Source of the DNA: Obrimoposthia wandeli
Lineage: Eukaryota
Assembly: GCA_977020255.1 (NCBI GenBank)
Contig: CDROCS010003176.1
Span: 62,001 to 126,000 of the forward strand
DNA length: 64,000 bases
Direction of reading: 5' to 3'
Part shown: in pieces, positions 1 through 64,000 of the stretch
How positions within the stretch are numbered: position 1 is the stretch's first letter
How the letters are laid out: every line of letters begins with the position of its first letter
Position numbers and translations under genes: made by a program
Notes under the pieces: generated by a model
What the model saw: the letters and a program-made list of their open reading frames with translations, nothing else
What the model was told of the DNA's origin: nothing
The model's database searches: none

Positions 1-1
1 G

Positions 2-493
2 CAATTGCGTTTTATTCAGGAATTATTTAGTGCCATTAAATCATCGTCCGATTTACAGCACTTAACCTGCATGATTGATAGTAATGGAAGTTTACGCACC
101 ACAAGCTGGGCTAAGCTGCTTCCTTTTACAGACTGCGTAATGATTGATTTAAAAGCATGGCAAGAAGAAACCCATTTATGGCTAACTGGGCGGCAACATC
201 ATCGTGTTTTTCAAAGTATTGATCTATTAGCACAACACAATAAGTTGTACGAAGTACGGTTGTTACATATACCAGGAAAAACAGATTTTGATACGGAAAT
301 TGATGAACTTTCGCGTTATTTAACGCAATTACCTAAAGACACACGCATTAAGCTTAATGCGTTTCAGCATCACGGCGTAACAGGTGAAGCATTAACATGG
401 GAAACGTGCCAAGAAAGTGATATTACCCATCTAGCGAATCAGCTTGCAGAGCGTGATGTAACAAATATTGTAATGCCATCTGTATATCTATAA
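2..493 (+). CDS. C-terminal part of a YjjW-like glycyl-radical enzyme activating enzyme (radical SAM); 5' end lies outside the window
   Basis: Open frame from the window edge; IDSNGSL, VMIDLKAW, EVRLLHIPG and KLNAFQHHGV match the PFL-activase/YjjW C-terminus. Confidence 0.75.
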   Translation, partial: QLRFIQELFSAIKSSSDLQHLTCMIDSNGSLRTTSWAKLLPFTDCVMIDLKAWQEETHLWLTGRQHHRVFQSIDLLAQHNKLYEVRLLHIPGKTDFDTEIDELSRYLTQLPKDTRIKLNAFQHHGVTGEALTWETCQESDITHLANQLAERDVTNIVMPSVYL

Positions 494-614
494 AGCGACT
501 GATATAACCCATTACACTTCGCTATTTGCAGATACAAAGCAGCTACAAACATATACCAACCTATCTAGGTCAGTAGTTTTAACCAGCAAGATAAAATCCT
601 TATTTAGGATGGTA

Positions 615-1544
615 TTAGATGTCTATATCTTTGCAGCACGCTTTTATTTGTTCATACATCCAACGGTGAGCCGGATCATTCATACTGGGTTGATGCCACA
701 CCAAGCTATAAGCCACATCACCGTAATTGAACGGTAAAGGCTTGCCTTTCAAACCTTTAGCTTGAAAGGCAATGTTTGCCCAACGACGAGAACAGGTAAA
801 CAGTAAATCACTATGATGGCACATCAATGCCGCGCTACCAAAATCAGACACGGTTACTGTGATTTTTCTTTTCTTATGCTGTTGTGCTAATTGCATTTCA
901 AAGAAAGGGACATTTAAATCAGTATCCATAATACCGATGTGCCCATAACTTAGGTAGTTATCGATACTCAATGTTTGATCAGCTAAAGGGTGCGATGGAT
1001 TCATCAAACACACCATGTCGTCATCGATCAAGGTTTCCCAAATAAGGTTATTTTGAGTACTCGGTGGCTGGCTTCTATCATGCGGTAATATCACAAAATC
1101 AAGCTTACCTTTGGCTAGCGCATCAAAACCCAAGCTATCTTTTGACCAGATATCTAAACGAATATTAGGGGCTAGGTTTAATACATTAGCACTTAACTTC
1201 GCTGCTAATAACTCAAAAGTACTTTCACGCATCGCTAACGAAAAACCACCCTCATAACGCGAAGGGTCGAAAGCCTCTTGCGTCATAATTTGGTTCATGT
1301 CGTTAATCATCTGATGAACACTTGGACCAAGTCTTCGTGCCAGTGGGGTTGCAACAAGCTTATTACCATGTCGGTAAAACAGCTCATCATTCAAAGAATC
1401 ACGCAACTGGCTTAATGTTTTACTGACAGATGAAGGGCTAACACATAGACGCTCTGCACTGCCCGTTACACTCAATGTGTCTAACATGACATGCAGAGTA
1501 ATCAAATGTTTCATGCTAATTCGAGAAAGCTTTATAAGATCCAT
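615..1544 (-). CDS. LysR-family transcriptional regulator
   Basis: N-terminal HTH (SVTGSAERLCVSPSSVSKTLSQLR, LFYRHG..LVATP) followed by a substrate-binding domain; 309 aa. Confidence 0.92.
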   Translation of the reverse strand: MDLIKLSRISMKHLITLHVMLDTLSVTGSAERLCVSPSSVSKTLSQLRDSLNDELFYRHGNKLVATPLARRLGPSVHQMINDMNQIMTQEAFDPSRYEGGFSLAMRESTFELLAAKLSANVLNLAPNIRLDIWSKDSLGFDALAKGKLDFVILPHDRSQPPSTQNNLIWETLIDDDMVCLMNPSHPLADQTLSIDNYLSYGHIGIMDTDLNVPFFEMQLAQQHKKRKITVTVSDFGSAALMCHHSDLLFTCSRRWANIAFQAKGLKGKPLPFNYGDVAYSLVWHQPSMNDPAHRWMYEQIKACCKDIDI

Positions 1545-1608
1545 ATCGCTCTATTCATAACCCATTCAATTTAAAGCTTCAACTTACCGTTCAGAACACT
1601 TTACGGAC

Positions 1609-1635
1609 AAAAAAGCCGCGAAAAAATCGCGGCTT
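1609..1635 (-). terminator. Rho-independent terminator of folE
   Basis: AAGCCGCGA-N5-TCGCGGCTT stem with an A-run on + (U-tract on -). Confidence 0.7.
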
Positions 1636-1653
1636 CCGATAAATTATTTTTGC

Positions 1654-2307
1654 TTAGCGAATACCGTGGAAAAACTCAGCACGCGTTGCAGGAATCCTCT
1701 TAAAGATACCGCCAAGTGCAGTCGTCGTCGTTTCACTGGTTGCATCCATCACACCACGTGCTTTCACGCAGTAGTGGGTCGCATCAATCGTTACGGCTAC
1801 ATCATCACTTTCAAGCAATGTTTGTAGCGCAACTAAAATTTGCTGTGTCATTCGCTCTTGCACCTGAGGGCGCTGAGCAAAGAAACGAACGATGCGATTA
1901 ATCTTTGATAGGCCAATGATTTTACCACGCGGAATATACGCAACCGTCGCTTTTCCATCAATCGTGACAAGGTGATGCTCGCAAGTACTGGTTAGCGTAA
2001 TGCCTTTTACACGTACCATTTCATCACATTTCATTTTGTTTTCGATTACGGTAATTTTTGGGAAATTCGCATAATCTAAACCTGAAAAGACTTCATCAAC
2101 ATACATCTTGGCGATGCGATGCGGAGTTTCCATTAGGCTATCGTCGGTTAAATCTAACGACAATAACTCTAAGATCTCACGCATGTGATATTCGATCTTT
2201 TCTTTTTTCTCTTCGCGGCTTACCACTTTATTCGTCATGGGTGTTTCAAGCCCACGTTCTTCAAGTGCTGCGCGTACCATTAATGCAGATTCGCTTAATG
2301 CTGTCAT
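1654..2307 (-). CDS. folE: GTP cyclohydrolase I
   Basis: [33 protein letters not shown] and HYCVKARG motifs. Confidence 0.97.
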
Positions 2308-2614
2308 TCTGTCCCCTCCAACTGGCTTGGGCTTTAATGCGAAAACAAGCCCAACGTGTCATGTTTGTACTAAAAACGTCTACAAATTTATGTATAGCGA
2401 TTACCTACAAACACACTTCCAGAGCTAAATCTGACCGAAGGATACCTGTAAATAAACACAATTACACCACGTAAATGATAAGTGAATAGTTGAAACTCCT
2501 TTTTTTTGTCATAATAATCATTCAAGCAAATACCAATCAAGAATATTGAGCAAATTTCAATCTTACTTGGTTGTTGTTCAAGCCTATGACTTATAACTAA
2601 CGACGGACACCAAT

Positions 2615-3850
2615 ATGGGATGTTGTGACACACCAGGTTTAATGCCTGTAGAAACGGCTTTAGATAAAATTTTGGCTGACGTTAAGCCATTGAATTCAGT
2701 AATTACGATTGCACTTTCTGATGCAATGGGACGTGTTCTTACTGAAGATATTCTTTCTCCAATCAATGTACCACCCTTTGCTAATTCAGCAATGGATGGC
2801 TATGCCCTTCGCGCTGACGATCTAAAAAACAACGATACCCTTGTTCTATCTGGCAAATCGTTTGCTGGCGCTCCTTTTGAAGGTGTATGCGAAGCGGGTC
2901 AATGTATTCGTATTATGACTGGCGCTCAAATGCCAGAAGGCACTGACGTTGTAATCATGCAGGAAGAAACGGAAGTCGAGGGTGATAACGTTCGCTTCCT
3001 TGTTAAACCAGAAGCTCATGATAACGTTCGCCCTATTGGTGACGATGTACATCAAGGAGATACGGTTATCGCGAAAGGTACACGTATTACGGCCCGTGAA
3101 ATGCCACTACTCGCCTCTTTAGGCATTGCTGAATTCACCGTTTTTGCACGCCCTGTTGCGGCATTCTTCTCAACGGGTGATGAACTACGCCCAGTTGGCG
3201 AACCATTAGCAGCAGGTCAGATTTACGACAGCAACCGTTATGGTATTCGTGCATTACTTGAGAAGTTTGGTTGTGATGTATTGGATTTAGGCATCATTCC
3301 AGATAGCCCAGAAAAGCTACGTGAAGCATTCAAGAAGGCAACATCAGAAGCTGACGTACTGGTTACATCAGGTGGTGTTAGTGTCGGTGAAGCTGACTAC
3401 ACCAAAGACATTCTTGAAGAGCAAGGTGAAATTGGTTTTTGGAAAATAGCCATGAAACCAGGTAAACCTTTCGCATTTGGTACGATTGAAAATACATGGT
3501 TCTGTGGTTTACCGGGTAACCCAGTTTCTGCAATGCTAACGCTGTACCAGCTTGTTCAGCCGATGCTAGCGCAGTTGTCTGGTCATTCTCAGTACCAACC
3601 ACCACAGCGCATAACAGCGAAGGCGACAACGCTCTTTAAGAAACGTCCTGGTCGTACTGATTTCCAACGCGGTATCTATCAAATTAACCCACAAGGACAA
3701 CTTGAAGTGGCCACAACGGGCAATCAAGGTTCTGGCGCATTCAGTTCGATGCATCAAGCTAACTGCTTTGTTGTGCTTGAACAAGAACGTGGCCGCGTTT
3801 CTCCGGGTGAAGATGTAACTATCGAATTGTTTAATCATTCAATGTACTAA
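2615..3850 (+). CDS. moeA: Molybdopterin molybdotransferase
   Basis: SAMDGYA, IMTGA, STGDEL, SGGVSVG, KPGKP and GLPGNPVSA motifs. Confidence 0.97.
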   Translation: MGCCDTPGLMPVETALDKILADVKPLNSVITIALSDAMGRVLTEDILSPINVPPFANSAMDGYALRADDLKNNDTLVLSGKSFAGAPFEGVCEAGQCIRIMTGAQMPEGTDVVIMQEETEVEGDNVRFLVKPEAHDNVRPIGDDVHQGDTVIAKGTRITAREMPLLASLGIAEFTVFARPVAAFFSTGDELRPVGEPLAAGQIYDSNRYGIRALLEKFGCDVLDLGIIPDSPEKLREAFKKATSEADVLVTSGGVSVGEADYTKDILEEQGEIGFWKIAMKPGKPFAFGTIENTWFCGLPGNPVSAMLTLYQLVQPMLAQLSGHSQYQPPQRITAKATTLFKKRPGRTDFQRGIYQINPQGQLEVATTGNQGSGAFSSMHQANCFVVLEQERGRVSPGEDVTIELFNHSMY

Positions 3851-3949
3851 GCAGTCAATATGCTAAGAGTTTAATGTACTAAGCATTCGATGTACTGAGC
3901 TTTGATATACAAGTTTTTTACATACACGTTTTTTACATACAAAGTGCCC
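3841..3949 (+). repeat. Degenerate 15-16-bp tandem repeat (about 7 units) beginning in the last codons of moeA
   Basis: AATGTACTAAGCAGTC / AATATGCTAAGAGTTT / AATGTACTAAGCATTC / GATGTACTGAGCTTT / GATATACAAGTTTTTT / ACATACACGTTTTTT / ACATACAAAGTGCCC. Confidence 0.65.
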
Positions 3950-4198
3950 GCTTATACCATTATGGATAAGTAAATGGTCAGATAATTGCGCATGAAAAAT
4001 TGATAATAACAAGGCAGAAATCGAAGTAACTAGTTATTCTAATTATAAAATTTCTAACGTAGTTATAAGCAATTTTAGCCAGCAAGGATGATCAGATACT
4101 TGTCTAGATTGGTATTAAATACACGAATCAGAAAACGGGATATTATTGATATCTCGTTTTTCATATCCCCTTTAGTCTATACAGAACAGGAATATATT

Positions 4199-4945
4199 GT
4201 GGCAGAACTGTCTGATGCAGAAATGCTTCGTTATAACCGCCAGATCATTCTTCGTCAGTTTGATTTTGACGGACAAGAAGCATTAAAAGACGCTTCCATG
4301 CTCATTCTAGGGGCTGGCGGCTTAGGCTGTGCTTCCACACAATACCTTGCAGCTGCAGGCGTGGGAAAGCTGACGTTGATTGATGATGATAAGGTTGAAG
4401 TATCAAACTTACAGCGTCAGGTATTACATAACGATAATACGGTTGGTCAGTTAAAGGTTGAATCAGCGAAACAGGCGTTAACCACCATCAATCCTTACAC
4501 AAGCATTGATACGATTGCACAACGCCTAAGTGACGATGAATTGTTACCGCTTATTCAACAACACACGATTGTGCTTGATTGCAGCGACAATGTTGAAACA
4601 CGTAATCAATTAAACCGTTTATGCCACCAAACGAAAACACCGTTAATATCAGGTGCTGCGATTCGTATGGAAGGTCAAATTAGCGTGTATACCTATCAAG
4701 ATAACGAACCATGCTACCAATGTTTGAGTGCCCTATTCGGTCAACAAACATTAAGCTGCGTAGAGGCTGGCATTATGTCACCTGTCGTTGGTATTGTGGG
4801 TGCTGTACAGGCTATGGAAGCCATCAAAGTAGTGGCAAACATGGGCACAGCATTAACAGGTAAGATTTTAATGTTAGATGCCATGTCGATGAGCTGGCGA
4901 GAAATGAAGCTAGGTAAACAGCCTAACTGTTCAGTTTGTGGCTAA
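4199..4945 (+). CDS. moeB: Molybdopterin synthase adenylyltransferase
   Basis: GTG start after AGGAA; RYNRQIIL, GAGGLG, SNLQRQ and the CYQC...CSVC Zn motif. The ORF-track start at 4088 is probably too long. Confidence 0.95.
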   Translation: MAELSDAEMLRYNRQIILRQFDFDGQEALKDASMLILGAGGLGCASTQYLAAAGVGKLTLIDDDKVEVSNLQRQVLHNDNTVGQLKVESAKQALTTINPYTSIDTIAQRLSDDELLPLIQQHTIVLDCSDNVETRNQLNRLCHQTKTPLISGAAIRMEGQISVYTYQDNEPCYQCLSALFGQQTLSCVEAGIMSPVVGIVGAVQAMEAIKVVANMGTALTGKILMLDAMSMSWREMKLGKQPNCSVCG

Positions 4946-4987
4946 TACCCCTCTTAATAGATAAAATAAGTAAATAGTCAGATAATG

Positions 4988-5032
4988 ACGAAAAAAGCGC
5001 ATATCTTCAAACGAAGACTGCGCTTTTTTCGT
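4988..5032. terminator. Bidirectional terminator between the convergent moeB and nucleoside transporter genes
   Basis: ACGAAAAAAGCGCA...TGCGCTTTTTTCGT inverted repeat. Confidence 0.8.
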
Positions 5033-5053
5033 TCTTGCTCGGTTAGTATAAAA

Positions 5054-6262
5054 CTAGAGCATTAGAATAATACTAACGATAGCCGCACTCATTAGGTTAG
5101 CTAATACACCAGCCATAACGGCACGAATACCATATTCAGCGATAAACGGACGACGTTCTGGAATCAAACTACCCATACCACCAATCAAAATAGCTAGCGT
5201 TGTTACATTGGCAAAACCACATAGTGCGAATGTCACTACAACTACGCTGTGTTCTTGCATTGTATCTTTCAAGCTCATTAGGTCAATAAATGCCACAAAC
5301 TCATTCATAACCACTTTCTGACCAATCAAAGATCCCGCAGTGACAGCATCAACCCAAGGCACACCAATAAGCAACGCAATAGGTGCGAATAAATAGCCAA
5401 TGATTAATTCAAAGCTTAGGTTTTCAATACCGAAATAGGCGCCCGCATCACCCAGCATGCCATTTAACAATGCGATTACGCTGATAAATGCCAGTAATGT
5501 GGCACCAATCGTGACAGCCATACGCATACCCGACATTGCGCCGTCGGCAAGTGCTTCAACAATATTGGTTGCTCGAGGAATAACAACAGAAGAAATTTCG
5601 TCATCTTGCAGCTTATCAACCGATGGCGGTACAATCATTTTCGACATTAACAAGCCAGCAGGCGCAGACATGAACGAAGCCGCAATAAGGTATTGAAGGT
5701 CAACACCAACGGCTGCATAACCCACCATGGTGCTACCCGCCACAGATGCCATACCACACGTCATCACTGCAAAAAGTTGGGAATCGTCCATCTTCTTTAA
5801 ATAAGGTTTGATCACCAGCGGCACTTCAGACATGCCAACGAAAATATTGGCAGTCGCAGAAAGCGATTCTGCTCTACCTGTGCCTAGCACACGTTGTAGC
5901 CCCCCACCCAGTACGTCGATCACTTTTTGCATAATACCAATATGGTATAGCATCGAAATAAGGGCAGAGAAAAAGACAATAATACCCAGTACGTTAACCG
6001 CAAATACAAAACCAACGCTGCCTGTTGCTAAGCCACCAAAAAGAAATGATAGCCCTTCATTACCGTAATCTGTCACATAAGTAACGCCACCAGCAATGGC
6101 TTGAAGCGCCGATTTACCAGCAGGTACATATAAAACCAATAGTGCAAAAAGTACTTGGAGCAGAAAAGCGACTGACACCATTCTCAATGGAATTCTTTTT
6201 CTATCAACCGAAATTAGCCACGCAAGAAAAAGCAGAACAATAATACCAAAAATTGCAATCAT
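5054..6262 (-). CDS. NupC-family (CNT) nucleoside:cation symporter
   Basis: Polytopic; ESLSATANIFVGMSE, GMASVAGS, NEFVAF and FALCGFAN motifs. Confidence 0.92.
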   Translation of the reverse strand: MIAIFGIIVLLFLAWLISVDRKRIPLRMVSVAFLLQVLFALLVLYVPAGKSALQAIAGGVTYVTDYGNEGLSFLFGGLATGSVGFVFAVNVLGIIVFFSALISMLYHIGIMQKVIDVLGGGLQRVLGTGRAESLSATANIFVGMSEVPLVIKPYLKKMDDSQLFAVMTCGMASVAGSTMVGYAAVGVDLQYLIAASFMSAPAGLLMSKMIVPPSVDKLQDDEISSVVIPRATNIVEALADGAMSGMRMAVTIGATLLAFISVIALLNGMLGDAGAYFGIENLSFELIIGYLFAPIALLIGVPWVDAVTAGSLIGQKVVMNEFVAFIDLMSLKDTMQEHSVVVVTFALCGFANVTTLAILIGGMGSLIPERRPFIAEYGIRAVMAGVLANLMSAAIVSIILML

Positions 6263-6317
6263 GGTTTAAACCAGAATGTAAATTCAAAAAGGACGCGCAT
6301 TGTACCGCCCTACAAAT

Positions 6318-6333
6318 AGTGATCAAGCTCACC
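6318..6333. promoter_or_regulatory. Candidate CRP site upstream of the nucleoside transporter
   Basis: AGTGA-N6-TCACC against consensus TGTGA-N6-TCACA; nucleoside uptake genes are typically CRP-regulated. Confidence 0.5.
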
Positions 6334-6571
6334 TTGTGAATGTATATTCGTGAAAAATTGCAACTTAATAAGAATTTAAAATTAATATGTTTATTATCAA
6401 CACTTTAAATTTAAACCTGAAAACTCATCTGGTGAATTCGTCAGAAAACCTTATGAATTAAAATAAAAATCAATACTGTTAGCGTATTTTTTCAACAGCT
6501 TCCTGCTAGAAAATCACACAAAACGTTATCGTTTGCTTTTTACCTGACTAGGGTTACAGAAGTTTCACTAA

Positions 6572-7822
6572 TTAACTCAACCACTCTTCTAGCTGCCGAG
6601 TTACAGCGGGATCACTCAACAATTCCATATGATTCATACCATAGAAAATTTTCTGTGACGTTTCAGAAAACAATAAAGAATGGTCTTCGGTTTTATGGGT
6701 ACCCAAAGCGCTGTGAAGAGGAACAAGGCCATCTCCAATTAACCTATCAGCTAAAAGGCTTCTCTGGCAGGCGGTTGTTGCTGCAACAGTGAAACAAGTA
6801 ATCTCAGTTGGCAGCGGTACACCAAGACGTTCGTCGGAATGGTTTCCAAAGCGCTCTTGCCCTTGCCAATCTTCATCAACAATATAACCGTAACGCAAAT
6901 CGGTGATCCCTGAACTGCGAAGATTACTAAGCCTATTGAAGGGCGCGGTATAAGGAATGGTACTTAATATTGCGCCTAGCTTATTTCCAGCCCGCTCCAG
7001 TGGTGCGCCATGATGTGGTGTGCCAAGAAAAACAATATTTTTAATTACATTTGGCCAGTGCTTTGATTGCTGAAAACCATAATGCACGGCACTGCGTGTT
7101 AATAGGCCTCCCATGCTATGAGCAACCACTGTCAGCTCTTCTATCTCTGTTGGCCAACTCTCGACTAACTGTTCTAACAGATCAGACAGTTCCCTTCCAT
7201 TTTGTGAAACATGAAGACCTGTATTATATCGAAGATAAACAGGGGTATAACCCAACGTCGATGATAGCTGATCACCATGATCAATCTGGATTCCTTTATG
7301 CTCAACGCACCATTGTCGATCATTCATGAATAAACCATGGATCATCAACAAAACTTTATTTTTCGCTTGTGGGATAACGAGTGCTTGCTCTTCATCACTC
7401 CAACACAAAGCTTGCTGCTGATGATAGAAGGTCATTGGAATCGCTAATCGGTTATTTGACTCAGCAAGCTGATCGCCCATCACCCCGTTCAATGCAGATA
7501 ATACCGCCACACGCTCATTGGTTTCTGCTTTATCTTGATCTAAGGTGTCGAACCAAGGCTGTTGTTTTGCAAGTACCTTATCTACGCCACTTCCCAACAA
7601 TTGGGTGACGCCATAAATACTTTTATAAACCAGACCGGTAATACCTCTGGTACGGCCAGACTCTCTGCCTCCCGGCATACCCAATGTATTCCATACAGAT
7701 TGGTGAACACCTTCAGCAATTCGGGTTACATTCATGGTTGCCTGCGTAGCCAACTGCCCCATTCCGCGAAGATCAGAAGCGCGCACATGCTGAAATCGTT
7801 TTTTTGACGTTCGTATAACCAT
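6572..7822 (-). CDS. Alpha/beta hydrolase (PGAP1-like lipase/esterase)
   Basis: IHGL oxyanion motif, AHSMGG nucleophile elbow, LGTPHHG, GDGLVP and C-terminal NHMELL. Confidence 0.85.
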   Translation of the reverse strand: MVIRTSKKRFQHVRASDLRGMGQLATQATMNVTRIAEGVHQSVWNTLGMPGGRESGRTRGITGLVYKSIYGVTQLLGSGVDKVLAKQQPWFDTLDQDKAETNERVAVLSALNGVMGDQLAESNNRLAIPMTFYHQQQALCWSDEEQALVIPQAKNKVLLMIHGLFMNDRQWCVEHKGIQIDHGDQLSSTLGYTPVYLRYNTGLHVSQNGRELSDLLEQLVESWPTEIEELTVVAHSMGGLLTRSAVHYGFQQSKHWPNVIKNIVFLGTPHHGAPLERAGNKLGAILSTIPYTAPFNRLSNLRSSGITDLRYGYIVDEDWQGQERFGNHSDERLGVPLPTEITCFTVAATTACQRSLLADRLIGDGLVPLHSALGTHKTEDHSLLFSETSQKIFYGMNHMELLSDPAVTRQLEEWLS

Positions 7823-7989
7823 TCATGAACCCCTTTCGTCTATTGTCTACATAACAAGTGTTTAAATAGCGAGTGTTTACATAGAACGTTAGTTTGAATA
7901 GGACGCCGTATAAGCCACTGAGTTCATAGTGAATGATTACGTGCTAATTGTGAACCGCTTATTTCTCACAATAACTTATTTATCATAAT

Positions 7990-8042
7990 AAAAAGCAGAG
8001 CACGGTATTACTGGTTTGTAATACGAATAGTGCTCTGCTTTC
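7990..8042. terminator. Terminator-like hairpin downstream of the OppA-type gene
   Basis: AAAAGCAGAGCAC...GTGCTCTGCTTTT with an inner GTATTAC/GTAATAC stem. Confidence 0.7.
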
Positions 8043-8070
8043 ATTTTAATCAATCAATGTGATTTATTAT

Positions 8071-9702
8071 TTACTGGGTAATATACAGATCTCGCGTAAA
8101 ACGTCCTTCTGACGCATTCGTTTTCGAATAACCGCCCACTTTCGTTTGCTTCAACACTGAACGTGTATAGAAATATAACGGTACTGCAGGCATTTCGTCA
8201 GCAAACACTTTCTCTGCCTGCTGATAATAATCATTACGTTTGCTATCTGTTGGGGCTTGAATGGCTTGCTTCATCGCCTCATCGTAATTGACATTGCTCC
8301 ATCTTGCGTAGTTCATACCCGTACTTTCAAAGTATGATAAAAACGTTGATGCTTCGTTGTAATCACCCATCCACGCATAACGTGCGACATCAAAATCACG
8401 CTGAGAAAGTTTTTGTAAAAACGTTTTCCATTCTTGGTTTGCTAATTCGACTTCAACACCTAAGCTTTTTTTCCACATAGAAGAAACCACAATGGCCAAC
8501 TTCTTATGTGATTCACTAGTGTTATAGACCAGTTCGAACTTAAGCGGATTCGTCTTATCAAACCCTGCTTCTTTTAAAAGTGCTTGAGCTTTTTTGGTGC
8601 GCTCTTTCTGGCTTAGGGTTTCCCATGCAAGTTTAGGTGCTTCAAAGCCAGACACAGAAGGTGGCGTAACACCATAAGCTGGAATTTGACCCTGCCCTAG
8701 AATGATATCAGTTACCACATTACGATCGATGGCATAAGCTAACGCTTTACGTACTCGCACATCATCAAACGGCTTTTTATTAATATTGAATAAATAATAA
8801 TACGTGCCCAACGATGGCATTGTTAATAATTCGTCAGGGCGCTGCTTTTTAATGGCATTGTATTGCTCTAAAGGAAATGACGAGGTGATATCAATTTCAC
8901 CAGTACGGAAGCGGTTATATTCTGCGGTCAGATCTTGAATAGGTAGATAGGTAACTTTGGTAACTTGTGTTTTGTCATTATTCCAATAGGTTGGGCTTTT
9001 TTCCAACACGATACGTTCATTCAATACCCACTGGCTTAACTTATAAGCACTACTTGTAACGATATTTTCTGGCTTCGTCCATGCGTCACCGTATTTTTCG
9101 ATCGCAGCTTGATAAACAGGGTATGTCGATTCATGTACTAGCATTTTAGCAAAATACGGTACGGGTTTCGTTAACGTGATTTGAAGGGTTTTCTCATCGA
9201 GCGCTTTCACACCTAGCTTATCTTTCGATAACTCCCCTTTAGTGATCTGATCGGCATTCGCAATATTTGCCACGGTGTAATACCACGCATAAGGCGCAGC
9301 TGTTGCAGGATCAATCACACGCTGAAAGCTGTACTCAAAATCTTTCGCCGTAATCGGCTGGCCGTTTGACCACTTTGCACCTTCTCGTAGATGGAAGGTA
9401 TACACTTTTCCATCGTCAGACTCTTCCCAGCTTGTTGCTAAAGCTGGCACAATATTGCCAGCAGTATCTTGGGTGACTAACCCTTCAAACATATCTTGAA
9501 TAACACGAGAGCTCGCCGTATCTGATGAATACGCGGGATCCAGCGTTGGCACTTCATCGCCATTACCACGAACGATTTCTTGAACCTTTGCTAACGTAAC
9601 CCCAGCAGGTACATCTGCAGCTGAAACGGGTGCAATAAACAACGGTGCCGCAGCTATAAGAGCTACCATTGCCGCTAACTTAGATTTCTTGATGCCTTGC
9701 AT
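8071..9702 (-). CDS. Oligopeptide ABC transporter substrate-binding protein (OppA/MppA family), stand-alone
   Basis: Signal peptide; PTLDP, FEGLV, FHLREGAKWSNG, DVRVRKALAYAIDR and WMGDY family-5 SBP motifs. Confidence 0.92.
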   Translation of the reverse strand: MQGIKKSKLAAMVALIAAAPLFIAPVSAADVPAGVTLAKVQEIVRGNGDEVPTLDPAYSSDTASSRVIQDMFEGLVTQDTAGNIVPALATSWEESDDGKVYTFHLREGAKWSNGQPITAKDFEYSFQRVIDPATAAPYAWYYTVANIANADQITKGELSKDKLGVKALDEKTLQITLTKPVPYFAKMLVHESTYPVYQAAIEKYGDAWTKPENIVTSSAYKLSQWVLNERIVLEKSPTYWNNDKTQVTKVTYLPIQDLTAEYNRFRTGEIDITSSFPLEQYNAIKKQRPDELLTMPSLGTYYYLFNINKKPFDDVRVRKALAYAIDRNVVTDIILGQGQIPAYGVTPPSVSGFEAPKLAWETLSQKERTKKAQALLKEAGFDKTNPLKFELVYNTSESHKKLAIVVSSMWKKSLGVEVELANQEWKTFLQKLSQRDFDVARYAWMGDYNEASTFLSYFESTGMNYARWSNVNYDEAMKQAIQAPTDSKRNDYYQQAEKVFADEMPAVPLYFYTRSVLKQTKVGGYSKTNASEGRFTRDLYITQ

Positions 9703-9913
9703 ATCAAATCCTTTTAATCATGGGTACCAATCTAAACAATTCTCTGATTATTCACTTCTTCAGAGTGGTATTAGAAAACACAAAAAGCACGTACTTCCAT
9801 CTCGCGCTTTTTGTTTTGTTAAAATGCAAATATTTGCTTACTCAGAATACTCTTGGAAGAATAGTTTCATAGCAATAAAAGGATAAATATGAGGGATATA
9901 TGGCAGTAGTCAC

Positions 9914-9943
9914 AAAAAAAGCCGATAATTATCATCGGCTTTT
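9914..9943 (-). terminator. Terminator of the CvfB-family gene
   Basis: AAAAGCCGAT-N7-ATCGGCTTTT. Confidence 0.7.
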
Positions 9944-9969
9944 GGGGGTGTTTGATATTTTCAGACTAA

Positions 9970-10812
9970 TTAGTCGTTGTCTTTAAGCTGAATACCTTCA
10001 CGAGTAATTTCAATCAGACCTTGCTTGTATAAGCCACCGATTGTTTTCTTGAACGTTGCTTTACTTGTACGGAACGCTTCGAAAATTTCATCTGGTGATG
10101 ATTTATCACTTAGTGGCATGAAACCACCTTTACGTTCTAGCGACTTCAATACTTTCTCTGATAAATCGTCCACTTTTCCACGGCCTGCTTTCTGTAGTGA
10201 TAAGCTGATTTTACCGTCTGGACGTAGCTCTTTCACAAATGCTTTCAGTTTCTTGCCAACAAACAGTTTACCGAAAGATTCTGTTTTGAAGATAAGACCC
10301 GAATGCTCATTTTCAATTGCTACTTTGTAGCCAAGGTCGGTAATTTCTATAATAACGACCTTCACTTCTTGATCAACGGTGTAATCCGCCGGCGTGTTAT
10401 CAAGGAAACGGTTAAACTTCGTTGAACCAACAATACGACCCGATGCTTTATCGGTATAAACGCGAAGCATCACGTTGTCGCCTTCTTCCAATGTACGACG
10501 TTGCTCACTGAATGGAACCAACAGATCTTTAACCAAACCCCAATCAGCAAATGCACCAAAGCTACTAACGCCTACAACACGTAGCTTAGCGAACTCGCCT
10601 ACCTGAACCAGTGGTTCTGTCGTGGTTGCAATGATGTCATCTTGCGAATCAAAATAGATAAAAACGTTCAGCTCATCACCCAGTTGCGTGCCGGCTGGAA
10701 CAGAATTCCTTGGCAAAAGAATATTACCAATGTCTTCACCACCATATAGAAACACGCCAAAATCAACTAGCTTGACGACTTCTAATGTGTTGTATTGTCC
10801 AATCTTAATCAT
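9970..10812 (-). CDS. CvfB/YitL-family S1-domain RNA-binding protein
   Basis: MIKIGQYNTLEV, GAFADWGLVKDLLVPFSEQ and SKATFKKTIGGLYK; start moved to the ATG at 10812. Confidence 0.9.
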   Translation of the reverse strand: MIKIGQYNTLEVVKLVDFGVFLYGGEDIGNILLPRNSVPAGTQLGDELNVFIYFDSQDDIIATTTEPLVQVGEFAKLRVVGVSSFGAFADWGLVKDLLVPFSEQRRTLEEGDNVMLRVYTDKASGRIVGSTKFNRFLDNTPADYTVDQEVKVVIIEITDLGYKVAIENEHSGLIFKTESFGKLFVGKKLKAFVKELRPDGKISLSLQKAGRGKVDDLSEKVLKSLERKGGFMPLSDKSSPDEIFEAFRTSKATFKKTIGGLYKQGLIEITREGIQLKDND

Positions 10813-10985
10813 GAATCCGACACTCTCTGAGTAAATAATAATGATACATTCCGTAAAGCTAAGCCACAAACAGCGAGACATTACGCTATATACGAGTATC
10901 AATACGAACTTTGGTCGCGCATTATACGTGATGTTAGTTCAGCTTGCCTGACCTATCTTCGGTTATTTGACTAAATTTCATGCTG

Positions 10986-10999
10986 TTGACACAGATCAA
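10986..10999. promoter_or_regulatory. Candidate FNR site upstream of the hypothetical membrane protein
   Basis: TTGAC-ACAG-ATCAA, 9/10 match to TTGAT-N4-ATCAA. Confidence 0.45.
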
Positions 11000-11089
11000 T
11001 GCGAAATCAGCTAATAATACCCGCTTAAATACTCTAAAATTATAACCGTAAGCAACTAATAACAACTAGCATAGAGGCATATAAACGAA

Positions 11090-12451
11090 GTGATCACTGT
11101 CGAAAGAAAAGATGGGCATAAACTTAAAATTTCCCATGTCATTCAGGAAACAACTAATCGACAGCTTGATATGTATATTTTCGTTCCTGGTGAACTTGGC
11201 TTGCATTCCAATATCGTTACTGAAGATGAGTTTTATCACAATGCTATTCACGGTAAACGTACGTACTACAGTGACATAAACCACCTGCCACTTGTACACA
11301 GTCGACTCGCCAGCCGAGGTAAGTTATCAAGTGAACAGTATCGTTTAAGTTTGAGTTTATATGCCTACCAGTATGCGCTTGCGCTTGAGAAATCAGCTCA
11401 GCAATTATTAGATGATAAACAAGAACGTGATTTAGAAGAAGTCGCAGAAGTCGCCCAACTTTGTGTGCGCATTCTTAAGCGTTTACGTAGAAGTCGCCCT
11501 ACTGATAAAAAACTGCTGAAATACTACGAAAATATCGATAATTACTTATCGTGGTTTACCGAACAACGTTGCCTTGCATTAGTATCGCATCTACCTCGCG
11601 GCAAAGAATACCCTGAAATTAAGGAAATGCTGCTAGAGACCTGCAAAACAGAATCAGAGCACCGTACTAAGCACGACTACAACTCAACAAAAGCAATGCA
11701 AGATCAAACGCGTATGTCTAACAAGATGCGTTTACTGCGGCGCTTGATTGAATACCCGGTAACAATGAAAGAAAAAACCATTGAACTGGGTAAAAATACT
11801 AAGAAAATTGTGACTGGTTTGGCTGCGGGTATCGTGATGATTTTCGTTACCATTATGCTGATTAAAGCACGCGGTTTCTTAGGTGATATTACGGCTTCTT
11901 TTATCTTGGTACTGTCTTTGATCTATGCGGCTCGTGAAGTATTCAAAGACGATTTGAAAATAATGTTATGGCGTCTATTGCGTAAAGGCAAAGCAAAGTG
12001 GCGTAAGCAATTCTTCGATGCAAATACAGGGCACCTAACAGGTCGTCAGCTTGAATGGCTGGAATATACCAACTACGACGCATTAGAAAGCGATATTAAA
12101 AAGGTACGTAAACACCAAGTATCGCAACGTGAAGAAACGATATTGCATTACAAAAGCACCACTCGTATGTCGCCTACTAAATTTTTAAGTGGTTATGAAC
12201 AAACACTTGAATCGATCATGCTTGATTTACGTGTATTTACCCGTTTAATGGAAAAAGGGTCACAGCGAATTTACCAACTCAATGATGGGCAGGTTACCAA
12301 AGAGTCAGTTGAAAAACGTCACTTAATCAATCTGATCACCAAAGAAACAGATGAAGATGATACGGTACGTATTCAACGATGGAAGATCATCATGAACCGT
12401 TCTCGTATTATTGATGTGGAAGTCATGGAAACAATCACACCTGAAAAATAA
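11090..12451 (+). CDS. Hypothetical protein with two predicted TM helices
   Basis: 453-aa ORF with an AGAGG RBS and GTG start; hydrophobic hairpin IVTGLAAGIVMIFVTIMLI...FILVLSLIYAA; no family recognised. Confidence 0.8.
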   Translation: MITVERKDGHKLKISHVIQETTNRQLDMYIFVPGELGLHSNIVTEDEFYHNAIHGKRTYYSDINHLPLVHSRLASRGKLSSEQYRLSLSLYAYQYALALEKSAQQLLDDKQERDLEEVAEVAQLCVRILKRLRRSRPTDKKLLKYYENIDNYLSWFTEQRCLALVSHLPRGKEYPEIKEMLLETCKTESEHRTKHDYNSTKAMQDQTRMSNKMRLLRRLIEYPVTMKEKTIELGKNTKKIVTGLAAGIVMIFVTIMLIKARGFLGDITASFILVLSLIYAAREVFKDDLKIMLWRLLRKGKAKWRKQFFDANTGHLTGRQLEWLEYTNYDALESDIKKVRKHQVSQREETILHYKSTTRMSPTKFLSGYEQTLESIMLDLRVFTRLMEKGSQRIYQLNDGQVTKESVEKRHLINLITKETDEDDTVRIQRWKIIMNRSRIIDVEVMETITPEK

Positions 12452-12533
12452 CATCGCCATTGTTCTTAGGTTCAAGAGCCAAAACATCCATCTCAAGCGG
12501 ATCTTTATTGAGATCAAATAGCTCAATATCATT

Positions 12534-12572
12534 AGAACAGTAAAACTAACAGGTCGTTAGTTTTACTGTTCT
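12534..12572. terminator. 17-bp perfect stem hairpin between convergent genes
   Basis: AGAACAGTAAAACTAAC-AGGTC-GTTAGTTTTACTGTTCT. Confidence 0.65.
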
Positions 12573-12590
12573 GAATAGGAAACTGAACGT

Positions 12591-13859
12591 TTATGCGTTA
12601 AGTGCTTGTTCTAAATCAGCAAGAATGTCCTCAATGTGTTCTATCCCCACAGATAGACGGATCATTTCAGGGGATACGCCCGCTTGCTTTTGTTCTTGTT
12701 CATTGAGTTGTCTGTGTGTCGTCGATGCTGGGTGGCAGGCTAAAGATTTTGCATCCCCAATATTGACTAATCGTTTGAAGATATTCAGGGCATCATAAAA
12801 ACGAACGCCAGCATCATACCCGCCTTTTAATCCAAAAGAGAGGATCCCAGATGGTTTACCTTTCATGTACTTTTTAGCTAATGAATAATGCTTTGAATCA
12901 GGAAGACCAGCATAATTAACCCACTCTACTTTATCGTGCTGATGGAGATATTCAGCGACTTTGAGGGCATTTTCAGTATGTCTTTCCATTCGCAGCGATA
13001 AGGTTTCTAAGCCTTGCATTAGCATAAATGCATTCATAGGAGATAGCGCTGAGCCTGTATTGCGTAATGGTACCGTGCGCGCTCGTCCGATGAAGGCCGC
13101 TTCACCGAATGCTTCGGTATATACCACGCCGTGATAAGACGGTTCAGGTTGGTTAAATACTGGAAAACGATCTTTGTGCTCAGCCCAAGGGAATTTGCCA
13201 GAATCGACAATCATGCCACCGAGTGTTGTACCGTGACCACCGACGTATTTCGTTAAAGAATGTACAACGATATCGGCGCCAAATTCGATAGGCTTACATA
13301 ATACGGGTGTTGCAACGGTATTATCGACAATAACAGGCACACCTTGCGCATGAGCAAGCTCTGCGACTCGCTCTAAATCAATGATGTTACCCGCTGGGTT
13401 ACCAATACTTTCACAGAAAATGGCTTTGGTTTTTTCGTCGATAAGTTCCGCTAAGCTTTCTGGTTTATCGTCTTTCGCAAAGCGTACTTCAATGCCTTGG
13501 TTTGGTAACATATGAGCAAATAAGGTGTAAGAGCCACCGTAGAGCTGTGGTGTTGCAACGATATTATCGCCCATTTGTGCCAATGTTAGAATCGCATAAT
13601 TGATAGCTGCACTGCCTGCACTTACTGCTAATCCTGCAACGCCTCCTTCTAGTGCTGCCATGCGCTTTTCCAGCACATCGTTAGTTGGGTTCATAATACG
13701 AGTATAAATGTTCCCTGGTACTGCTAGATTAAAAAGGTCTGCGCCGTGTTGTGCGTTATCAAACTCATAAGCGACAGTTTGGTAAATTGGCGTGGCGACA
13801 GATTTAGTCGTTGGATCGGTTTCATAACCAAAGTGGATCGAGAGTGTTTCGTCTTTCAT
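12591..13859 (-). CDS. metY: O-acetylhomoserine sulfhydrylase (Cys/Met metabolism PLP enzyme)
   Basis: PIYQT, GNIYTRIMNPT, PLP-Lys HSLTKYVGGHG, NIGDAKSL, HPASTTH; start at MKDETL. Confidence 0.88.
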   Translation of the reverse strand: MKDETLSIHFGYETDPTTKSVATPIYQTVAYEFDNAQHGADLFNLAVPGNIYTRIMNPTNDVLEKRMAALEGGVAGLAVSAGSAAINYAILTLAQMGDNIVATPQLYGGSYTLFAHMLPNQGIEVRFAKDDKPESLAELIDEKTKAIFCESIGNPAGNIIDLERVAELAHAQGVPVIVDNTVATPVLCKPIEFGADIVVHSLTKYVGGHGTTLGGMIVDSGKFPWAEHKDRFPVFNQPEPSYHGVVYTEAFGEAAFIGRARTVPLRNTGSALSPMNAFMLMQGLETLSLRMERHTENALKVAEYLHQHDKVEWVNYAGLPDSKHYSLAKKYMKGKPSGILSFGLKGGYDAGVRFYDALNIFKRLVNIGDAKSLACHPASTTHRQLNEQEQKQAGVSPEMIRLSVGIEHIEDILADLEQALNA

Positions 13860-14140
13860 TGTTCTTCCTTGAATATAATTAATGGACAATTTTTTATACG
13901 TTTTCTATCTAAACACGTATAAAAAGCCGTTTCTGCTATCTATGGAGTATAAGGCCAATGGGGCGATTTCGTATCCTAATAAATATTTATACACTAATTA
14001 GATACAGTAAAGCTAAAGCAATAGTATCGTTGTTGTATTAAACGTCATAAACAAGGCTATCATTTAGATAGTTAAGCAAACTAGCTTACCAACTAATAAG
14101 GGATATCGGCGGTAATTTCCTGTCGATAAAACGTGACGTT

Positions 14141-14165
14141 GCTAAGGGGCTAAGGGGCTAAGGGG
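14141..14165 (+). repeat. (GCTAAGGG)3 tandem repeat covering the RBS of the downstream gene
   Basis: gctaaggg-gctaaggg-gctaaggg-g directly before TATTG-ATG. Confidence 0.8.
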
Positions 14166-14170
14166 TATTG

Positions 14171-14383
14171 ATGAATAATATTAATCCAAAGAAATTACTT
14201 AATAGTAAATGGACAGCCGTTGATCCTGTCAAAAGGGAAAAACATTTTTTAGTCACTGAAGTCGAATTCGAAGAAAATGACGTTATACATTGCCTAATAG
14301 AAGCCGTTATCTCTAAACGTACACAATCGATCAACTGGAAAGATCTGAAAAATCAAGACAATTGGCTGCTAGGCTGGAAATAA
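14171..14383 (+). CDS. TIGR02450-like Trp-rich small protein
   Basis: INPKKLLNSKWTAV...EKHFLVT...WKDLK...WLLGW. Confidence 0.85.
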   Translation: MNNINPKKLLNSKWTAVDPVKREKHFLVTEVEFEENDVIHCLIEAVISKRTQSINWKDLKNQDNWLLGWK

Positions 14384-14524
14384 GAAAACACATTGCAGGC
14401 TGAGTATTTAACAAGTCGGAGAACAGTTTACTACAACCATAATGACCTCTTATTAAGCCAGTGGTGGTCAAGATGGATTGTAGTATTATTTTGCTGAGAT
14501 GAGCTCAAGACTAACTATCAAAGT

Positions 14525-15154
14525 TTAGTCATTAACTAGCTCAACCACTTCTCGAGTTAAGCGAGCGATCGTATCCCAATCTCTACTTTCAATGAGTTTT
14601 TTATCCACCATCCAAGTTCCACCACACGCCAATACCTGCGGAATGGATAGATAATTTTTTATATTATTGACAGTGATACCGCCAGTCGGCATTAATTTGA
14701 TATCGCCATAAGGTGCGACTAAAGACTTAACCATATTTATGCCGCCAGAAGCCTCTGCTGGGAAAAATTTAAGCGTTGTAATTCCCATTTCTAATGCTGC
14801 TTCAACGGTACTTGGGTTATTTACCCCAGGAATAATTGTTATCCCCATATCTTGGCATGCTTTAACAGTATTAGGGTTAAATCCTGGTGAAACAATAAAA
14901 GTGGCGCCTGCTTCTTTGGCTTCTTTAACTTGCTGACGATTAAGTATAGTTCCAGCGCCAATTAACATGTGAGGTTGTGATTCGCGGAGCAAGCGAATTG
15001 CATCTACGGCAGCCGCAGAGCGAAACGTAATTTCAGCAGCTGGCAGTCCATTATCAGATAACACTTTCCCTAATGGGATAATATCTTCAGCATTATCTAG
15101 CGCAATAACTGGAATAATTTTTAGTGTTTTAAGTTGTTCATTAATTGTAGGCAT
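14525..15154 (-). CDS. eda: KDPG/KHG aldolase
   Basis: AEITFRS, IGAGT, FIVSPG, KFFPAEASGG and MPTGGI. Confidence 0.93.
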   Translation of the reverse strand: MPTINEQLKTLKIIPVIALDNAEDIIPLGKVLSDNGLPAAEITFRSAAAVDAIRLLRESQPHMLIGAGTILNRQQVKEAKEAGATFIVSPGFNPNTVKACQDMGITIIPGVNNPSTVEAALEMGITTLKFFPAEASGGINMVKSLVAPYGDIKLMPTGGITVNNIKNYLSIPQVLACGGTWMVDKKLIESRDWDTIARLTREVVELVND

Positions 15155-15162
15155 TTTTATTC

Positions 15163-16119
15163 TTACTGTAAGTTGAAAAGGGTATCAGTCATTTCTTTAG
15201 GAATGATTGCGCCATGATGTTGTATAACTAGCCTTGCTAACGCATTGCCTTGATGGCATGACGCCACCACTGAGCCACCAGATAGATAGCAAGATAAAAA
15301 TCCACCATTAAAGGAATCCCCCGCAGACGTACTATCAACGACAATATCGACTGGGCTGGTAGCTATGTGTGCGGGAGAGCTCCCTAAACGTTCACTTACA
15401 AGGCATCCTTCTGCGCCGAGCTTTACAATAACCGTTTTTACACCCAAATTATGAAGCCTAGAAATGGTCTCTTGTGGCTTAGTATCTCCCCATAGAAGTT
15501 GTTCATCTTCAAAAGTAACCAATGCGATGTCTGTTACTTGATAAGCAAGCTGATAAACCTCTTTTGCTGCAAAGATTGATGTCCACAAATTAGGCCTGTA
15601 ATTGCTATCAAAAGTAACTTCAATTCCTTGGTTGCGTAATTCTTCCAAAAATGACAATAAATCGATTTGATCTTGATACGGTAGGATCGCGAGGCTAATA
15701 CCGCTAAAAAACACCATATCAACAGAACGAAGTTCCTGTTTAAGTTGACAAAAATTAGGGTGTTGTATCATGTAGCGCGCCGCTGAATCATTGCGCCAAT
15801 AGAGAAAGTTTCTTTCTCCTTTATCATCAAGTTGGATCAAGTATAGTCCGGGAGTTCGATTTTCATCCCTTAAGACTAAGTCTGTCGATATTCCTTCATT
15901 TTTCCAACGAGAAATCATTTCTTCACTGATAAGATCAGTGCCTAATGACGTCACATAACTAGTGCGTGTCACATGTGAACATGTTGTATCGTCTTGCAAG
16001 CAACGATTTAAATATATCGCCGCATTTAAAGTGTCACCACCATAGCTTTGATGCATCTCTCCAAATGGTGAGCCGTTTAATTCAATCATGCACTCACCGA
16101 TGATAGCGATGTGGCTCAT
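15163..16119 (-). CDS. kdgK: 2-keto-3-deoxygluconate kinase (PfkB family)
   Basis: GECMIEL, GGDTLN, FDSNYRPNLW and DSTSAGDSFNGGF. Confidence 0.9.
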   Translation of the reverse strand: MSHIAIIGECMIELNGSPFGEMHQSYGGDTLNAAIYLNRCLQDDTTCSHVTRTSYVTSLGTDLISEEMISRWKNEGISTDLVLRDENRTPGLYLIQLDDKGERNFLYWRNDSAARYMIQHPNFCQLKQELRSVDMVFFSGISLAILPYQDQIDLLSFLEELRNQGIEVTFDSNYRPNLWTSIFAAKEVYQLAYQVTDIALVTFEDEQLLWGDTKPQETISRLHNLGVKTVIVKLGAEGCLVSERLGSSPAHIATSPVDIVVDSTSAGDSFNGGFLSCYLSGGSVVASCHQGNALARLVIQHHGAIIPKEMTDTLFNLQ

Positions 16120-16168
16120 AAGTCTGCCCTTATCGATATAGTTTTCTATTGTTTGGGGTTCTAACTAA

Positions 16169-16195
16169 GTGGGTCATAACAGTGTCATGACCCAC
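16169..16195. promoter_or_regulatory. Intercistronic stem-loop between the PTS gene and kdgK
   Basis: GTGGGTCAT-N9-ATGACCCAC, no U-tract. Confidence 0.45.
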
Positions 16196-16236
16196 GCTTA
16201 ATTAATCCAGTTCTAGGAGAATTTAATCTATATAAA

Positions 16237-17670
16237 TTACTTATGATCCAATTTAACGAAAAGCAGGGCCAAAATATAAGAGAGTGCAAATACGCCACAC
16301 ATCGCAATAATCGCTTGAATAAAGTTTTGTGTCCCTCCAGAAAGGTAAGCTGGCAAACTGAATACAGAAGACAAGACATAGGTCGTTAAGTGAGTATCAA
16401 TAGTTACTGATATCGCACCAAAAATCCCGGCAGCCAAGCTTGCAGTCATTAATGCCCTAGTGTATTTAGTTAACACGCCAAATAAAGCAGGTTCAGTAAT
16501 GCCTAAAATCGCAGTAACACCTGAACTCGCAGTAACTGAAGACTCCGCTTTAGAAACAAATTTGCGCTGTTTGTGCCAGATCGCCATCGTTGCCCCAGCG
16601 ATAGCTAGATTGCCTAGACACATAATTGGCATCAATAAGTCTTTGCCGTAAAGTGAAAAATTATTCAAACTAATTGGCGTCATACTATGGTGAATACCAA
16701 AAACAATAGTGATTGGTCGAGTTATACCAAAAACAAAGCCCGTAAGTGTTGGTGATATTTCGAGTAGTGATCCAACCGCCCAGCCTGCCCCGTTACTCAG
16801 CCAAATACCTGCAGGACCTACAAATGATAAAGTGATCGTTGACGTAACAGTGAATGCTAAAAGTGGAGTAAGTACAGGCTTGGCCGCAGATGGAACAAGT
16901 CTATCGACCAAAGGTGTCACTTTCGAAAGCAGCCAAATAGCTAATATCGCTGGTATAATGGCCCCTCCGTAATTCAGTAGTTCGATGGGCACAACCCCAA
17001 GAATGGTTAATTCAGGTGCTGCACCAATATCTTTAAGCTGCGCAGCTTTATCTATAAGCTTTGGAGCAAGCATGGCCGACGAAACGGCAATCGCAATATA
17101 CTCATTTACCTTGAAGATCTTTGCAGCGGAAAAAGAAACGAGCATTGGTAAGAAGAAAAAGACAGCTACAGATATGGAGCGAAAGAAATATACCGTATCT
17201 GAATTTTCAGAAATAACATTTGTTGCAATTAGGCCAGATAGCAGCCCCATTAGCATACCCGCCCCTGCTATGGCTGGTACTACAGGGCCAAAAATTCCCG
17301 CGACGATTCGCATCAATCCCTGAAATAGTTTACCTTTTTCAAGATTATCAGATACAACGGCATCATCCTGTGACGTGTTTGAAATCGCGTTGTACCACTT
17401 TTCAACATCAACACCGATGATCACCTGTGTCTGTCCTTGCTGGAGCACAACACCTTTAACGGCGGCAATCTTCTTGATTTCGTCTTCATTAGCTAAAGAT
17501 TCATCAACAAGCTTGAACCTAAGTCTTGTCATACAATGCGTAACATTTATTATATTTTGTTCACTACCGAGAGCATTGATTAATAACTGTATATTTTCAT
17601 TGAATTTCTGATTTTTCGATGACGAGCTTGTGTTGTTAGCAATATCGCCATTCGTTTCAATAATTTGCAT
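16237..17670 (-). CDS. PTS EIIBC component (Glc superfamily, sucrose/beta-glucoside type)
   Basis: EIIB phospho-Cys motif THCMTRLRF; EIIC motifs FFFLP, VIFGIHH-like and GITEPALFG; no EIIA domain. Confidence 0.92.
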   Translation of the reverse strand: MQIIETNGDIANNTSSSSKNQKFNENIQLLINALGSEQNIINVTHCMTRLRFKLVDESLANEDEIKKIAAVKGVVLQQGQTQVIIGVDVEKWYNAISNTSQDDAVVSDNLEKGKLFQGLMRIVAGIFGPVVPAIAGAGMLMGLLSGLIATNVISENSDTVYFFRSISVAVFFFLPMLVSFSAAKIFKVNEYIAIAVSSAMLAPKLIDKAAQLKDIGAAPELTILGVVPIELLNYGGAIIPAILAIWLLSKVTPLVDRLVPSAAKPVLTPLLAFTVTSTITLSFVGPAGIWLSNGAGWAVGSLLEISPTLTGFVFGITRPITIVFGIHHSMTPISLNNFSLYGKDLLMPIMCLGNLAIAGATMAIWHKQRKFVSKAESSVTASSGVTAILGITEPALFGVLTKYTRALMTASLAAGIFGAISVTIDTHLTTYVLSSVFSLPAYLSGGTQNFIQAIIAMCGVFALSYILALLFVKLDHK

Positions 17671-17886
17671 AACGTACCTATAACTGGAAATGACTTAACA
17701 CGAGCTATCATATCTACAATTAATATTAATCCAATCGCAGAAAAGGAGAGCAAAATCACACTTAAATATGGAATATTTCTTTTTTCACCTTTTTCATCGA
17801 ATTGGTCTGTTTTATTTACAAATATAAAAACCTTTCCGTACCAATTATTTTCTTACAAAATTACCACTTGAAATATATTTTTTATA

Positions 17887-17902
17887 CCTGTTATATAATA
17901 GG
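17887..17902. promoter_or_regulatory. Candidate GntR/HutC-type operator in the divergent promoter region
   Basis: Near-perfect palindrome CCTGTTATATAATAGG (one mismatch). Confidence 0.45.
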
Positions 17903-17930
17903 AGTTAACATTATTTCAGGTTATTTAATT

Positions 17931-19130
17931 GTGAAGAAGACTATAATATCCGATGTGCACTGTATAATCACTAAACCAGACAGACACAACTTAATAACGG
18001 TTGTCGTTGAAACCGACGAGGGTGTAACTGGCTTTGGATGTGCCACGTTTCAGCAGCGGCCACTCGCAGTAAAAGCTATGGTTGATGAATATTTAAAACC
18101 TATTCTCATCGGTAAAGATGCTAATAACATTGAAGATCTTTGGCAGATGATGATGGTTAATGCTTATTGGCGAAATGGGCCTGTCATTAACAATGCTATC
18201 TCTGGTGTAGACATGGCACTGTGGGATATAAAAGCTAAATTAGCTAAAATGCCTCTACATCAATTATTTGGTGGGAAATCTCGCGATGCCATTCCAGTAT
18301 ATACTCACGCAACAAGTGATACTATGGATGGCATTTATGAGTTGGTCGATTCTTTTTTAAATAAAGGATATAAACACATACGTTGTCAATTAGGATTTTA
18401 TGGTGGCGTTCCCAGCAATATAAATACAGCTCAAAACCCTACTGATGGTTCATATTACGATCAAGATCAGTATATGGACAATACATTAACCATGTTTAGA
18501 CTTCTTAGAGAAAAATATGGTAATAAATTTCATATCCTACATGATGTGCATGAGCGGTTATTTCCGAATCAAGCCATTCAATTTGCCAAAGATGTAGAGC
18601 AATATAAACCCTATTTCATTGAAGATATTTTGCCACCCAGTCAAACAGAGTGGTTAGATAATATTAGAAGTCAAACGTCGGTATCTCTTGGTCTGGGTGA
18701 ATTATTCAATAACCCAGAGGAATGGAAATCTTTAATCAGCAACCGTCGTATTGATTTTATTCGTTGTCACGTATCGCAAATTGGTGGTATTACCCCTGCA
18801 CTAAAGCTTGGGCATTTGTGTCAAAACTTTGGTGTTAGAATTGCTTGGCATTGCCCGCCAGATATGACGCCCATAGGCGCTGCGGTCAATACACATTTAA
18901 ATGTCCATTTGCATAATGCTGCCATTCAAGAGCATGTCGAATATAACGATAATACGAAGATGGTATTTCCAAATGCGGCTGAACCTAAAAATGGTTATTT
19001 GTATGCTTCTGAAATTGAAGGGATCGGTGTCGAAATTGATCTTGAAGCAGCTTCAAAGTTTCCCGTAGTTTATCGTCCTCATGAGTGGACTCAAAGTAGG
19101 CTCCCTGATGGGTCTATTCACACACCTTAA
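17931..19130 (+). CDS. Enolase-superfamily acid-sugar dehydratase (mannonate dehydratase/RspA subgroup)
   Basis: GTG start; [42 protein letters not shown] and AWHCPPD. Confidence 0.9.
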
Positions 19131-19146
19131 GATAGTAACGACTAAG

Positions 19147-19172
19147 AAAATAGCCGCTAGAGCGGCTATTTT
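19147..19172. terminator. Bidirectional terminator overlapping the GntR stop codon
   Basis: AAAATAGCCGCT-AG-AGCGGCTATTTT. Confidence 0.8.
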
Positions 19173-19873
19173 TTATCTCTGTAGTCAATACTTTCACTGT
19201 TGAATGGGGTGTGATAAGTACATTGGTAATTTATATCAATAATGTCACTCACAATAAATAACGCCCCTGCATTAAGAAATCCCCGATTCGTTATATTCAT
19301 TGCCGCTGTGTTTTTTTTACACCCAAGCACGTCCGAATCTTCCTTTGATACACTAATAGCTTTATATGTTGTTAAATAGCTATCTATATGGAGCCCAAGA
19401 GATAAGGCATGTTTTTGCAATGAACTTTCAATAATGAAAGTGTTCATCTCAGGAAATATCTTTACTGGAATCTTAGCCTCTTCAATTTGAATAACTTTGT
19501 CATGAATCAGCCTTAACCGCCTAACATTCCATATATATTCACTATCAGTAAGAGCGAATATTTGCTTCTCATGATGCGTTGGCAGTCTTTTATTGAGTTT
19601 GATTTTTTTATATGAGATTTCTTCAAAACTATTTTCAGTAATAGAGTTATATATTAGAGGAGTTTCGATAATTGAAGCATTAACAAAGTAGCCTGACCCA
19701 AGTTTTGCAGTAACAATTCCTATTGCTTCAAGCTTTGCCAGAGCCTTTCTGATTGTAAATCTTGATAACCCATATATTTCGGAAAGATCTCTTTCTGAAG
19801 GTAATTTATGGCTAATACTATTTTGACAAATCTTACTCACAATATCTTGAACTACCAATTCATACTTTTTCAT
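19166..19873 (-). CDS. GntR-family regulator (HutC/UTRA type)
   Basis: KLPSERDLSEIYGLSRFTIRKAL wHTH plus a UTRA-like C-terminal domain; start at MKKYEL. Confidence 0.9.
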   Translation of the reverse strand: MKKYELVVQDIVSKICQNSISHKLPSERDLSEIYGLSRFTIRKALAKLEAIGIVTAKLGSGYFVNASIIETPLIYNSITENSFEEISYKKIKLNKRLPTHHEKQIFALTDSEYIWNVRRLRLIHDKVIQIEEAKIPVKIFPEMNTFIIESSLQKHALSLGLHIDSYLTTYKAISVSKEDSDVLGCKKNTAAMNITNRGFLNAGALFIVSDIIDINYQCTYHTPFNSESIDYRDKK

Positions 19874-20325
19874 GCTACTCAACAAAAAATAAATTAACCT
19901 CATGTCTTTATTACGTTAGTAATAAATGTAAATTTGAGGCTTTGATAAATATGAATTAATTTATCAAATATAAGATATTAAGTAGTATAACATATAATTA
20001 GCACCGTTTAATTGAGACTTTTTAACAAATCACTTATTTCTGATTCTCTGTTTAGAACAATTGAGTATGCAACTGAGAAGCTGCACAATGCAGTTGGGTG
20101 ATTCCTTGCTTTTTTCTATCACGTTAGTGATGATGTTATCTAAATTTAGAAATAAAACAGTAATCATTTATGATAATAATATCAACACATTCAACCAGCA
20201 TCTAAGTGAAGCTATAAACAATTAGGCAATCTTTTCCAGTAGCCTATCATGCCAGTTATATCATTTTAATACAGATTAGAGCACCAACTATCAGCGGCCT
20301 AACCTGTGCGAATAGATACGATATG

Positions 20326-21096
20326 CTATTGCCGTTCTTTTAGATAATTATTTTCCATTAGTTCTTCATTTAACCCGCTTAGCTTCATCTGATCCATAAT
20401 AAAGTTAACGGCATTCAACAATCGCTGTTCACTCTTCGGAACCAAATAACCAAACTGACCTTTGGTGAATGGATCGTCACATCGGGCGGCTTCTAAACGT
20501 TCATCCGTAACTTGATAAAACAAACCCTCAGGGGTTTCGGTTACCATTACATCTACCTTGCCGTCAGCTACGGCTTTCGGTACATCTAGATTGTTTTCAA
20601 AGCGGGTAAAGGCGGCCTTTTGTAGATTTGCATCAGCAAAAGCTTCGTTGGTTCCACCGATGTTAACACCAATACGTACTGAAGCTTGGTTGACTTTATC
20701 AAGAGAATTGAACTGTTCAGTTTTTCCTTTCGCAACCAAAAAGCATTTTCCAAACGTCATATAGCCTTGAGTTTGCTCTGCATTCAGCTGGCGTTGTATT
20801 TTCCGTGTAATACCGCCCATGGCAATATCATATTTATCGCTATTCAAATCGTTTAATAGATCTTTCCACGTAGTGGGAACAAGTTTTAGTTCAACACCTA
20901 ATTCTTTGGCTATGTGGGTGGCCACATCAATGTCGTAACCGGAATACTGCTTCCCATCGTAATAAGAGAACGGCTTATAATCCCCTGTTGTACCTACACG
21001 TAATGTGCCTGTCTTTTCAATATCTTCCAGTTGATCTGAGTTGGCTGCACCAGATAGGGTAACTGCAACCCCAATAACTAAGAGCGATTTTTTCAT
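20326..21096 (-). CDS. Periplasmic SBP-family-3 protein, cyclohexadienyl dehydratase (PheC)-like
   Basis: Signal peptide; LRVGTTGDYKPFS, GYDID, GGIT, NIGGTNE and DVMVTE. Confidence 0.8.
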   Translation of the reverse strand: MKKSLLVIGVAVTLSGAANSDQLEDIEKTGTLRVGTTGDYKPFSYYDGKQYSGYDIDVATHIAKELGVELKLVPTTWKDLLNDLNSDKYDIAMGGITRKIQRQLNAEQTQGYMTFGKCFLVAKGKTEQFNSLDKVNQASVRIGVNIGGTNEAFADANLQKAAFTRFENNLDVPKAVADGKVDVMVTETPEGLFYQVTDERLEAARCDDPFTKGQFGYLVPKSEQRLLNAVNFIMDQMKLSGLNEELMENNYLKERQ

Positions 21097-21425
21097 TATT
21101 ATATTCATATTGTGATTGCTAGAAGTCTGAGATTAGCAGAAAGAACCGAAAAAAGAGAACTAATGAATTATCGTTTAGGGCTTATTTAGTTGAGTGTAAT
21201 ATCGAGTTAGCCTATCGGTAAATCAAATTCTCCCTAAGAGCTTTCATGCTATAGCCCTCCTTAATACGTTAACAATTCATTCATTATCTTTAATGATTAA
21301 CTATATCTACACATCTTCTGTTTTTATCTTTGCTTTATAATTCCTCCGGTTCCAAACATAACTATTTTAATAATAAATCAAACCATTTTCTATTTATCTT
21401 TTTCATATTAACGAGGGATCAACAC

Positions 21426-23519
21426 GTGTTTGCATCTATTAAAACACGCATTGCAGTCAGCTCTGGCGTAGCAATGATATTCACGCTTGCCATTGCAATG
21501 TGGTTTACCACGCAATCATTCACATCCGTTCAGCAACAAATTACCACACGTGTAACTGAACAATTAAAAACAGCAACAGACAATAATCTAATTGCTGCAG
21601 CCAACGAGCAAAGCAACACGCTAAATAACCAACTGGCCCCCGTTTTGGCCAATCTTGACCAATTACGTACCATGCTCGAATTAACGGCATCACAACAAGG
21701 CAACGCTGATCTTTTAGTTCAACAATTTATCGCTAGCCTTAAAAATCAAAACAAAAGTGTTTTTGCCGGTTACATGGTATGGGAATCCTCACCTTGGGCT
21801 GCACCAGTCACGCAAGAAGGTCTTGCTTCATTAAATAAAGCGGGTTATCTAGCGCCGTTTTTTTCACCGACCTCGGCGGGTGGTTTTGAACCCACTGCAA
21901 TGGATTCCTTCCGAAACCAATCGCTTAATAGCAATGGCGAACGTATTGACGAGTGGCATCTCGCGCCGTATGAAACGGGCAATACGTTTGTTATGGAACC
22001 GTATTATTACGACGTGCGTGGCAACAAAGAACTGATCACCACTATCAGCCAACCGTTGAAAGTGAACGGAAAAATCGTTGGTTCATTAGGTTTTGACTGG
22101 TCGCTGGCTGAATTTCAAGGCCAAAGCCAACAACTTGCGAGCGAGCTGTATGACGGCCAAGGCGACATCATGATTACCTCGTGGCAAGGTAATGTGATGG
22201 CGCACAGCAAAGCACCTGCCGATGTGGGTAAGGCTGTTTCTGGTGATATTTCACAACGTTGGGGGGATATTCAACAACTCGCCTTAAGTAACAATCAAAC
22301 ACTGCTGACGATCGGTAACGACATCATGGCCGTATCATCAGTCAATACCACAGGTAAACCATGGATTGTGTTGGTATCGATTCCTTCTAACGTGTTAACC
22401 AAAGATGTGAATGCTTTCACCGACTGGAGCACAGAGCAAAACGACCAAGCCATCACAAACGGTGTGTTAGCGGGCTTATTCGCAGCCATCGTGGGTATTG
22501 TAGCCATGATTTTATTGGCAAATAACATCGGTAAAATCATGATGCAGTTAGTTGAGCGCATGCGTGATATTGCCGAAGGTGAAGGCGATTTAACCCGCCG
22601 TATTGAAATTCACAGCAAAGACGAAACGGGCCAGCTCGCGCACTGGTTCAATACGTTCGTAGCACGTATGCAAGAGACCTTGCGTCACGCGACCGAAACC
22701 GCGGAAGCCGTGGATCGCAATGCCGTTGCCAGTACCGAAAAAGCAGATGATGCGAAAACAAAACTGGCGATGCAGTTGGCTGAAGTGAACTCATTAGCCA
22801 CCGCGATGAATGAAATGAGTGCCACAGCCAATGAAGTGGCAAGCTCTGCTGTTCAGGCCGCCACCGCGGCGAGTCAAGTGCAAGTGAGTAGCCAAGAAGG
22901 CATTGCGAAAATGGATTACGCCGCCTGTTCAGTCACCGAATTAGCAGAACGTATTAACAATGCACAAGCGCAAATCCAGAACTTGGCAGAATCCAGTGCC
23001 GCGATTCAGAACATCTTGTCTGAAATTGGCGGTATTGCGGATCAAACCAATTTACTGGCTCTTAATGCCGCGATTGAAGCGGCCCGTGCTGGTGAATTTG
23101 GCCGTGGCTTTGCTGTCGTCGCCGATGAAGTTCGTAGCTTGGCAAACCGCACCCAAGGATCAACCGAAGAAATCCGTGGTATGTTATCTCGCCTCGAAAG
23201 CGAAACCCAATCGATCGTGGTCTTGATGGCCGAAAGTCAACAACAAGCTCTCTCAACCCGAGCCGATACAGATTCAGCCCAAGCTGCATTAGAAGAAATC
23301 AATGCAGCGATTAACGTGGTCAACGACATGAACAACCAGATCGCATCTGCTGCAGAAGAGCAAAGTTTGGTCTCCGAAGAGATCAACCGCAACGTAGTGA
23401 TCATCAACGAAACCGCCAATGATGTGGTAGATAGCATGAATGCATCGTCTATCTTATCGGAACAATTGGCAGACACGGCAACTACATTGCGTACGGAGCT
23501 AAATCAGTTCCGTACATAA
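21426..23519 (+). CDS. Methyl-accepting chemotaxis protein (Cache sensor, HAMP and MA domains)
   Basis: Two TM helices, EPYYYD Cache motif, [45 protein letters not shown]; probable GTG start at 21426. Confidence 0.95.
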
Positions 23520-23554
23520 TCACAGCCTTATGTATATTCGATAATGCATAATAT

Positions 23555-23591
23555 AAAAAGCCACCGAGATTACTTCTCGGTGGCTTTTTTT
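23555..23591 (+). terminator. Terminator of the MCP gene
   Basis: AAAAAGCCACCGAGA-N6-TCTCGGTGGCTTTTTTT. Confidence 0.85.
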
Positions 23592-23760
23592 GATATTAAA
23601 TTCAATAACGACGTAACAACAAGAATAAAAAAGCAAAAAAAAGTAATAAAAACAAGAGCAAGGGCAAATTTATCCGACGATGAATATCTTATGCTACTCA
23701 TCCCATAAAAGTAAATAATTTAAATTTATGGGCAAGAAGTAATATTATATCGAGGAAATA

Positions 23761-25698
23761 ATGATCAGCATCACCATAAATGGACAACTGTTTGAGGTCG
23801 ATAAAAATCAAACCCTACTTACTATCGCCAGACACCATAACATACATATCCCTTCACTTTGTGATTCAGATACTTATGGAAAGAAACCCCTTTGTGAGCT
23901 TTGTGAAATCGAAGTTGAGGGTTTTGGTATAAAAAAAGCGTGCAAAATAACGCCATTTGATGGCATGTCAGTAATCACAGAATCTGAACAGTTATCAAAG
24001 CGTAGAAAAAAAGCGCTTGTTCGAATACTGTCTGAACACAAAGCTGAATACTGCGAAGCTCCTTGTCAAACGGCTTGCCCCGCAGGGGTCGACATTCAAT
24101 CTTATCTTTATCATATTTCGAAAAATGATCACAAGAAAGCAATAGAAGTCATTAAACAGACATTACCTATGCCATTATCAATTGGGCGTGTATGCCCTGC
24201 ATTCTGTGAAGCAGGCTGCCGACGTAGATTAATTGATGAACCACTTGCAATCCGTCAATTGAAACGACATGCCGCTGACATCGATCTTGCCGCTCTAGAA
24301 TCTTATGTTCCAACTCGAAAGCCTAATAAAGATAAATCCATAGCTATTATCGGTAGTGGTCCAGCAGGACTAACCTGTGGCTATTACCTTAGCAATGAGG
24401 GTTATGATGTTACCGTGTTTGAAGCTATGCCCAATCCCGGAGGTTGGCTTCGTTACGGCATTCCTGAATACCGTTTACCCAAAGCTATTCTTGATAAAGA
24501 AATTGAAATGATGTGTCGAAACGGTATGAAAATTAAAACCTCCTGTAAGCTTGGTAAAGAAATTACTTTATCTGAACTAAGCGAGAAGTATGATGCTGTC
24601 TGTATGGCAGTAGGCGCATCAAAAGCTGTTGGTATGGGCTACCCAGGTAGTGAGCTAAAAGGGTGTTACCTTGGGGTTGATTACCTCAAAGATTTTGTAA
24701 CAGAGCAACAATACACAACGGGGAAAAAAGTAGCAGTAATTGGTGGTGGAAATACCGCAATTGACTGCGCTCGTACTGCTGTAAGAGCAGGATCTAATAC
24801 GACGCTGATCTATCGCCGTACTCGAGCAGAGATGCCAGCAGAGGCCTATGAAGTTGATGAAGCCGAAAAGGAAGGCGTCAAGTTTAGCTTTTTGACTAAT
24901 CCTGTAGAAAATATTGGCGATGAAAACAACTGGGTAAATAAAGTCTGCTTAGAAAAAATGGCGCTTGGTACACCTGACTCATCAGGACGTTCACGCCCAG
25001 AACCAACTGGCGAATATATTACCCAAGAGTTTGATACTGTTATTGCTGCCGTGTCACAAGCCCCAGACCTCAGTTTTCTTGATAACGACAATATCGACAT
25101 ACCATTAACCCGTTGGAATACTATCGATTGCGATGAAACAACAATGCATAGTGGTGTCCGTAATATATTTGGTATTGGTGATTTTCGCCGTGGTCCAGCC
25201 ACAGCGGTAGAAGCAGTGGCTGACGGTAGAGTTGCAGCTAAGGCAATTGATTGTTACTTGAATGACAATATGAAAAGCCTGCAAAGCAGGTCATTCAAAT
25301 TTAGCAATGACTCAAAAATGCAGTTTGTTAATCCGTCACATTTAACGAGCGTAACACAAGTCATGAGATCTCTAGCTCGTGGACAGACATCAGAACAAAA
25401 AGAACTCAACTTTTCTGATGCCATGAAACATATATTGCGTGTGACAATGCCTGAACTAACCGTTGAGCAGCGACGATTAAACTTTAGTGAAGTCGAAACA
25501 GGGTTTACAAATCAATCAGCGATAACTGAAGCCAAGCGTTGTCTTGAATGTGGCTGTCAACTCAGAAATAAATGCGATCTTCGAGATTACGCATCAGAAT
25601 ATAAAATAGATGCCTCTGAGCTCACTGCTATCAACCAGCATAAAACAGCCAATAGTTATTTTTCAAATAATACAATATCACTCCGTATGACAAAATAA
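23761..25698 (+). CDS. [2Fe-2S]/GltD-like FAD- and NAD(P)-dependent oxidoreductase
   Basis: N-terminal Fer2 (C-x10-C-x2-C-x12-C), CEAPCQTACP, GRVCP, IIGSGPAG, VIGGGNTAID, YRRT and EAKRCLECGC. Confidence 0.88.
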   Translation: MISITINGQLFEVDKNQTLLTIARHHNIHIPSLCDSDTYGKKPLCELCEIEVEGFGIKKACKITPFDGMSVITESEQLSKRRKKALVRILSEHKAEYCEAPCQTACPAGVDIQSYLYHISKNDHKKAIEVIKQTLPMPLSIGRVCPAFCEAGCRRRLIDEPLAIRQLKRHAADIDLAALESYVPTRKPNKDKSIAIIGSGPAGLTCGYYLSNEGYDVTVFEAMPNPGGWLRYGIPEYRLPKAILDKEIEMMCRNGMKIKTSCKLGKEITLSELSEKYDAVCMAVGASKAVGMGYPGSELKGCYLGVDYLKDFVTEQQYTTGKKVAVIGGGNTAIDCARTAVRAGSNTTLIYRRTRAEMPAEAYEVDEAEKEGVKFSFLTNPVENIGDENNWVNKVCLEKMALGTPDSSGRSRPEPTGEYITQEFDTVIAAVSQAPDLSFLDNDNIDIPLTRWNTIDCDETTMHSGVRNIFGIGDFRRGPATAVEAVADGRVAAKAIDCYLNDNMKSLQSRSFKFSNDSKMQFVNPSHLTSVTQVMRSLARGQTSEQKELNFSDAMKHILRVTMPELTVEQRRLNFSEVETGFTNQSAITEAKRCLECGCQLRNKCDLRDYASEYKIDASELTAINQHKTANSYFSNNTISLRMTK

Positions 25699-25808
25699 TT
25701 ACTCTATAGCAAATCCTCAGAAGGACAAAAATAATAAGAGAAAACCTGACTATACCAGCGTAATCAGGTTTAAATATTCATATCGAAACAGCTTTAAAAC
25801 ACGGCTAA

Positions 25809-26153
25809 CTAGTGTTTGAACGTATTCGTTTCAGTTTCACTAGTTGCAGTAAGATCACCAGCTGGATTAATGAGGTGAGGCAAAATCTTAGGTAAATTTA
25901 GCTCGATATCTTTATCTTCTACTGAGCCAATAACCTCGTTATACCAACCAAGCAAACCAAGTACAGCATAGCCAATAGCATCATCACTTTCGCGGTGCTC
26001 AATAATTATCTGTAGAAACCGTAAAATAGCCTTATCATTTGATTTAGCTTGCTTTAAGGTTTCTTGAAAGATACCTGTTGCTTCAGCAATTAAGCCGTCA
26101 TATTCAGTATCAATCGCAACTTTAAACGATCCACCATCAACGGAAATTTTCAT
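25809..26153 (-). CDS. Hypothetical protein, 114 aa
   Basis: Non-overlapping ORF with protein-like composition. Confidence 0.6.
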   Translation of the reverse strand: MKISVDGGSFKVAIDTEYDGLIAEATGIFQETLKQAKSNDKAILRFLQIIIEHRESDDAIGYAVLGLLGWYNEVIGSVEDKDIELNLPKILPHLINPAGDLTATSETETNTFKH

Positions 26154-26511
26154 ATCAATTTAGCCTATTATTCTAATTGGTGTGAATATTATCGAATAAA
26201 CTACAACTTGTCGCTAAGCTCCCTCAAAAACACGCTTAAAATGGTTATATCTAAGTGAATAATAACGTCAGTCCGTGTAAGCGCCAGTACATGCAATGCA
26301 CTTACTATTTGAATCTAAGTTTTGTTTAAACGCAAAATCATGTACTCACAATACCCATTGAGCACACAATATTTAACTCATCATAAAGGGACTTCATTTT
26401 TAGCGCACCTTGTAATACCCCTACTTTTTGTCTCTTGTTACTCTGCATTAACTTGTTACTCTTTAAGAAGAGTAACTCGACATCATCATGCTTTTGATAA
26501 GTGAGCAGTCA

Positions 26512-28041
26512 ATGAAAACCCTGTCCCAACTTGTGTTCAACAATACTTACAGTGAATTACCAACGACCTTTGGTACAGCTGTAATACCTCAGCCGCTATC
26601 TGACCCTTTTTTGGTAAGCGTTAATCCACAAGTTGCTGAAATGCTTGAGTTAGACCCCCTAGAAGCAAAAACACGCCTCTTTATTGACTTCTTTACTGGC
26701 AATGAAGAGTTGGCAGGTACAACGCCGCTAGCAATGAAATATACAGGGCATCAGTTTGGACATTACAACCCTGACCTTGGGGATGGTCGCGGCTTGCTGC
26801 TGGGTGAAGTATTAACATCAACGAATGCTAAATGGGATATTCATTTAAAAGGCTCAGGTAAAACGCCCTACTCTCGCCAAGGTGATGGTCGTGCAGTATT
26901 GCGTTCGAGTATTCGCGAATACTTAGGCAGTGCAGCACTTAATGGGCTAGGCATTAAAACTACTCACGCGTTGGCCCTGTTAGGCAGCACAACGCTGGTT
27001 TCTCGTGAGAAAATGGAACGTGGGGCGACCTTAATCCGTGTGGCTGAAAGTCATTTACGTTTTGGTCATTTCGAGTATTTGTTTTATACCCACCAGCACA
27101 GTGAACTTAAACTGCTTGCTGACTATTTAATAAAGCACCATTTTCCCGATCTACTTGTCACTGAATATGAACAAGAAGATAAACAAGCGACATCACCTAA
27201 TCAGCACCCTAATATCTATGCCAACATGTTTATGCGTATTGTGGAATTAACAGCCCAGTTAATTGCAGGATGGCAATCGGTCGGCTTTGCACACGGCGTA
27301 ATGAATACAGACAACATGTCGATACTAGGGCTCACTTTTGATTATGGTCCTTTTGGTTTCCTTGATGATTATAATCCCGACTACATTTGTAACCATTCCG
27401 ATTACAGTGGTCGCTACGCGTTTAATCAACAGCCTTCCATTGCTTTATGGAACTTATCAGCTCTGGGCTATGCATTAACGCCTTTGATCGCGAAGGAAGA
27501 TGTTGATGCGATATTAGATAGCTATCACCGCACACTACAGCGTGATTACAGCGCAAAAATGCGTAATAAATTAGGGTTAATCGAAAAACGAGAAGAAGAT
27601 ACCGTAATCTTTTCGAGCCTATTTGAACTGTTGCAATCACAAATGGTGGATTACACGCTTTTCTTCAGAACGTTATCGAGTATTGCAGCCAATGATTTAT
27701 CTGCGAGTGCATTACCTATCAACATTGAACGTTTTGACGATTTATTCACCTGTACCCAACCACTAGAAACATGGCTAAAGACATATGCTGTACGTCTGAA
27801 CTTTGAAAAAGGCGGTGATGAATCACGGTTAGAATGGATGAAGCAACATAATCCAAAGTACATATTACGAAACTACCTTGCTCAGCAAGCTATTGATAAA
27901 GCGGAAGATGGTGATTTCACCATGATAGATGAGTTATTACGGGTGCTATCATCTCCCTTCGACGAACATCTTGAATTTAATCAATTTGCAGATAAACCGC
28001 CATACTGGGGGAAAAAACTAGAAATTAGTTGCTCGTCTTAA
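26512..28041 (+). CDS. selO: Protein adenylyltransferase SelO/YdiU
   Basis: GHQFG, LGDGRG, KGSGKTPYSRQGDGRAVLRSSIREY, HGVMNTDN, DYGPFGF and C-terminal SCSS. Confidence 0.95.
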   Translation: MKTLSQLVFNNTYSELPTTFGTAVIPQPLSDPFLVSVNPQVAEMLELDPLEAKTRLFIDFFTGNEELAGTTPLAMKYTGHQFGHYNPDLGDGRGLLLGEVLTSTNAKWDIHLKGSGKTPYSRQGDGRAVLRSSIREYLGSAALNGLGIKTTHALALLGSTTLVSREKMERGATLIRVAESHLRFGHFEYLFYTHQHSELKLLADYLIKHHFPDLLVTEYEQEDKQATSPNQHPNIYANMFMRIVELTAQLIAGWQSVGFAHGVMNTDNMSILGLTFDYGPFGFLDDYNPDYICNHSDYSGRYAFNQQPSIALWNLSALGYALTPLIAKEDVDAILDSYHRTLQRDYSAKMRNKLGLIEKREEDTVIFSSLFELLQSQMVDYTLFFRTLSSIAANDLSASALPINIERFDDLFTCTQPLETWLKTYAVRLNFEKGGDESRLEWMKQHNPKYILRNYLAQQAIDKAEDGDFTMIDELLRVLSSPFDEHLEFNQFADKPPYWGKKLEISCSS

Positions 28042-28078
28042 CACTTACGCATACAGAACAGTAACGCCTCCCACTACA

Positions 28079-28118
28079 GTTAGTAACCATGAAATCACCA
28101 TATGTAATGGTTACTAAC
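28079..28118. terminator. Hairpin downstream of selO
   Basis: GTTAGTAACCAT...ATGGTTACTAAC 12-bp arms, weak U-tract. Confidence 0.4.
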
Positions 28119-28302
28119 ATAAGAATCACTAGCTAAATGATTTATGTGCGACACGCTTCACGCTTCATAAACTCCCTCGCGTAAATATGAAAATTATTGC
28201 TATCGCTCTATTTACAACAATTCCCTGCCTGTTAAATTCCCTACCCAATTTGAAAAACGTCACAACACAACTTTGGTGATGTTAAATACGAATCGATAAG
28301 TA

Positions 28303-29325
28303 ATGACTATGAAACAAATATCTAGCTTTGAATGGGGACGAATAATTGCCCTCTTTGCCGTTATCGCTATTCATGCAAAGCCATTCATGACAATGCCAAT
28401 CATTGATGACTTACCTTGGGTCGGCTTACTTATTAACCAGTTAGGCCGTTTTGCTGTGCCTTTGTTTTTTATTTTAGCGGGTTTCCTTGTTCAACCTCGA
28501 TTAATCGCAGCCCCTTTTAAAACGCTTAAGCACTACAGCTTTCCGTTACTCAAAGTATGGGCAGCATGGAGTATTATTTATCTACTCGCTCCTTTTAACT
28601 TACAGACAGTCGCTGAAAAAGGATACTTAGCCGAACGTACAGGCTACTGGAATTACTTAATGCAGAACCCTTTAAACACACTGTTTGAAGGTGGTTTAGT
28701 GCATTTGTGGTACATTCCAGCATTACTGAGTGCCATTGTAATACTGGCAACCTTAGTCTCGATTAAACAAGAAAAGTATATTCTTCCGATAGCCTTAGTG
28801 CTTTATGTCTTTGGGTTAATTGCTGGTAGTTATGAGCCCATCTTTGGTGTTGAATCGCCTTTATTTACGCGTAATGGTCCTTTCTTCAGTACCTTAATTG
28901 TGGCTCTTGGTTTTGAAATTCGTCGACACAAGCTAACAATATCGCAGCCTATCGCTCTGGCGCTTTTATTAGGGGGAATGTTACTGCACTTAGCAGAAGC
29001 ATATTTCTTTATGTCTAAAGGCGTCGATTTTAATATTCATGACTTCTTGGTAGGTACACCGATTTGGGTGCTCGGTATTTTCTTCTTGCTCCAAGCTAAT
29101 CCTACATTTGGCGACTGCCCACGAGTGTCTCGCTGGAGTAAAGATGTGCTGGGGGTGTATTTATGCCACCTGTTAGTCATTATTTATATTATGAACATTG
29201 CGAGTACGCTCAACATCGATGATCTCATTAGGGATCTCACTATCATCCCTCTCACCTTTATCATCTCGATGGTACTGATATGGTTAATTGAGCTAACACC
29301 GCTAAAACGTGTATTACTACGATAA
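28303..29325 (+). CDS. Acyltransferase family 3 membrane protein
   Basis: About 10 TM helices; RIIALFAVIAIH, RFAVPLFF, HLWY and GVYLCH. Confidence 0.88.
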   Translation: MTMKQISSFEWGRIIALFAVIAIHAKPFMTMPIIDDLPWVGLLINQLGRFAVPLFFILAGFLVQPRLIAAPFKTLKHYSFPLLKVWAAWSIIYLLAPFNLQTVAEKGYLAERTGYWNYLMQNPLNTLFEGGLVHLWYIPALLSAIVILATLVSIKQEKYILPIALVLYVFGLIAGSYEPIFGVESPLFTRNGPFFSTLIVALGFEIRRHKLTISQPIALALLLGGMLLHLAEAYFFMSKGVDFNIHDFLVGTPIWVLGIFFLLQANPTFGDCPRVSRWSKDVLGVYLCHLLVIIYIMNIASTLNIDDLIRDLTIIPLTFIISMVLIWLIELTPLKRVLLR

Positions 29326-29354
29326 CGTTTGATCACGTCTTTTGCTCTAGCAAT

Positions 29355-29396
29355 AAAAACGGCATCTTGGCTTTACTGCCTTAAGATGCCGTTTTT
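29355..29396. terminator. Bidirectional terminator
   Basis: AAAAACGGCATCTT...AAGATGCCGTTTTT. Confidence 0.8.
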
Positions 29397-29422
29397 CTAT
29401 GTCTAACTGTTAAATCTGCTGA

Positions 29423-30313
29423 TTACTGACAAATAACCGTATCAACATCATGCTCAAGTAACCAACGTTGTAACTTAGGCGCTTGATGAATGAAATGTGT
29501 AATCACATCACACGGTTTACCTGCATTGGCTGCCGATTTAAGTGCTTGCTGCACCAATGATAAAACCGCTTCATTTTGATCATCGTGCAAATAACTCAGT
29601 GAAGCATTACTCTGATCTAAACCCAACGTAAATTGACCCAACTGATCGATATCAATCACCATGCCATCAAAGTACTGTAAGAATTTATCGGCTAACAATG
29701 CATTACCCGGTAATTCACACATGATGTGCACTTTTAAACCATCGGCACCACGACACAAGCCTTGCTCAGCTAATAGATCAATGATGGTTGCAGATTCACT
29801 TAACGTGCGAACAAACGGAATAACCAGTTCAATATTGGTCATACCTTCAGCATTGCGAGCGCGTTTAATAATTTCACACTCAAGTTCAAAGCTACCTCGA
29901 TGCTTCTTCTCTGCAAAACGAGAAACACCGCGTAAACCAATCACAGGGTTTATTTCTTTATTTTCTAACTCACTACCCAGTAACTCACTACGTGTATGTG
30001 TATCGGCCCCAGAAAGTTTTACCTTTAATGGCTTACCCTTCATCTTTTGAGCCGCACCAACTAATACTTTCGTCAATTCAGATACATAGTATTCTGACGG
30101 TGCGCCATACTCTCCCGCGAGTTCAAGTACTTTCTGTTGATTTTGCTCATCCAACTTATGCGTATCCACAATGGCATAAGGGTGAACACCGATAAGTGAC
30201 TGGCTTAAAGCATCTAGCGATACTAAGCCAATTGAACATTCATCATTCGCTAATTGAGCAGTGTTTGTCAGTAATTCCGAGTAATTCAATTCAGCCTGAG
30301 TTTTATTTGTCAT
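29423..30313 (-). CDS. PpsA-like PEP-binding domain protein (PEP-utilisers C domain only)
   Basis: NPVIGLRG, IPFVRT, GLKVHIMCELPGNALLA and FDG echo the PEP synthase C-terminus; ATP-grasp and phospho-His domains are absent. Confidence 0.8.
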   Translation of the reverse strand: MTNKTQAELNYSELLTNTAQLANDECSIGLVSLDALSQSLIGVHPYAIVDTHKLDEQNQQKVLELAGEYGAPSEYYVSELTKVLVGAAQKMKGKPLKVKLSGADTHTRSELLGSELENKEINPVIGLRGVSRFAEKKHRGSFELECEIIKRARNAEGMTNIELVIPFVRTLSESATIIDLLAEQGLCRGADGLKVHIMCELPGNALLADKFLQYFDGMVIDIDQLGQFTLGLDQSNASLSYLHDDQNEAVLSLVQQALKSAANAGKPCDVITHFIHQAPKLQRWLLEHDVDTVICQ

Positions 30314-30971
30314 AAGGCACCAATACAACCATGTTAAAAAGTGCGCGAGGTGTCGTTATCATCCATTGATGACATCGCCCTCATTTAAGAAGCTTAAGTT
30401 TGTCAAAGCCGTTTATAAAACAATGTAAACACAAAACAGCCCTACCTTAATGGCACATCATCTTCTATAACGTTATCTGAATACTGCAATGAAAACGGTA
30501 TTAGATGCTGTCCCTTAGAATAAACCACAAGAATCATGCATTAAACATGCAATATCGACTCCTTTTTTATCGCCCTATTCGTTCAGAAAAACATTCCAAC
30601 AAAAGATAGATAAGTGATTGTTAATCATGTGTCACCGCTTTATTCCGACATTACTGTTTCATGATTCATGTAGCAAGTATTAAAATATTTAATTGCAAAA
30701 ATATTCAAAAAATAGGAATAAAACAAACAAATTAGAGTACTTATCTTTATCCATGTTTAACCGTCTCTAATAATGACTAATACACCACCCCATATGGTCA
30801 TTTTATGGTCGCAGCTTACTATTGACTAACAATCCAGCAGGTATTGCTAAAAAAACGGCATACAACAATGAAAAATCTAAGCCATATCACAAGTTTGGTT
30901 TATTCCTGATGGCTTTTGGGCTATCTTAACGGGTCGTTATTTTTTGATATACCAAGGTAGGCAAACGTATT

Positions 30972-32027
30972 ATGCCAATGAAAACTGATGAACTCCGCAC
31001 CGTTAGCCTAGGGTTAATGCCAACTCCGGCAGAAATTGAAGCTGTCTCTCCTATTACTGACGAAATTGCAGCGCACGTTGCTGATTCTCGCCGTCAAGTT
31101 GAAGACATCCTAACGGGTAAGGATTCTCGACTTTTAGTTGTCGTAGGACCATGTTCTGTTCACGATACAGATGCAGCAATGGATTATGCTAAACGCCTTG
31201 TTGCCGTTCAGGAACAATACAGAGATGAACTTTGTATTGTTATGCGTACATACTTTGAAAAGCCTCGTACCGTTGTTGGCTGGAAAGGGTTAATTTCAGA
31301 TCCGCATCTTGACGGTAGCTTAGATTTTGTCGCAGGTTTACATAAAGCACGTAAGTTATTAGTGGATGTCAATGCTTTAGGTTTGGCTACTGCTACTGAA
31401 TTCCTTGATATGATTACAGGGCAGTATCTTGCTGACTTAATCACATGGGGAGCAATTGGCGCACGTACAACCGAGTCTCAAATTCACCGTGAAATGGCTT
31501 CTGCTCTTTCTTGTCCTGTTGGTTTCAAAAATGGTACTGACGGAAATATCAAAATAGCCATTGATGCGATTCGTGCAACACGTGAATCTCACCTATTTTG
31601 CTCACCAGCAAAAAATGGTCAAATGACGATTTACCGTACAGCAGGTAACCCACACGGCCATGTGATTTTACGTGGTGGCAAAATGCCAAATTACCACCAA
31701 GCTGATGTTGAAACGTCATGCAATACATTGGCTGAGTTCGATTTACCTACACGCCTTGTTATTGATTTCAGTCACGGTAACTGCCAAAAGCAACACCGTC
31801 GTCAACTTGATGTTGCCGCTGATGTTTGTAATCAAATTCGTGAAGGTAGCAATTACATTGCGGGTATTATGGCTGAAAGCTTTATTATTGAAGGCAACCA
31901 AGCTGTTGTTGCTGGGAAAGAAAAAGAACTGGTATACGGTCAATCTATTACCGACCCCTGTGTAAACTGGGCTGATACCGTCACTATGCTAGATATGCTT
32001 GCTGACGCAGTCAAAAGTCGTAAATAA
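30972..32027 (+). CDS. aroH: DAHP synthase, AroH-like (class I)
   Basis: KTDELRT N-terminus, GPCSVHD, FEKPRTVVGWKG, IGARTTESQIHRE and DFSHGNCQKQHRRQL. Confidence 0.9.
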   Translation: MPMKTDELRTVSLGLMPTPAEIEAVSPITDEIAAHVADSRRQVEDILTGKDSRLLVVVGPCSVHDTDAAMDYAKRLVAVQEQYRDELCIVMRTYFEKPRTVVGWKGLISDPHLDGSLDFVAGLHKARKLLVDVNALGLATATEFLDMITGQYLADLITWGAIGARTTESQIHREMASALSCPVGFKNGTDGNIKIAIDAIRATRESHLFCSPAKNGQMTIYRTAGNPHGHVILRGGKMPNYHQADVETSCNTLAEFDLPTRLVIDFSHGNCQKQHRRQLDVAADVCNQIREGSNYIAGIMAESFIIEGNQAVVAGKEKELVYGQSITDPCVNWADTVTMLDMLADAVKSRK

Positions 32028-32278
32028 AATCAGATAAATAGGTACAGTTACTCAAATACTGTATCTATTTTCTGTTAAAATACTGCATTGCCAAAGCTAA
32101 ACCATTAGATTTAGCGACTAAAACCAAACCAAGGTTTAGTGCCAATAACACGTCCTATATAGGGCGATATCAACCCGTTTCAAGACAGTGCATTTTTCGT
32201 AAAGTGTCATATATACTGTTATTAGGTTGATATACATTGGTTAACTTACCCTTTGACATCACAACTAAGGTTGAACAC

Positions 32279-32764
32279 ATGCCATCTTTTGATATTGTTT
32301 CTGAAGTCGATTTTGTAGAAGTTCGAAATGCTGTAGATAACTCAGCACGTGAACTAAAAACACGTTTTGATTTTAAAAATGTTGAAGCAAGCATCACATT
32401 TGAAAAAGAAATTGTAAAAATCACCACTGAATCTGACTTCCAGCTAACGCAGCTTGTTTCTATTCTTCGTGCAAACCTGGCTAAACGCGAAGTTGATGCA
32501 CAATCAATGACGCAAAAAGACACAGTACGTACAGGTAAAGCATGGGCATGTAATGTTGAATTCAAGCAAGGCATTGAATCTGACACTGCAAAAAAAGTAG
32601 TAAAAACAATTAAAGATGCAAAGCTAAAAGTTCAGGCATCGATTCAAGGTGACAAAGTACGCGTAACCGCTAAAAAGCGTGATGACTTACAAGCAGCAAT
32701 GGCATTAGTTCGTAATAATGAAGAATTAGGCCAGCCATTCCAGTTTGATAACTTCCGCGACTAA
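32279..32764 (+). CDS. yajQ: YajQ-family nucleotide/c-di-GMP-binding protein
   Basis: [11 protein letters not shown]...RFDFK...[14 protein letters not shown]...QFDNFRD. Confidence 0.95.
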
Positions 32765-32799
32765 TAACTAATACTGCGTAAGTACCTAAACAACTATAG

Positions 32800-32842
32800 C
32801 GAGATCGATAACAAAATAGACTTTGTTAAGGTCTCGTTTTTT
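32800..32842 (+). terminator. Terminator of yajQ
   Basis: CGAGATC..TAACAAA / TTTGTTA..GGTCTCG followed by a T-run. Confidence 0.6.
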
Positions 32843-32987
32843 ATTTATCTATTTTTCATGTATAGCCTCACTGCCCGTATCAGCCAATCGCATTACAATC
32901 GATTGAATTATTCTAAGATTTTACTATAGTAAACAATAGATAAGCTCTATTCATTGCGAATATAGCAATCAAGGACATGACCTTTAT

Positions 32988-33653
32988 ATGCAAATGAATA
33001 GTAAGCCATCATCTTGTCAATCACACCACGATAATCCGCTTATTTGGCCAATCATTACGCTGTTAAAAGAGAAACCAACAGGTTGGATGATCCACACTCT
33101 TTCAGATGAATTAAAACAGCGAGGTATACTATCAACGCTGGATAACGATCCTGAAAAAGATCTCTTTAAGCGCAACTTTCTATTGATGAATGCACTATAC
33201 CAATTGCAAGAAATGTTGTTACCAGAACAATGGCTACAAGCACAAGCCATGGACATTCAGCTCTCTCGTAACCTTAGCTCGAGTAATAATCAAATAGCGT
33301 TCAACGACCCACTGCGTGAATACTATTTAAATTGGTCAAACTACGATGCTGATACTGCAACGATTCAAAACTTACTGTCTTCTTTTTGGCACCGTTATCA
33401 AGATCATATTGGCATCCATTCTTCAAAAAACTCAACACAGAACCCATCAAGTTCACGGCACATTTTTCACACTATCAATCAACAAGATTTAATAACCTTA
33501 GAACTGAATATCGACGCAAAGCCTAGCGAGATTCGTCGTCAGTGGCGTAAGCTTGCATTACGATGGCACCCAGATAGACCTAATGGTGATGCGCATCAAT
33601 TCAGAACAATTTGCGAAGCATGGCAAAGAATACAAGAGCATTTGAATATCTAG
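32988..33653 (+). CDS. DnaJ-related protein with a C-terminal J domain
   Basis: LFKRNFLLMNALYQLQ and DPLREYYL N-terminal domain; WRKLALRWHPDR J-domain HPD motif. Confidence 0.88.
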   Translation: MQMNSKPSSCQSHHDNPLIWPIITLLKEKPTGWMIHTLSDELKQRGILSTLDNDPEKDLFKRNFLLMNALYQLQEMLLPEQWLQAQAMDIQLSRNLSSSNNQIAFNDPLREYYLNWSNYDADTATIQNLLSSFWHRYQDHIGIHSSKNSTQNPSSSRHIFHTINQQDLITLELNIDAKPSEIRRQWRKLALRWHPDRPNGDAHQFRTICEAWQRIQEHLNI

Positions 33654-33670
33654 GTCACTTGAATATCTAG
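33642..33670 (+). repeat. Direct duplication of the gene's last 12 nt (TTGAATATCTAG x2)
   Basis: 33642-33653 is repeated at 33659-33670. Confidence 0.7.
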
Positions 33671-33805
33671 CTTAGTAATACAACTCATTCGAATTTTTCT
33701 AATAAGCTGTTCACGTCTACCGTCTGTTAACTACTCCATCGTCGCTCTACACTGGTTGCATCACTCAGTTGAATTCAAAGTCTGAGTATCAGAACCGGAG
33801 GCCTT

Positions 33806-34651
33806 ATGGCGATTAGACGTATTAAACAGATTCTTCAATCACACCCATCATCTGATGGTGACGGTGTTAAAATTCAGCGTATTCATGGGTTTGATAACGG
33901 ACAGTTCTCTCCATTCCTAATGCTTGATGAACTTAAATCTGATACTCCAGATGATTACATTGGCGGCTTTCCACCACACCCTCATCGAGGAATTGAAACA
34001 TTAACCTATATGTTAAAAGGTCACTTTCAGCATAAAGACCATATGGGTAATACGGGCAAGTTACGTGATGGCGGTGCGCAATGGATGTCGGCAGGTCGCG
34101 GGGTTATTCACAGTGAAATGCCAATCATGTCTGACGGAAATCTGCATGGCTTTCAACTTTGGATAAACCTTCCTGCTACAAAAAAAATGCTACCCGCGCA
34201 ATATCATGATTTTCAGCCAGAAGAGATAACAGAAAAAGCATTTAATGCACAAAACCTGATTCGTGTGATTGCCGGTGATTTAACCATTAAAGGGGAAACC
34301 CTAACTGGTCCATTACAACAAACAGGTGTACCAACCACAATTGCTGATTGGCAAGCTGGCAGTGGTGAAACCTTCGGCAGCTGTTTAAACCCTGACTTCC
34401 AAGCCATGTTATATGTGTATAAAGGCGAAATTGACGTTGAAGGTACAACCGTTATTGCTGGGAAAATGGCCATTTTAGACCAAGGGGAAGGGTTAGCACT
34501 TTCTGCCCTCAAAGACAGTGGCGTATTATTACTTTCAGGTATTCCTATTGACGAGCCTGTTGTGCACTACGGGCCTTTCGTGATGAATACAATGGATGAA
34601 ATAAACCAAACGATTCAGGATTATCAAAACGGCACGTTAATTGATGGTTAA
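33806..34651 (+). CDS. Pirin-family protein
   Basis: PFLMLD, FPPHPHRGIETLTY, QWMSAGRGVIHSE, QLWINLP and YGPFVMN. Confidence 0.95.
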   Translation: MAIRRIKQILQSHPSSDGDGVKIQRIHGFDNGQFSPFLMLDELKSDTPDDYIGGFPPHPHRGIETLTYMLKGHFQHKDHMGNTGKLRDGGAQWMSAGRGVIHSEMPIMSDGNLHGFQLWINLPATKKMLPAQYHDFQPEEITEKAFNAQNLIRVIAGDLTIKGETLTGPLQQTGVPTTIADWQAGSGETFGSCLNPDFQAMLYVYKGEIDVEGTTVIAGKMAILDQGEGLALSALKDSGVLLLSGIPIDEPVVHYGPFVMNTMDEINQTIQDYQNGTLIDG

Positions 34652-34698
34652 TTGATTATTGAGGCGATCAATTCACAAGTACTGACGTACGTGGATAT

Positions 34699-34722
34699 AA
34701 AAAAGCCCACTGTCGTGGGCTT
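34699..34722. terminator. Terminator between pirin and the lipid A acyltransferase gene
   Basis: AAAAAAGCCCAC-TGTC-GTGGGCTT. Confidence 0.7.
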
Positions 34723-34762
34723 CTAAATTTAAAGCATATTAGATAGTTATACTCGATTGATA

Positions 34763-35695
34763 TTATTGCGTATATAAGCACGCTTCGCCTTCTGGGCGAG
34801 TTTTAAAGCGTCTGTGTAACCACATGTACTGTTCTGGTGCCTGCATAATTGAGCTTTCTACAATCTTATTGATAAAGGCTGCACCTTCTTCAGGATTTTT
34901 ATGAGGGAAACCTTCAACTGCCGGGTACATGGTTAACGTGTACTTACCAGAAGCGCTGTCTCGTACCATAGTAAAAGGGACAACGGCACAATCTGTCGCA
35001 TCCACTAATAAGCTCGTGCCGGTTGTTGTACATGCGTTATCAACGGCAAATAAAGGGGCAAACGTTGAACGACGGCGTCCGTAATCATGATCAGGTGCAT
35101 ACCAAACACGCTCACCACGGCGAAGAGAACGCAACATACCTTTCACGTCTTTTCGATCAATTAATGTACGGTTTGAACGCGCTCGACCTCGATACTGAAA
35201 AAAGTCATAACAAGGGTTACTGTTTGGGCGGTAAACACCAGTACCTGACATTTTAATACCAAAGGCACGTGCACCTAACTCAAGGTTCATAGAGTGTACT
35301 GCAACGAGTAATGCCCCCTTGCCTTCAGCTTCTAGCTTTTGCATATGCTCTAGGCCTTTGATATCAACGTGACGGTTAACACGTACATCAGGCCAAAACC
35401 AAGCCATTCCTGATTCGAACAACGCCAAACCTGTATTATCTATATTTTTCTTGATCATCACCTCACGTTCGTCTTTCGACATATTCGGGAAGCAAAGCTC
35501 TAAATTACGCTCAATGGTTTTACGGCGTTTTTTCATAAAACGCATTGCTAAGCGCCCTACACCTTGTCCCATTCGGTATTGAATAAAATAAGGTAACCAA
35601 CTAATGACATACATTAGCCCAACAAAGAATAGTGTTAGCCAATAACGTGGATGTAAAAGCGCTTTTGTAAATGTGGGAGGCGTAAAATTACTCAT
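34763..35695 (-). CDS. Lipid A late acyltransferase (LpxL/LpxP family)
   Basis: LLHPRYW, H-x4-E (HSMNLE), PDHDYG and PEQYMWLHRRFKTRP. Confidence 0.92.
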   Translation of the reverse strand: MSNFTPPTFTKALLHPRYWLTLFFVGLMYVISWLPYFIQYRMGQGVGRLAMRFMKKRRKTIERNLELCFPNMSKDEREVMIKKNIDNTGLALFESGMAWFWPDVRVNRHVDIKGLEHMQKLEAEGKGALLVAVHSMNLELGARAFGIKMSGTGVYRPNSNPCYDFFQYRGRARSNRTLIDRKDVKGMLRSLRRGERVWYAPDHDYGRRRSTFAPLFAVDNACTTTGTSLLVDATDCAVVPFTMVRDSASGKYTLTMYPAVEGFPHKNPEEGAAFINKIVESSIMQAPEQYMWLHRRFKTRPEGEACLYTQ

Positions 35696-35988
35696 AAATA
35701 AAAAAGTGAAACCTAGTTATATTTGTTATTTGGTATGCAACAGACAAGCACCCAAGCTGTTTTTTTGACGCTCAGCATTGTATTACCAATATTTGTATTG
35801 TGGAAGAAATAGCAGCCGTTAGTTACTTGAAGTGCTATGAAGGCGTCACTTTGTGGCGAAAAGAACACATTTTATGATAAAAATTAAACAATTTACACTT
35901 ATTGATTTACAGGCTCTAATTTGCAATATAAAAAACGAGCCATGAACAATCATGACTCGCTTCAAGTGAATTTTTCATCGCTTGTTAT

Positions 35989-36570
35989 TTAAAAACCTTC
36001 AACCCCTTTCATTTCTGGTAAATGGTGCGCAATACCTTTATGACAATCTATGCACGTTTTACTACCATCGGCGAGCGCCGTTGAATGTTGCTTTGAAGCA
36101 CGCATTGATTGGCGAGTAAAATCCATATAGACAAATTCATGGCAATTACGACACTCTAATGAATCGTTCTTTTTCATCCGAGTCCATTCTCGTTCAGCCA
36201 TTTCACGCCGCCGAGCTTCGAATTTTTCAGGGGTCGATATTGCTCCAGTAAGCCAAGCGAACACTTCTTTAGAAGCCTGCATCTTACGCGCCATTTTATC
36301 GGTCCAATCATGCGGTACATGGCAATCAGAACAAATAGCACGAACACCGGTACGGTTCGTAAAGTGAATCGTACTTTGTATTTCTTGGTACACATCATTT
36401 TGATGACAACTGGCACAGAACTTTTCTGTATTGGTTAATTCCATTCCCGTATTAAATGCCCCCCAAAAAACGATCCCTGCAATAAATCCGCCTAACGTTA
36501 AAAAGCCAAGGCTAAAATACTTAGGGGGGGTTCTAATAACGCTCCACCACTTTTTAATCCACTTCCACAT
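35989..36570 (-). CDS. napC: NapC tetrahaem cytochrome c
   Basis: N-terminal TM helix; four CxxCH motifs (CASCH, CSDCH, CRNCH, CIDCH). Confidence 0.96.
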   Translation of the reverse strand: MWKWIKKWWSVIRTPPKYFSLGFLTLGGFIAGIVFWGAFNTGMELTNTEKFCASCHQNDVYQEIQSTIHFTNRTGVRAICSDCHVPHDWTDKMARKMQASKEVFAWLTGAISTPEKFEARRREMAEREWTRMKKNDSLECRNCHEFVYMDFTRQSMRASKQHSTALADGSKTCIDCHKGIAHHLPEMKGVEGF

Positions 36571-36583
36571 ACTGGTTTCTCCC

Positions 36584-37045
36584 TCACTGCTCTTGACCGA
36601 TTAACGAGTCAAGATCGGTAAAATCAGTATCCACCAGCAATTTGGCATCTGATTGCGTTACATGGCACTGTTGGCAAAAATAACGTCTAGGAGACAGTTC
36701 AGCCAAAAAATTACCATCACGATCCATGAAATGGGTCACGCTGATCATGGTGGCTTGCGTTTCTGCCACGCGACTTCTTGCATGGCAAGACATGCATTTA
36801 TTCGCCTTTATATCGACCTGATAATTATCGATTTTATGAGGGATAAGTGGAGGCTGCATAGGGTAGCTACGCGCAGGTATTATATCTGTATTGAGCGTTT
36901 TGCTCATGGGTGGCGGAGTTGGTTCTTGGTTTAGCGGTGCTTTTCTGAGTGTCGCTAAATCAGAATCAACGGTTGCGGCTACGCTTACCGTTATTCCTAC
37001 AATCGCTACCGCCGAGAATAAAATCGCCGACATTAATCGTTTCAT
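36584..37045 (-). CDS. napB: NapB dihaem cytochrome c
   Basis: Signal peptide; QPPLIPH, CMSCH and RRYFCQQCH. Confidence 0.96.
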   Translation of the reverse strand: MKRLMSAILFSAVAIVGITVSVAATVDSDLATLRKAPLNQEPTPPPMSKTLNTDIIPARSYPMQPPLIPHKIDNYQVDIKANKCMSCHARSRVAETQATMISVTHFMDRDGNFLAELSPRRYFCQQCHVTQSDAKLLVDTDFTDLDSLIGQEQ

Positions 37046-37057
37046 CGTTATTCCTCC

Positions 37058-39550
37058 TTATGCCTTCACAATCTTAACTGCACATTTCTTGAAGTCAGTT
37101 TGCTTAGACAACGGATCGGTTGCATCCAGTGTCACCTTGTTAATGAGTTGACTAGCATCAAACCATGGAACAAAAACCAAACCTATTGGCGGCTTATTTC
37201 TACCTCGCGTTTCTACCCGTGTAATAATCTCACCACGGCGAGAGACCACTTTTACTTCGTCACCACGGCGTAAACCTCGCGATTTTGCATCGTCAGGGTG
37301 CATAAATACTTGTGCATCGGGGTATGCTTTAAACAATTCAGGCACCCGTTGAGTCATTGAACCTGAATGCCAATGCTCAATAACCCTACCGGTACTTAAC
37401 CACATGTCATATTCTTCATCTGGACTTTCTGCCGGCGGCTCATACGGTAATGCGAAGATAATCGCCTTACCATCTGGTTTACCGTAAAACTCAAAACCAG
37501 CCCCTTCTTTCACATAAGGATCTGAGCCTTCGCGATAACGCCATAAGGTTTCTTTACCATCAACCACCGGCCAACGTAGACCACGTGTTTCGTGATACAT
37601 ATCGAAGGGGGCTAAATCGTGCCCATGCCCACGACCAAACTCGGCATATTCTTCAAATAAACCTTTTTGAACATAGAAACCATAATAGTTAGCTTCATCG
37701 TTCAACTTTCCTTCAGCAAGATCGCTAAGCGGGTATTTATTTACGTTGCCGTTGATATACAGAACATCGAATAATGTTTTGCCTTTGTAATCTGGGTTGG
37801 CATCAAGTAATTCTTTTGGCCAAACCTCATCGGTTGTAAAGCGCTTTGAAAACTCCATTAGCTGCCAAAGATCTGATTCTGATTCTCCTGGTGCTTCCAC
37901 CATTTGGTGCCAAAGTTGGGTTCTTCGCTCAGCATTACCGTACCCACCTTCTTTTTCTACCCACATTGATGTTGGTAAAACTAAATCAGCAGCTTGTGAT
38001 GTTACGGTTGGATAAGCTTCTGAAACCACAATAAAATTGTCTGGATTACGGTAACCCGGCAATGTTTCTTCATTTATGTTGGCACCTGCTTGCAGGTTAT
38101 TATTCACTTGGATCCAATACGCATTGATCTTACCGTCTTTCAACATTCGAGATTGCAATACCGCATGCGCCCCCACCTTGCCGGGTATTGTGCCATCAGG
38201 TAGTTTCCAAATTTTTTCTGCCGTTTTACGGTGTTCAGGATTAGTAACCACTAAATCAGCGGGTAATCGATGAGCAAAAGTACCGACTTCACGTGCTGTA
38301 CCACAGGCTGATGGCTGGCCTGTTAGAGAGAATGGGCTGTTACCCGGGGTAGATATCTTCCCCGTTAATAGGTGAATGTTATAAATCAAATTATTACACC
38401 ATACTCCGCGAGTATGTTGATTGAACCCCATGGTCCAGAACGAGGTAACTTTGATCTCTGGATTTGCATAAAGTTCGGCAAGTTCAATCAATTTCTCTTG
38501 TTTTACACCAGACATTTCACTGGCTTTTTCAACCGTATATTCCGACACGAACTCTTTGAACTCTTCAAATGTCATTGGTGTTGAATCACCGCTATCTGGA
38601 TTCTTAGCCGCTTGCTGTAGTGGGTTTTCAGGGCGTAGTCCATAACCAATGTCGGTTGCTCCACGTCTAAAGTTTACATGCTTAGAGGTGAAGTCTTTAT
38701 TAACCTTGTCGTTAGTAATAATGTAATTAGCAATAAAATTCAAAATGGCTAAATCAGATTGGGGAGTAAATATAATAGGAAGATCAGCCAGCTCAAAACT
38801 GCGATGTTCAAACGTAGATAACACTGCCACTTTCACATCTGGTACAGATAAACGACGATCTGTTACTCGTGTCCACAATATGGGGTGCATTTCTGCCATA
38901 TTAGAACCCCATAAAACAAACGCATCGGCTGCTTCTATATCATCGTAACAGCCCATAGGTTCATCAATACCAAAGGTCCGAATAAAACCAACAACCGCTG
39001 ATGCCATACAGTGCCTAGCATTCGGTTCAAGGTTATTTGAACGAAAGCCAGCTTTCATTAGTTTAGAAGCCGCGTAGCCTTCATAAATCGTCCACTGACC
39101 AGAACCAAACATGCCTATTGCTTCTGGCCCTTTTTCTTTTAATGTTTTCTTCCACTTCTCAGCCATGATATCAAACGCTTGATCCCAGCTGATTGGGGAG
39201 AATTCACCATTTTTATCATACTTGCCATCAGTCATTCTCAACAGTGGCTGTGTTAGGCGATCTTGCCCATACATGATTTTTGATAAAAAATAGCCTTTTA
39301 CGCAATTCAATCCACGATTAACAGGAGATTTAATGTCGCCATGTGTGGCAACCACTTTACCTTCTTTGGTGCCGACGTTTACCGAACAACCTGTTCCACA
39401 AAAACGACAAGGTGCTTTTTCCCATGTTAGCTTCGTCATTGAAGCATCAGTAACAACATTACTAGCACTTATCGGTATCGATATGCCTGCCGCAGCAGCT
39501 GCCGAGGCAACAGCCTGTGCTTTAATAAACTTCCGTCGAGAAACTTTCAT
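37058..39550 (-). CDS. napA: Periplasmic nitrate reductase catalytic subunit
   Basis: Tat signal SRRKFIK; CRFCGTGC...C [4Fe-4S] motif; NARHCMASA; [13 protein letters not shown]. Confidence 0.98.
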
Positions 39551-39618
39551 TATTACCTCTCCAGCGTTACCCGTTTGTTACTTCATTTATGGCATCTATA
39601 GCGTGATTACATCACTAC

Positions 39619-39756
39619 TCAACCCGATACAACTTGTAGGAACCACACAAAGAAGCCATAGCCACCAACAGCAGCAAAAGCCAGAGTTGGAAATAAAATA
39701 ACAGTGATAAAAATAAAGGCTTTAAGTTCGATGCGACGTTGGCTTTCATGTTCCAT
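39619..39756 (-). CDS. napE: NapE (45 aa; below the ORF-track cutoff)
   Basis: Hand translation MEHESQRRIELKAFIFITVILFPTLAFAAVGGYGFFVWFLQVVSG*, GGAG RBS; NapE-type ...FP...GGYGF.VW..Q signature. Confidence 0.88.
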   Translation of the reverse strand: MEHESQRRIELKAFIFITVILFPTLAFAAVGGYGFFVWFLQVVSG

Positions 39757-40029
39757 ACGTCTACTCCGTGTTCATTGAGTTACTGTTAACTCTAGTCATA
39801 GATGAGAATTTTGATAAGTAAGTGACAAAAGATTCACAACAACTGTCTGTATCTCATTACTAATAAAACGAATAGTTGAACAATCAATACAATTTTCACG
39901 ACATAAATTGAAATAATTGCCAATACAAGCAGAAGGTAATTGATGCTATTATTTATATATCATTCAGATATATAGTAATTTTTGCTCTTAACGTTAAAGG
40001 CAAATATTCTAAAAGGACGTTAAATTTCC

Positions 40030-40323
40030 ATGACAATCAGCAAAACAAAATCAAGTTATTATCGTCGCCTATACGTTGCGCACTTAATTGAAACCGGTAT
40101 TGCAAGTGTGCCTGCACTTATTGAATACACTGGTATGCCGCGTCGTACAGCCCAAGATACGATAAAAAGCCTTGCGGAATTAGATATCGAATGTGTTTTT
40201 CAACAAACAAAAGGCGAACGTAACCACAGCGGTCACTACACAATTACTAACTGGGGTGCTATTAATAAACGGTGGATTAAAGAAAACTTAACGGATATTA
40301 AAGCAGCGTTAGATTATCCATAA
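40030..40323 (+). CDS. Small winged-HTH protein
   Basis: SYYRRLYVAHLI...TGMPRRTAQDTI...GHYTITNWGAI. Confidence 0.8.
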   Translation: MTISKTKSSYYRRLYVAHLIETGIASVPALIEYTGMPRRTAQDTIKSLAELDIECVFQQTKGERNHSGHYTITNWGAINKRWIKENLTDIKAALDYP

Positions 40324-40423
40324 AGTGCGCTTGCTCATCATTTGTCTTTACGCCTTTACATCACCTCGGCATAATTGCGCGCAATAATCCTCATCGATTT
40401 ATCTTCGACAAACGGAATGACTC

Positions 40424-41506
40424 TTGGAATTACTATCAATTGATTTTCTTGGCCAGCCTTTACGAATTGAAGGTTCTATGGCTGGTTGGCAACAGCTGTT
40501 TTGGAACAATACTTTAGTTTCACAGCTTAATGCAAATACCAACCATAACGATAAGCACCTGCATGAATTTGAACTGACTAATGGCGATAGCGTCATTAAA
40601 TGCAGTGTAGAAGTGAACCTTAGCTGGCAACCTTTTTTAGTTGAATACAAAGCCACAGCCAATGATCAGCTCGTTGTCGATGGCTCGCGTAATGAGAAAG
40701 ACATTGAGCAACAAAAACCGCAAGCTACCCCAAAAGCAGAGCGCCGTTTCAGCTTAATTGGCCTTGCATCATTGGGCATGAAAGCACTGAAAAGTGCGAA
40801 ATTGATTAAAGTCGTATTAGCATCGGCCAGCCTTGCCGCTTATTCATGGTTATTTTCAATTCAGTTCGCCTTAGCATTACTGGCTTGCTTAGTGTTTCAC
40901 GAGTACGGTCATATTCGTGCGATGAAGTTCTTTGGTATGAAAACAAAAGGCATTTACTTAATCCCGTTTTTTGGTGGTTTGGCATTAAGTGATGAAAAAA
41001 TTAACACCCGTTGGCAAGATGTTGTTATCTCCATTATGGGGCCGCTATTTGGCCTAATCATGTCAGTTGTTTGCGTGATTGCCTATTGGGTAACCGATAA
41101 CATGTTCTTTGCTGGGCTTGCTGTTTTCAATGCCCTATTAAACTTATTCAACCTGCTACCTATTCTGCCTTTAGATGGTGGGCATGTACTTAAAAGCATC
41201 AGTTTTTCGATGAACAGTAAAGTGGGTATCGCGTTATGCCTATCTGCTGCGATTGGTGGTGTGGTATTAAGCTATACATTAGGTTTAACGTTATTCGGTT
41301 TCTTATTAATTATGGGCTGTGTAGAAATTCTATTTGAATGGAAGCATCGCCATCACAGCCATTTATTACCCTTAGATCGCTATGGTCAAATTTTCTCGTT
41401 TGCTTGGTATGTCGGCTTAGTGAGTTCACTTATCGGCATAATATGGTACTTCGCGAGCACAGGTGATGAGCTACTACGTTTACCAATGCAGATCTTAGGG
41501 ACTTAA
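40424..41506 (+). CDS. Site-2 protease (M50) family membrane metalloprotease
   Basis: HEYGH zinc motif, FNLLPILPLDGG and multiple TM helices. Confidence 0.92.
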   Translation: MELLSIDFLGQPLRIEGSMAGWQQLFWNNTLVSQLNANTNHNDKHLHEFELTNGDSVIKCSVEVNLSWQPFLVEYKATANDQLVVDGSRNEKDIEQQKPQATPKAERRFSLIGLASLGMKALKSAKLIKVVLASASLAAYSWLFSIQFALALLACLVFHEYGHIRAMKFFGMKTKGIYLIPFFGGLALSDEKINTRWQDVVISIMGPLFGLIMSVVCVIAYWVTDNMFFAGLAVFNALLNLFNLLPILPLDGGHVLKSISFSMNSKVGIALCLSAAIGGVVLSYTLGLTLFGFLLIMGCVEILFEWKHRHHSHLLPLDRYGQIFSFAWYVGLVSSLIGIIWYFASTGDELLRLPMQILGT

Positions 41507-41572
41507 GCCTAAAGCTGGATTGAAGCAATACTTAGCGGCTGAGCGACAAAATCAAAATACTTTAAAATGCCT

Positions 41573-41611
41573 AAAAAAAGAGCGGTGCTTGTAATAAGCC
41601 CCGCTCTTTTT
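41573..41611. terminator. Bidirectional terminator
   Basis: AAAAAGAGCGG...CCGCTCTTTTT. Confidence 0.8.
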
Positions 41612-41661
41612 GTCTTTACAGCTAATAACGAATGTTTAATCACTCGCTATCATGCCTAAAT

Positions 41662-42015
41662 TTATTTTTTCTTGTTCATCATTGCTTTTAAATCAGCAAA
41701 TGGATTAAACGTCGCAGCTTGGTGATCATCTTCACCCGCAACAATAACACTGCCACTTTGTTGATCGTGTTCAGTGTATTTTTCATGTTCATGATCGTGA
41801 CAGAAAAGACACAATAATTCCCAGTTACTACCGTCTTGAGGATTATTGGTATGATCATGATCCATGTGGTGAACGGTTAGTTCACGCAAGTTAGAATAAA
41901 CAAATTCACGAGAACAACGTCCACATACCCAAGGGTAAATTTTTAGCGCTTTTTCTCGGTAACCTTGCTCTTGACGAGCATAGCTGGCACTTGTGCCATA
42001 ATGATCAGACGACAT
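41662..42015 (-). CDS. yajD: YajD-family HNH nuclease
   Basis: YREKALKIYPWVCGRC...TVHHMDHDH.NN...NWELLCLFCHDHEH. Confidence 0.9.
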   Translation of the reverse strand: MSSDHYGTSASYARQEQGYREKALKIYPWVCGRCSREFVYSNLRELTVHHMDHDHTNNPQDGSNWELLCLFCHDHEHEKYTEHDQQSGSVIVAGEDDHQAATFNPFADLKAMMNKKK

Positions 42016-42325
42016 ATCTCAACCTGTTATTTCTTTAATCAACTCTATTTAGCATAAATACAAATCACTGTTTTTAGCAATACTCATCAAAACAGCACCC
42101 GAAATGCATTCATACTAACCAGTAATATCCCCATTGAAACACTGACACGGGTAGTAGTGCAATACAGAAGTCACAAGGATCTAGCGATAGTCACAGACAC
42201 AAGTAAAAATACGATGTTCAATGATGAAAAAATCACCCATATTTCATCTAAAAATGAATAATCACCACGTATATCTATTGGCTTTTTATTGGGTTTAGAA
42301 GTCTAACAAAATCAACATCAAGCTA

Positions 42326-42455
42326 TGACATAGTTATGTCAATCTCGTGATTGGTTGTAAAATAGACTAAGACACCGATTCTTATTAGTTTTGGGACAAA
42401 AATTGCTGTTCGATTAGATGTAATGCAATGCTGTTATGGTATTATTTGTCCCAAA
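42326..42455 (+). promoter_or_regulatory. Promoter region of the DUF2760-Hsp70 operon: palindrome, extended -10 element and inverted repeat
   Basis: TGACATA-GT-TATGTCA (42326-42341); TG-G-TATTAT (42437-42445); TTTGGGACAAA (42390-42400) / TTTGTCCCAAA (42445-42455). Confidence 0.5.
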
Positions 42456-42500
42456 TTGTTCATAGTGAATCGATTTTTCACTGTTAAGAGTAAACGAATT

Positions 42501-43172
42501 ATGGCTTTTGATTTTTCTAGTATGACTGTTGATCTGTCAACGATGCCAACCACGATTGACTTAGGTCATGCTTGGTTAGGCGGTTTAGTTTTGGTTTTAT
42601 TGGTGCTGTATATTGCTAAAAAAGGCAAGCCAGTAGAAGTGGAAAAGATTGTTGAAAAGCAAGTCGAAGTAGAGAAAATCGTAGAGGTTGAAAAACCTGT
42701 CGAAAAGATTGTTGAGAAGATCGTCGAAATCCCAGTAGAAAAAATCGTTGAAGTTGAGAAGATTGTTGAAGTTGAACCAAAACTAAAAACATCAACACCT
42801 GATGCTGCACTTCAACTGCTTTCACTGCTTCAACAAGAAGCTCGCTTTATTGATTTTATGCAAGAAGACCTAAAAGGCTTCACCGATGCAGAAATCGGAG
42901 CTGCTGCCCGTGTTATTCACGAAGGCGGTCATAAAGTACTAAACGAATACTTTAGTTTTGCCCCAATCCGTTCAGAAGACGAAGAGAGCCGTATCTCACT
43001 ACCTGCTGGCTTCAATGCATCAGAAGTACGCCTTACAGGTAACGTTGTTGGCGAAGCTCCATTTAATGGCACCCTAATACACCGTGGTTGGAAAGTGACT
43101 AATGTTAAACTGCCTAAACTAGCAGAAGGTCACGATGTACGTATCGTAGCAGCCGCTGAGGTAGAATTATAA
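42501..43172 (+). CDS. DUF2760-family protein with an N-terminal TM helix and EKIVE repeats
   Basis: ALQLLSLLQQEARFIDF...IGAAARVIH...GTLIHRGW; stop overlaps the next ATG (TAATG). Confidence 0.85.
   Translation: MAFDFSSMTVDLSTMPTTIDLGHAWLGGLVLVLLVLYIAKKGKPVEVEKIVEKQVEVEKIVEVEKPVEKIVEKIVEIPVEKIVEVEKIVEVEPKLKTSTPDAALQLLSLLQQEARFIDFMQEDLKGFTDAEIGAAARVIHEGGHKVLNEYFSFAPIRSEDEESRISLPAGFNASEVRLTGNVVGEAPFNGTLIHRGWKVTNVKLPKLAEGHDVRIVAAAEVEL
42630..42779 (+). repeat. Coding low-complexity repeat, 50 aa with six EKIVE units
   Basis: PVEVEKIVEKQVEVEKIVEVEKPVEKIVEKIVEIPVEKIVEVEKIVEVEP, synonymous codons vary between units. Confidence 0.95.
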
Positions 43173-45007
43173 TGCAAGAGAATCAAGAACATCAATTTAG
43201 CGTTGGTATCGACTTAGGTACCACGCACTGCGTATTGTCTTATGTTGATTTGCACGATGAAGATGCAAGCGTTCAAGTTATGCCTATTCCTCAGCTAACC
43301 ACACCAGGTAATGTTGAAGAAAAAGATCAACTTGCTTCATTTATGTACCAAGCACACGAATCTGAGCTTGCACCGGGTGATACTTCATTGCCTTGGAATA
43401 GCCAGCCGAAAGCAATTGTCGGTGCAATGGCGCGTACGCTAGGCAGCAAAACCCCTATTCGCTTAATCTCTAGTGCTAAAAGCTGGCTTTGCCACGGTGG
43501 TGTAAACCGTCGCGATGCATTTTTGCCGCTGAATAGCCCAGAAGAAGTATCAAAAATATCTCCTGTTGATGCAACCTGTGCATACTTATCACACTTGGCA
43601 GATGCGTGGAATAACCAACACCCTGACACACCACTGTGTGATCAAGATGTCACTATTACAGTGCCTGCATCTTTTGACCCGGCAGCACGTGATTTAACGG
43701 CTGATGCTGCCCGTAGTATTGGTCTTAAACACCTTACATTGCTTGAAGAACCTCAAGCTGCGGTATACAGCTGGATCAAGAACAACGATGCTACATGGCG
43801 TGACCAAGTAAACGTTGGTGATATTATTCTTGTTGTCGATATTGGTGGCGGTACAACTGACCTTTCATTAGTTGCTGTAACTGAAGAAGATGGAAACCTG
43901 ACACTTAACCGTGTTGCTGTTGGTGACCATATCTTACTTGGTGGCGACAACATGGATCTTGCACTGGCTTACCGTTTAAAGATGAAGCTGGCTCAAGAGG
44001 GTAAACAACTACAACCCTGGCAAGTACAGGCTATTACTCATGCTTGTCGTGATGCTAAAGAGGCATTGTTAAGCGATGCTGAATTAAGTACTGTACCCAT
44101 TGTTGTACCTAGCCGCGGTTCTAAACTGCTTGGCGGCACACTTCAAACTGAGCTAACGCAAGAAGAAGTACAACAAACATTGGTTGAAGGCTTCTTCCCT
44201 CGCACTGGCGTAGAAGAGCACCCAGTACAAACGGCACGTGCTGCACTAACACAAATGGGCCTACCATATGCACAAGATGCAACGGTTACTCGCCATGTAG
44301 CGCACTTCTTAAGCCGTCAGTCTGCTGCGGTTGATGACTTATTCGAAAAATACGACCAACTACACGACGGTTTTATTCGCCCGACTGCGATTCTATTCAA
44401 CGGTGGTGTACTTAAATCATCACTGATTTCAGAACGCCTACTCTCTATCATGAATAACTGGCTAACAACCGCTGGCAGTGAAGAAGCAAAATTACTTGAA
44501 GGCTTAGATCTTGATCTAGCGGTTGCAAGTGGTGCGTCTTACTATGGTTCAGTTCGTAAAGGCCAAGGTGTACGTATTCGTGGTGGTATCGCAAGTAGCT
44601 ACTATGTGGGTATCGAAAGCTCTATGCCGGCAATTCCGGGGATGGAACCACCACTAGAAGCATTGTGTGTGGCACCGTTTGGTATGGAAGAAGGCTCTCA
44701 TGCTGAAATACCTAGTCAAGAATTCGGACTTGTTATTGGTCAGCCAGTACAATTTAAATTCTTTGGTTCAACCGTTCGTCGTGAAGACCCAGCAGGTACT
44801 CACCTAGATTGGTGGCAGCCTGAAGAACTAGAAGAGCTACCGGCGATTCAGGTAACACTGCCCGTTTCTGACGGTCGTAGTGTAGGTGAAATTGTTCCCG
44901 TACGCTTAGCCTCTCGTGTAACAGAATTAGGTACGCTTTGCTTAGAAGCAATTCCAAGCGATGGCGGCCAGAAATGGCAAGTTGAATTCGACGTTCGCGA
45001 AGCTTAA
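43172..45007 (+). CDS. Divergent Hsp70-family ATPase A
   Basis: VGIDLGTTH, TITVPASFD, LLEEPQAA, VDIGGGTTD, LLGGDNMD and LFNGG. Confidence 0.92.
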   Translation: MQENQEHQFSVGIDLGTTHCVLSYVDLHDEDASVQVMPIPQLTTPGNVEEKDQLASFMYQAHESELAPGDTSLPWNSQPKAIVGAMARTLGSKTPIRLISSAKSWLCHGGVNRRDAFLPLNSPEEVSKISPVDATCAYLSHLADAWNNQHPDTPLCDQDVTITVPASFDPAARDLTADAARSIGLKHLTLLEEPQAAVYSWIKNNDATWRDQVNVGDIILVVDIGGGTTDLSLVAVTEEDGNLTLNRVAVGDHILLGGDNMDLALAYRLKMKLAQEGKQLQPWQVQAITHACRDAKEALLSDAELSTVPIVVPSRGSKLLGGTLQTELTQEEVQQTLVEGFFPRTGVEEHPVQTARAALTQMGLPYAQDATVTRHVAHFLSRQSAAVDDLFEKYDQLHDGFIRPTAILFNGGVLKSSLISERLLSIMNNWLTTAGSEEAKLLEGLDLDLAVASGASYYGSVRKGQGVRIRGGIASSYYVGIESSMPAIPGMEPPLEALCVAPFGMEEGSHAEIPSQEFGLVIGQPVQFKFFGSTVRREDPAGTHLDWWQPEELEELPAIQVTLPVSDGRSVGEIVPVRLASRVTELGTLCLEAIPSDGGQKWQVEFDVREA

Positions 45008-45018
45008 AACCCTACACA

Positions 45019-45044
45019 TACGGCGCATCACACGATGCGCCGTA
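45019..45044 (+). terminator. Strong hairpin between the two Hsp70 genes
   Basis: TACGGCGCATC-ACAC-GATGCGCCGTA followed by ATTTT. Confidence 0.55.
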
Positions 45045-45227
45045 ATTTTAGGTCTCTCTATAATACCATTCGATGCGAAGTTCTAATTTTAATAGAGAAT
45101 GGTATTAAACCAGCTGTCCTATAACCCAACTGCCCTATAACAAAGTATCTCCTGAACATTCTCATTGCTTATTTCAATTTCATCACTCTATTGTGCAATG
45201 ATCTCAGGACTGACTCTGGAGCAAAAA

Positions 45228-48206
45228 ATGTCTTCACCCTCTTCACCTCGCTTTCTTGTCGGTATCGATTTAGGTACGACACACACGGTTGTTGCTTACT
45301 CGCCCATTCCCCAAGATTCTGATCCGCATTCATCAGATCACGTGCAAGATAAAACGGCATTTCTTGCCGAAAAAACGCAGCAACTTGAATCAAGTCCGAT
45401 ACAAATATTTGAAATTGATCAACTAATTGCCCCCGGTGAAGTGGCCCGTAAAGCCTTATTGCCATCTTTTCGTTATCACCCTGCATCAGGGGAGATGAAT
45501 GAAGCTGAACTCGTTCTACCTTGGGATATTCAGCCTGTCGAAGGTGAAGTCAACAACGCCATTATTGGCGAATTCGCGCGCGATCTAGGTGCAAAAGTTG
45601 AAGGTCGCCAAGTTGTTAGTGCTAAAAGTTGGCTATCACACACGGGTGTTGATCGCAGTGAAGCCATTCTTCCTTGGTCTTCAAGCCGTCAATCGTCTAT
45701 TGCTTCAACGGGCGACGTTGCAAAGGTTTCACCTGTTGTTGCCAGTGCCAGTTATTTAAACCATGTGCGCCAAGCGTGGGATTATCACCACCCTGACAGC
45801 AAATTATGCCATCAAGAAGTGGTGATCACTGTTCCTGCATCTTTTGATGAAGGTGCGCGCGCATTAACTATCGACGCTGCGGCCATGGCTGGCTTACCCA
45901 ATGTACTGTTATTAGAAGAGCCACAAGCTGTTTGTTACGATTGGTATGCTCAAAATAAAGAGAACGCTGAAACACTGCTTCAAGACATACCATTATTAAT
46001 GGTATGTGATGTGGGTGGTGGTACAACCGACCTGAGTTTAATCAAAGTTGGTACTGAAAAAGGTAAATTATCCCTTAACCGTATCGGCGTAGGTGATCAC
46101 CTAATGCTAGGGGGGGATAACCTTGATTTAGCCCTTGCCCATAAAGCAGAAGAACGCTTACATGGTGGCGCTAAAAAATTAAGTGCAGCAGGTTTATCAA
46201 AACTTATTCAGCAAACGCGAAAAGTAAAAGAACAACTGTTGTCTGGCAATGCGCCAGATACGGCAAAAGTCACGCTATTGGGTAGTGGTTCACGTTTAAT
46301 CGGCGGAGCCAAAACAATCGAGCTAACGCGACAAGAAGTGCACGACATTGCTCTAAATGGTTTCTTTCCTGAAACGGAATTTGATGACCAACCCAGTCAT
46401 CGACAAGCCGCTGTTGTCGAATTTGGTTTACCGTATGCGGCCGATCCAGCCATTAGCAAACACCTTGCTCAATTCATTGGTCTTCACGACAGTGTTTGCC
46501 GCGATGCATTACTGACGCATAACCAACATGCTGAAACAAAAATCGACATCATCGATGGTCAGCCAATTATTCCATCAGCAGTGTTGTTAAACGGTGGCGT
46601 ATTCAATAGCCCATTATTAACCAACCGAGTGCTTGATATTTTCTCACATTGGCGTAGTGACAGTGTCACCGAGCTAAGTAACCCCCACCCTGATTTGGCC
46701 GTTGCTTATGGTGCCGTTGCGTATGCAAAAGCACGACATGGTGCACAATTAAAAATTGGTGGTGGCTCAGCCCGTTCTTTCTTCTTAATGTTAGGGGATA
46801 AAAAGAAAAACCAACAAGGCATTTGTTTACTGCCCAAAGGTACTGAAGAAGGCACTGAAGTTCGCTTAACCCAACGTAAATTTGCCTTAACGCTTGGCGA
46901 ACCTGTTCGTTTCAACCTTATTTCATCAACTGATGATAGCCAGATTGAAGCGGGTGGGTTATTAACAATAGATGAAGAAAACGACGAAGGTAGTTATGTT
47001 GATCTTCCACCGTTTATTGCAACGTTAATCAGTGAACGAGATCGCTCAAAATTAGCGGCTAATCAAAAAGATCGAGAAGAAGTGACGCTAGCTTGCCAAC
47101 TTACAGAAGTCGGTACGCTACAAATTGAATGTGTTAGCGTGACCGATGAAAGCAAGCGCTGGAAAGTCGAATTCGCGATTCGTAAAAATTTAGCGCGTCT
47201 TAATCGAGATAAAGATAATTCAACACTTGCTGAGCAATTATTGCCTAATCGTATCGATGAAGCAAAATCTGCCATTAAACTCGTTTATGGCGGCAGTAAA
47301 AATACAAACATCCAAGCAATAAACAGCGGTAAAGCAATTAAAACGCTACGTAACGACCTCGAAAAAATGATTGGTAAGCGTGATAACTGGGACGTACCTT
47401 GTCTACGAGAATTAGCTGATACCTTAATCGACAGTCGTAAACGTCGACGTCGTTCTGATATTCATGAGCGTAATTGGTTGAAGCTGACAGGTTTCACTTT
47501 GCGTCCTGGTTTTGGCTACCCAGCAGATGAATTCCGCATGGAACAAGTCTGGGCATTGTATCAACATGGTGTGCAATTTGATTCCAATACGCAAACTTGG
47601 AGTGATTGGTGGACATTCTGGCGTCGTATCGCTGGTGGGCTAACCCAAGATCAGCAACTTGTTATTTTTAAAGATATCGCTAAATACATTAGTCCGAATG
47701 CAACACGTAACAGTAAACTAAGCAAAGAAATGCAAGAACGCAGTTACGAAGACATGGTACGTTTAGCGGCATCTCTTGAGCATCTACCGTTCGAAAACAA
47801 GCTACAGCTAATCGAATCATTATTTGGACGCTTACAAAAACCACAGTACTCGCAAGCACATTGGTGGGCTCTTGGGCGTATTGGTACACGTAGCCCTTTT
47901 TATGGTAGTACGCATAATTTGTTATCGTCTGAACATATTTCATACTGTTTACCAGAACTCATGGAGTTTGATTGGCGCAAAGATCCTAACATTGGGTTTG
48001 CAGCAGTAATGATGAGCCGAATGACTGGCGACCGTACGCTCGATATTAATGACGAAAATAGAACCAAAGTCATTAACAAATTGAAAGCAAGTAAAGCGCC
48101 TGAAAGTTGGATTCAAATGGTATCAGAGGTCAAAGTATTAACAGAAGCAGAAACTAAACGCGTTTTCGGTGATGCGCTACCAACAGGATTAAGGCTCATC
48201 GGTTAA
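45228..48206 (+). CDS. Divergent Hsp70-family ATPase B with a long C-terminal extension (DUF3731-like)
   Basis: GGAG RBS; VGIDLGTTH, VITVPASFD, LLEEPQA, DVGGGTTD and MLGGDNLD; Trp-rich C-terminal domain (GFTLRPGFGYP, WWTFWRRIAGG, WWALGRIG). Confidence 0.9.
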   Translation: MSSPSSPRFLVGIDLGTTHTVVAYSPIPQDSDPHSSDHVQDKTAFLAEKTQQLESSPIQIFEIDQLIAPGEVARKALLPSFRYHPASGEMNEAELVLPWDIQPVEGEVNNAIIGEFARDLGAKVEGRQVVSAKSWLSHTGVDRSEAILPWSSSRQSSIASTGDVAKVSPVVASASYLNHVRQAWDYHHPDSKLCHQEVVITVPASFDEGARALTIDAAAMAGLPNVLLLEEPQAVCYDWYAQNKENAETLLQDIPLLMVCDVGGGTTDLSLIKVGTEKGKLSLNRIGVGDHLMLGGDNLDLALAHKAEERLHGGAKKLSAAGLSKLIQQTRKVKEQLLSGNAPDTAKVTLLGSGSRLIGGAKTIELTRQEVHDIALNGFFPETEFDDQPSHRQAAVVEFGLPYAADPAISKHLAQFIGLHDSVCRDALLTHNQHAETKIDIIDGQPIIPSAVLLNGGVFNSPLLTNRVLDIFSHWRSDSVTELSNPHPDLAVAYGAVAYAKARHGAQLKIGGGSARSFFLMLGDKKKNQQGICLLPKGTEEGTEVRLTQRKFALTLGEPVRFNLISSTDDSQIEAGGLLTIDEENDEGSYVDLPPFIATLISERDRSKLAANQKDREEVTLACQLTEVGTLQIECVSVTDESKRWKVEFAIRKNLARLNRDKDNSTLAEQLLPNRIDEAKSAIKLVYGGSKNTNIQAINSGKAIKTLRNDLEKMIGKRDNWDVPCLRELADTLIDSRKRRRRSDIHERNWLKLTGFTLRPGFGYPADEFRMEQVWALYQHGVQFDSNTQTWSDWWTFWRRIAGGLTQDQQLVIFKDIAKYISPNATRNSKLSKEMQERSYEDMVRLAASLEHLPFENKLQLIESLFGRLQKPQYSQAHWWALGRIGTRSPFYGSTHNLLSSEHISYCLPELMEFDWRKDPNIGFAAVMMSRMTGDRTLDINDENRTKVINKLKASKAPESWIQMVSEVKVLTEAETKRVFGDALPTGLRLIG

Positions 48207-48318
48207 GCTTTCGTTAGGGTAAATGTTGTTATCATAAGCTCATATAAATCATTTTTACCAAATTCAATAGGTAGTAAGCCTATTGGATCTGAGTTTAGAG
48301 AAAATAGTGAGTAGAGTT

Positions 48319-48522
48319 ATGACACATTCCCAATTTAAGTTAATTGCTCAACGTATCTTTAAATCTGAAGAGCAACGTTCTGCCGTTGCAGCAGTAATCT
48401 TTGATGGATTATCAAGCTATGAAGCAGAGAAACGTTTTGAACTTCCGAAAGGCACTTTGTCTCGTAATGTGCGTAAGTACAAAAGTGAAGTTCATTACAT
48501 AACGAACGTTGCTGCAGCTTAA
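48319..48522 (+). CDS. Small HTH-like protein
   Basis: MTHSQFKLIA...GLSSYEAEKRFELPKGTLSRNVRKY, HTH-like pattern. Confidence 0.7.
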   Translation: MTHSQFKLIAQRIFKSEEQRSAVAAVIFDGLSSYEAEKRFELPKGTLSRNVRKYKSEVHYITNVAAA

Positions 48523-48538
48523 ACGTCGAATTGAGTTT

Positions 48539-48569
48539 AAAAAAACGGAGAGCTTATGCTCTCCGTTTT
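48539..48569. terminator. Bidirectional terminator
   Basis: AAAACGGAGAGC-TTAT-GCTCTCCGTTTT. Confidence 0.85.
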
Positions 48570-48604
48570 CTATTTCATGACAATAGCGAGTAGGTATTCG
48601 CCCA

Positions 48605-49465
48605 TTAACTATTCATGCCGAGCTTTCTAGCAAAGTCATCTGACGAACGTAGCTTCGCACACATCCAAAAGAGTGCGATACTAGCCGCTAATAAAGCAAT
48701 TAGTGTCACAGTACCCAAGCTAAAGAAGACAGAAACCGGGCTATCACTGGTTAGAATCTTAAAAGGCAGATTGTAAATTTTGCTAATCCAATCCCCTACT
48801 ACGCTGCTACCAAATACCATATAAGCCATTAATTTAATCATAACGACCGCAACAAATAAGGTCACTAACGGGTGATTAGTGATTTGCGATAAAACCATCA
48901 ACAAACAAGCAACGGGCAATAATGCTAGGCTAACTAATACCATGCGTCCTAGAAAATCAAACCAATGCATAATCAAACTAGCAAAACTGATTGATGATGT
49001 CGTCAGCATATCAGCAGGCATAAACCAACTCGCTAGCACCCAAACAATGACATCAGAAAACAGTAATAATACCGATGCAACTAAAGGAATAACCACTAAT
49101 GCAAAAATCAATTTCACTGCTATCGCAAGGTTGTCTGACACTGGCATTGAACGCCAAAACATCAAGCTTCCTTCTTGGCGTTCTTTACGCAGTGTTTTCG
49201 GTACATAAGAAAAGAAAGTAATTGTTGCGACAATACCAGCCACAATAATATTCAATTTACCTATAATGCCCGCATAACCCGTCACATTAGAAAAGCCCGC
49301 CCACTCATCCATTCCAGATATTTGATAGCTGATATTTAAATTATCACCGCCACTCATCACAAGCATAAAATTAACAACGGCGAAAATAGCTAAAAACAAA
49401 GGTAAACGAGTAACCAATTTATGCTCTAAGAATTCTTTCTCAAGCATATAAAAAACAGGGCTCAT
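48605..49465 (-). CDS. ABC-2 type permease
   Basis: About 6 TM helices; ERQEGSLMFWRSMPVS; overlaps the ATPase stop codon. Confidence 0.85.
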   Translation of the reverse strand: MSPVFYMLEKEFLEHKLVTRLPLFLAIFAVVNFMLVMSGGDNLNISYQISGMDEWAGFSNVTGYAGIIGKLNIIVAGIVATITFFSYVPKTLRKERQEGSLMFWRSMPVSDNLAIAVKLIFALVVIPLVASVLLLFSDVIVWVLASWFMPADMLTTSSISFASLIMHWFDFLGRMVLVSLALLPVACLLMVLSQITNHPLVTLFVAVVMIKLMAYMVFGSSVVGDWISKIYNLPFKILTSDSPVSVFFSLGTVTLIALLAASIALFWMCAKLRSSDDFARKLGMNS

Positions 49466-50319
49466 AGCTGACCCTCCAGTTGTTTTGCAATGAAAATATC
49501 GGCTAGATTAGGCTGTGACAACTGACCTAATGGCATGAGCAACTCTCGTCCAATGTTCTCAAATAATAAATGATGCTGCCCTAAACCTGACTTTTCATAA
49601 ATTGGAGACAATGCTTTTGCAGAAGACAAATTCACTTGCTCAACAGTTACAGCGGTATAGTTATCTTCAATATCAGCTAATGGCGCTTGTAATACCACCT
49701 CACCTTTTCGAAGCATTAATACATCGGTTAACAGGTGCTGAATTTCTGACACTTCATGACTTGCAATAATTAATGCTCGGTCGCCATCATGAAACCACTC
49801 CATTAAGTAACGATAAAATGTATCGCGGTAAATTAAATCTAGACCTAACGTTGGCTCATCTAAAATCAATATTTTAGCGTCAGTCGACATCACCAATGCA
49901 AGGTGCAACTGTACTTTCATTCCTTTTGAAAGACTGCCGATTTTGCTTTTATTCTTTATGTCTGTTTTAGATAAAAATGCATCCATTTTCTTGCGGTCAA
50001 AATTTGGATGGACACCCGCGGTATATTTAATGAGTTGAGATACTTTCATCCATTCAGGTAATACTGCGACATCTGATATATAGGCAAGCTGTGAAACTAT
50101 TTGAGCACGATCTTTTTGCGGATTTAATCCAAAGATGCTCATTTCACCCATATAATCTTGGGCACCAAGAATAGATTTAATCAGCGTCGACTTACCCGCT
50201 CCATTATGACCGAGTAACCCTAACACTTGCCCAGCTTTCAATTCGAAGCTTACATTCGATAAAGCTTTTTGTTGGCGATAAGACTTACTTAGCTTTTCAG
50301 CTTTAATCAATATTTCCAC
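49462..50319 (-). CDS. ABC transporter ATP-binding protein
   Basis: Walker A GHNGAGKS, signature LSKGM and Walker B ILILDEPT. Confidence 0.95.
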   Translation of the reverse strand: MEILIKAEKLSKSYRQQKALSNVSFELKAGQVLGLLGHNGAGKSTLIKSILGAQDYMGEMSIFGLNPQKDRAQIVSQLAYISDVAVLPEWMKVSQLIKYTAGVHPNFDRKKMDAFLSKTDIKNKSKIGSLSKGMKVQLHLALVMSTDAKILILDEPTLGLDLIYRDTFYRYLMEWFHDGDRALIIASHEVSEIQHLLTDVLMLRKGEVVLQAPLADIEDNYTAVTVEQVNLSSAKALSPIYEKSGLGQHHLLFENIGRELLMPLGQLSQPNLADIFIAKQLEGQL

Positions 50320-50686
50320 TTTTCACTCTACCATTCATTTCTAATTCGATAACAAGCTCATCAATTGACAAACCAATTCTATTTAACTTATCTACAAGAT
50401 CAGGTAACTCTTTTTTTAAAAAATATGACTTCTGGTTTTCTTGAATTACGTCCATAGCACCAGGTAACACATACATCCCTTGACCTCGTTTCTTTTCGAT
50501 TAACCCCTGTTCAACCAGTAACTGATAGCCTTTCATTACGGTTAAGTGGTTAATTTTCAAATCTGCGGCAACAGCCCTTACCGATGGTAACGCCGTACCC
50601 TCTAGCCACGTGCCATCGGCTATCTGCTCGATAATTCGGTGGCTCAACTGTTTATATATTGGTAATTCATCATTCCAGTCATTCAC
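50303..50686 (-). CDS. GntR-family regulator, YtrA subfamily
   Basis: PIYKQL, LPSVRAVAADLKINHLTVMKGYQLL and RGQGMYV; short C-terminus; heads an ABC exporter operon. Confidence 0.92.
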   Translation of the reverse strand: MNDWNDELPIYKQLSHRIIEQIADGTWLEGTALPSVRAVAADLKINHLTVMKGYQLLVEQGLIEKKRGQGMYVLPGAMDVIQENQKSYFLKKELPDLVDKLNRIGLSIDELVIELEMNGRVKSGNID

Positions 50687-50710
50687 CGATCACTTACTCA
50701 CCGCAGCCAC

Positions 50711-50730
50711 TGTTATAGTGATATATAACA
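50711..50730. promoter_or_regulatory. Candidate YtrA-type operator
   Basis: Perfect 7-bp arms TGTTATA-N6-TATAACA, about 25 bp upstream of the GntR start. Confidence 0.6.
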
Positions 50731-50806
50731 CCAATACAATGAAATGCCAAGCATCATTGTTTGTATCAGCGATTCAATTAACAAAACAACATAAAATAGA
50801 TAGCAC

Positions 50807-50979
50807 TATACCCAAGTTACCTCAAGATGCAGGATTCAGAGTGAGCTCAGCGAGTTTTGTTGAGCTCTATGCGGTGTTACTTATTTTCAACGTAGAACGA
50901 CTAGGTCTATAAATAAGTGCCTTGCCTAGAGCCCAACAAATTCTCGCTGAAACGAGCATCTTGAGGTAACTTGGGTATA
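50807..50979. mobile_element. Palindromic MITE/ERIC-like intergenic element, short form (173 bp)
   Basis: TATACCCAAGTTACCTCAAGATGC...GCATCTTGAGGTAACTTGGGTATA terminal inverted repeats; second copy at 56703. Confidence 0.85.
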
Positions 50980-51373
50980 AAGTATTGGTTAGATCGGAGG
51001 TGGTATTTAAAACGTTATTAGCAGTAAGCTACGTGAAGTATATTTATAACGAGGGAATACAGGATATAGCGACGAAAGGATGCAACCGCTTTTTCTCAAT
51101 ACTTAGAAAAACGGTCAATAGTAGTCATTAACGTAATAGTTAAAATAAAATCGTTAATCTATTTACCTAAGAACTAGGTCGAAATAGATGAAAGTACCGA
51201 CTTAAATGTAGTGTGAGCATATATATGGTGATACAAAATAGTAAGACTTTCCTGCATGTGAAATTAGACAGGTAATGTTACGATAAAAATAAAGTATCGA
51301 TCAGCAATCGATAATATTCAATTGCTGATGTAAGAAATACTCAAACCAACCCTAGAGTTGCTTTTTTATAAAT

Positions 51374-51769
51374 TCATTTAGATTCAGAAGTTAACGATAA
51401 ATTATTCATTATATCATCTTCTGAAACGATGTCATTTCCCATTAACTCTTCAGGGTGAACACCATCTTTTTCCATTAATGCCAATATTTCATTCATACGA
51501 GCAAGACGGGCTTCTTCTTTAAACTCATGTAATACAGCAATAAGGTTATTGATCTTATGGAGAGGCATACGTTTAATTACAGCTTTCTGACGACCTGGTA
51601 CTTCATCAGCAAAATCAGTTAGCGCTTGGCGATAATCAAAACGCTCTTCACTTTTAACTGGTTTTTGTGGTTCTTTAATAATAGTGCTTGAATCAACAAC
51701 AGTTGTGCCAGATTCAACACCTTTTAACATTGCACTCAGCGCTTTTTCTGCAGCTGCAAAACTATCCAT
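51374..51769 (-). CDS. H-NS-like oligomerisation-domain protein lacking the DNA-binding domain
   Basis: GAGG RBS; [21 protein letters not shown]...[16 protein letters not shown] resembles the H-NS N-terminal domain (MLIADGIDPNELL). Confidence 0.6.
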   Translation of the reverse strand: [131 protein letters not shown]

Positions 51770-51807
51770 GAATTACCTCAGGAGATCTTACGAATCAATC
51801 ACTGAGC

Positions 51808-51943
51808 TTGGTAAAACTCAGGGGATTGCATTAACCATAATTCCCATACAAGAGAAATTTCTGTATAGGTCATTCGTTCATTACGTAGGTTGCATACAAT
51901 AAGCAACCCATCTGAAAGACGAGATTGAAATCAGTTTTACCAA
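51808..51943 (-). ncRNA. Candidate structured RNA leader upstream of the H-NS-like gene
   Basis: 11-bp closing stem TTGGTAAAACT/AGTTTTACCAA enclosing three hairpins whose G-U pairs favour the minus strand. Confidence 0.4.
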
Positions 51944-52328
51944 CTAACACACCAAGACAGGTACTCGGATAGTTTAATTATAATTGAAATTCGCGATTTA
52001 GATGTCATAGATGACGACTTGAGTGTTAAATATACCTGTAGAAAGCATCTATGTGAACATAAATTTATGTTTACAGAATAATTAGCCTAAATATATCGCC
52101 GAATATGAGCGTCTACTTTCTTTCAAGATTTAGCATAACGAGCAATCTTTACACAAATTCAACCTAACACATAAAACCAAGGTTACAACAGTTACTATTA
52201 TTAATAGTACACTTAAAACCAACAGGAACGCAATTTTAAACAATTTATTCTTTTTAAAGGATTATTATTATTCTTTGTTTTCAATAGACTATAATAATCG
52301 TACCGATTAAATCTTAGAATTTATCCTC

Positions 52329-53459
52329 ATGTTACCTTATCTAAATATCCATTTTTACCTACAAAAAACTGCCGTATGTATCGTTCAGCATATTAAACGT
52401 CATTGGTTTCGTGCATCCATCATTCGTGTATGCCTTCTTTTAGTTGGAATAACCAGTTTCTCAACATTTGGATCCCTTCCAGTTTCTGGTGATTTTACTG
52501 CATCGGCTACCTGTCCTGCTTTTCAATCTTTTCGAAAAGAAACAAATCCAGATAATGCCCAATTGATCATTAACCGACGCTATGAAGCATTATCAATAAA
52601 TAACAAAGACTGGCAGTGGATTCAACTTCGTATTCCAGGAGCTTCTCCCGCTGTTCGTTGGGTTAACAAGTACTGCGGTACCGCAGATTTTAAACTTAAT
52701 GGCAATACCGCAAGCAATAGCAATAGCAATAGCAATAGCAATAGCAATAGCAATAGCAATAGCAATAGCAATACAAACAATAACAGCCATCAAAATCCAA
52801 ACAGCTGCCAAATTCCAAATGATTTTGATTCTTATGTGCTGGCCATTACGTGGCAACCTGGCTTTTGCGAACATGTTAACTATAAAGGACATAAGCCTGA
52901 ATGCGATGCGATTAACCGTGGCAAAAAAACAATATCACATTTAACACTTCATGGTCTGTGGCCGAATAAAAGAAGTTGTGGCATTAATTATGGCTACTGT
53001 GATAGTAAAGCAACACTTAACTTATCAGCAGCAACAATCAAAACAATATCACCGTGGATGCCAAACTTTTTTTATCAAGATAGCTTTGGTGAATATCAAT
53101 GGAAAAAGCATGGTGCATGTCAGAATTTAAACGATGATGACTATTTTTTAACCGCGATAGACCTAGTTAAAAAAGTGAATGCTTCCCCTATTGGCCTTTA
53201 TATAAAGCAAAATATTGGGAAAACAGTTTCTGTTTCTGAATTCAAAAATCAACTGACACAAACACTGGGGCCCAATGCCGTTAATCGTATACGTCTATCG
53301 TGCAGTAAAAGTCGTTATCTAACAGAAATTCAATTAAATCTAGAACAAGATTTTAATCTTAGTGATAATTTGGTAAGCCAGTTAGAAAAAGCACCGAAAA
53401 GCAGCCGTTTTCAAGGGAATTGTAAAAATTTGATCCATATAGAAGAATCTGGTCGATAA
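52329..53459 (+). CDS. Secreted RNase T2-family ribonuclease
   Basis: Signal-like segment; YVLAITWQPGFC, CAS I TLHGLWP and CAS II EYQWKKHGAC; exact start uncertain. Confidence 0.9.
   Translation: MLPYLNIHFYLQKTAVCIVQHIKRHWFRASIIRVCLLLVGITSFSTFGSLPVSGDFTASATCPAFQSFRKETNPDNAQLIINRRYEALSINNKDWQWIQLRIPGASPAVRWVNKYCGTADFKLNGNTASNSNSNSNSNSNSNSNSNSNTNNNSHQNPNSCQIPNDFDSYVLAITWQPGFCEHVNYKGHKPECDAINRGKKTISHLTLHGLWPNKRSCGINYGYCDSKATLNLSAATIKTISPWMPNFFYQDSFGEYQWKKHGACQNLNDDDYFLTAIDLVKKVNASPIGLYIKQNIGKTVSVSEFKNQLTQTLGPNAVNRIRLSCSKSRYLTEIQLNLEQDFNLSDNLVSQLEKAPKSSRFQGNCKNLIHIEESGR
52713..52772 (+). repeat. (AGCAAT)10 in-frame microsatellite encoding (Ser-Asn)10
   Basis: Ten perfect hexamer units. Confidence 0.97.
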
Positions 53460-53600
53460 CTGAGCTCTAAGTAAGAATAACAGTTAATAGTTTTACGTTA
53501 GGCATCAAAAATCAACTATGAATCTCATTTCTATTTTTACACTAGAGACAAATCAAAAATACTCGTAGTACCATTAAACAGATTCGTTAAGGAGACAATA

Positions 53601-53783
53601 ATGGAAATATACCCTACATGTAACAAATGCGGGCAATCTGATGAATATTTGGTTAGCCGTGAAAACAAATACATTTGTATATGTGGACATGAGATCAAAA
53701 TTACAGAATCGACCCTAGAAAGTGATGATGTACACCAAGATTTAATGAATAATCTAAAAGAAGATTCTAATCCTATTCACTAA
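53601..53783 (+). CDS. Small zinc-ribbon-like protein, 60 aa
   Basis: AAGGAG RBS; CxxC...CxCxH pattern and an acidic tail. Confidence 0.6.
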   Translation: MEIYPTCNKCGQSDEYLVSRENKYICICGHEIKITESTLESDDVHQDLMNNLKEDSNPIH

Positions 53784-53882
53784 GAGCAACAACAGCGCCG
53801 ACTCCTTAGAGGTTTTATGCTTCTTTGTATACTATAAAAATTAAGACAGGCACTGGCATTCACAGTTTGCTGAAGATAATCC

Positions 53883-53907
53883 TAAAACTCCCTTTGGGGG
53901 AGTTTTA
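53883..53907. terminator. Terminator-like hairpin
   Basis: TAAAACTCCC-TTTG-GGGAGTTTTA. Confidence 0.6.
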
Positions 53908-54227
53908 ACTTCCCCATAATCAAACTTCGCTGATCTTGCTATAGATTAACCCTATTGAAGGGCGCATTTTAGTGCCTAATATTGGTATCAACTTATTCAG
54001 TCTGAAAGAACATTGTATTGATTCACTCTTTATTCAGATATCTTGAAAAAATACCCACAATTAAATAGTACTATTAAGCTTTTGTTACAAATATGAAATC
54101 AAACATAACCAATAATACAGCTTTATTAACCGCAAAAAACGTTAACAGCAGGTTAAATATCTGTTTATTTGCAATTGTACGGTGTACTTTAGTGGTCACC
54201 ATAAAAGAGCTCACGAATTATTTAAGC

Positions 54228-54245
54228 TATTGTTATATAACAATA
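54228..54245. promoter_or_regulatory. Perfect 18-bp palindrome, candidate operator
   Basis: TATTGTTATATAACAATA. Confidence 0.5.
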
Positions 54246-54300
54246 AATTAAACAGAGCATAATACGCTATGCCTGCACCACACAGAAATCATTCATAAAA

Positions 54301-54316
54301 CGTGATCTGCGTCACA
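54301..54316. promoter_or_regulatory. Candidate CRP site
   Basis: CGTGA-TCTGCG-TCACA. Confidence 0.6.
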
Positions 54317-54535
54317 CTGACAATTTGAGATTTCATGCTAAATTTCAGCGCCTTATTAGGGTAATGCTATCGATTCAATGTTTCACAATTGTAAATGCAA
54401 CTGGTTTCAAGACCATGCAATAGTGGAAAATAAAAAATATAAATTAAGAATCGTATTCATGAACAATAACTGAAATGGATGTTTCAGTTCGCTCATCAAC
54501 GTCCGTTGAATGAGACTTAGTTACAGGATAATTTT

Positions 54536-56005
54536 ATGAGTGTTTTAACATCAATGAATGACGGACTAATGACTGTTATCAACGCGGTTAACGGTGTTCT
54601 ATGGGGCCAAGTGCTTATCTACATGCTTGTTGGCGTAGGTGTATACTTCACAGTGCGTTTAGGCTTCATCCAGATTCGTCAATTCAAACACGCTGTTGGC
54701 GTGCTTAAAAGAGGTAAGAATTCCGAAACAGGAATTAGTTCTTATCAAGTATTTTGTACATCAATGGCTGCTCGTGTCGGTACTGGTAACATGGCAGGTG
54801 TTGCTGTAGCACTGACAGTCGGTGGACCTGGCGCAATATTCTGGATGTGGGTTATCGCCCTATTCGGAATGGCAACTGCCTTTGTTGAATCAACCCTTGC
54901 ACAAGTATACAAAGTAAAAGACGTCGATGGTCAATACCGTGGCGGCCCTGCTTACTACATGGAGAAAGGTTTAGGTCAACGCTGGATGGGCTCACTGTTC
55001 TCAGTATTCCTGATCATTGCGTTCGGTTTAGTCTTCAACGCCGTTCAAGCAAACACGATTACAGATGCACTAAATCATTCATTTGGTTTTGATGAAACAA
55101 CAATGGGCATCATTATTGTTATTACCTCTGCTTTCTTCATCATGGGTGGCTTAACTAAAATTGCAAGAGCTTCTGCTCGAATCGTTCCAGTAATGGCAGT
55201 GGGTTACTTAGCCGTTGCTGCACTTGTTGTTGTAATGAACCTCTCTGAGCTACCAGCAGCATTAATATTAATCGTTAAGAGTGCATTTGGTTGGCAGGAA
55301 GCTGCCGCAGGTGGTGTTGCATATACGATTTCCCAAGCAATGCAGAGTGGTATCGCTCGCGGTCTATTCTCTAACGAAGCTGGTATGGGTTCTGCTGCAA
55401 ACATCGCAGCAAGTGCAACACCAAACCCTAACCACCCTGCATCACAGGGTTTCGTTCAGATGCTAGGTGTATTTGCTGATACTATCGTTATCTGTACAGC
55501 TTCTGCTGCAATGATTATGCTTTCAGGCGTAATGGATCAGCCAGATGCTGCATCAGGTATTGGTCTACTACAACAAGCACTAACAAGTGAACTAGGTGGC
55601 TGGACAACTTACTTCATGGCAGCAGCAATCATTCTTTTCTGCTTCTCATCTATTATTGCTAACTACAGCTACGCAGAAACGAACATCATGTTCTTGAACG
55701 GTAACACGAAGAAAGGTCTATTTATCTTCCGTTTAACTGTTCTTGGTATGGTTATGTTTGGCTCTGTCGCTTCCCTACCTGTGGTATGGAGCTTAGCTGA
55801 TGCATCGATGGGAATGATGGCACTGATAAATATAGTGGCATTGCTTCTACTCTCTAAGTTGGCATTCAAAGTTATCAAAGACTACGAAACACAGCTTAAA
55901 GCAGGGAAAATACCAGAATTTGATCGCTCTAAGTTCCCTGAACTAGAAGAGTTAGACGGTGCATGGCATCCTGAAACAATGAAAGAAGCACGTGCGAAGT
56001 CATAG
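54536..56005 (+). CDS. Alanine/glycine:cation symporter (AGCS family)
   Basis: ARVGTGN, GGPGAIFWMW, YRGGPAYY, RGLFSNEAGMGS and DTIVICT. Confidence 0.95.
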   Translation: MSVLTSMNDGLMTVINAVNGVLWGQVLIYMLVGVGVYFTVRLGFIQIRQFKHAVGVLKRGKNSETGISSYQVFCTSMAARVGTGNMAGVAVALTVGGPGAIFWMWVIALFGMATAFVESTLAQVYKVKDVDGQYRGGPAYYMEKGLGQRWMGSLFSVFLIIAFGLVFNAVQANTITDALNHSFGFDETTMGIIIVITSAFFIMGGLTKIARASARIVPVMAVGYLAVAALVVVMNLSELPAALILIVKSAFGWQEAAAGGVAYTISQAMQSGIARGLFSNEAGMGSAANIAASATPNPNHPASQGFVQMLGVFADTIVICTASAAMIMLSGVMDQPDAASGIGLLQQALTSELGGWTTYFMAAAIILFCFSSIIANYSYAETNIMFLNGNTKKGLFIFRLTVLGMVMFGSVASLPVVWSLADASMGMMALINIVALLLLSKLAFKVIKDYETQLKAGKIPEFDRSKFPELEELDGAWHPETMKEARAKS

Positions 56006-56039
56006 TTAAAATCATTTACGACTAACTTCCTCGAGTAAC

Positions 56040-56070
56040 AAAAAGCCAGTGCATTGCACTGGCTTTTTTT
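56040..56070 (+). terminator. Terminator of the AGCS gene
   Basis: AAAAGCCAGTGCA-T-TGCACTGGCTTTTTTT. Confidence 0.88.
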
Positions 56071-56223
56071 GTTCTCGATATCTAAGGAATAGATCATAAC
56101 ATTCAGTAATGATTCAGCCCATGTTGATATTATGAACAGACAAAAAGTACGTATGTTTACTGTCTCTAACCTGAAATATTTACGTTGCTCTAATTTAAAT
56201 TCATTACTGAAAGTATCATTATT

Positions 56224-56586
56224 ATGTATAAGAAATCACTTATTGTTGTATTTGTACTTACATCAAGTATCGCTAGTGCATCAGTCAATTTTGATGACCT
56301 AATGAATAACAATTCCATGCAGATAGAATCTAAAGATAATAGCAGCGCTTTATTTTTCAATGAGACTAAAGGTATCTTTGGATTAATAGAAACCAACAAA
56401 GAATGTAGCCTTTCATCTCAAAAAATATCACTCAATCATGATGGTGATCTTTATCATGCCAAGCAATACTGTACTAACGGTTCACGCATAACATACTCCC
56501 ACTTAGCTGCAGCGAATGTTTTGCTAGAACAAATTAATAAGAACCGTACGGTTACGGTCAATGGTATTGATTTTAATCATATATAA
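56224..56586 (+). CDS. Hypothetical secreted protein, 120 aa
   Basis: Signal peptide MYKKSLIVVFVLTSSIASA; two Cys residues; AT-rich. Confidence 0.65.
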   Translation: MYKKSLIVVFVLTSSIASASVNFDDLMNNNSMQIESKDNSSALFFNETKGIFGLIETNKECSLSSQKISLNHDGDLYHAKQYCTNGSRITYSHLAAANVLLEQINKNRTVTVNGIDFNHI

Positions 56587-56661
56587 ACATCAATGAATAG
56601 ATATCCTATATATTGTATTTGCTACCCTCTCGATAAAAGACAGGCAAGTTACACTGCGCAC

Positions 56662-56687
56662 AAAAAAGGTCTCTACCGAGACCTTTT
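56662..56687. terminator. Terminator hairpin
   Basis: AAAAGGTCTC-TACC-GAGACCTTTT. Confidence 0.75.
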
Positions 56688-56702
56688 ATAAACAATAAGT
56701 AT

Positions 56703-56968
56703 TATACCCAAGTCACCTCAAGATGCAGGATTCAGAGTGATATCAGCGTATTTAATTCAAGGAAAATGTGTGTAGGAATAGCATTCCCTTTCAAGCACAT
56801 TTGACACAGAAGTAGATACGCTGAATCACTCCCGACGGGCGAGTTTTGTTGGGCTCTATGCGGTGTTACTTATTTCCAACGTAGAACAACTAGGCCTATG
56901 AATGAGTGCCTTGCCTAGAGCCCAACAAATTCTCGCTGAAACGAGCACCTTGAGGTAACTTGAGTATA
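56703..56968. mobile_element. Palindromic MITE/ERIC-like intergenic element, long form (266 bp)
   Basis: Same termini and right arm as 50807-50979, plus an extra 93-bp internal hairpin segment. Confidence 0.85.
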
Positions 56969-57001
56969 AGCACGTTTAGTTAGTTTCACTTAAAAGAAAT
57001 A

Positions 57002-57283
57002 CTAGTGATAACCATGCCCATGTTTCCAACTCGTGCTCATTTGATTTGTAACACACTCAGGAAGGGGTCGGTGCGCCTTCGCTGCTGGCGCCATAATTTT
57101 GCGATAGCCAGAAGCGACCAATCGTAAGTCGAATGCTTTATCAATAGGCATTCCAGCTCGAGCTAAATCCCAACGAAATACACGGAGTGCCATATATTCG
57201 TGTTGCTCTATCTCGCCACCATAAGGATATTTTAATACCTTGGCATAAGCTTGCTTTGCCAGTTCGAAGTTAACTTTAATCAT
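57002..57283 (-). CDS. Hypothetical protein, 93 aa
   Basis: Strong GGGAGG RBS 5 nt before the ATG; non-overlapping ORF. Confidence 0.65.
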   Translation of the reverse strand: MIKVNFELAKQAYAKVLKYPYGGEIEQHEYMALRVFRWDLARAGMPIDKAFDLRLVASGYRKIMAPAAKAHRPLPECVTNQMSTSWKHGHGYH

Positions 57284-57563
57284 AAGTACCTCCCAAACAC
57301 ACTGGTTATAATCACAGTAGTACGTTACAGGGTAGCGTGCAAGTTTATTTGTACTCTAGACATTGATATACATCATAAATGTTGCCTAAATGTGAATATA
57401 CTCCGTCAGTAAACAATGGCTTGGTTAATCTTTGCTCATCACAGAATAGAAACGATAATTCTTTTGAAAAACACCTAAAAATAATGAGAAAATTTGACAC
57501 TATCAATACGACACAAACTTAGGCTCTGGTATTATTTGGTCACAAAAATAATTAATAGAGAAA

Positions 57564-57962
57564 TTGATGATGTTTTCTGCTCGCCTTGCAAAACGAGTGT
57601 TTACCATACTTTTAGCGACGGGATTAATTGGATGTAGCACTGAACCACAAACAGGTGACATCGTTAACTATAAAGGTATCTATACTTGGGGAGATGGCAT
57701 ACGCAGCTTTCAACCTTGCGGTTCTACTAAGTATTATTGGGTGATACAAAACTCGGCCATTGTAGAACCAATGAAAGCCTTGTCAATCAAGCTACAAAAT
57801 GCGCGTAACGAATCTTACCAGCCTGTTTATGCCGAGATCACCGCTGAGCATGTGGAGCAACCACAAGATGGATTCGCCATCGACTTTAATGGTGCTATTG
57901 ATATTTTAGAATCAACCGTTCTTTCCGGTGCAATACCTAAAGAATGTACATTCAATAATTAA
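57564..57962 (+). CDS. Lipoprotein with an NlpE-C-like OB domain
   Basis: Lipobox LIGC; GIYTWG...SFQPCG...YWV pattern. Confidence 0.65.
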   Translation: MMMFSARLAKRVFTILLATGLIGCSTEPQTGDIVNYKGIYTWGDGIRSFQPCGSTKYYWVIQNSAIVEPMKALSIKLQNARNESYQPVYAEITAEHVEQPQDGFAIDFNGAIDILESTVLSGAIPKECTFNN

Positions 57963-57964
57963 AT

Positions 57965-58001
57965 AAAAACCACACCAAGTATTCTATTACTCGGTGTGGT
58001 T
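57965..58001. terminator. Terminator-like hairpin between convergent genes
   Basis: AACCACACC...GGTGTGGTT. Confidence 0.65.
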
Positions 58002-58039
58002 CATATTTAAAGCTGTTAACTGTAAGAAATAACGATACG

Positions 58040-58663
58040 TTAGTTATGGCTTGCAATAGCCAATAAAGAGCCAGCACCCATAAACATACTGCCAAAAATT
58101 CTATTTTGAATACGCACATGACGCTCATTTTTAATTAAGTGTGCTAAACGCGTTGCCAGTAAGGAATAGCCAATCATTACCACTGTATCTACCACTAGCA
58201 TTGTCGAGCCCAACAGTATAATTTGATGAATTTGAGACTCGTTGGTATTCATGAATTGTGGTAATAATGCGACCAGAAAAACAATACTTTTAGGATTAGT
58301 TACATTCACAATAACGGACTTAGTAAACAGCTTTAATGGTTCAGGTTTTTGCGCTTTCACTTCACCTAAATCGAGTTTACTAACTTCATTAAACTTTTGA
58401 TAACCAAGAAAAATAAGATAAGCGACGCCTACCCACTTAATAACCGAAAACGCCAATTCTGATTGCGCAAGTAACGCACCTAGCCCAAATCCAACCATCA
58501 TTATATTAAATGCACTACCCACTTGTAAGCCTAAGTTTGCGATTAAACTAGCTTTGAAACCATACTTCATTGTATTTGCCATCGTATTCACAGCCCCGGC
58601 ACCAGGCGAAATACTCAACACGACGGCTGCAAGCAAAAAGGTTAACCAGACTTCAATTGTCAT
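58040..58663 (-). CDS. rhtB: RhtB/LysE-family amino acid efflux protein
   Basis: LSISPGAG, AFSVIKWVGVAYL, NVTNPKSIVFL..LLPQF and NRIFGS. Confidence 0.85.
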   Translation of the reverse strand: MTIEVWLTFLLAAVVLSISPGAGAVNTMANTMKYGFKASLIANLGLQVGSAFNIMMVGFGLGALLAQSELAFSVIKWVGVAYLIFLGYQKFNEVSKLDLGEVKAQKPEPLKLFTKSVIVNVTNPKSIVFLVALLPQFMNTNESQIHQIILLGSTMLVVDTVVMIGYSLLATRLAHLIKNERHVRIQNRIFGSMFMGAGSLLAIASHN

Positions 58664-59104
58664 TTTGTCTCTCCATTTAAACGACTCATCCATATAGTCT
58701 ACGAGGCAAGTCAGTTAATAATCGAAAAAGTATTCGTTCTGCAAAATTATGCTTTCAAAGCACACGTTGATGACAAGATACGTTTTAATCATCAAAAGAA
58801 CAAATGGATTCACCTTATACAAAACCATAATGTTTTATAGCCAAGGGACTTAGAGGTGATTTTTTAATTCTGTATGGAAAAAAACGACACTGTGTTTTAT
58901 ATTTTGCTCTGATGGTGCTCACTCTTACAAAAGCTTTGCAAAGCCTCTAATCTCATTGGTCCATGGATAACAGGTTTGTAGGTTAAGCACTAGTTACAGC
59001 TTATTTCAAAGTGTGCATCTGACTTGTTAGTACCGTGGTGCTGAACATGTTTCTGACGTCTTAATTTATTGATATGTGAAGAATTAAATTTTTGTTTGTT
59101 AGGT

Positions 59105-59120
59105 TGCGAGTCTATTCACA
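59105..59120. promoter_or_regulatory. Candidate CRP site upstream of the PTS IIB gene
   Basis: TGCGA-GTCTAT-TCACA. Confidence 0.55.
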
Positions 59121-59210
59121 TCAATTTCCGAAAGTTTCAGCTCTTGTATTTGGCCTATATGCTATCGTTGTCACACCCAAATGATGTAATTAAAAATGGT
59201 GGAAAGTGAT

Positions 59211-59531
59211 ATGAGGATTATATTGTGCTGCGGTGGTGGATTCTCAACCAGTATACTGGCTAAGAGAATGAGGGCGGAGGCTGAAACTAGAGGGATAGAT
59301 TGTACGGTTGAAGCGTTTGCCGAGATTGAAATGAGAGATAAAATGCAAGATTGTGATGTTTGTCTAATCGGCCCTCAGATTAGCCACTATAAAGATAATT
59401 TACAGAAAATTGCCAGTGAGTATGGTACGCGAATCGCGGTTATCCCTAATATGGTATACGGTATGATGAAAGGAGATGAAGCATTAGATCAAGCTCTATC
59501 TCTTATTTCAAACGAAGTTAATAGTAATTAG
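59211..59531 (+). CDS. PTS EIIB component, lactose/cellobiose family
   Basis: IILCCGGGFSTSIL, CLIGPQI and YGMMKG. Confidence 0.92.
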   Translation: MRIILCCGGGFSTSILAKRMRAEAETRGIDCTVEAFAEIEMRDKMQDCDVCLIGPQISHYKDNLQKIASEYGTRIAVIPNMVYGMMKGDEALDQALSLISNEVNSN

Positions 59532-59974
59532 CCTGTTTCGTTATATCGTTTTTTTTCATCTAGGGCCTATTTATCTTTCAACATAATTATTGCTGGAGAA
59601 GTCGGAACCCTGCAAGGCTTTCCGCTGGCGCAACTTAAAGCCACACCTGCTGAATCAAGCTATGTGGCAGAAACATATCGCTCAAATGTTCTCAATCAGC
59701 TCAATGATTTACACGGCCAATCTTGTATTTCCTATACCCCATCTCATCCTTTTACTTAGCTTTACTGCCAAAGGACTTAGAGATGATTTTTTAATTCGGT
59801 ATCGAAAACAACGATACCGCTTTTCATGGCGGTTAATTATCAAGCGATTTAAGACTTCTATCACATTTTAATTTTGTGGGTACGAAAATCCAGTATATGC
59901 ATGAATTATCCTATATCTGCGTTTTATATTTTGCCTCAATATATAGACAAGCATGACTAATACGGAGAATTATC

Positions 59975-61882
59975 ATGAAGATTGAATCCCTAATAACCAA
60001 TCAATTAATTTGCTTAGATCTTAAAGCGACAAATAAGAAAGATGTGCTAATTGAAATGGCAACTCTTCTTGAAAACACTCAATGCATTTCTGACAAAAAA
60101 GCTTATTTATCAGATGTATGGACGCGAGAAGAGATTAGCAGTACAGGCTTTGAAGATGGTATCGCAATTCCTCATGCAAAGAGTGCAGCCGTTATTAAAC
60201 CTGCTGTAGCAGTCGGTATTAGTCGCACAGGTATAGAGTACGGCGCAGACGATGGTGAACTGTCTAATATATTCTTTATGATTGCATCACCCGATGGTGG
60301 CGATAATCACCACATTGAAGTATTAGCACAAATTTCTAGTAAATTAATTGAAGATGGATTCACAGATAAACTTCGTGCAGCAAAAACAGCAGAAGAAGCA
60401 GTCACGTTATTAACGCAAATAACGCCACAGAAAAAAGCACAACCAACTATGCAACCAACACAACCTGAAGTACCAGCCTCCTCTTTTAAAGCATCACTAG
60501 GTCGAATGAAACAACACTTGTTGTTTGGTACGTCGCACATGATTCCATTCATTGTTGCCGGTGGTGTTTTACTGTCTTTATCAGTAATGATTTCAGGTAA
60601 AGGTGCAGTACCAGATACCGGCGTACTAAAAGACATCGCTGAAATGGGTATTGCAGGGTTAACCCTATTTACGGCTATTTTAGGCGGCTATATTGCTTAT
60701 TCTATTGCCGATAAGCCAGGCTTAGCTCCCGGTATGATAGGCTCATGGATTGCCGTTCAACAATACAATACAGGTTTTCTAGGCGCCATTGTCGTCGGCT
60801 TTATTGCAGGCTTTGTTGTGCAGCAACTTAAACGTATTAAGCTGCCTGATAGTATGACGTCGCTCGGCTCAATATTTATCTATCCACTGATTGGTACATT
60901 CATCGTCTGTAGTATCGTAATGTGGGGCATTGGTGAACCCATTGCACACATGATGACCTCAATGAATGAATGGCTAGCAGGCATGGCTGGCAGCGGTAAG
61001 GTACTACTCGGTGCAATTCTTGGTGGTATGACAGCATTTGATATGGGTGGCCCGATCAATAAAGTCGCAACACTGTTTGCGCAAACTCAAGTTGATACAC
61101 AACCATGGTTAATGGGTGGTGTGGGCATCGCGATTTGTGTTCCACCACTGGGTATGGCACTTGCGACTATTTTATCACCTAAACGCTATAAGAAAGATGA
61201 GCGTGAAGCAGGTAAAGCAGCGGCTATCATGGGTATGATTGGTATTACCGAAGGTGCGATTCCATTTGCTGCAGCTGACCCAATACGAGTTATTCCTGCC
61301 ATTGTTGTAGGTGGTATTGTGGGTAACGTAACTGGCTTCATGTTTAACGTATTGAACCACGCACCTTGGGGTGGCTGGATTGTACTGCCCGTTGTAGACG
61401 GTAAAATTGGCTACATTGTAGGTACGATTGCAGGTGCTGTTGTTACTGCACTTATCGTTAACTTACTGAAGAAACCTGTTACTGAAGAAGATGACAACGA
61501 AACAATGAATTACACGCCTGTTGAATCAATTTCTGAAGAAGGTGTGGCACAGGTACTTGCTATTACATCATGTCCATCAGGTGTTGCGCATACTTTTCTT
61601 GCCGCAAAAAGTTTAGAAAAAGCAGCAAGTAAGTTAGGCATTAAAATTAAAGTCGAAACCCAAGGTGCTAACGGTATTGTAAACCGATTAACGGCAAAAG
61701 ATGTCGCGAATGCAGAGCTGGTTATCTTTGCTCACGATGTCGCGATTAAAGAGATTCAACGCTTTGATGGCATGCATATTGTCGATACAAAAACCAAAGA
61801 AGCAATGAATAATGCAGAGCAACTGATTCGAGCTAACCTAGCTCAAGCTAAAAGTGATTCAGCAGCAACGGCAAATGCATAA
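59975..61882 (+). CDS. PTS fructose/mannose-type EIIA-EIIC-EIIB fusion
   Basis: EIIA GIAIPHAKS; EIIC FDMGGPINK and GITEGAIPF; C-terminal EIIB CPSGVAHTF, KVETQG. Confidence 0.95.
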   Translation: MKIESLITNQLICLDLKATNKKDVLIEMATLLENTQCISDKKAYLSDVWTREEISSTGFEDGIAIPHAKSAAVIKPAVAVGISRTGIEYGADDGELSNIFFMIASPDGGDNHHIEVLAQISSKLIEDGFTDKLRAAKTAEEAVTLLTQITPQKKAQPTMQPTQPEVPASSFKASLGRMKQHLLFGTSHMIPFIVAGGVLLSLSVMISGKGAVPDTGVLKDIAEMGIAGLTLFTAILGGYIAYSIADKPGLAPGMIGSWIAVQQYNTGFLGAIVVGFIAGFVVQQLKRIKLPDSMTSLGSIFIYPLIGTFIVCSIVMWGIGEPIAHMMTSMNEWLAGMAGSGKVLLGAILGGMTAFDMGGPINKVATLFAQTQVDTQPWLMGGVGIAICVPPLGMALATILSPKRYKKDEREAGKAAAIMGMIGITEGAIPFAAADPIRVIPAIVVGGIVGNVTGFMFNVLNHAPWGGWIVLPVVDGKIGYIVGTIAGAVVTALIVNLLKKPVTEEDDNETMNYTPVESISEEGVAQVLAITSCPSGVAHTFLAAKSLEKAASKLGIKIKVETQGANGIVNRLTAKDVANAELVIFAHDVAIKEIQRFDGMHIVDTKTKEAMNNAEQLIRANLAQAKSDSAATANA

Positions 61883-61955
61883 ACCCTGAGGCTAAGGCTG
61901 AGAGTAATATTAAACATCAGTGATTCCTGATAGGAAATAACGCTAGACAATATTC

Positions 61956-61985
61956 AAAGGCAGGTTCCCCCACCTGCCTTTTCTT
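61956..61985. terminator. Terminator
   Basis: AAAGGCAGGT-N6-ACCTGCCTTT followed by a T-rich run. Confidence 0.8.
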
Positions 61986-62012
61986 ATTTCTAAGTGGCTA
62001 AAAGAAAAAGTA

Positions 62013-62459
62013 TTAATTCGTAGCGTGTGATAACCGAATACCATCACGAATATTTAACCCCAGTAAAATAGCATTCGTTGCCCCAGCAATTAATTCAATG
62101 GCCTGTACCGTCCAATATACTGAGTCAAATTGACCCGTTGCCGACCAACGCGCTAAAAATATCGCAGCAGGTATAAGAATAACGACACCATTAGCAGCTG
62201 CAATTTTCATTCTTTTTTGCTTAACCGCTAATACCCCCAAAACTTTCACGCCATACAGTTTGTTCGCAGTTATTCCCGTCGTCATCATTGCGATAACTAA
62301 TAATCCAACACTATATAAAATAGTCTGTTTAACTTGTGCAATGACTTGATGATCACCAAATATATCGGCTAAAAGGCTACTTAAAAAAAAGGAAACGATT
62401 AGAAGAAAAGCTATGATCGCTGCTGTTTTATGTATACGTTTCATTATTACCCTATTCAT
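62013..62459 (-). CDS. Hypothetical 4-TM membrane protein
   Basis: Four hydrophobic segments; probably cotranscribed with the cytochrome c' gene. Confidence 0.75.
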   Translation of the reverse strand: MNRVIMKRIHKTAAIIAFLLIVSFFLSSLLADIFGDHQVIAQVKQTILYSVGLLVIAMMTTGITANKLYGVKVLGVLAVKQKRMKIAAANGVVILIPAAIFLARWSATGQFDSVYWTVQAIELIAGATNAILLGLNIRDGIRLSHATN

Positions 62460-62527
62460 AATATCCCCTTACTGTTTTGCCTTAATGTAAACCTTAGTAC
62501 GACGCTTAAAATAAATTGAAATAAACC

Positions 62528-63007
62528 TTACCAAGCCGAACGATACTGCCTATGGCAACCTTTACACGTTCCATTTACTTGCTTTAATCCTCGCTTTACC
62601 AATGTTGTATCTTCACGCACAACTCCATCAAGCATATCGGCGTACCCTTGTTCCATCTGTGCCATAAAAGTATTGAACTTTGCGGGTTTACTCCATATTG
62701 ATGATTTGGCGCGGCTACCAGCATCACTCTCTTTTGGAAACGCGCCTTGTAACTCGATAGCAGCCTGATGACTACTAACAGCTAATGCACTTACTTGGCC
62801 CCAATCGACAATATCGGCATTTAAAGTGCTATTAAGCGGCTTCATATTTTGGTCTATCGTTTTAAAATTTTGCTGACGAGCTTCGATTACTTGCTTATTA
62901 CTTTCTTCACTATTCGCTATTGCAGCCACACTGACACTTCCCAGCACCATCGCGAATCCAAATTTGATAATTTTCGGCAGACACTTCGCTATTGTTTGAG
63001 TAGACAT
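62528..63007 (-). CDS. Cytochrome c' / c556 (class II cytochrome c)
   Basis: Signal peptide; ARQQNF, SIWSKPAKF and C-terminal CKGCH. Confidence 0.9.
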   Translation of the reverse strand: MSTQTIAKCLPKIIKFGFAMVLGSVSVAAIANSEESNKQVIEARQQNFKTIDQNMKPLNSTLNADIVDWGQVSALAVSSHQAAIELQGAFPKESDAGSRAKSSIWSKPAKFNTFMAQMEQGYADMLDGVVREDTTLVKRGLKQVNGTCKGCHRQYRSAW

Positions 63008-63075
63008 TTTTTATCCTCTTTTCGTAAATAATCAGTACATGTATTAGGAACGATTGGTTAATCCCTCGACTTGCT

Positions 63076-63127
63076 GTTAATTTACACTGCAACTGTTGCT
63101 CGAGCAACAGTTGCAGTGTAAATTAAC
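63076..63127. repeat. Perfect 52-bp palindrome with no loop, in a divergent promoter region
   Basis: GTTAATTTACACTGCAACTGTTGCTC|GAGCAACAGTTGCAGTGTAAATTAAC. Confidence 0.97.
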
Positions 63128-63153
63128 TGGGAATTCATTAACGGAACATTTTT

Positions 63154-63816
63154 ATGAAAGTATGGGATTTACCAACACGCTTATACCATTGGCTTCAAGC
63201 GCTATTATGCTTAGGGTTATTAATGTCAGGGTTTAGTGGAAATGGTCCACATGAAATGATCGGTATAGCGTTGCTTGTTTTAGTCTTGTGGCGTTTCTGC
63301 TGGGGAATTATCGGCAGTGACACGAGCCGGTTCAGGTACTTCTTACGCTCACCAATTACAGTGTGGTATTACTTAACTGGTAAATTTAAACATACCATTG
63401 GTCACAACCCTGCTGGCGGCTGGATGGTTATCACCCTACTAACCTTCTTATTAATTCAAAGCTTTACGGGTTTTATTCTGATGGGAGTATTCGAAATATG
63501 GATAAATGAATCGTCAATATTCGCTGATAGTGACTTGATAGGGTTTGTTCATGCATTATCGGCTCGTTTACTGATTGCTCTAATAGGCTTACATTTATTA
63601 GCAATCATTGCTTATAAGCTGAAACATGTTCCTTTAGTCAAAGCCATGTTTACAGGAAAGCAATCAACCAGCGCAGAGCTTAACAAGACAACAAATTCAA
63701 CCCAAGCAACAAGCTCAGATGGGGTTGTATTTAAACAAAATAGACTAGCATTTTGCTGCTTTTTAATCTGTATAGGGGTCGTGTATTCATTGTTACAGAT
63801 GACGGGGTTCGTGTAG
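63154..63816 (+). CDS. Cytochrome b (Ni-hydrogenase cytochrome b-like) membrane protein
   Basis: VWDLPTRLYHW, HE.IG, GHNPAGG, VH and LH haem-ligand histidines. Confidence 0.9.
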   Translation: MKVWDLPTRLYHWLQALLCLGLLMSGFSGNGPHEMIGIALLVLVLWRFCWGIIGSDTSRFRYFLRSPITVWYYLTGKFKHTIGHNPAGGWMVITLLTFLLIQSFTGFILMGVFEIWINESSIFADSDLIGFVHALSARLLIALIGLHLLAIIAYKLKHVPLVKAMFTGKQSTSAELNKTTNSTQATSSDGVVFKQNRLAFCCFLICIGVVYSLLQMTGFV

Positions 63817-63909
63817 TAATACGATGGCATTTAATATGGCTTATCATCCACTTATTCCTTATAGTACAGGTAGTGATTTCACCTATAACTCAGAAGATAG
63901 AACATAATA

Positions 63910-64000
63910 ATGAGTACATCATTCGAACGTGAATCAAGCCTTGGTTGGCTCATTAATGTGGTTGCCAACAAACTAAAAAATGATTTTGATACTGAGCTCA
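63910..64000 (+). CDS. MarR-family regulator, N-terminal fragment (runs off the window)
   Basis: MSTSFERESSLGWLINVVANKLKNDFDTEL, a typical MarR first helix. Confidence 0.6.
   Translation, partial: MSTSFERESSLGWLINVVANKLKNDFDTEL

Follow-up and report, generated by a model that had tools for sequence, protein, structure and literature searches.

The window, the whole stretch of 64,000 nucleotides that was analyzed, contains five genes between positions 14525 and 19903, none of which is broken: eda, kdgK, a PTS EIIBC gene, a gene for a ManD-subgroup enzyme and a GntR/UTRA regulator gene. The ManD-subgroup gene is on the plus strand, divergent from EIIBC, while eda, kdgK, EIIBC and gntR are on the minus strand. 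An earlier note on this DNA had described EIIBC, kdgK and eda running in the same direction, a divergent dehydratase and a UTRA GntR, and the domain matches confirm all of them. It had also remarked on the absence of EIIA, glycosidase, dehydrogenase and phosphatase genes, and none of these is present within the interval 14525-19903. The flanking genes are unrelated: MetY (12591-13889) on one side, an amino-acid binding protein (20326-21108) on the other, and an MCP. The GC content is 0.402 for the window (sd 0.032 per kb) and 0.385 for the island. A GC profile bears out the early impression of an island richer in AT than its flanks for gntR (0.327, the sole outlier) but not for the other four genes, with 0.40-0.41 for eda, kdgK and EIIBC and 0.389 for the dehydratase.

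The EIIBC (16237..17670, minus strand; PF00367, PF02378) is of the Glc superfamily, beta-glucoside/sucrose branch, and lacks an EIIA domain. The EIIB phospho-cysteine, correctly read as intact in the earlier note, is Cys46 within HCMTRLR, and the EIIC motif GITEP is found at residues 390-394. The best model is TIGR01995 (beta-glucoside), with 352.6 bits against a cut-off of 614.7, followed by the sucrose, trehalose and MurNAc models, and the protein is under the cut-off of every one of these specific models. Module EIIBCs from other taxa are likewise below the specific-transporter cut-offs, and for each of them the beta-glucoside PTS subfamily ranks first and sucrose second. The lack of EIIA had been counted as part of the anomaly of this locus; since hosts carry a free-standing Crr (5/5 tested), it is ordinary.

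The second gene of the EIIBC-kdgK-eda operon, kdgK (15163..16119, minus strand), encodes a 2-dehydro-3-deoxygluconokinase-like PfkB kinase (PF00294, 2e-58) that has the DSTSAGD motif and is slightly short of the NF052444 cut-off (366 vs 400). It is unbroken in 26/26 loci having it and is under purifying selection (dN/dS 0.112). The last gene, eda (14525..15154, minus strand; PF01081, 1.5e-78), encodes a KDPG/KHG aldolase that passes the cut-offs of both NF004325 (305.7 vs 241) and TIGR01182 (277.6 vs 156). Its Schiff-base lysine motif LKFFPA occupies residues 128-133, and its dN/dS is 0.045.

The divergent gene (17931..19130, plus strand) encodes a 399 aa enolase-superfamily protein of the ManD subgroup, a putative beta-eliminating dehydratase or lyase. 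Its start was placed at GTG 17931 according to homologues and the family alignment, the mechanical ORF being 17802-19130. Both the N- and the C-terminal MR_MLE domains are matched (PF02746 and PF13378). Residues R151, Y157, D205, H207, E231, E257, R278 and H307 are invariant in the orthologues. Of these, D205, E231 and E257 align with the Mg ligands Asp/Glu/Glu of ManD at the ends of barrel strands 3, 4 and 5, and the strand-2 arginine (R151 in HIRCQ), the strand-6 arginine (R278 in DFIRCH) and the histidine acid (H207 in HDVHER) are all kept. The enzyme thus resembles ManD (NaManD, 2QJJ) and RspA in fold, subgroup, beta2-end Arg, D/E/E metal ligands, His acid and beta6-end Arg; in 2QJJ, catalytic roles belong to Arg147/Arg283, Tyr159 and the general-acid His that follows the first Mg ligand (PMC4570537). 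It differs from ManD, with which it shares 39% identity, in its lid loop (the 150-180s loop), which is about 10 residues shorter, and in carrying its tyrosine in GFYGG rather than S/T-Y-G. The ManD equivalog model NF043051, whose cut-off is 550 bits, gives it 377.8, while true ManDs score 706-744, and it is also under the GalD-family cut-off. Its dN/dS of 0.014 indicates the strongest purifying selection in the operon.

Several crystal structures are available for the clade (3R25, 3SBF, 3DFH, 4GGH, 3S47, 3GY1, 3TJI, 4HNL), and the enzyme is 92% identical to 3R25 / 3SBF, yet its name is still a placeholder. The neutral entry name is just 'D-galactonate dehydratase family member VSWAT3_13707', with no assigned activity; labels within the clade range from RspA and mannonate dehydratase to galactonate dehydratase and even KDPGal aldolase. 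The nearest clade by sequence is GlcD-like (46% identity, with a common GxYGG motif), whose members are named mandelate racemase/muconate lactonizing or putative dehydratase in databases. Members of that clade are said to be gluconate-active (Wichelecki et al. 2014), and the structural-genomics screen in that work reportedly found no activity of the present enzyme on free acid sugars. In Pectobacterium the module enzyme forms an orthogroup of its own, and a true ManD and a GlcD-like paralogue are present as well. These same-genome paralogues have MFS transporters and FCD-type regulators as neighbours, and ManD/RspA genes are set beside MFS or Zn-ADH genes, whereas the module enzyme is accompanied by a PTS and a UTRA regulator. 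Judged by sequence, the module enzyme is not an ordinary ManD.

The regulator (19166..19903, minus strand) is a GntR-family protein of the HutC subfamily, with a winged HTH (PF00392, 1e-12) and a UTRA domain (PF07702, 5.3e-17). The second Met, at 19873, where the earlier note had ended the island, is also a plausible start. Among NCBIfam models TreR, the trehalose operon repressor, comes closest to the regulator, which scores under that model's cut-off. A 12-species alignment (A2) of the region between EIIBC and the dehydratase reveals several conserved elements. A candidate promoter of the EIIBC operon lies at 17707..17734 (minus strand; -35 TTGGAT 17729-17734, -10 TATGAT 17707-17712), and both blocks are kept in the alignment. 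Next to it, at 17745..17761, the phylogenetic footprint includes a candidate cAMP-CRP site of the known consensus form TGTGA-N6-TCACA, the right half of which (TCACA) is invariant; in the window its left half deviates from the consensus. An inverted repeat, AATTGGTCTG - 27 nt - CGTACCAATT, at 17800..17846 is a candidate HutC-type operator: ATTGGT and ACCA..TT do not vary among the aligned loci (12/12; Vibrio, Aliivibrio, Klebsiella, Providencia), and the module's own GntR may be the protein that binds it. Finally, a candidate dehydratase promoter is predicted at 17868..17899 (plus strand; TTGAAA 17868-17873, TATATA/TATAAT block 17892-17899), with the CTTGAAAT and GTTATATAA blocks kept in the alignment; AGG at 17918-17920 is located 10 nt 5' of the GTG at 17931.

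We compared 83 homologous loci from Vibrionaceae, Pectobacterium, Rahnella, Dickeya, Klebsiella, Providencia, Clostridium and metagenomes. EIIBC adjoins the dehydratase, divergently, in 83/83 of them, an association far beyond chance, and gntR is downstream of the dehydratase in 78-80. No further gene is conserved among the 83 loci, and specifically no glycosidase, phosphatase or EIIA. The core of the module is EIIBC, the ManD-clade enzyme and the HutC-type repressor, to which the genome of the window, that of a cold-water, Photobacterium frigidiphilum-like bacterium, adds kdgK and eda. The latter are appended in 25/83 loci, always as a pair; 58 loci are without either, and every locus that has eda has also kept kdgK. 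The Clostridium pair has the same gene order and is only 25% and 32% identical to that of the window, which suggests independent recruitment. The mismatch between PTS and dehydratase on which the earlier note had built is real. That note had allowed for an ordinary enzyme and a PTS unlinked in orthologous loci; we found the PTS linked in every locus and the enzyme well below the ManD cut-off (377.8 vs 550 bits).

Other genes occur at the locus sporadically. In 4 loci a RafY-type glycoporin gene separates the dehydratase gene from gntR, in 3 such a gene comes after eda, and an OmpG-like porin follows EIIBC in 2, so that porins are found in about 9/83 loci overall; the locus has thus acquired glycoporins more than once, the RafY type at two different positions. 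Two Vibrio loci have a GH63 YgjK/MGH-like hydrolase beside gntR. Neither GH1 nor GH4 was found in V. litoralis or Erwinia typographi, both of which carry the module, and Edd is present in 22-24/44 hosts. We interpret the locus as a self-contained catabolic cassette that is horizontally mobile. As its core stays together in widely differing bacteria, the operon probably codes for a pathway not described before; we found no paper describing this module in the literature.

It is likely that the cassette encodes a dedicated pathway supplied by the PTS, in which the module enzyme performs the committed step on the PTS product and feeds 2-keto-3-deoxygluconate (KDG) or KDPG. The specific version that we prefer, tentatively and at somewhat less than an even chance, is that a glycosyl-aldonate is split by elimination into a sugar-6-phosphate and KDG. 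The EIIBC, whose PTS family is clear, would import a beta-glucoside-like compound with the help of host EI/HPr and free-standing Crr as EIIA, and would phosphorylate the 6-OH of the sugar ring during uptake. The aglycone would be a gluco- or manno-type hexonic acid attached via O-2 or O-3. With the carboxylate held on Mg2+, the conserved Arg/Tyr pair of the ManD-like enzyme would take the alpha-proton and His207 would serve as the acid; the beta-substituent would then be eliminated as sugar-6-phosphate, leaving KDG, with no need for a glycosidase. Judging from their family assignments, KdgK would convert KDG to KDPG, and Eda would convert KDPG to pyruvate and glyceraldehyde-3-P. The operator-like repeat and the CRP-like site are consistent with a UTRA repressor released by a phosphorylated intermediate and with expression gated by cAMP-CRP. 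Also counted for this explanation were the linkage of EIIBC and gntR to the enzyme gene, the full ManD-type catalytic set combined with a shorter lid loop, the orphan status of the enzyme, the MFS-linked paralogues, Crr in the hosts, and the CRP-like and operator-like sites. That the enzyme is the first enolase-superfamily C-O lyase acting on a PTS product, converting a 6'-phospho-glycosyl aldonate to KDG and expelling sugar-6-phosphate without a glycosidase, is possible, though we do not consider it probable. An example of a substrate for such a lyase is an oxidised oligosaccharide end, e.g. 2-O- or 3-O-glucosyl-gluconate. We know of no natural 2-O- or 3-O-glycosyl hexonate that is a common nutrient, nor of any enolase-superfamily enzyme that expels a glycosyl or alkoxy group. 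Moreover, kdgK could be a passenger, since 58/83 loci lack kdgK and eda and such pairs often travel together. Porins, for their part, are confined to the roughly nine loci mentioned above.

Parts of the preferred scheme have counterparts in known systems. The MurP-MurQ-MurR system of E. coli (MurNAc PTS, MurNAc-6-P etherase and repressor) is likewise a three-gene cassette with a dedicated repressor. MurP resembles the module EIIBC in belonging to the Glc superfamily, in lacking EIIA and in using Crr; its substrate is a sugar with a carboxylic-acid substituent, so that it is a precedent for import of an acid sugar by a Glc-superfamily PTS, and its family model matches the window EIIBC at 115 bits. 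MurQ, like the proposed module enzyme, is a single cytoplasmic enzyme that breaks a C-O bond by beta-elimination and is not a glycosidase. However, MurQ is a SIS-fold etherase and the proton that it abstracts comes from the sugar, whereas the module enzyme belongs to the enolase superfamily and would act alpha to a carboxylate; MurR is RpiR-type, whereas the module regulator is HutC-type; and MurQ yields GlcNAc-6-P and lactate instead of KDG or KDPG. Another parallel is offered by streptococcal loci for glycosaminoglycan disaccharides (Man-family PTS, unsaturated glucuronyl hydrolase, DhuI/DhuD, KdgK, KdgA), in that the PTS takes a sugar/acid-sugar disaccharide and the phosphate is on the neutral sugar; the acid part is turned into KDG, so that KdgK is required as well as the aldolase. 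That system relies on three enzymes, namely a GH88 hydrolase, an isomerase and a reductase, where the module has a single ManD-like enzyme. In E. coli, according to what Desai and Atsumi reportedly described, AscF/AscB permit cryptic use of cellobionic acid, an aldobionic acid imported by a beta-glucoside-type PTS. A GH1 phospho-beta-glucosidase and ordinary gluconate metabolism are needed there, in contrast to the module, which has no glycosidase and of which two hosts lack GH1/GH4.

Two other explanations are much less likely. A plain mannonate or gluconate dehydratase feeding KdgK and Eda, next to a PTS that is unrelated or serves a different sugar, would agree with the label of mannonate dehydratase or RspA that the protein has in many sources, and with KdgK and Eda as the enzymes that normally act downstream. 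This is very improbable in view of the adjoining PTS in 83/83 loci across phyla, the scores below the ManD and GalD-family cut-offs, the neutral 'family member' name, the true ManD and GlcD-like paralogues that coexist with their MFS transporters in the same genome, and the reported inactivity on free acid sugars. That same reported inactivity, together with the neutral naming, could point instead to a catalytically dead ManD with a sensory or accessory function for the PTS or the regulator, but the metal ligands and acid/base residues are all invariant across orthologues of 70-92% identity and no gene of the operon is under stronger purifying selection, and we regard such a relic as scarcely credible.

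The strict linkage of the PTS implies a phosphorylated substrate, and such a substrate is expected in the main rival explanation, the first option of the earlier note, in which the PTS takes a monomeric acid sugar or lactone and phosphorylates it at O-6, the ManD-like enzyme then giving KDPG directly for Eda. Gluconate, mannonate or a glucosaminate-like compound are examples of such substrates; kdgK would be a passenger of a common kdgK-eda pair or would salvage dephosphorylated KDG. The three-gene minimum of the 58/83 loci without kdgK/eda would need host Eda alone, a UTRA regulator suits a sugar-phosphate effector, the residues of an acid-sugar dehydratase are kept, and the absence of GH1/GH4 in two hosts is compatible with this route too. 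The DgaABCD-DgaE-DgaF glucosaminate route of Salmonella, whose logic the earlier note invoked, provides a precedent: a PTS delivers a 6-phospho acid sugar, from which one enzyme makes the KDPG that an Eda-type aldolase then uses. The Dga system, however, has a mannose-family PTS and a PLP-dependent ammonia-lyase and is without KdgK, whereas the module has a beta-glucoside-type PTS, a Mg-dependent enolase-superfamily enzyme and a retained kdgK. Cleavage of a glycosyl-aldonate fits better because kdgK is retained with eda under purifying selection, because the EIIC is of the beta-glucoside type, characterised members of whose branch all carry glucosides, disaccharides or MurNAc rather than open-chain aldonates, because glycoporins were repeatedly recruited, and because some hosts lack a phospho-glycosidase. 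In addition, were the intermediate 6-phosphogluconate, Edd would make a strictly linked dehydratase redundant in the hosts that have it. We consider the phospho-aldonate route possible, without being probable. A glycosyl-glycerate such as glucosylglycerate would also suit the glucoside-type PTS, which would phosphorylate the sugar, while dehydration of the glycerate part to an enol ether would yield pyruvate and sugar-6-P. Such a two-enzyme module would be self-sufficient in any host, in keeping with its spread and the 58/83 loci without kdgK/eda; MngA/MngB of E. coli are a precedent for PTS uptake of mannosylglycerate, and the GH63 YgjK/MGH-like hydrolase adjoins gntR in two Vibrio loci. The kdgK and eda genes would then be unrelated neighbours, at odds with their position directly after EIIBC in the same operon in 25 loci, including the apparently independent Clostridium pair, and the closest clade is the GlcD-like one (46% identity), reportedly gluconate-active. 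This explanation is unlikely.

Because of the constant PTS/UTRA coupling, the repeated addition of kdgK-eda and the hosts without a phospho-glycosidase, substrates assayed with this enzyme should be phosphorylated, with and without KdgK. On either the glycosyl-aldonate or the phospho-aldonate explanation, automatic annotations in hundreds of genomes are at present wrong or uninformative. If the latter is true, the enzyme would be a 6-phospho-aldonate dehydratase of non-IlvD/Edd type. If the enzyme is a lyase, it would extend the enolase superfamily by a new reaction type and add a new class to the nutrients of Vibrionaceae, soft-rot Enterobacterales, insect-gut bacteria and clostridia, and C-O bond cleavage of this kind would constitute a widespread bacterial route for the aldobionic-type acids that arise from oxidases and LPMOs in marine and plant habitats.

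Open reading frame listing and family scans of the window identified five intact genes at this locus. Three of them lie on the reverse strand: eda (14525-15154), encoding a KDPG/KHG aldolase that exceeds the NCBIfam cut-off; kdgK (15163-16119), a PfkB gene whose product scores 366 bits against the KdgK model (cut-off 400); and a PTS EIIBC gene (16237-17670), with the EIIB Cys46 within HCMTRLR and a GITEP motif in EIIC. The ManD-subgroup enzyme of the enolase superfamily (hereafter the dehydratase) is transcribed divergently at 17931-19130 on the forward strand, and a GntR regulator gene with a UTRA effector domain lies at 19166-19903 on the reverse strand. The dehydratase start was set at the GTG at 17931, rather than at the mechanical ORF start at 17802, because all homologues are 399 aa long and the alignment begins there. 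As an earlier note had stated, no EIIA, glycosidase, dehydrogenase or phosphatase was found within the interval by family scans. These scans assigned the flanking genes to unrelated products: a MetY-type sulfhydrylase, an amino-acid binding protein and a chemoreceptor. The MetY ORF (12591-13889, reverse strand) encodes 432 aa whereas its database homologues, which cover 98% of the ORF, have 422 aa, and its TTG start is thus probably about 10 codons too early. Between MetY and a gene for a CvfB-like S1 protein is a GTG-initiated ORF of 453 aa (11090-12451, forward strand), for which there were zero Pfam or NCBIfam matches.

The GC content of the island is 0.385, compared with 0.402 (sd 0.032) for the window, and the sole outlier is gntR (0.327). 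The AT-richness noted earlier by eye therefore holds for gntR and not for the rest, and on the GC profile an island of recent transfer, judged by composition, was rejected save for this gene. The neighbouring MetY matches Photobacterium frigidiphilum proteins at 98-100% identity. The source assembly (GCA_977020255.1; 1.35 Gb in 6912 contigs) holds many different bacterial kdgK, eda and enolase-superfamily genes. It is a mixture of many genomes, not a single genome, so the numbers of kdgK, eda, EIIA and dehydratase paralogues in it are uninformative about the window strain.

The decisive result comes from gene neighbourhoods: all 83 loci (80 species genomes, with Pectobacterium polaris and a Clostridium in addition) have EIIBC directly upstream of, and divergent from, the dehydratase. 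A GntR/UTRA gene lies downstream of the dehydratase in 78-80 of these loci, most of the gaps being contig ends, and the same trio is carried by metagenomic contigs, one Firmicutes-like by its look and another enterobacterial. No additional conserved gene was found beyond the trio across the compared loci, so the core is a three-gene cassette in unrelated chromosomal contexts, both conserved and mobile. All of its gene families are familiar. The pair kdgK and eda follows EIIBC in 25 loci, and neither gene occurs there alone. The Clostridium pair has the same order but shares only 25% and 32% identity with that of the window, which suggests that it was recruited independently. Purifying selection acts on all five genes across 26 loci, with dN/dS values of 0.014 for the dehydratase, 0.028 for gntR, 0.034 for EIIBC, 0.045 for eda and 0.112 for kdgK; kdgK and eda are functional additions to the cassette. 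In three Aliivibrio loci (L012, at 5633-6430; L015; L017) eda is directly followed, on the same strand, by a gene for a Cof-type HAD sugar-phosphatase (PF08282; weak match to S6PP), possibly a lineage-specific extension of the operon. Locus L025, on a contig labelled as a Flavobacteriales MAG, encodes a dehydratase and an EIIBC 87% and 75% identical to those of the window; it has the appearance of a Vibrionaceae-type contig that was binned into that MAG, or else of a recent transfer.

With the chains of PDB 3R25/3SBF/3DFH, from Vibrionales bacterium SWAT-3, the dehydratase shares 92% identity. Also close are 4GGH, 3S47/3GY1, 3TJI and 4HNL, from Vibrio harveyi, Clostridium beijerinckii, Enterobacter sp. 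638 and Enterococcus gallinarum, respectively. Ligands in the deposited structures include D-arabinonate in 3SBF and sulfate in 4GIR. Relatives were found in 447 stretches in a scan of species genomes, and orthologues with 71-92% identity occur in Vibrio, Aliivibrio, Photobacterium, Psychromonas, Pectobacterium, Dickeya, Rahnella, Yersinia, Serratia, Gilliamella and Clostridium. ManD/RspA is the closest relative in fold, but the dehydratase falls outside the ManD equivalog, scoring 377.8 bits against a cut-off of 550 where true ManDs score 706-744. Pectobacterium colocasium holds three members of the subgroup side by side, an orthologue of the dehydratase (76% identical to the window protein), a GlcD-like protein (46%) and a true ManD (39%), and the dehydratase family is therefore a separate orthologous group. 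The Pectobacterium GlcD-like gene adjoins an SDR, an MFS transporter and an FCD-type GntR, and the true ManD gene an RspB-like Zn-dehydrogenase and an MFS transporter; both are classical contexts for free acid sugars, unlike that of the dehydratase. At least five public names are attached to the 399-aa protein (RspA, mannonate dehydratase, galactonate dehydratase, KDPGal aldolase and 'enolase C-terminal domain-like'), and the curated-style name is merely 'D-galactonate dehydratase family member VSWAT3_13707 / VME_00770'. This variety of names is seen in the protein clusters of P0001, P0002 and P0016, and one of the labels, '2-dehydro-3-deoxy-6-phosphogalactonate aldolase', is clearly wrong. 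The clade was reportedly inactive on a library of free acid sugars in the work of Wichelecki et al. 2014 on the ManD subgroup.

In an alignment with true ManDs, the residues that make up the catalytic set of the subgroup are all kept by the dehydratase and invariant: R151 (the strand-2 Arg), D205, E231 and E257 (Mg ligands), H207 (the acid His), R278 (the strand-6 Arg, corresponding to Arg283 of 2QJJ) and H307. The roles of the catalytic residues in this subgroup have been described (PMC4570537). The lid loop in the 150-180s is about 10 residues shorter than in true ManDs, and the Tyr lies within GFYGG, a motif that the GlcD-like clade also has, where ManD has S/T-Y-G. Relative to true ManDs the basic residues H19, R272, H280, R382 and H384 are gained and K76, R82, H208, H248 and H283 are lost, and among these family-specific changes there is no clear phosphate-site signature.

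The EIIBCs of the module all score highest with the beta-glucoside PTS subfamily (352-437 bits, against a cut-off of 614.7), followed by sucrose, trehalose, cellobiose/arbutin and MurNAc. Known carriers of this branch transport glucosides, disaccharides or MurNAc. By its sequence, the PTS is classed as an intact system of the glucoside type. RafY-type glycoporin genes have entered the locus at two positions: four splendidus-clade loci have one between the dehydratase and gntR, and three harveyi-clade loci have one after eda. An OmpG-like porin gene follows EIIBC in Klebsiella sp. and Cedecea. The RafY-like porin in the Vibrio fortis module (L019:11890-12998) matches as two pieces abutting at residue 240, and its gene is probably frameshifted. 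At two loci only, those of Vibrio satsumensis (L010:14219-16909) and V. splendidus MOR1 (L014), a gene for an 896-aa GH63 protein similar to YgjK and mannosylglycerate hydrolase adjoins the module gntR, together with a RafY-like porin. Of 44 hosts, 41 gave a GH1 match. Vibrio litoralis and Erwinia typographi yielded neither GH1 nor GH4, yet both have an intact module, which in these two therefore cannot depend on a host phospho-glycosidase. A free-standing Crr was present in all five hosts tested, being the only EIIA-Glc domain in three, and this explains the lack of an EIIA in the module. KdgK is present in 44 of 44 hosts and Edd in 22-24; no relation was seen in these hosts to the presence of kdgK and eda in the module, and this phyletic pattern does not discriminate between the readings considered below.

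Promoter and inverted-repeat scans restricted to the window were uninformative, and a footprint alignment of the divergent intergenic region from 12 species was needed. It displays a CRP-like candidate site, TGTGA-N6-TCACA, at 17745-17761, with a degenerate left half, and an invariant inverted repeat, AATTGGT..-27 nt-..ACCAATT, at 17800-17846, which is a candidate operator. Promoter-like blocks are conserved on both sides. All of these elements are footprints rather than mapped sites. Parts of all five genes are matched at 97-100% identity by contigs of a marine-sediment metatranscriptome, and near-identical DNA occurs in metagenomes from seawater, sediment, ice and food. As support for expression of the module the metatranscriptome contigs are weak, since DNA carry-over is possible.

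To judge from its residues, the dehydratase keeps the apparatus for beta-elimination on acid sugars, yet it is not a ManD equivalog. We infer that the enzyme acts on the phosphorylated product of the PTS, with 2-keto-3-deoxygluconate (KDG) or KDPG as output. Our tentative preference is for a substrate that would be a glucoside-like conjugate of a hexonic acid. The PTS would phosphorylate the sugar ring of this conjugate and the enzyme would eliminate the O-2 or O-3 substituent, giving sugar-6-P and KDG, which would then require both KdgK and Eda. Of the readings considered, this version accounts for the largest number of observations. The route proposed in the earlier note, from a 6-phospho-aldonate directly to KDPG, is a serious rival, doubtful as it is: it is the simplest reading of the 58 loci without kdgK and eda, but it fits poorly with the EIIC branch, with the porins and with the fact that kdgK is always kept.

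A glycosyl-glycerate/enol-ether route is less likely, and we give it little credence. An ordinary ManD accompanied by an unrelated PTS is very improbable, and a dead enzyme is the most improbable reading of all.

The closest system in logic is MurP-MurQ-MurR, which likewise has an EIIBC without EIIA, a single eliminating enzyme and a single repressor. Full-text searches found no literature on the module and no description of a PTS coupled to an enolase-superfamily enzyme. The chief interest of the module is that it opens a long-standing orphan enzyme to direct testing.

What the first reader, a model, noticed from the sequence alone, without database searches (positions are those of the whole stretch)
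42501..48206. Uncharacterised operon: membrane-anchored DUF2760 protein plus two non-canonical Hsp70 ATPases
Seen: three co-oriented genes; the first is translationally coupled to the second (TAATG). Both Hsp70s keep the actin-fold phosphate motifs but share the same deviations from DnaK: DLGTTH for DLGTTN, EEPQA for NEPTA, GGGTTD for GGGTFD, GGDN(M/L)D for GGEDFD and NGG for VGG. Neither has a recognisable DnaK peptide-binding domain with its lid, and the second carries a roughly 330-aa Trp-rich extension. Established: DnaK, HscA, HscC and YegD do not have this layout. Inference: a dedicated hetero-oligomeric Hsp70-fold machine tethered to the inner membrane, acting as a specialised chaperone or remodeller, a stress/defence sensor or a cytoskeleton-like system. 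I know of no assigned function. This is the best candidate in the window for an undescribed system.
Basis: partly seen in the sequence, partly recalled or inferred. Interest (0 to 1): 0.85.

Follow-up and report, generated by a model that had tools for sequence, protein, structure and literature searches.

The report
Membrane-tethered two-Hsp70 operon, function unknown
This Photobacterium operon encodes a membrane-anchored DUF2760 protein and two divergent Hsp70-type ATPases; the trio is conserved in hundreds of proteobacterial and myxobacterial species, has no published function, and looks like a specialised chaperone machine working at the inner membrane.

Summary
Three co-oriented genes lie at 42501-48206: g1 (DUF2760, one TM helix), g2 (611-aa Hsp70-like) and g3 (992-aa Hsp70-like with C-terminal DUF3731). 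g1 and g2 overlap by TAATG.

- g2 and g3 are separated by 220 nt holding a strong hairpin that is conserved in Photobacterium.
- DLGTTH is typical of g2 but not of g3 orthologues.
- An AF2 model shows a beta-sandwich where DnaK has its SBD-beta. Sequence profiles cannot confirm it.

The trio keeps its gene order in Vibrionaceae, other Gammaproteobacteria, Burkholderia, a Bradyrhizobium conjugative plasmid and Myxococcota-like contigs. The invariant core is g1+g2, translationally coupled in 69 of 71 loci. g2 and g3 come from one old duplication, are very distant from DnaK, and both keep the catalytic residues.

The g1 model's best PDB matches are all GrpE, but weakly, and sequence tests were negative.

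Best reading: a self-contained Hsp70 module tethered to the membrane by a co-chaperone-like anchor, clients unknown. The searchable literature assigns no function; the probable V. cholerae orthologues VC1373-1375 appear only in expression screens, and HapR activates the VC1375 promoter. I class it as a new variant of a known kind, of moderately high interest.

The parts
42336..42363 (+). Weak sigma-70-like promoter candidate upstream of g1
   Evidence: 9 of 12 consensus matches. The region holds fewer such sites than shuffled sequence, so this is a candidate only.
42501..43172 (+). g1: membrane-anchored DUF2760 protein (223 aa)
   Evidence: Pfam PF10816, E 6e-54. Orthologue precedes g2 in every fetched locus that has both genes.
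42501..42560 (+). g1 N-terminal tail, with the conserved motif M-x-x-D-L-x-x-x-P-T-T-x-D-M/L-x-H; predicted periplasmic
   Evidence: Alignment A2: P16 and D20 are invariant. The tail is acidic and K/R residues follow the TM helix, so the positive-inside rule gives N-out, C-in (inference).
42561..42620 (+). g1 transmembrane helix (residues about 21-40)
   Evidence: AF2 helix 21-40 with pLDDT 88-89. Maximum 19-aa Kyte-Doolittle score 2.1.
42621..42797 (+). g1 low-complexity linker with (V/I)EK(I/V)VE repeats
   Evidence: pLDDT below 50. The linker is repetitive in Vibrionaceae and P/A/E-rich elsewhere, with variable length. There is no DNA-level tandem repeat.
42798..43169 (+). g1 DUF2760 domain: two long helices followed by a seven-stranded beta domain
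   Evidence: AF2 pLDDT 77-90. The six best Foldseek PDB hits are all GrpE but weak: E 0.12, TM 0.24-0.29.
43172..45007 (+). g2: lid-less Hsp70-like ATPase (611 aa). NBD about residues 1-467; beta domain about 468-609 (nt 44573-44998)
   Evidence: It is 37% identical to g3 over its whole length and ends right after the beta domain. It is the most conserved of the three, at 44-63% identity to alpha-, betaproteobacterial and myxobacterial-type copies.
45019..45050 (+). Conserved terminator-like hairpin (11-bp G+C-rich stem, then a short T run) between g2 and g3
   Evidence: RNA fold -23.9 kcal/mol, z -7.3. The stem is invariant in five Photobacterium species while the flanking spacer diverges or is missing.
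45228..48206 (+). g3: Hsp70-like ATPase with C-terminal DUF3731 (992 aa)
   Evidence: AF2 mean pLDDT 82, pTM 0.67.
45228..46742 (+). g3 nucleotide-binding domain (residues 1 to about 505, with insertions relative to DnaK)
   Evidence: Pfam and NCBIfam Hsp70 hits. K70, E171, D194, T199, D201 and K270 (DnaK numbering) are invariant.
46755..47183 (+). g3 beta-sandwich domain (residues about 510-652), in the position of DnaK SBD-beta
   Evidence: AF2 predicts nine strands between residues 517 and 649. Foldseek alignments run over whole two-domain Hsp70 chains, TMt up to 0.74. Sequence profiles are not significant.
47253..48197 (+). g3 all-alpha, Trp/Arg-rich domain (DUF3731; residues about 676-990) in place of the Hsp70 helical lid
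   Evidence: Pfam PF12531. AF2 predicts about 17 helices. Invariant motifs are S-x-x-H-E, RPGFG, W-x-x-W-W-x-x-W-R-R and GDR. No PDB sequence relative.
48542..48569 (+). Terminator-like hairpin after g3, shared with the convergent downstream gene
   Evidence: 12-bp stem flanked by A and T runs on both sides.

Best explanation
The locus encodes a self-contained, specialised Hsp70-type chaperone module that works at the cytoplasmic face of the inner membrane.

- g1 is a single-pass membrane protein (N-out, C-in). Its cytoplasmic DUF2760 domain hangs on a flexible linker and acts as the dedicated partner of g2, as a tether and probably a co-chaperone. One candidate role is a GrpE-like nucleotide-exchange factor.
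- g2 is an ATP-hydrolysing Hsp70 with an NBD and a beta-sandwich client-binding domain but no helical lid.
- g3 is its paralogue, in which a large Trp/Arg-rich alpha-helical domain (DUF3731) replaces the lid. It probably pairs with g2, as Hsp110 pairs with Hsp70 or Ssz1 works beside Ssb, to regulate g2 or to select clients.

Shown here: gene content, order and coupling; wide co-inheritance; intact catalytic residues; predicted topology and domain layout.

Inferred: physical interactions, co-chaperone activity of g1, the g2-g3 heterodimer and client binding. The clients are unknown.
For: (1) The trio keeps the same order in Gammaproteobacteria, Betaproteobacteria, an alphaproteobacterial plasmid and Myxococcota-like contigs.
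(2) g1 and g2 overlap by 1 or 4 nt in 69 of 71 loci. They stay together even where g3 is distant or absent.
(3) The ML tree gives a g2 clade (97/92) and a g3 group with parallel branching orders. Both are separated from DnaK by a 100/100 branch. This indicates one old duplication followed by co-inheritance.
(4) K70, E171, D194, T199, D201 and K270 (DnaK numbering) are invariant in both paralogues.
(5) In the g3 AF2 model (pLDDT 82), all 50 best PDB matches are two-domain Hsp70s in ATP-like docked states. NBD-only entries do not appear. TMt reaches 0.74 against lid-less BiP.
(6) g1 has a TM helix followed by K/R residues and a disordered linker.
(7) The six best PDB matches of the g1 model are all GrpE, from four organisms. 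grpE directly precedes dnaK in two of the records fetched here, Acinetobacter and Monoglobus.
(8) g2 is 44-63% identical across proteobacterial classes and Myxococcota-like copies, a constraint typical of core machinery.
Against: - No interaction, ATPase, exchange or client data exist.
- SBD-beta homology is not detectable by profiles (110 of 150 shuffles scored at least as well).
- GrpE-likeness rests on weak Foldseek scores only (E 0.12, TM below 0.3). Those scores came from a whole-chain query that included the disordered linker.
- Three sequence tests for GrpE failed: Pfam gave no GrpE hit; the HMM search against PDB gave none; hhalign against a 13-sequence GrpE profile gave E 0.2-0.35, with 46 of 150 column shuffles at least as good.
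- No J-domain protein is encoded in the unit.
- Only about 40% of DUF2760 proteins have a clear TM helix. The others carry an aromatic, Arg-containing segment, so membrane anchoring is not proven family-wide.
Confidence: 0.45

Rival explanations
1. g2 and/or g3 are not autonomous chaperones. They are Hsp110-like co-chaperones (nucleotide-exchange factors or holdases) that dock NBD-to-NBD onto the cell's canonical DnaK, with g1 localising that activity to the membrane.
For: A 2026 review proposes exactly this role for NBD-containing bacterial DnaK paralogues (PMC13580251). g3's layout (NBD + beta domain + enlarged helical C-terminus) resembles Hsp110. Sse1 appears among the Foldseek hits (2qxl). 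No J-protein is encoded in the unit.
Against: Both paralogues keep every catalytic residue. Two paralogues plus a dedicated partner are always inherited together, which fits a closed system better than a DnaK accessory. No link to dnaK, dnaJ or grpE was seen in any of the neighbourhoods examined.
Confidence: 0.15
2. It is a regulatory or signalling Hsp70 module, comparable to M. xanthus StkA or yeast Ssz1. It would hold or release a membrane-associated regulator and so control a lifestyle switch such as quorum-sensing or c-di-GMP outputs, rather than doing general protein quality control.
For: In V. cholerae the promoter of VC1375 is bound and directly activated by HapR in vivo and in vitro (PMC10328515). 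VC1375 heads the probable orthologous operon VC1375-1373. VC1373-1375 was recovered as an in-biofilm-repressed operon (PMC9201469). In Vibrio loci the divergent neighbour is a CHASE-GGDEF cyclase. A MarR regulator precedes the plasmid copy.
Against: The regulatory neighbours are clade-specific; no fourth gene is universally conserved. The expression data are screens without phenotypes. The VC orthology is inferred from annotation and synteny, not from sequence. The HapR site was not found in the V. metoecus locus.
Confidence: 0.15
3. It is an anti-phage or anti-plasmid conflict system in which the Hsp70-like ATPases act as sensors.
For: There is a weak PADLOC hit of both NBDs to candidate PDC-M61B (E 6e-7 and 3.5e-4). 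A complete copy sits on a conjugative Bradyrhizobium plasmid near a VapC toxin gene. A small HNH endonuclease gene lies just upstream in the window.
Against: The PADLOC hits cover only about 100 NBD residues. There is no effector domain (nuclease, protease, pore, NADase). The locus is syntenic and apparently core in Vibrionaceae, with single clusters seen on hundreds of V. parahaemolyticus contigs. g2 is conserved at 44-63% across classes, unlike fast-evolving defence genes. g1 and the DUF3731 domain have no PHROG hit; g2's PHROG hits are Hsp70/actin-fold families of unknown or partition function.
Confidence: 0.07
4. The two proteins are actin-like (MreB/ParM-type) filament formers tethered to the membrane by g1, that is, a cytoskeletal or partition system.
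For: There are weak Pfam MreB_Mbl hits (24.3 and 22.1 bits). NCBIfam gives MreB and BeeR hits far below cut-off. PHROG gives a 'partition protein' hit at E 1e-4.
Against: All these hits fall below the curated thresholds and cover the shared actin-fold core only. The Hsp70-specific catalytic Lys70 and Glu171 are invariant. The 50 best structural matches are all Hsp70s with SBD-beta, at E 1e-17 to 1e-21.
Confidence: 0.05

Closest known systems
DnaK-GrpE(-DnaJ) chaperone system
   Same: Actin-fold NBD with all catalytic residues. A predicted beta-sandwich follows the NBD. A small partner gene sits immediately upstream of the Hsp70 gene, as grpE does before dnaK in two fetched records. The partner's predicted fold matches GrpE best, though weakly.
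   Different: Scores against the DnaK models are about 53 bits versus cut-offs of 648-822. A very long branch separates the family from DnaK. There is no helical lid (g2) or a 330-aa alpha domain in its place (g3). The partner is membrane-anchored and shows no sequence similarity to GrpE. There is no J-protein and there are two Hsp70 paralogues.
E. coli HscC with its membrane-anchored J-proteins DjlB/DjlC (recalled from the literature, not tested here)
   Same: A specialised, non-heat-shock bacterial Hsp70 encoded beside dedicated membrane-anchored co-chaperones.
   Different: The partner here is DUF2760, not a J-domain protein. No HscC-specific model matched. The system has two paralogous Hsp70s and a DUF3731 domain.
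Eukaryotic Hsp70-Hsp110/Grp170 pair and the Ssz1-Ssb (RAC) pair
   Same: Two divergent Hsp70-fold proteins work together, one with an altered or enlarged C-terminal region. Foldseek hits include Sse1 (2qxl), the Hsp110:Hsc70 complex (3c7n) and Ssz1 (6sr6, 5mb9). A review suggests bacterial analogues may exist (PMC13580251).
   Different: The origin is independent: g2 and g3 are each other's closest relatives. Both keep full catalytic sets. The DUF3731 domain has no detectable relative among solved structures by sequence. The heterodimer is untested.
Organellar membrane-tethered Hsp70 motors (mtHsp70 with Tim44/Mge1; BiP with Sec63/Sil1/Grp170)
   Same: The concept is shared: an Hsp70 held at a membrane by a dedicated tether or co-chaperone, with a GrpE-type or Hsp70-type exchange factor.
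   Different: No translocon component is linked to the operon. Tim44 and Sec63 did not appear among the fold matches. This is an analogy only.
Myxococcus xanthus StkA (Hsp70-like regulator of exopolysaccharide)
   Same: A non-essential, non-heat-shock bacterial Hsp70 paralogue with a regulatory phenotype (PMC4319316).
   Different: StkA is 540 aa and is followed by an SCP2-like protein and a small PhaE-like protein, not preceded by DUF2760. It is a different system.

Membership tests
Hsp70 superfamily (actin-fold NBD) | Phosphate-1, phosphate-2 and adenosine motifs, plus catalytic K70, E171, D194, T199 and D201 (DnaK numbering) | tested here: met
   Pfam PF00012 is above its gathering score for both proteins (66.6 and 58.4 bits versus 20.6). 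All listed residues are invariant in 5 g2 and 4 g3 sequences aligned with E. coli DnaK.
Canonical DnaK | Full-length match to the equivalog models TIGR02350 / NF001413 at their cut-offs | tested here: not met
   Scores are 52-54 bits against cut-offs of 648-822. A 100/100 long branch separates the family from four DnaKs.
HscA | Match to TIGR01991 / NF003520 at cut-off | tested here: not met
   Best NCBIfam hits score only 85-91 bits against cut-offs of 620-708 and cover the NBD alone.
YegD | Match to NF008673 at cut-off; NBD-only architecture | tested here: not met
   About 30 bits against a cut-off of 331. Both proteins have large C-terminal domains.
HscC | HscC-specific model or signature, with DjlB/DjlC J-protein partners | not tested
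   No HscC model appeared among the NCBIfam hits, and I did not confirm that such a model exists in the library. No J domain is present in the operon.
Hsp70 substrate-binding domain, beta part (SBD-beta) | Eight-stranded beta-sandwich after the interdomain linker, recognisable by sequence | tested here: not met
   The Pfam Hsp70 match stops at residue 345. hhalign of the beta-domain profile against E. coli DnaK SBD and against a 6-sequence DnaK SBD profile is not significant; 110 of 150 shuffles scored at least as well.
Hsp70 substrate-binding domain, beta part (SBD-beta) | The same fold in the same position, judged by structure | tested here: inconclusive
   AF2 predicts a nine-strand domain at residues 517-649. 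All 50 best Foldseek hits are chains of at least 493 residues containing NBD + SBD-beta, with TMt up to 0.74 and alignments of 660-890 columns. A domain-only superposition could not be run.
Hsp70 helical lid (SBD-alpha) | Helical bundle after SBD-beta | tested here: not met
   g2 ends 2-10 residues after the last beta strand in all orthologues aligned. g3 has the unrelated 330-aa DUF3731 domain instead.
GrpE nucleotide-exchange factor (for g1) | Sequence match to PF01025 or a GrpE profile | tested here: not met
   No GrpE hit in Pfam even at E 10, for the window protein and 20 distant members. No GrpE in the HMM search against PDB sequences. hhalign against a 13-sequence GrpE profile gave E 0.23-0.35, with 46 of 150 column shuffles at least as good.
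GrpE nucleotide-exchange factor (for g1) | GrpE fold: long paired helices followed by a small beta domain | tested here: inconclusive
   The six best of 350,542 PDB chains are GrpE from Thermus, Geobacillus, E. coli and human mitochondria. The scores are weak: E 0.12-1.5, probability up to 0.75, TM 0.14-0.29. The query included the TM helix and the disordered linker.
GrpE nucleotide-exchange factor (for g1) | Accelerates ADP release from its Hsp70; forms a homodimer | not testable with these tools
   This needs biochemistry or multimer modelling.
J-domain co-chaperone | J domain with an HPD loop | tested here: not met
   No DnaJ-family Pfam hit in g1, g2 or g3.
Known or candidate anti-phage defence systems (PADLOC-DB 2.0) | Significant full-length match of the components to a system model | tested here: not met
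   The only hit is a roughly 100-residue NBD match to PDC-M61B (26.5 and 17.4 bits). g1 has none.
MreB/ParM actin-like filament proteins | Pfam PF06723 at its gathering score | tested here: not met
   24.3 and 22.1 bits against a cut-off of 27.

The most novel reading that the evidence does not exclude
DUF2760 is a structurally GrpE-like exchange factor that has become membrane-anchored. With the lid-less Hsp70 (g2) and the Hsp110-like paralogue (g3), it would form a bacterial counterpart of the organellar membrane-tethered Hsp70 motors. This ATP-driven machine would pull, extract or hand over polypeptides at the cytoplasmic face of the inner membrane, independently of DnaK/DnaJ/GrpE.
Probability: 0.15. 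Interest if true: 0.85.

Novelty: new variant of a known kind. Interest (0 to 1): 0.62.

Why it matters
Hsp70 research has long asked what the many divergent bacterial DnaK paralogues do; a 2026 review still lists them as functionally unknown.

This trio is a clean, widely conserved and genetically tractable case. It is present in V. cholerae (probably VC1373-1375), V. parahaemolyticus, Photobacterium and Burkholderia cenocepacia. It has a fixed partner protein, two catalytically intact paralogues and a membrane address.

Showing that DUF2760 is a new class of Hsp70 co-chaperone would extend the Hsp70 paradigm in bacteria. So would showing that two bacterial Hsp70s work as an obligate pair at the membrane. 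Either result would assign function to two Pfam DUFs found in thousands of genomes.

Tried and rejected
- Literature searches for DUF2760, DUF3731, PF10816 and PF12531 found nothing. 'DnaK-related protein' gave only table entries. VC1373-1375 gave expression screens only, and several 'VC1374' hits were a strain name. Searches for atypical or non-canonical Hsp70 found no paper on this system.
- I suspected M. xanthus StkA was the same system. Its operon is different, so I rejected this.
- Sequence searches of g1, of distant DUF2760 members and of the DUF3731 domain against PDB sequences gave no meaningful hit.
- Profile-profile tests of DUF2760 against GrpE, and of the beta domain against DnaK SBD, with shuffle controls, were not significant.
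- I considered the invariant C-terminal ...PAEVEL of g1 as an EEVD-like tail. Distant members carry 1-2 extra residues after it, so it is more likely the last beta strand of the domain.
- PADLOC and PHROGs gave no support for a defence or phage origin.
- Rfam found nothing in 41500-48800.
- There is no DNA tandem repeat under the VEK protein repeat.
- The published HapR site was not found upstream of the V. metoecus orthologue.
Domain-only fold searches therefore could not be run for DUF2760 (residues 100-223), the beta domain or DUF3731.

Full report
WHAT IS THERE

Between 42501 and 48206 on the + strand lie three genes.
- g1 (42501-43172, 223 aa) is a DUF2760 protein (PF10816, E 6e-54, residues 100-222).
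- g2 (43172-45007, 611 aa) matches the Pfam Hsp70 model only over residues 11-345 (66 bits).
- g3 (45228-48206, 992 aa) matches Hsp70 weakly (58 bits) and carries PF12531/DUF3731 at residues 743-990 (E 1e-104).

The g1 stop and g2 start overlap as TAATG. The g3 start at 45228 has a conserved GGAG 8 nt upstream.

The organism is a Photobacterium of the profundum/frigidiphilum group, at 97% identity. The flanks look like ordinary chromosome. napABC, an M50 peptidase and a small HNH endonuclease lie upstream. A convergent ABC-ATPase/GntR unit lies downstream.

All quoted motifs are present in the window. Across 71 g2 and 75 g3 orthologues, EEPQA, GGGTTD and GGDN[MLIV]D are family signatures. DLGTTH holds for 66/71 g2 but only 23/75 g3; the canonical N is commoner in g3. 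The g3 extension has 11 Trp in 332 residues.

g2 and g3 are paralogues, 37% identical over the whole length of g2. The extra part of g3 is therefore only the C-terminal 330 aa.

NCBIfam scores against the DnaK, HscA and YegD models are 30-91 bits against cut-offs of 331-822. The statement that they belong to none of these subfamilies holds.

CONSERVATION

In the fetched loci that have enough upstream DNA, g1-g2-g3 occur in that order. The exception is one Oleiphilaceae MAG in which g3 stands alone.

g1 and g2 overlap by 1 or 4 nt in 69 of 71 loci. The g2-g3 spacer has a median of 71 nt, ranging from an overlap to 486 nt. No fourth gene is universally linked.

Outside the Gammaproteobacteria, the same trio is found in:
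- Burkholderia, Caballeronia and a Comamonadaceae replicon;
- a 110-kb conjugative plasmid of Bradyrhizobium barranii, preceded there by a MarR gene;
- Myxococcota-type contigs.

In some of the latter, g3 is 7 kb away or not in the neighbourhood while g1-g2 remain coupled. The invariant core is therefore g1+g2.

DUF2760 has 1,775 clusters at 50% identity in a 1.8-billion-protein library.

An ML tree puts all g2 in one clade (97/92). All g3 fall in a second group; only the long-branched plasmid copy is unresolved. The branching orders are parallel, and both groups are separated from DnaK by a very long 100/100 branch. This indicates one old duplication, followed by co-inheritance.

g2 is the slowest-evolving partner, at 44-63% identity to the alpha-, beta- and myxo-type copies.

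ANATOMY OF g1

Alignment of 49 orthologues and the AF2 model give this layout:
- a short acidic N-tail with a conserved D-L-x-x-x-P-T-T-x-D motif;
- one TM helix (residues about 21-40);
- a K/R cluster, so N-out/C-in by the positive-inside rule (inference);
- a disordered linker, made of (V/I)EK(I/V)VE repeats in Vibrionaceae and P/A/E-rich elsewhere;
- the DUF2760 domain: two long helices (100-126, 129-150) followed by seven short strands.

The most conserved residues lie on the two helices and in an H-x-G-W turn.

Among 265 diverse DUF2760 proteins, only about 40% have a clear TM segment. The rest carry a conserved aromatic, Arg-containing segment (...RLWFAW.CFFRVLF...). Its membrane association is possible but unproven.

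A Foldseek search of the g1 model against 350,542 PDB chains returned GrpE as the six best hits, from Thermus, Geobacillus, E. coli and human mitochondria. More GrpE entries appeared lower in the list. The scores are weak (E 0.12, probability 0.75, TM 0.24-0.29), and the query included the TM helix and the disordered linker.

I tested this lead at the sequence level, and every test was negative. hhalign of 69 DUF2760 domains against 13 diverse GrpE sequences gave E 0.23-0.35, and 46 of 150 column shuffles scored as well. GrpE-likeness is therefore a structural hint, not a demonstrated relationship.

ANATOMY OF g2 AND g3

The catalytic and nucleotide-contacting residues K70, E171, D194, T199, D201 and K270 (DnaK numbering) are invariant in both paralogues across classes. 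Neither looks like a degenerate pseudo-ATPase.

The g3 AF2 model is confident (pLDDT 82, pTM 0.67). It has three parts:
- an NBD with insertions (residues 1 to about 505);
- a nine-strand beta domain (517-649);
- an all-alpha domain of about 17 helices (676-980).

In Foldseek, all 50 best PDB hits (E 1e-17 to 1e-21) are Hsp70 chains that include SBD-beta. Many are in the ATP-type docked state. TMt reaches 0.73-0.74 against 520-residue lid-less BiP. None of the many NBD-only entries appears.

This indicates an SBD-beta-like sandwich in the canonical position. Profile comparisons cannot confirm it.

g2 ends directly after this domain, so it is lid-less. g3 replaces the lid with DUF3731. DUF3731 has invariant S-x-x-H-E, RPGFG, W-x-x-W-W-x-x-W-R-R and GDR motifs and no relative among solved structures by sequence.

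EXPRESSION SIGNALS

Between g2 and g3 in the window is an 11-bp G+C-rich hairpin followed by a short T run (45019-45050). It folds at -23.9 kcal/mol with z -7.3.

Its stem is invariant in five Photobacterium species while the rest of the spacer diverges. In P. chitinilyticum the spacer is reduced to the hairpin plus the ribosome-binding site. That leaves no room for a separate promoter. I read the hairpin as a leaky terminator or stabiliser that sets g3 below g1/g2 (inference).

LITERATURE

Nothing in the searchable library names DUF2760 or DUF3731.

The V. cholerae operon VC1373-1375 is annotated 'DnaK-related protein'. It is the probable orthologue by annotation, operon structure and a divergent CHASE-GGDEF neighbour in Vibrio loci. 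I did not verify this by sequence.

This operon appears only in screens:
- in-biofilm repressed (PMC9201469);
- down in a riboflavin/iron transcriptome (PMC5816637);
- lower in a vc1639 mutant (PMC5636140);
- the VC1375 promoter is bound and directly activated by HapR in vivo and in vitro (PMC10328515).

A 2026 review treats divergent bacterial DnaK paralogues as functionally open and proposes Hsp110-like co-chaperone roles (PMC13580251). M. xanthus StkA is a different system.

INTERPRETATION

The best-supported reading (confidence about 0.45) is a closed, specialised Hsp70 module at the inner membrane.
- g1 is the membrane tether and dedicated partner of g2, possibly a GrpE-like exchange factor.
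- g2 is a lid-less Hsp70.
- g3 is a paralogue whose alpha-domain replaces the lid. It probably pairs with g2 in the manner of Hsp110 with Hsp70.

The clients are unknown.

Rivals are:
- an accessory role for canonical DnaK (0.15);
- a regulatory Hsp70 tied to quorum sensing or c-di-GMP (0.15);
- a defence system (0.07);
- an actin-like filament system (0.05).

The defence and cytoskeleton readings are disfavoured by several results. PADLOC and MreB matches are only sub-threshold. There is no effector domain. The locus has core-like synteny in Vibrionaceae. g2 is strongly conserved. The structural matches are specific to Hsp70.

NOVELTY

The genes and their Pfam DUFs are in the databases, so their existence is not new. 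I did not find the following described anywhere:
- the operon-level picture;
- the wide co-inheritance;
- the intact catalytic sets;
- the SBD-beta-like domain;
- the lid replacement;
- the membrane-anchored partner with a possible GrpE-like fold.

I classify it as a new variant of a known kind, an Hsp70 chaperone system with a non-canonical architecture. Its interest is moderately high because it is testable in model Vibrio species.

Noticed in passing
window 45019-45050: The strong hairpin plus short T run between g2 and g3 has a stem that is invariant in five Photobacterium species while the surrounding spacer diverges or is deleted. It is probably a leaky terminator or stabiliser that tunes g3 dosage.
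   Followed up: partly
window 42621-42797 (g1 residues 41-99): The g1 linker is a protein-level (V/I)EK(I/V)VE repeat in Vibrionaceae, with no DNA tandem repeat. In other lineages it is a non-repetitive P/A/E-rich stretch of variable length. It resembles the extended spacers of TonB/TolA-type proteins.
   Followed up: partly
P0121-P0389 (DUF2760 proteins); alignment A4: DUF2760 proteins have two kinds of N-terminus. One is a classical TM helix, as in the window. The other is a conserved aromatic, Arg-containing segment (...RLWFAW.CFFRVLF...), common in Myxococcota-type members. It could be an in-plane membrane helix or an Hsp70-binding pseudo-substrate.
   Followed up: partly
L092 5075-10924 (Bradyrhizobium barranii plasmid pCC829_3): A complete MarR-DUF2760-Hsp70-Hsp70/DUF3731 unit sits as cargo on a 110-kb conjugative plasmid, between trb and tra genes and near a topoisomerase and a VapC toxin gene. 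The module is therefore horizontally mobile.
   Followed up: partly
L078 7175-12618 (Vibrio sonorensis): In this locus both g2 (91 + 560 aa) and g3 (863 + 71 aa) are split into two ORFs. This suggests frameshifts, either pseudogenisation or sequencing error.
   Followed up: no
L067 7989-10859 (Oleiphilaceae MAG); L085 and L087: g3 can occur without g1-g2 beside it (L067). g1-g2 can occur with g3 7 kb away (L085) or with no g3 within 9 kb (L087). The trio is thus not strictly obligatory as a contiguous unit.
   Followed up: partly
window 41662-42015 (- strand) and 40424-41506 (+): A stand-alone 117-aa HNH endonuclease gene and an M50-family membrane peptidase gene lie just upstream of the operon. 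Among the 80 fetched loci, an orthologue of the HNH ORF is found only in about 10, including the closest relative.
   Followed up: no
window 35989-39550 (- strand): This is a napA-napB-napC periplasmic nitrate reductase cluster (molybdopterin subunit, NapB, and a NapC/NirT tetrahaem cytochrome). It is ordinary respiratory content.
   Followed up: no
window 51374-51769 (- strand): A 131-aa ORF has a weak, sub-threshold match to the H-NS N-terminal domain. It lies in a stretch of lower G+C (35-37%).
   Followed up: no
Vibrio loci, e.g. L024 3654-4961 and L013 3616-5133: In Vibrio species the gene divergent from g1 is a CHASE-GGDEF diguanylate cyclase, followed by an RNase T-like exonuclease. This synteny is absent from the Photobacterium window.
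   Followed up: partly
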